Part shown: piece by piece, positions 1 through 20,000 of the stretch | Layout of the letters: the number at the start of each line of letters is the position of its first letter | Position numbering within the stretch: the stretch's first letter is position 1 | Assembly: GCA_000182565.2 (NCBI GenBank) | Contig: KQ257453.1 | Length of the DNA stretch: 20,000 nt | Origin: Spizellomyces punctatus DAOM BR117 | Lineage: Eukaryota | Direction: 5' to 3' (one strand) | Position numbers and translations under genes: made by a program | The notes under the pieces: model-generated | Database searches by the model: none | Told to the model about the DNA's origin: nothing | What the model saw: only the letters and a program-made list of their open reading frames with translations

Positions 1-430
1 CAGACATTTCACATCTTTGAAGAATATCCAAAAATGGAGCGATCCAATGCTACATCTACATTTTTCCACTCAAACCCCAGTTCACCTCTTATCTCATATA
101 CATCCATTCTTTCGGATTTTGATACACGACCCGTCCATGCACTTTGTACACTTGCATCTAGCAGCCCCGGAAGTGAGATAACGATGGATGGAGGGAGGAA
201 GCCAAGGAGGTTTTGGAAGGTGTTCAAATTTTGGACTCACGATGGATGTTAGTTATGGAGATCCATCCACCAGGACGGATGGCGTTCTGAGGATGCTTTG
301 GACATATGCGAGCATCTTCATTTGAGATCAAGTTACATAGCAAGTAGATGCCCCGTTTAGCGCTGCTTCCTAGTAGTAGCATAATATTGCACTGAGCAAA
401 ACATCATTGCAAAGTATGCTGGTATTTTTC

Positions 431-447
431 ATATATATATATATATA
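431..447. repeat. (AT)n microsatellite
   Basis: 17 nt perfect alternating AT run, downstream of the minus-strand secreted-protein gene. Confidence 0.9.
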
Positions 448-571
448 CTTCAACATTGTTTACAGAAATCCGCAACATCCACCCACAGTGTTTGCGTGGG
501 GACTTGCTTCTTTGTACAAGATAAATACAGACTGCACCAGATCTCTAGGCATTCAAGCGATTCGTAGATGA

Positions 572-1380
572 TTATTGGGCACGGTGACGAAATCGACGGG
601 CGGCCGCGGCGTCCTTTTTGGCTCCCTTCTTGGCTTTGGCAGCAGCCTTCTTGGCAGCCGCATTCTTGGCCTTTGCGGCCTTCTTGTCGGCACCCTTTGC
701 CTTTTTCCCTTTAGCGTCACCCGCAGCCTTTTTGCCCTTTGCGTCGCCAGCAGCGTCTTTGCCCTTTGCGGCAGCCGCTCCATCTTCAGCCGTCGCGGCT
801 GCTACTGCTTTAGCCTCCCCAGCGGCATTACCGCCGGCACCACCGTTAACATTGACAAGGGCACAAGATCCGAATCCGTTTCCATTGCCAGCTTGCTTGA
901 TTTGCATGACGCATCCGGTATCGGGGCAATTCAAGTCGGCGGGAACGGTGAATTTAACGTCATGGGCTTGCTTTGTCGTGCCCTTGGGTGCTTTCCTATT
1001 CTGGCCGGGTGCGTCTTGGGTGATGGCGGCCTTGACATCGAACGATGTGCCCTTTCCGGTAGTGTCGAATCCGACTTGGACTAAAAGAATAGGGTATTGA
1101 GATGAGCAAAAAATACACAAAACACTAGGTGGATTAGAAACAAAAAGAAAGTTGGATACATACGTGGACCTCCACCATCACCGTTCAAGATGAACCATTT
1201 GACAGTCGCTTCCTGTCCAGCTTGAAAGTTTCCAGTAGCCTTTGCGGCAGCGAGATCAGCACCTTTACCACAGTCTGCACCGATTCGGACAAACTTATTA
1301 GAAAGGGGCGCAGGTTCTTTGAGCTGGCCGTGCGCGCTGACGAGCGCTGCAGTGGAGAGAAGTAAAAGAAGCTTGTACAT
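572..1380 (-). CDS. Secreted Egh16/GAS1-like (DUF3129, LPMO-like) protein with Lys/Ala-rich C-terminal tail; complement(join(572..1080,1164..1380)), 241 aa
   Basis: ATG at 1380; signal peptide MYKLLLLLSTAALVSA then HGQL. Intron 1081-1163 (GTATGT...TTTAG) joins NGDGGGP to LQVGFDTTGKG in frame (726 nt total). Motifs NGDGGGP, F-x-V-P-x-D-L-N-C-x(4)-C-V-M-Q and GFGSC match my recollection of the Egh16/GAS1 pattern (NADGAGP...MP..M.C...CLVRC...GPFGGC). The gene model is firmer than the family call. Confidence 0.8.
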
Positions 1381-1506
1381 TGTCTTTCTTGTTGTGTAGT
1401 CGTGCTCGAGGATACCAAGAAACGGTACTTTGCTGCGAGGTGCCGTGCTCTTATAGGATTTAGAATTGGAGCTTCTTGGCGTCTTTTCTCCTCTGCTTAT
1501 TTCCTG

Positions 1507-1671
1507 TCCGCGGAAATCCTCCAAACACGAGACTATCATCCTATTAATGATCACATCTTGCGGGTTTCAGCAATGATGGTGCTGCAAAGCTCTTGGCTAA
1601 CCACTACTCTTTTACCGCGGAACAAATTGATACAAAGGCACAAAAGACAGGCAGTCATCGCTTTCCGCGGT
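1507..1671. promoter_or_regulatory. Three WCCGCGGAA sites (PDRE-like, candidate Zn2Cys6 factor sites) upstream of the Egh16-like gene
   Basis: TCCGCGGAA 1507-1515, ACCGCGGAA 1614-1622, TTCCGCGGT 1663-1671 (reverse complement ACCGCGGAA), 130-290 nt upstream of the ATG at 1380. Confidence 0.4.
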
Positions 1672-1858
1672 GGATCTGCAACTGCGACAACGTTTTGGAC
1701 ACTACAAGCCATGCAGGATTTGCTCAAAAGCAACAAAAAACCCGTTGAAACGTTCCTTTTTCCATGTCACTAGCAACCTGTTGCAATAGTAGAAATTTAG
1801 AACGCCTTCAATTGTGGTGTTCATTGCAATAGATGAAGTTTCAACTCCAGTTATTAAA

Positions 1859-1911
1859 TCACGTGAAAGCAGAATATCACATGAGTACACGTGATTAACG
1901 AGCTGACGTCA
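1859..1911. promoter_or_regulatory. Cluster of three E-boxes and a CRE in the divergent promoter
   Basis: TCACGTGA 1859-1866, TCACATGA 1877-1884, ACACGTGA 1887-1894, TGACGTCA 1904-1911. Confidence 0.5.
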
Positions 1912-2163
1912 GAAGTGTGAAAAGTTCGGCGGTTGAACTTTACGCGCTACTTTTTTTATTTGGATGGGGATGATCATTTATTTGATGGGCGTTTTTTTGT
2001 TTTTTTTTTTTGGATGGGATGGATTGGGGGATGGAGATGACTTCATCGATAGATCGATATTCAAAACAATTATTAATATATCAATATTGTCCATCATTCG
2101 TCGTAGTTTTCTTGTTTTTATATGCAGGGATTTGGTGTGCACTTGCTGCACCATTTGCTCTTT

Positions 2164-2233
2164 TGTGTGTGTGCGTGTGCGCAGTGTGCATGCTTGTGTG
2201 TGTGCGTCGTTGTGCGCGTGTGTGTGTGTGTGT
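2164..2233. repeat. Imperfect (TG)n microsatellite just upstream of the MscS ATG
   Basis: TG/CG alternating tract ending about 25 nt before ATG 2258. Confidence 0.85.
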
Positions 2234-2257
2234 AGATTGCAACCTCCTTGATTTACA

Positions 2258-3735
2258 ATGATCAGCGAAACATGGCAAAAGATTGTCATTCCCATTGCTG
2301 CAGTGCTCATATCTTGGATCGCTCACACACTCCTCTTTCTCCTCTTGCGCTGGGCTGCTCGCAAGACGCCTTGGCCATTTGATGATGAGTTGGTCTGTTA
2401 CAGGTACCTTGTTCAACATGTTTGCTGTTGTTGCGCTTTTTGTGTGCTGTACAAAGTTTGCTCATGCTCGCTTTGATAGCAAATGGCCGCTCTTTGTCCT
2501 GTTTCCAATCATTGCCGTCCTCGTTGCACTTGCAAACATAAGTGTCGATCCAAATACCTTTGTCACGGTTCAGAGGATCTTTATCGTCCTGTTGATTGCT
2601 GGGATTGGCTATTTGGCTTGTAACATGGTGAGATGTATGTATTCTGCACAAGAAGGATGAGGTGGAAAATACTCCAACGGATGGATGGAGCCCAGGCAAA
2701 AAAACCGAGTTGCGACGGAAACATGCAACCAAAAAGCAGCTAACCTTGTCTTTGTCTTGACCAACAGTGGCAGCTTTAACTCTTATCCGCGCAAATAAGG
2801 TCGAATCTGAAAACAACCTCCACGCCCGCATCGCTCACACCCAAGTCCAAGTCTTCAAACGTCTCTGCTATGGCTTCATCGCAGTCATTTGCGCGGCTTG
2901 CATCGTCTTCACCTTTCCCGCCGCATGGCAAATCGGAGCGTCTCTCCTTGCCTCAGCTGGAGTCATGGGCATCATTATTGGTATCGCCGCAAAGCCTATT
3001 CTCGAAAACTCTCTATCAAGCTTGATCATTGCCGTCACACGTCCGATTCTTCTTGATGATGAAGTCATTATTGATGGAGAATATGGCCGGGTAGAAGCCA
3101 TTCACTCCATGTATGTTGTCGTCCGGACTTGGGACGCCCGTCGACTCATTATTCCCCTCTCCCGCATCTTTACCTCAACATTCGAAAACTGGTCCCGTCG
3201 CTCCCCCTGGAAAATTGGAACTATATTTATCTACCTTGACCCATCCGTTCCCGTAGACGCCCTCCGCACAATCTACATGGACAAGGTCCTTCCCTCCTCG
3301 GGTGGACTCTGGGACGGCAAAGTGGCCAATTGCGCTGTGACAGACGTGACATCAGATGGATTCCTTCAAATTCGCTTTCTAGCTTCCGCTCAAGACCCAT
3401 CCAAAGCATTCGATCTCCGGTGTCATGTTCGCGAAAAAGTCGTGGAAGCAGTCCAACAGCGCTGGCCATGGGCTCTGATTCGTCATCGTCTTGAAATCTC
3501 CACATCCATGCCCAAACATGTACTGAACGACGGAGACCGACTTGATCCATTGATGAACCAACCCGTCCGACCACGGCCTCTCTCTGATCAAGCAAGCCTG
3601 GAAACTATTCGACAAACGAGCGAAAAAGTTCTTTTCGATGGATTGGCGCGAGGAAATTTGGATGATGCTGGCCATCATGATGGCGGACAGTATGACGGTG
3701 GCCATCATCAGAACGTTGGTGCCGAACATTCGTAG
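2258..3735 (+). CDS. MscS-family mechanosensitive ion channel, bacterial type; join(2258..2403,2480..2634,2768..3735), 422 aa
   Basis: Introns 2404-2479 (GTACCT...TAG) and 2635-2767 (GTATGT...GCTAAC...CAG) give 1269 nt in frame. MscS motifs: SLLASAGVMGIIIGIAAKPILEN (TM3), RPILLDDEVIIDGEYGRVEAI, YVVVRTWDARRLIIPL, FENWSR, FDLRCHVRE. Confidence 0.93.
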
Positions 3736-4315
3736 TTGCCTTGGACTTTTTTTTAATTCCGGGAAAAATGGGCTTGGTTGTGCATGGATCTTGAGGACTA
3801 TACCTAGAGCGTAGAAACTGTATATTATTATTAACAATGGAGAAAACCACAAACCATTCATGACATGCTCTTTTGAATATTTCCTTCCAACCTAGGCATC
3901 CATTACGATTGCTCTAACTGTGGTAACTAGCGCCCACCAAGCCGTATCCTACCAGGCCTTTGCGTCCAAAGCTTGAATGGAGGATGTTCAGATACTTGTA
4001 AATCAGAATTATACTGGATGGTGAGGCAAAAAACTACATGATCACCGTAACATAAAAGTAGACTGCTGTTATCGTCAGAAGGGTAAAGTTCTTCAACACC
4101 AAATTGGATTGCCATGTTGAGCGGCGAGGGAACTTAAAGAACAAGACGTTAGAAGGAAGAGGTTGAGGCAGATCACAGATGTCAAACTAACAGCGGGCTG
4201 TTTATAAAAGTGGAAAAGAGCGAATTTTTAACGCTGGTATCTTGTCCATCTTCTCTGCCCTTCACACACACGCCTATCACGCCGAGCGCTGGAATGCAAG
4301 CCATTTCTAGGCATC

Positions 4316-4355
4316 ATGACGGTGGCCGTCATCAGAGCGTTGGTGCCGAGCATTC
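4316..4355 (+). repeat. 40-nt dispersed copy of the MscS 3' coding end (3692-3731)
   Basis: ATGACGGTGGCCgTCATCAGAgCGTTGGTGCCGAgCATTC versus ATGACGGTGGCCaTCATCAGAaCGTTGGTGCCGAaCATTC; 37/40 identical. Confidence 0.9.
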
Positions 4356-5040
4356 TAGGTTCCTAGTGACATGCAAAAAGGAAGCTTCAACGGATGTTTT
4401 TTGTTGAGATGATACTTCTCAAGGACAGCAACACCGGTAGCTGCACCCAAGGCAATCTACTTCTTGCTGGAGAGACATTTCGATTGCAGGACAAACTTCT
4501 ACCAAATGTGAGTCGATGTAAATAGTTATCTGCCATGACACACTCTACACAGTGAGTTTTAGATCGGCATAACTCAATAATGGACATGTTGGCCGTCGAC
4601 GATTTTCCTTGTTACCAAAATATATTTGGTGCATGTATCGATGATATTCTGCGTCATATACAACTTGTATCGATGTATTCAGTGGATAATTGGTTGTTAA
4701 GGAGCATATGAAGTACTACAAAAGTCCCGTATAGTTCAAATCAAACACCGCTGTACTTGTCCGTTGAACACATTCATAGGAGTTATATCATTTCTTGTAC
4801 TGTGGAGCTATAGCATTAATAGTATGAAGTTTGACTATCTCGCAAAAAAATACGTTCTGGAACTCCAGCGTTTAGAATGTTCAAGACCTCCACATTTCTG
4901 CCCCGTCTCAGATCATTTTATCAAGTTTCTCATTTTCACTAAACGTACCTGATGACGGCAGAGGCATTCATCTTGGCTGTACGAGTTGCAAAACAGAAAC
5001 CAAAGGGTTTTGGATGCAGGCCTACATTAGTCTTCGGTGC

Positions 5041-5579
5041 CGCTGATTTGGAACCTTGCAGCGACATGTTCTTGCAAAACACCGCCAAGTTTTTTTGGTC
5101 AATGACCTGGAACACTTCAACGGTTGAGTCGCTCTTCATGGCATGTCTCAACGACGGTGTGGAGAAGGAGATCATTCAAGACAGGAATCAGGGTTCTAGG
5201 ATGCAGATAATGAAAGCACACATACGTAATTGTGCTGATCTGCAACCTTGGTGGGAATGTACATGTTCCTGCAAAGTGTGCACGAGTGGTCCAGCTCTTG
5301 TTCTCAATGACCTGGAACTCTTAATCTTGAGTCGGTGTTCGATTCATGTTTCAATGGACGATGTGGAGAAGAAAACGATCCCAGTCAAGACAACAAGCAG
5401 GGCGCTGATGCAGATAATGTGGGTATACATCACCGCTGATTTGGAACCTTGGAGGGACATGTTCTTGCAAAAACCGGCCTATTTCTTTGGTCAATGACCT
5501 GGAACCTCAATCGTGACTCGCTCTTCATGGCATATCTCAATAGAAGGTGTGGAGAAGAAAGTCAATCCGAGACAACAAG
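5041..5579. repeat. Degenerate tandem repeat, about 3 units of ~190-200 bp
   Basis: Units start at 5041, 5233 and 5434. Shared blocks GCTGATYTGSAACCTTG, ACATGTTCYTGCAAA, TCAATGACCTGGAAC and TGTGGAGAAG; GATGCAGATAATG in units 1 and 2. Confidence 0.88.
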
Positions 5580-5862
5580 TATAGAGTCAAACAAGACCCA
5601 CCTTTTTCGTTCATTCCCTGTACCATCTTGTTCTCTGCACTGCCTTCGTTGATCCTCATGGCATGTTCCAAAACAAGGCCTTTTCTGCCTGAAACCAGCA
5701 GGGAATGAAACCAGCAACATTACGCAGATATCCCAACTACACACAGAGCATCTTCCATCACCCTCCCACACCAACCATTTAAAAAGGCACCGGGTCCCGA
5801 TCCATCCCCCTTTTCATCATCACCCATCGTCGAGAACCAACACGGAACAGTTTCAAGCAACC

Positions 5863-6314
5863 ATGCGAACCATCTTCTCCATCCTCTTGGCTAGCGTATT
5901 GATGGGAAGCGTTTGGGTATGTACGTTTGTTTTTCTTTTGTCAAAGTTTCCTTTTTGATGTTTTAAAACGACTTTGACATTTTTTAGGGGTTCCCCCAAA
6001 ATGTCGAGATTGCCGGTCCAGGAACTACAACCACTCACCCGGCTCCAATCGGCGGAGAAGCTCCCAGCGGTGCACCCATGGTAGCAGGTCCAGGCGGCGG
6101 TTCAGGCGGCGGCGACGGCGGTAGTGGTGGAGGAGGTGGAGGCAGTCCTACCGCCCCTTTCCCATCGTTTGAAGCATTCCCTTCGTTTGCGGTTCCGGCT
6201 CCGGCGCCTTCGGGGGCAGGTTTTGATGTTGCTGGGCCTGGTGGTACGTCTGTGCACCCGAGTGAGATAGCCACGGCTCATCCGAGTGCTGCTGCGCATC
6301 CTACGGCAGCGTAA
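5863..6314 (+). CDS. Small secreted Gly/Pro-rich protein; join(5863..5916,5988..6314), 126 aa
   Basis: Signal peptide MRTIFSILLASVLMGSVWG split by intron 5917-5987 (GTATGT...TTTTTAG); in frame with the 6078-6314 ORF. TATA-like TTTAAAAA near 5778. Confidence 0.82.
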
Positions 6315-6581
6315 GAGTTGAGTATGTTTTGTAGGAAGGGTCTATAGTGTTTGGGATCATCATGAATGTCTGTCATTATACCATTTCTTGTACTGTAAAG
6401 CTGTATCCATGAGTAGTATATGAATATATCATCATTTTTTCGAAAGTCTTTTGCATCCAAGTCGTTGTCACATTTTGACTGACAAAAGCAAAGTATCCTG
6501 CATAATCCCCTCGAAAGCTCATTTATCAAAACAAACGAATTCACGATACAAAATGCCCCCATCCCCCATCACATCGTCAGC

Positions 6582-8997
6582 CTACACTACCGGTTTATCA
6601 TGCGCATGTTTATCCACAAACTTTTGCAATCCCTTTGACATGTAGTAAGGTCGTTCCCTGGAACCATCATTCCGTTGTGAGTCTTCGCAAAACGAAATGA
6701 AAATGGTTGTGATGGCCATCGAAAAAGTGGAGAGGAAGGCGGTTGCGGTGATGTAGGAGAAGATAATGATAAACTATAGTGTGTGTTAGGTTCTTTGTCG
6801 AAGAGACAAACGCGACAAGAGGATGCTTACCACGAGGGGAACGGCATAGTTGGCGAAGACTTCGGTGTCCTTTTCGAGGTAGACCATTAGGCCGAGACCT
6901 CCAAGACCTGTGATAAACACAACAGCGAGTTTGCCGATGAAGATGAGGAAATTGCTGACTTTGTTGACAATGATGATGCTAAAAGCGGGTACGTGAGCCA
7001 GAGCTCAACACACTGTAGAAATATCCACTTGAAACCTACCGAAGTGCATTCGCAGCGATAATCTCCAACGCCATCCTTGCGGCCGTACAGAAACTGTATC
7101 CATAGACGGCGATCTCAACGTATGCATTCTTTGTCAACATTTTCAACAGCTTTTCAATGCACTTGAAGCAGCACTGGAGACAGCACAAACAGTATTGTGC
7201 TGCCTTGTTTCCTGTTCCCTTGACCCGTCGTTGCGCCTCAACAATCAGGAGACGTATCAACTGAACGATGGCAATGATGAGTGAACCAAACGCCAGCGAA
7301 CCGAGGTGGTATCGGAGGGTCCGACCGAAGGATTTGAGAACAGGGAGGGAAGGAAGGGCTTTCTTGTCTCGGGCCCAGTACCAACACGCAATGGCTCCAG
7401 CAACTGTGCACTGCCCGATCGCGACAATCCAGTTGTAAACCCACAAGAACCCAAACACGAAATACACTTGCAGGTACTGTAACGTCCCCGATGACGAGTA
7501 ATGCTTCCCAATATTGCTCAATCCTTCATTAATATCTGCTTCTACTGCACCGGCAATCACGTCACCCGATGTGGCAAGGAGGGCCATCACGCCGATAAAC
7601 ACAACCATCCAGATAAGGAGCACAAGGTACTTAAAGAACGGGAAGAAAACAATCATGGGCATGGCTTTCATGGATGTGCTTGCTTCTTTGATGATTCGGA
7701 CCGCAAGACGAATTCGACGGAGCATGCATAGGATGATGAGGGTAAGGATGAGGGCGATACCACCAATCACACAACCTAAAAACAAAAAACCGGGTCAGGA
7801 ACCCACTAGAATTAACAAAACAAAGCAGGACTTACCCAACGTCAATAACAGCTTCTCATTGTAAAGGGCCGCATCCACTTGCCCAAATCCAGTCCCCAAG
7901 AACCCTTGATGCAACACCGTAATTCTCAAGTAATTATAAATAAAGTACCCCGCCAGACCCCATCCAGCAAGCAACACCAGCGAAATCGTGAACCAAACAA
8001 GGAACCCCGCAAAGAACTGCAGAAGCAACAACCATGTCGCCGACAAGATGAATGCTGCTCCAACACAGACCGAAATGACCCACCAATTTTCAGCAAGGTC
8101 TTGGAAAATCATTGTAGCAACGTCTCGACCATTGAAATCTAATGAGAGTGTTTTCCCCCAATTTGGCGACGCCGTCGACTGGAAGGTTTGATTGTAGTAT
8201 GTTGCATTCGCAGCCGCTCGAATGTCCGCCAACAAAATCGTGGGTATACACCGATGCAAAACGGCTTCAGATTGAAGCGTAAGGGTACATGTTCCATTTC
8301 CAACCTGCCACATCCGACCTTGGACGTCGGATGCAGGTGAAATGTCATATGGACACACAATATAATTGTAGTCAGCCGTGTGCTGAGGACACTCGTAGAC
8401 ACACCTCTTGTACGTGTTGTTCACGTCAAGGTCAAAATAGTAGAGATACGTTTCGTTACGAAGATCACGGGCGGAATCAGTACCATTGATGGATCCACAG
8501 AGGTTACCCTCTGAATCCCGACCATATAAGAGACGATTGACGTTTCCGTACCGAATTGAATAGTATCCAATCGCAACCATGGCTCCAAAAGCAATGATAA
8601 ACAAAATGAGCCAAAACACATCATGGCATTTCCGATTCTTGACATTATCATCACTCGGTTTGGGTTCCTCCTCGTATCGCTCTATTTTATCTCTCTTTTC
8701 TTTCTTCCCTTTCTTGGCGCCCTCGGGAGGTGTCCATGCTTCCTGTCGCGCCCGTGGTGGTGGAGGTCCTCTTGGTTGACGGTCATACTGCGGACGGTCG
8801 TATTCGTGGTCATAGTTGGGTGCGTGGTGCACAGGCGGGTATGCTCGTCTGGGTTCGTATCCATCATCTTCGTACTCACGGGGACTGGGGTATGCGGGAC
8901 GGTGGTGGTAGGGGTTTTGGGGTGGAGGTGGGCCGCTGTATCGGGCATATGGGTCCTCGTCGTACGCACTTGGGTACACGGCGCGATGGCTCGGCAT
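6582..8997 (-). CDS. Choline transporter-like protein (SLC44/CTL, Pns1 family); complement(join(6582..6773,6831..6978,7040..7775,7836..8997)), 745 aa
   Basis: Three GT-AG introns (7776-7835, 6979-7039, 6774-6830) give 2238 nt in frame. Motifs RKCHDVFWLILF, YGRDSEGNLCG, YHLGSLAFGSLI, NAYVEIAVYGYSFCTAA, FCEDSQRNDGSRERPYYMS. Confidence 0.95.
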
Positions 8998-9652
8998 GTC
9001 GGATGCGTCGGTTGTGTCGGGTATGGTTGTTTTTCGTTCGAAGGTGTTTGTCTTGAGGGTATATGTTCACAATCCACAAATCAAAAGTGTCTTGCAAAAG
9101 AAGAAATCAGTTATTGCGAAAATGCTACGTTTCCTGTATCGGACACTCTTTATATAAATCACGCACTGCTCAGCGACATTTTCTTGGCTACAGCATTCTT
9201 GTTATTTTTCTTTTTACCCAAGGTATTTTCAGCAACTACACCCAACATTTCGGAGGGGTATTCCCGCCAAGCACTAAAATAACAATGGCGGAACATCTAT
9301 AAATAGCTCATCCCCACTTGGCATACCAGGCTCACACATATTGTATGAGATAAATATTCGCATGGCTTTGTGACAACATTGCAAACATGTGAGGGGTGTT
9401 TGTTGCTTGGCAGTTTTCAATCTTTGTCTCGGCGTACTCCTTGAATCTTGTGACATACGACTGGAGCTTGACCTATTTGGGCACAGAACAGTTGTGTTGC
9501 AAACCTGTGCAGGGAATATGAACAAGTAGAGAATATAGAGAATATACTCGATATTGCTACATACAATCTAGACAGGATATAGAGCATGCCTCCACTCCAC
9601 AGAGGCCGCAGGTAGAAACTGAATGACCATTCGTCTCGAAGCGTCGCCTCCG

Positions 9653-9844
9653 AACTCTCCGCTGATTATGTAACAAATTAATGTGGCGCAGGTCGGCGCC
9701 ATGCTGACAAGACCCGATCAGCATGTCGCATCCAACAACAATCTTCTACCTTCTGCAATTCCACCTTCCATGCTAAATCCTCTGATCAGGACATAGGGCA
9801 GCAAGCAAACGTTACCCTACCGATTGGGACCTTTCTTTCCAAGG
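9653..9844 (+). pseudogene. Dead partial duplicate of the CCDC130/YJU2B promoter, intron 1 and start of exon 2
   Basis: Collinear with 16943-17187: 21/21 AACTCTCCGCTGATTATGTAA, GCGCCATRCTGACAAG, CCGATCAGC, AACAATCT, ATGCTWAATCCTCT, AGGGCARCAA, TTACCCT, GAYTGGGACC. The ATG exon and splice donor are absent. Confidence 0.85.
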
Positions 9845-9858
9845 AAGGCTTCCCACTA

Positions 9859-10680
9859 ATTTACCTTAGAACCTTCTAGGTGCCCAATATCGTCATCCAC
9901 ATATTCCTGTACGCCCAGAAGGACACTCTTAAAGTTTTTGCCTATACCTTGTAATCACTTTGGCAGGCGCTCAAGTAACCGGGATTGCAGAAGCAGATGA
10001 AAACCGGGAACAGACTGAAGAACGATCCTTTGCTGAACTTGATAGCGACTTACGGGGGCAGTGTCATTTCAGACAACTACATTACGTGACTCGATCTCCT
10101 GTGTCTGACTCTTCGGCGTCTTGTGCGTTCATGCTCAACATTGTCATGAGCTGTTGTTCCACCAGACTTCTCGTCACATTCGTTTCATGCCTTTAAAAAA
10201 GCTACACGTTCAGCTTAAAGCTATGAAATCCTTGCTCGCACATAATCTGATGTGTCTTTCGCCACCGTTCTGCTTTAGTTGCTTTGAGCTCCGCTCTAAA
10301 CTTTGACTCTGGCCACTGCCGACACCACCACCCGTGCTCATCTCTAAATTGATCGGTACCAAAGACAAACGCAAGGTAGATGCAGCTTTACCTTGAAAGC
10401 TTTCAGCACATTAAGGGTCGCCAGCATATTCGTCTTTGTTGACTTGGCCATGCTTTTACTCGTGAGCTTACCCATGCAACGCATTCAACAATGGGATTCC
10501 GTGCAAGCGGTTCTTGATCTGATCTGAAGCGACAGTACATCACAAAGCAAATTTGGTTCAACATTCGCTGTTTTCAATTTCTCAAGGTGGACGTTCCCCA
10601 CTTGACCATGTTGTATGTCATCGTCATCTTCGTTAAAATTTGAAACGTTGATGACACGATTATCGAACGTCCGACGAGAA
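9859..10680 (-). pseudogene. Possible decayed intron-containing gene of unknown family
   Basis: Four minus-strand donors (GTAAGC at 10471, GTAAAG at 10391 with TTTAG acceptor at 10344, GTAAGT at 10053, GTAAAT at 9864) separate protein-like stretches (e.g. RRTFDNRVINVSNFNEDDDDIQHG, LQGIGKNFKSVLLGVQEYVDDDIGHLEGSK) broken by stops and frameshifts. Confidence 0.3.
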
Positions 10681-10764
10681 CCTTGCCTTTAAGGTTGGGC
10701 ACAGAGGGAGAAAACACAATAGCTCAGTTGCGAGCTTTTCGTAGGTTATCAAAGGAAATCCACA

Positions 10765-12740
10765 ATGTTGAAAACATCCATCCATCAGGCACACTGGACC
10801 CGAGGTATGGAGGTGCTCGATATTTTTTTTTCATCTTGCAACTCTCTGAAAGTCGAGATGACGCCATACTACCCTGCCGTACACACCCACTCAGCGTTAT
10901 GGTCTACAGAAAATACGGTGGTTGGTGTAGGCCATCCAAACTGGGTAAAATCGGTCGAGCTGCTGAAGCATATGAAAGGAGTGCGACTTACTGAAGTGAT
11001 GCGCTGAGAATTGTTGGCAAGGTTCCAAACGATGATGCTGGACTTTCTGCCATCTCGATGAGTGGCTAGGTGCAAAATGGAATGTGGGCAGTCTCAAAAG
11101 ACCAAAATGCGTTTGAAGACTGAGACAAGCGGTTTGTGGACTTTCTCGAGGATGGTATCGGTTCGGTTTGCATCATGACAAGAGGGCTATTGTTAGAAGA
11201 TCTCTGTTGCAGCCACAAGATTTCATCATCCATCGGTCTTTTCCATCCATTGTGGGAATGAGATGGCAAAGTCATTGCCAGAAGTTCTCCCCTCATCGTC
11301 CGAGTTTGGTTAAGCCCCCAATGGACTCCTTTGCAAAGGCTGTGATCGAAACCCTCGAGGACCGAGGTCTCATGCTATTTGGTCGCTCACCCTCTAACGC
11401 AAACCAGCAGAAAGATGATGGCGGTCGTGGCATTCGGCGAGATCCAGGAAGCCAACGCATTCTTGTCCGTTGCTACGTATACGGCTCTCCGCCATTGGCT
11501 TTGCACACATACGCACCTTTTCAACAACCCTTCCGTCTGGTCCTTCTTTTCCTCTCTAATGCTCTTTCATATTCCTCTCCACTCAGCGCAAGCGGCTCCT
11601 CTTGAAATATGAGCGACGACCCATCATGGTCAGCTGCTGCAGCCACGGTTGAAAGAGATATGCCCCAGATGATGCTGCTTCTTTGCAGGTCCAGTCATGT
11701 TTGTGACTAAGAATCCATGGTACCTTGGTTTTCGGCATCCTTGGATGAAGCATGACCATAGCCAATCATCCTGGCAAGGCGTCGCTACCAGAGGCATCCG
11801 CATTTTGTCCCAGCATCTTGATGACAGGTTAAGTGCATCACTTATAACATTGAAAGCCCACCTTGCTGCGACACATGGAGCAGAGAGCTGCGAAAGTAAC
11901 TTCGCCAGGAGCGGTATTTATTCATTTAAACTAACACCCTTGTCAGAAGGAAACGATGGTGTCGGACCTGCCCGAAATCGTCCTAACTCCCTTTTGGCGA
12001 CGCCCTGTTAAAGGTGCTGAGAACTCGTAACTTTACTAGTTCCTATTTCCGCAAGCTCCACATGCGTGGGTCATTACTGCCGAGAAATACAAAGGCGTAC
12101 CCATGAAATCAAGGACACAAGAGTCGAGCATGAGCGCCAGTGCGTTAAAAAGTTGACGATATCCCGAATTCAAGAAATTACACCCCTTGCCCTCGTGAGA
12201 TCTTTGGCAAACTGTACCTGTTAAAAACGACGATAAGATTATCGACGTATTATTTGGGTCTCCGAAAGCGGAACAACCGCATCAAAACTGGCGCCTCCTA
12301 ATGTTCGTAAAGACATCGATAATCTCATGCGAAAGGATTCTGTTCGAAGAGCGTTTGGCGCTCGACTCAGCCCTGTTGCCAACCCTCCAACAAATGCAAC
12401 CCATAGAGCCAAAAATCCCTTTGAAACTGCAACGTATTGGATGTTATGCAGACTCCACGACATGCAAAGACTTGGTGGCCTCGAAGGGTCAGAGCTCTGA
12501 AGTTGGTTAGGTCAAGATCCCGGGAGCTTTATCTCCCTATTCATGAAATGCTGGTGGGATGTGGTGAGGTAAATGAAATGGGTTTTAAGATGATAGGAAG
12601 TGTATCTTTTCGAATTGCATCTTCTTGCAGATCTTCATCTTTAGATGGTCCCCGACCCTATGGCACCGCCCAACATCACCTTGAGAGCCGGACTGTCCTT
12701 GCAACGTCAAAACATTCAACCAAATCTGGTCGAAGGTAAG
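10765..12740 (+). pseudogene. Possible decayed intron-containing gene(s) of unknown family
   Basis: Protein-like segments hop between frames. A well-formed 52-nt phase-0 intron at 11535-11586 (GTCTGG...CTAAT...pyrimidine tract...CAG) joins HLFNNPS to RKRLLLKYERRP. Boundaries are approximate. Confidence 0.28.
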
Positions 12741-13620
12741 GTCACCATCACGGCACATGTAACAGCTTCTCAACAATTCTTTCGTCAATCCTCTGTATCC
12801 ACACCATAAGAAACTGTTTGATGCAATTCAAAACAACACTCTAACCTCCAGCATCCGCAAACGGCAATCTTGAAACAAAAGTGAGCCATTTCCCGAGCTT
12901 GCTTATAGACCTTCTACTCTATAGCTGCTTGCTCGGTGGAATACGGACAAATATTTAAACTTTAAGTACTTATCAAAATATAAAGTAAACTACAGACGAA
13001 AATCAGCGCTATTTTCCGGAGATTAGCATAACTGCTTTGATGCAGTTTGACAACAGTGGAATGCACATTTTGCTAATTGTATGATAAAGGTGAGCATTTA
13101 GACAACAGGTAACTCGATTTTGAATAACCTCAAGTGCATTGATGGCCATGGGCGTGACGGGGTACTGTACACTGCCCTGCGAAAAGACTTTTCGCTCGGC
13201 AATCACATAAGGTTTGCAAAGGGATTCTTGTGCAGAATGGCAACGAATCATCTTTGACAAAGAAGGACTGCGGGTAAAAATGCAGCTACAACGAGGAAAA
13301 GGTTGCACCTTTCAAGCTCAGTCAGACTTTTGCTTCGTGGGAAGCGTGGTAGAGCCCGGGAAACAAAGCCCAAATGGCAAACATGAAGCATTGTGATGTG
13401 TATGTAGAGATTGACATTATTTCCCACGGGTCTTGAAAGTCGTAGCTACGACACAACGGAGCTGATCTAGTTCTGATTTATACGCTCCTTGCTATCAATC
13501 CGCGATGGCGACAAAAAGTTTGCCTCCATACATAACCCAAAGCACTTAAACCTCTGTTTTTACAACCAAATACTGAATGCTAAAAATTGGACATACTAAA
13601 TACGTTGATTGATCACGATA

Positions 13621-14448
13621 TAGCAATTGAGTAAAAGACAAATGCATCATAAAAATGATACAGTAAAGCATAATCAAGATATAAAACACGTATCATCAGT
13701 TTTGAACGATATAGTATATAATATCTCAGCTACCCAAAATACTCGACCTAAAATGCAATAGTTCCATTCTTGTATTAATGGGTAAAAGGTGTTGGAAAGA
13801 TGTATTAATGAGCCATAGAACGCAGATATCTGTGCTGTTCCTCTGTAATCCGTATGCTGTAGTCTCATTCTTGTGTGGATGGATGGGTAATAGCTGGTGA
13901 AAAGGAGTGATAGATGTTGGAAAGTAATCTGTAAGTCATCGATGACACTATTACTCAATCCTACGTCGGAAAGTATCTGTCACTGACACTATTACTCAAT
14001 CCTACGTCGGAAAGTATTTGCAAGTTGATCTACTTCTTGTGTGTGTGGGTAATAGAATGTGTATAATTATTCTTGTATAGATGGGTAATGGGTGTTGAAA
14101 AGTATTTGCAAGTTGAACTACGTATGGATGGGTAATAGATGGTGAAAAGGGATACTAGGTCTTGGAAAGTAATTTGTCTGGACGATGTAGCAAGTGAGTA
14201 AAAGACAAACGCATCATAAAAATCTACGTCTAGTCGTGCCAGATTCTCCTATGCAATTGAATAGGAATAATAGGTGTTGGAAAGTAATCTGTCTAGAAAG
14301 TATCTGTAAGGCATGGGGTCGGTTTGGCAGAGTGGTTAATGTGGTGGGTAATAGGTGGTGAATAGGAATAATATGTATTGGAAAGTAATCTGTCTGGAAA
14401 GTATTTGTAAGGCATGGTGTCGGTTTGGCGGAGTGGTTAACGCGGTGG
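13621..14448. repeat. AT-rich scrambled satellite built from reshuffled modules
   Basis: Recurrent GGGTAATAG, TGGTGAAAAGG and GTTGGAAAGTAATCTGT. Exact 34-nt repeat at 13943-13976 and 13984-14017; 36-nt repeat at 13621-13656 and 14188-14223; 101-nt-period duplication at 14261-14347 and 14362-14448. Confidence 0.88.
14318..14347 (+). pseudogene. 5' fragment (30 nt) of tRNA-Ser(GCT)
   Basis: GTCGGTTTGGCaGAGTGGTTAAtGtGGTGG, 27/30 identical to 14419-14448; no anticodon loop or T arm. Confidence 0.88.
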
Positions 14449-14500
14449 CCTGCTAAGCCATTTCCTTCTGGGAGCGCAGGTTCGAATCCTGCAGCCGACG
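14419..14500 (+). tRNA. tRNA-Ser(GCT), 82 nt, intronless
   Basis: Acceptor stem GTCGGTT/AGCCGAC, D stem GCG/CGC, anticodon stem GTGGC/GCCAT with loop CTGCTAA, long variable arm TTCC/GGGA, T arm GCAGG-TTCGAAT-CCTGC, discriminator G73. Confidence 0.97.
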
Positions 14501-14520
14501 TCCAAAAGTGAGTGGGATTC

Positions 14521-14526
14521 TTTTTT
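14521..14526 (+). terminator. RNA polymerase III T-run terminator
   Basis: T6 run 20 nt downstream of the tRNA 3' end. Confidence 0.7.
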
Positions 14527-14616
14527 CATTTTGCCTTCAAGATTCTTTTTTCAGTTTGCCTTGAAACGCAGCAAGACAATGAAGCGCCCGATATGGATAC
14601 CTTCCGGACTTTTTAA

Positions 14617-14996
14617 GGCCGCCTTTGCATTTTCAACAGATGGTTAGGAACAGCACGGCACACTCGGGATATCTTTGCATAAGACATTTATCCATCGATC
14701 GTCCATCTAAGAGCGAGACGAATCGTTGATATGCAAAGTCAAAAATATGCACCACGCAGAATGGGTTTTTGGTCTTTACTCAACCGTAGCAAGGGTACCG
14801 AGGACGGCGAATCAAGTCGGTGAACTCAATATCACCAACACTTATGGCCGCCCTTGCGTTTTGAAGAGATGGTTAGGAACGGCACGGCACACTCGGGATA
14901 CCTTTGCATAAAACATTTATCGATGCATCGTACATCTAAGGGTGTGACAAATCATTGATATGCAAAGTCAAACATCTGCACAGCAGAAGGGGTTTC
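14617..14996. repeat. Direct repeat of ~150 bp with 229-nt period
   Basis: About 14617-14768 and 14846-14996 share AGATGGTTAGGAACRGCACGGCACACTCGGGATA, CTTTGCATAA, CATCTAAG and TTGATATGCAAAGTCAAA. Confidence 0.92.
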
Positions 14997-15379
14997 GAAG
15001 CATTCTTTGTTACGGCAAGAGAAACCGACGGGCCTTATAGAAAAGCTAAGGAACACCCTAATCCCGATTGCAACTCTGAGATTACTTTGGATTGCAGGCA
15101 TGCAGGAGCTGTGCAGTCGATTGGTTCCGGCTGATGCCCTGGCACTCAAGCATTTTGAATGGGATAACGGCTTGATTTGCTGCAGAAAACTCTCGACGTC
15201 GATACCGTTCATAACGTTCGCCATAGGAAGCTTGCCGACCTATCGCGATCATTTTTATCTATTATCAGATACCCACAATATCCCTAATTTCACCCTAAGA
15301 CGAAACCCATGCATGATGCCAATCAGAATGTCTGAAGAGCCTGACAGTCACCGAGGGAATACCGCTTTTCGTAGATGCC

Positions 15380-16930
15380 AAGACTAACATATTTTAAACA
15401 TTGACATTGTTGCCTCGAAACGATGCTTTGGTCATCGAATGCCACCGGAAAGCATGGCAATACACATTGTAACTGAGGTCGTCTCAGTAATATTCGTCTG
15501 AAGAAATCTACCAATCACGGTCGCGGTGCCTATTTGCAGTGAACACATTGGTATATTAGTCCATTAGCGTCAAAGCATTGCCGTTGGTGGTGCATTTTCT
15601 GAATTGCCACGCCGCCGGCAGTTGTCAAAGCACCTGTTGTAGTATTGGTCGACTCTGTAGCGTTCGTTGTGGGAGCATACCCATGGTGCTGGTGGCTGTG
15701 TTCAATGTCATCAATCCAGATATCCTTGCATTTCCCTACCTGAACCTGTATCTCGGGAGATCTTATTGCTTCGGTACGAGAATAGTAAGATTGTACGGTA
15801 ATATAAGAGACTTTCCAGCTGAGTTGCGGCAACGATGCCACCTACCTACAGTGGAGGATGTTGCTTCCAATACGGCGCTCCAGCTGATAATTGCCTTCAA
15901 CCACGTTAACACGCCAGTGCCATAATACCAGTAGGTGGCCCCTGAAGGCCAGCCCTGCGAGTGAAAAGTGAGAAACCATAAGGATAGTGATATTTACCGG
16001 CACCAAAGTTCCCTCTTATCTCTGCCAATAGATGTACATCTACAGTGACGCTGTTGTTAAGAATCAAAGTTTCATCGATGTACAGAGTAGGTCCACATGT
16101 TTTCCGGAAGGAAATCCTCCTGCTATGATCAATGCGCTTGTCATAGAAGAAGGTGCTCAGTTATAGTAAGTAACAGTCCAGCGCCAGACAGTCTGCTAGA
16201 GAATGCAGTAGCACTATTCAGGTTTGTCATCGCCCGCACCTTAAACTTCCACCGATGTGCAGAGGATTTCGCTATCCTGATGCCATCTGAATAGATAATG
16301 CTACCACCTACAGTATTCATGTTTCGCCTAAAAGTTACTCTAATATTGAAACAATCCACGTAGATCCACTTGACGTGTCGTTTGTCCCGGTAATGGTTTG
16401 GTGCACAGAGGAATTTCTTTCGCGCAAGGTAACATCAACAGAAGAATTACATCTTCTTGCTTAAAGCAGCTCCATCCATTGTGAGGAAAGAACCACTTGA
16501 CAAAGTGCTGCCAGTGCTGTTTGTGATCAATCGAATGCGGTTAAGCGTCAGATTGCTGTTGTCTACAAGATTTCCCAATGCATCAGTGTTTGTAGAAGAT
16601 GTAATATTTCGACCTGAGAATGCCTGATCCATCTGAAGTGACAGATGCACCACGAAAGGATTTTGATACATATGTTGTGCTTGTAGCCTGTACACCTTGC
16701 AGAGTAGCATTTCCATGCACATGCAGGCCGTGTTCATACCTAATCCATCTTCAACGGTGACAGTAACGCTTGTTGGGCCTCTGCTCTTCCGAAACACCAG
16801 TTGGGGTTATGCTCCATGCCCAGCAGGGTACGTACCACTTCTGCATTTACCAAGTAGGACATTCATTTACCATTATGAATCCTTCCGCTATCATTCGTCT
16901 TCCAAGCACAGTTGTATCACCCTTCCCGTA
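15380..16930 (-). pseudogene. Frameshifted relic of a viral-type fibre/structural repeat protein (candidate endogenous viral element)
   Basis: About 8 degenerate repeats across three frames, e.g. TNATESTNTTTGALTTAGGVAIQK (15596-15667), TNSTGSTLSSGSFLTMDGAALSKK (16453-16524), NTVGGSIIYSDGIRIAKS/LHIGGS (16244-16317), SSMTSALIIAGG (16115-16150). Confidence 0.65.
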
Positions 16931-17062
16931 GCGATCACACTCAACTCTCCGCTGATTATGTAATAGGATCACGTGGAGTTAAACTGCGCCATACTGACAA
17001 GTACCGATCAGCCACGTCCAAAGTTGGTGGAAAGCGCAAACTTCATTCCCAACAATCTAACC

Positions 17063-18222
17063 ATGGCCGGTAAGCTTCTTCTACCCTTCCTCCTGTAGAA
17101 CTAGTTCTACTTTCGATGCTTAATCCTCTTACCAGACCGCAGGGCAACAAATAAATATTACCCTCCGGACTGGGACCCTTCCAAAGGCTCCATCAACACC
17201 TATGTAGGCCAACACCCCCTCCGCGAACGTGCCCGCAAACTCGATCAGGGCATTCTCATTATTCGATTCGAACTCCCCTTTAACATTTGGTGCACGTCGT
17301 GTAATAATCATGTGGGGATGGGCGTCCGGTACAATGCCGAGAAGAAGAAAGTCGATATGTATTACAGTACACCTATATGGAGTTTTCGTATGAAGTGTCA
17401 TTTATGTTCTGGGTGGATTGAAATCAGGACGGATCCAAAGGTATCTGTTTGGATTTTGGGGTGTATGTTGAGATGTTTTACTGATCATGGTTTTAGAATT
17501 CAGAGTATGTTATTGTGAGCGGGGCGAGGAAAAGGGAGGAATCATACGATCCTGCCGATATTGGATTACCGACCCTTAAAGACCCCGCTGCGGAAACACC
17601 CAAAACGGCATATGAAGCACTGGAACAGACCAACAACAACATTCAAGCGTCCCTTGAAACCGTTCCCCTCCTCACACTCCTTCGAGACCGTTCTGATAGA
17701 ACATGGAGCGATCCTTACGCCCTGTCCCAAATAATGCGGAGAAAGTTCCGAACGGAGAAGAAGGCCTTGGCTAAGGTTGAGAAAGAGGCGGCGGCTGTTG
17801 CAGAGAAATTTGGGTTGGGGGTCAAGGTGCTACCTGTGAGTGAGGAGGATGAGAGGAGCGCAAAGAGGATAAAGTATTTGGAAGAAGAGCCAGAGACACC
17901 GGAGGAAAAATTGGGAATTGTCAGAACACAAAATGTGTTTCGACGCAATGGAAAGACTGAGAAAAAGGCCCTGGCAAAAGTGCTGGACATGAAAGCCAAA
18001 ACAGTGGCGGATCCTTTTGCTCTTGCTCCTACTTCTTCTAACGGCGTATCATCGCTAGCTGCGTCTGATGGAAAAGAAGGCGTAGTTCTCCGACGGAATT
18101 CAAGAGAAAGCGAAAGGGATATCCAAACGAATCAATCCGCTCTTGTCCAATTCCCATCAGAAACACCATCCCTAGTCTGCCATGAATACGGGGATAGTGA
18201 TGAAAGCGACAAAGATACCTAA
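17063..18222 (+). CDS. CCDC130: CWC16-family splicing factor CCDC130/YJU2B; join(17063..17069,17136..17440,17497..18222), 345 aa
   Basis: Spliced product MADRRATNKYYPPDWDP...HPLRERARKLDQGILIIRFELPFNIWCTSCNNHVGMGVRYNAEKKK...FRMKCHLC...TDPKNSEYVIVSGA matches the CCDC130 N-terminal zinc domain. Introns 17070-17135 and 17441-17496; 1038 nt in frame. Confidence 0.96.
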
Positions 18223-18560
18223 TAGTCCAACATCATGATGTACATAACCGATAGCTGATTCCTTGTAAATAGATACGTCTCGCATACCCACTACCCTAAA
18301 TTAAAAATGCTATATGTACAGTGCGCGCATTCAATCTAATTCCTCTTTCAACCTGACTTGATGAGACCTCAGCCATCATCATCAGTCTTTAATCGCTTGG
18401 TCGGTGGAGGTGGTGGTAACGGTGTTGGTGAAGACTCCATTGTCTCGTCTGTTTAAACAAAAAAGAGAAAAAAGCCCGTCAAAATCGTCATCTCCATTTA
18501 GGATATACAAACCACCACACCAAGAAAAACATCTCACCGTAAAGCCAAAAAAAACAATTG

Positions 18561-20000
18561 TTACTTTCCTTCAGCCCCACCAAAAAACCCAGATCGTAGC
18601 AAATGCTTGCACTCTTCTTTTGTGATTTCCGGCTTGGAAAATTGGAGTTCGATCAGACGTTGGAGGTAGATTCCTATTTCAGGTCCAGGTTTGATGCCCA
18701 AGATCGTCGCAACTTCTTTTCCCTAAATAAGCGTTTAGACATAAAGGGGTTGGGTGAGGATCGTGTCGTGAACTTACATTTAAGCATGGTCGGAAATCTT
18801 GAGCGTCTTCGAGTCCAAGGTGTCGAATTGTGTGAATGAGATGACAGTATGCATCGGCAGTTATTGTTTCCAAGCCCCTGTCGTCCACCAAATGACTACG
18901 CATCCAAGCCCGCCTATCAATAAGGTCGAATGCCCACGCAAACAAAAGTGCTAATGGCCATTTTTCACGAAGTGGCTTGCCGCCAAGATGTCTAACAAAT
19001 AAACCTAGTTCGCGACAAACAGCCGTTAAGCACCAAAAATAAAAGACACGCAAGTAACGGCACGGCTTACCAAGGGTTTTCCGATCTAGCCCATGAGTGT
19101 AATGCTTCATTACCGCTTCGCGCACGTGGTCCAGGTTCGCAAGAATGGCGGACGTCACATCGGCATCATAGCTGCTAAGCTGTCACAAAGAGCAGTTAAA
19201 AAGAAATGCAGATAGGAATGGACGAAGCACGCAACGAACCTTGACCGACTGCAACATCACCTCCCTGCTAAGCCTATGCTCCTTCTCCTTCTCTATGTAT
19301 GTGTATTCCCGAAATGGTGCAACGGCGCACGTCAAGTAAAGTAGGCGTCTATCGTCTGGTTCGAAAGCAGTTTTAATGGCTCCTGCCCAGAACCTTTCAA
19401 ATTGCTTCGATGCTAATAAACTGTTTCACCGCAGAATAGTTAGCTACCAGGCATTTCCAATTGGAGCCAGGAAATAAGAGGGATCCACCTTTCAACCGCT
19501 TGACCCAATCGAAGGACAAGATCGGAATCCACTTCAACCTCGTGGCCAGCGGGTGGTACGAAAACCAAGTCATAAAATCCAAACTCTTTGATCAAACGTA
19601 GCGATCTTAGTGGATCCGGGCCCTTCATCATCTTTTTCAGCTCAACGCCAATTCGCTCTCGCGTGATCTTGCGTTCGAAAGCTTTCTAAATATGGTCCAA
19701 TGACATCGAAATGAGAACCTCTGAACCTTCAGTAAATCTATTACGAGTCAAACCTTGATTTCATCATCCGCGACACTGCGCACAATCTCTTCATCGATCT
19801 CATATCCGAAACGTGTCGCAAAGCGTATGACACGTAAGACCCGGAGTGGATCATCTATAAAAGTCTGACGGGGAGGTAATGGGGTTCGAATGTGACCTTT
19901 TGAGAGGTCTTCCACGCCCTATCCTTTCGGTTCGTCATGGAGGATGTATGCCAAGCGTGTGAACAAAAAAGTGAATGTACCTTGCCAGTGAATCTTCTAC
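18561..20000 (-). CDS. CCA1: CCA tRNA nucleotidyltransferase, 5'-partial; exons 19981..>20000, 19754..19918, 19489..19685, 19240..19420, 19071..19179, 18778..19004, 18561..18722
   Basis: Motifs FTGKGVEDL...IRTPLPPRQTFIDDPLRVLRVIRFATRF, KITRERIGVELKKM, LNGKEV...GIKPGPEIG. Six GT-AG introns of 55-68 nt with consistent phases. Confidence 0.93.

Follow-up and report, generated by a model that had tools for sequence, protein, structure and literature searches.

The window analysed here, a stretch of 20,000 nucleotides of contig KQ257453.1 of Spizellomyces punctatus DAOM BR117 (assembly GCA_000182565.2), is fungus-like and eukaryotic in content. It harbors an MscS-like gene, a choline-transporter-like gene, a tRNA-Ser(GCT) gene and an intact, intron-containing Saf4/Yju2 gene (Table 1). 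A minus-strand stretch of about 1.3 kb (15397-16729), which carries copies of a single protein repeat, is located between the tRNA-Ser(GCT) gene, found ca. 0.9 kb past its downstream end, and the divergently oriented Saf4/Yju2 gene, the start codon of which lies ca. 330 nt away from the repeat stretch. A peak of ChIP reads is located at 17066-17400, within the Saf4/Yju2 gene. A first-pass annotation of this DNA had proposed that a viral gene was inserted beside a housekeeping promoter; the adjacency stands, whereas for the insertion this adjacency is all that is demonstrated. The GC content of the repeat stretch is 0.43-0.48, equal to that of the window (ca. 0.46), so that it provides no insertion mark. 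Pfam searches (E≤0.01) with 66 ORFs of at least 55 amino acids from positions 9200 to 17000 returned no family, and hence no viral hallmark or mobile-element domain; features of Polintons and Polinton-like viruses (integrase, protein-primed PolB, double and single jelly-roll capsid genes) likewise had no Pfam match across this interval. No terminal repeats were found near the repeat stretch, merely inverted repeats of 15-17 nt, and Rfam gave no match between 15200 and 17000 at E≤1. The flanks are fungal housekeeping genes.

Table 1. Genes, repeat units and transcribed segment in the window (units numbered along the minus strand; identities are to the Allomyces arbusculus protein P0104)
Feature	Position	Strand	Description
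MscS-like gene	2761-3735	+	
Choline-transporter-like gene	7036-9066	-	
tRNA-Ser(GCT) gene	14418-14504	+	ARAGORN; Rfam tRNA 63.2 bits
Low-level RNA reads	15242-15469	- (strand inferred from neighbouring gene)	Mean depth 2.9-6.5, against 32-37 at the 3' end of Saf4/Yju2
Unit 8	15397-15530	-	Two frames (15438-15530, then 15397-15444), stop at end; 29% over 31 aa
Unit 7	15548-15682	-	Sole well-preserved unit; one frame, inside stop-to-stop ORF 15533-15841
Unit 6	15819-15867	-	Weak, two frames; raw 11.5 and 9.9 bits in chained alignment; insignificant alone
Units 5 and 5'	16088-16227	-	Upstream S/T block 16180-16227 and core block 16088-16157, in different frames
Unit 4	16242-16326	-	Core and downstream blocks contiguous in profile, one-base offset at 16263; 50% over 18 aa
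Units 2 and 3	16450-16611	-	Consecutive, decayed, one frame; closed by stop 16447-16449
Unit 1	16604-16729	-	Decayed, third frame, overlaps start of unit 2; 37% over 38 aa, 23.9 bits
Saf4/Yju2 gene	17063-18222	+	Intact, intron-containing; Pfam PF04502 E 7.4e-47 and 8e-14 on two exon ORFs

To define the repeat family, IMG/VR was scanned with a back-translation of the motif described in the first-pass annotation, which gave at least 120 loci (117 ORFs and 167 exact motif matches among the matches listed). A unit profile of 42 columns was built from 336 units of the IMG/VR viral ORFs that carry the motif. The consensus unit of about 40 residues consists of an S/T-rich lead and a TGAL.V.GG.GI core, followed by L.VGG. 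Across the six frames of the 20-kb window unit 7 is by far the top match of this profile, its core (15596-15667) scoring 31.6 bits (i-E 4.5e-12 at Z=1), and the next-best minus-strand matches also fall in the repeat stretch (16115-16150, 7.2 bits; 16242-16262, 3.9 bits). When the 117 viral ORFs were compared with the window by tblastn, 367 HSPs were obtained at E≤1, with 270 on unit 7 and 23 elsewhere on the minus strand of the region; the best identity for unit 7 among the matches listed was 74% over 27 amino acids, to the IMG/VR ORF L107. Searched alone and exhaustively by phmmer against 1.84 billion representatives, ORF 15533-15841 retrieved 107 proteins at E≤1e-3, including 17 at E≤1e-10 (best E 2.6e-24). 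All 107 matches run through query residues ca. 45-98, and the 2 to 35 matched stretches per target indicate that the targets are multi-repeat proteins; the names of the ten best or selected matches were uninformative. Unit 7 can be assigned unambiguously to the TGAL..GG.GI fibre repeat.

Outside the repeat, the 103-aa ORF is shared by no protein of a 5.8-billion protein collection, and a word-indexed search for longer relatives of it (E≤0.1) gave none. A single-protein scan of IMG/VR found no match, and neither did a comparison of the window ORF with 50,697 GenBank phage records at E≤0.01; the ESM Atlas yielded unnamed clusters below threshold and nothing more. Pfam and PHROGs searches with eight minus-strand ORFs returned nothing significant, the best match being PHROG 3018 with E 0.035; the window ORF aligns to positions 205-232 of this profile, a segment matched by the viral ORFs as well.

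The TGAL..GG.GI unit has no Pfam family: searches with seven viral ORFs yielded collagen and Mtd_N matches alone, located in other parts of the proteins. The unit is contained in PHROG 3018 ('head decoration protein', profile positions ca. 201-245) and PHROG 697 ('structural protein'), and solved structures gave no match to its profile at E≤1. Of 8000 candidates scored in a profile search based on the unit alignment, 5499 proteins fell at E≤0.001. The 120 repeat proteins listed are for the most part metagenomic, unnamed and 900-2000 residues long; PF13884, which we take to be the endosialidase-chaperone domain of phage fibres, occurs in 17 of them, the label 'viral metagenome' in one and bacterial MAG labels in two. 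Some database relatives bear automatic 'adhesin' names. The proposal that the repeat typifies viral structural or fibre proteins is supported by its occurrence on at least 120 IMG/VR contigs, in the PHROG families and in the 'tail fiber protein' of Prochlorococcus phage P-SSM2. The latter protein, the two PHROG families and the IMG/VR jumbo-phage ORFs have the unit consensus in common with the window. The phage fibre and structural genes are intact, encode 300-5000 amino acids and reside in phage genomes, whereas the copy in the window is broken.

Among the 120 listed repeat proteins, the sole named homolog from a eukaryotic genome is GGF31_003408 of Allomyces arbusculus (here P0104), a 'hypothetical protein' of 1113 amino acids encoded on a 333,850-bp contig. 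Its intact ORF comprises some 20 units, an N-module that is present twice and a C-domain of 233 amino acids, and it shows 61% identity to unit 7 over 23 amino acids. Both non-repeat domains recur in a 1253-aa ORF (L002) of the IMG/VR contig GVMAG-S-1035082-103, which bears a giant-virus MAG label (C-domain, E 1.8e-10; N-module, E 0.0012, reaching 4.8e-16 after iteration on very few sequences). A search with the C-domain found 13 proteins, of which the only organism-named one is the Allomyces protein itself. P0104 and L002 resemble the window in having a unit of about 40 residues with a Lys after the GG.GI core. Unlike the window copy, which is broken and devoid of end domains, P0104 is intact and possesses them: profiles of its N-module and C-domain had no match in the six frames of the window. 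A by-eye match of 15842-16015 to the P0104 N-module was unsupported by these profiles.

As the first-pass annotation had suggested for an intact homolog, a homotrimer was modelled. Three copies of P0104 residues 76-300 were predicted as one intertwined assembly, with a score of 0.86 against 0.00 for the best control; 21 of 30 solved homo-pairs and 0 of 23 single chains attained the mark for this score, which is calibrated on two copies, not three. The runs agree in at least 96% of ca. 1600 contacts, with pLDDT values of at least 86, and many of the closest inter-chain pairs are offset by six residues. The prediction supports, rather than shows, that the repeat region of P0104 forms a parallel trimeric fibre. 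For five consecutive units of a viral ORF, the AlphaFold monomer model was all-beta and of poor quality (mean pLDDT 46).

All 11 peptide strings quoted in the first-pass annotation were recovered on the minus strand where it had placed them, distributed over three frames. Besides unit 7, the region contains six or seven further decayed units, spaced at 87-201 nt. Units 2 and 3 are covered by one tblastn HSP (16450-16602) to P0104 residues 595-649, with 40% identity over 55 amino acids and 30.8 bits, a score attained in 0 of 300 shuffles. The core of unit 5 is the second-best match of the window (7.2 bits by HMMER, 10.4 bits ungapped; 43% identity to P0104 over 21 amino acids), and in unit 4 the chained alignment spans profile columns 23-36 with a +1 frameshift. 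The downstream block of unit 1 scores 11.4-14.1 bits. In unit 8 the upstream block scores 13.8 bits, and the downstream block GNNVNV is in a different frame. In ungapped scans with the separate blocks, the region accounted for 7 (core), 9 (downstream) and 10 (upstream) of the top-25 matches, its minus strand representing ca. 4% of the sequence scanned.

The weak copies were scored together by frameshift-tolerant chained alignment to the profile. The minus strand of the region reached 145.6 bits, against 39.4 ± 8.7 (maximum 68.6) for 400 dinucleotide shuffles, a comparison that the first-pass annotation had named as a possible refutation of its proposal and that the repeat passed. The plus strand of the region scored 29.7 bits and 136 other pieces of the window of the same size scored 33.6 ± 10.0 (maximum 59.4). 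With the strong copy removed the region still reached 99.1 bits, against 36.8 ± 8.5 for shuffled sequences, and 0 of 400 shuffles attained this value. The same was true for 0 of 100 column-permuted profiles, which gave 70.2 ± 10.0 bits (maximum 93.3) on the copy-less region. From the permuted-profile scores, about half of the raw excess of the weak copies is due to amino-acid composition; the excess that depends on residue order is ca. 29 bits. A tblastn search with P0104 against the region without the strong copy gave a best HSP of 30.8 bits, against maxima of 23.9 bits in 300 shuffles and 15.0 bits with the reversed query. It also gave four HSPs scoring 20 bits or more; the shuffles averaged 0.13 such HSPs (maximum 2), and the reversed query had 0. 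Collectively above chance, the six or seven weaker units at ca. 15397-16729 are probably real decayed copies; in the chained alignment, the peptide at 16738-16779 and the EATSSTVG/GGI pair at 15834-15867 are unsupported individually.

The units are distributed over all three reading frames, following the order 1,0,0,0,2,0,1,0,2,1,2,0 along the strand, and in-frame stops follow unit 3 (16447-16449) and unit 8. A one-base shift within a unit, at 16263, is traversed by the profile alignment and therefore cannot be an intron. A shift at 16151 looks alike, but gains two residues only and is weakly supported. Permissive GT..AG splicing with up to six introns gave a longest threadable ORF of 193 amino acids in which the best unit is spliced out, and a 122-aa model starting at ATG 16866 with an intron of 51 nt retains units 2 and 3 only. 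An uninterrupted reading frame through the units is absent, and no spliced model keeps the units in frame. In an independent ChIP DNA run (X18) all 30 bins of the region were covered, 2348 of 2488 reads having at least 99% identity. No indel was listed from this run at its depth of 1-13, where listing needs three reads and power is low around 16040-16267. Contigs from runs X1 and X2 were identical to the window, and these runs are perhaps from the same sample as the assembly. Homology broken by frameshifts and stops in the DNA, the criterion for a unitary pseudogene, is thus observed here, with limited read depth. The description as a decayed, multi-frame relic of a TGAL..GG.GI repeat gene corresponds to what was found: one 31.6-bit unit, weaker copies, frame changes and stops.

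We consider it quite likely that the stretch is a pseudogene, the worn central repeat part of a virus-type fibre gene that was horizontally acquired. The unit homology, the decay over several frames and the lack of viral neighbours are observed directly. Its horizontal origin, the type of donor, the role of the ancestor as a trimeric fibre and the origin of the transcript discussed below are inferred.

The first-pass annotation had put forward a large DNA virus of eukaryotes or a Polinton-like virus as candidate donor. The locus does not demonstrate this: no hallmark gene, integrase or terminal repeat lies nearby, and records containing a phage terminase provide the best unit matches among those listed. 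The same relic could instead derive from a bacterial or tailed-phage donor, for example a bacterial associate of the fungus or its prophage, from which a tail-fibre gene would have moved to the fungus and then decayed. The large IMG/VR records that bear the motif are phage-like, L107, L073, L099 and L103 all carrying Terminase_6N; these are four of the five motif-bearing records tested, and the fifth (L022, 34% complete) is devoid of a terminase. L107, the closest match to unit 7, is located on a 200-kb record, and among the matches listed the closest single-unit matches are found in terminase-bearing jumbo-phage records, not in giant viruses. A search for NCLDV capsids in eight large motif-bearing records, performed without a positive control, found none, and GVMAG-labelled contigs account for 2 of the 120 motif loci among the matches listed. 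The presence of the repeat in the 'tail fiber protein' of P-SSM2, which among GenBank phages P0104 matches with E 8e-8, and the bacterial MAG labels of some relatives also speak for such a donor. Against it, the flanks of the relic are free of bacterial and phage genes, P0104 is tied to a GVMAG-labelled contig by its two non-repeat domains, and giant viruses are documented in fungi in the available text of PMC13533422. P0104-type units also fit the window slightly better than phage-type units (33.1 versus 30.5 bits and 10.7 versus 6.9 bits for single units, 156.8 versus 149.9 for the chain), a preference for the Allomyces/GVMAG type of only ca. 3-7 bits that can be taken as a hint. On balance a bacterial or phage donor is a serious but somewhat less likely alternative, and a eukaryote-infecting large DNA virus, for example one of the giant viruses known from zoosporic fungi, is slightly favoured as the possible source. 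The further step, that a large DNA virus of fungi (Mycodnaviridae-like or Polinton-like) once infected this lineage or integrated into its genome, that the relic is all that remains of it, and that virions of fungal giant viruses would carry this type of fibre, is a tentative proposal that we regard as less likely than not.

A different question is whether the stretch could be part of a live gene, either intron-rich or with a short ORF such as the 122-aa product from ATG 16866, and would then be a domesticated fragment. The RNA run is 3'-biased, and the Saf4/Yju2 gene is covered at its 3' end only, at a depth of 10-37; RNA depth is near zero over the relic and over most of Saf4/Yju2, and no splice joints were seen at this depth, which has no power to exclude splicing. 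The minus-strand reads at 15242-15469 may represent the 3' end of a weak transcript that crosses the relic, and they leave room for some transcribed function. Minus-strand ORFs of 119, 103 and 97 amino acids and the threadable 122-aa model could also be taken to point to a live gene, but the plus strand has equally long ORFs (142, 121 and 98 amino acids) and the 103-aa ORF has no counterpart outside the repeat in the 5.8-billion collection. Moreover, the best unit is not preceded by an ATG in its ORF and is dropped from the longest spliced model. A live gene is therefore improbable. That S/T/G-rich translations of intergenic DNA resemble the motif by chance is hardly credible, and for the strong unit this reading is already refuted. 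In its favour, much of the weak-copy excess is compositional, permuted profiles reaching 70 bits where shuffled DNA reaches 37, and several peptides of the first-pass annotation are insignificant individually. Against it stand the score of unit 7, its 107 matches in the exhaustive search, and the 0 of 400, 0 of 100 and 0 of 300 controls that attain the observed values when the strong copy is left out.

Returning to the pseudogene, its history may be pictured as follows. The ancestor would have been a long, all-beta, probably trimeric fibre protein composed of ~40-residue TGAL..GG.GI units. Its gene would have been acquired horizontally by the fungus and then eroded, with one unit remaining well preserved, six or seven others still recognisable across frameshifts and stops, and the non-repeat end domains being lost. 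The relic would yield no fibre protein and would at most ride on a weak minus-strand transcript, which may start at the promoter region common to the relic and Saf4/Yju2.

Endogenised giant viruses in early-diverging fungi, which the first-pass annotation had given as background, are indeed in print. In the available text of PMC13533422 (Myers et al. 2026), giant-virus fossils (Mycodnaviridae) are described in early-diverging and zoosporic fungi, including an integrated giant virus (mycodnavirus) in A. arbusculus with a two-contig total of 345,111 bp, reported at positions 1,397,320-1,743,578 of contig 03 in a Nanopore assembly. Section 6 of the same text reports isolated capsid genes on fungal contigs with host-like GC in three chytrids. 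The relic is similar to such fossils of zoosporic fungi in being a lone virus-type gene with host-like GC on an otherwise fungal contig (PMC13533422, available text). Whereas those fossils are defined there by capsid or other hallmark genes, the relic is a decayed non-hallmark repeat gene with a putative viral donor. The available text of PMC13533422 makes no mention of fibre or tail genes.

The locus alone is a dead fragment with no demonstrable effect, and the relic adds a case to a kind that is already known, the fossils of viral or horizontally acquired genes in fungi. Fossils of DNA viruses in fungi are just now being catalogued, nearly all through capsid and polymerase genes. The locus indicates that a non-hallmark structural gene can also persist as a recognisable relic, which can be found with a frameshift-tolerant repeat profile. 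The repeat family itself is abundant, yet it has neither a Pfam model nor a solved relative by sequence. If the donor was indeed a fungal large DNA virus, the fibre repeat would be a structural marker for fossils that capsid-based surveys score as negative. If intact paralogues exist among viral genes in the full genome, they would add a host lineage and a candidate virion fibre to what is known of fungal giant viruses.

Within the relic, the decayed TGAL..GG.GI fibre-repeat pseudogene on the minus strand, a 42-nt stretch (15916-15958) attracts RNA reads at a depth of about 67, together with extra DNA reads, all aligned only in part. These partial reads have loose ends at both sides and share three differences from the window (15926 T>C, 15932 T>A and 15942 C>G). 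The pile-up looks like cross-mapping of an abundant RNA encoded elsewhere; an Rfam search over the stretch matched no family. Beside the relic, a ChIP-seq peak at 17066-17400, with 10-30 times the flanking depth and a shoulder extending as far as 16838, covers the 5' end of the divergent, intact Saf4/Yju2 gene, which is consistent with a promoter-type mark.

On the other side of the relic lies a tRNA gene, and a direct repeat is positioned between the two; a Pfam search of the ORFs at this repeat (14613-14981) gave none that was recognisable. The tRNA gene adjoins the units of a G-rich minisatellite (14000-14510, GC skew 0.42), and these units contain a partial copy of its 5' half. The minisatellite could reflect replication slippage or be the trace of a tRNA-targeted integration. 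Further out, about 5 kb (9200-14000) hold numerous ORFs of 60-160 amino acids on both strands, with zero matches in a Pfam search; the stretch may consist of intron-rich lineage-specific genes or of decayed sequence.

Features on the tRNA side of the relic
Feature	Position	Strand	Remarks
Low-complexity ORF	5988-6314	+	Gly/Pro/Ser-rich
Tandem units, 101 nt	14258-14448		within the G-rich minisatellite
tRNA-Ser(GCT) gene	14418-14504		adjoins the minisatellite units
Direct repeat, 140 nt	14613-14752 and 14842-14981		copies 86% identical, separation 229 nt

When viral fibre proteins were run against the window by tblastn, 40 of the 367 HSPs (E<=1) fell in 5900-6199, on both strands. The collagen-like matches at the low-complexity ORF, which overlaps this interval, are spurious.

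For the TGAL..GG.GI repeat itself no Pfam family was found, though thousands of proteins carry it, and no solved structure is related to it by sequence. Outside the window, residues 30-73 of GGF31_003408, an intact multi-repeat fibre-like protein encoded in the Allomyces arbusculus genome, correspond to its N-module and match PDB chain 8ojn_C, a 'cell wall surface anchor family protein' (E 1e-4).
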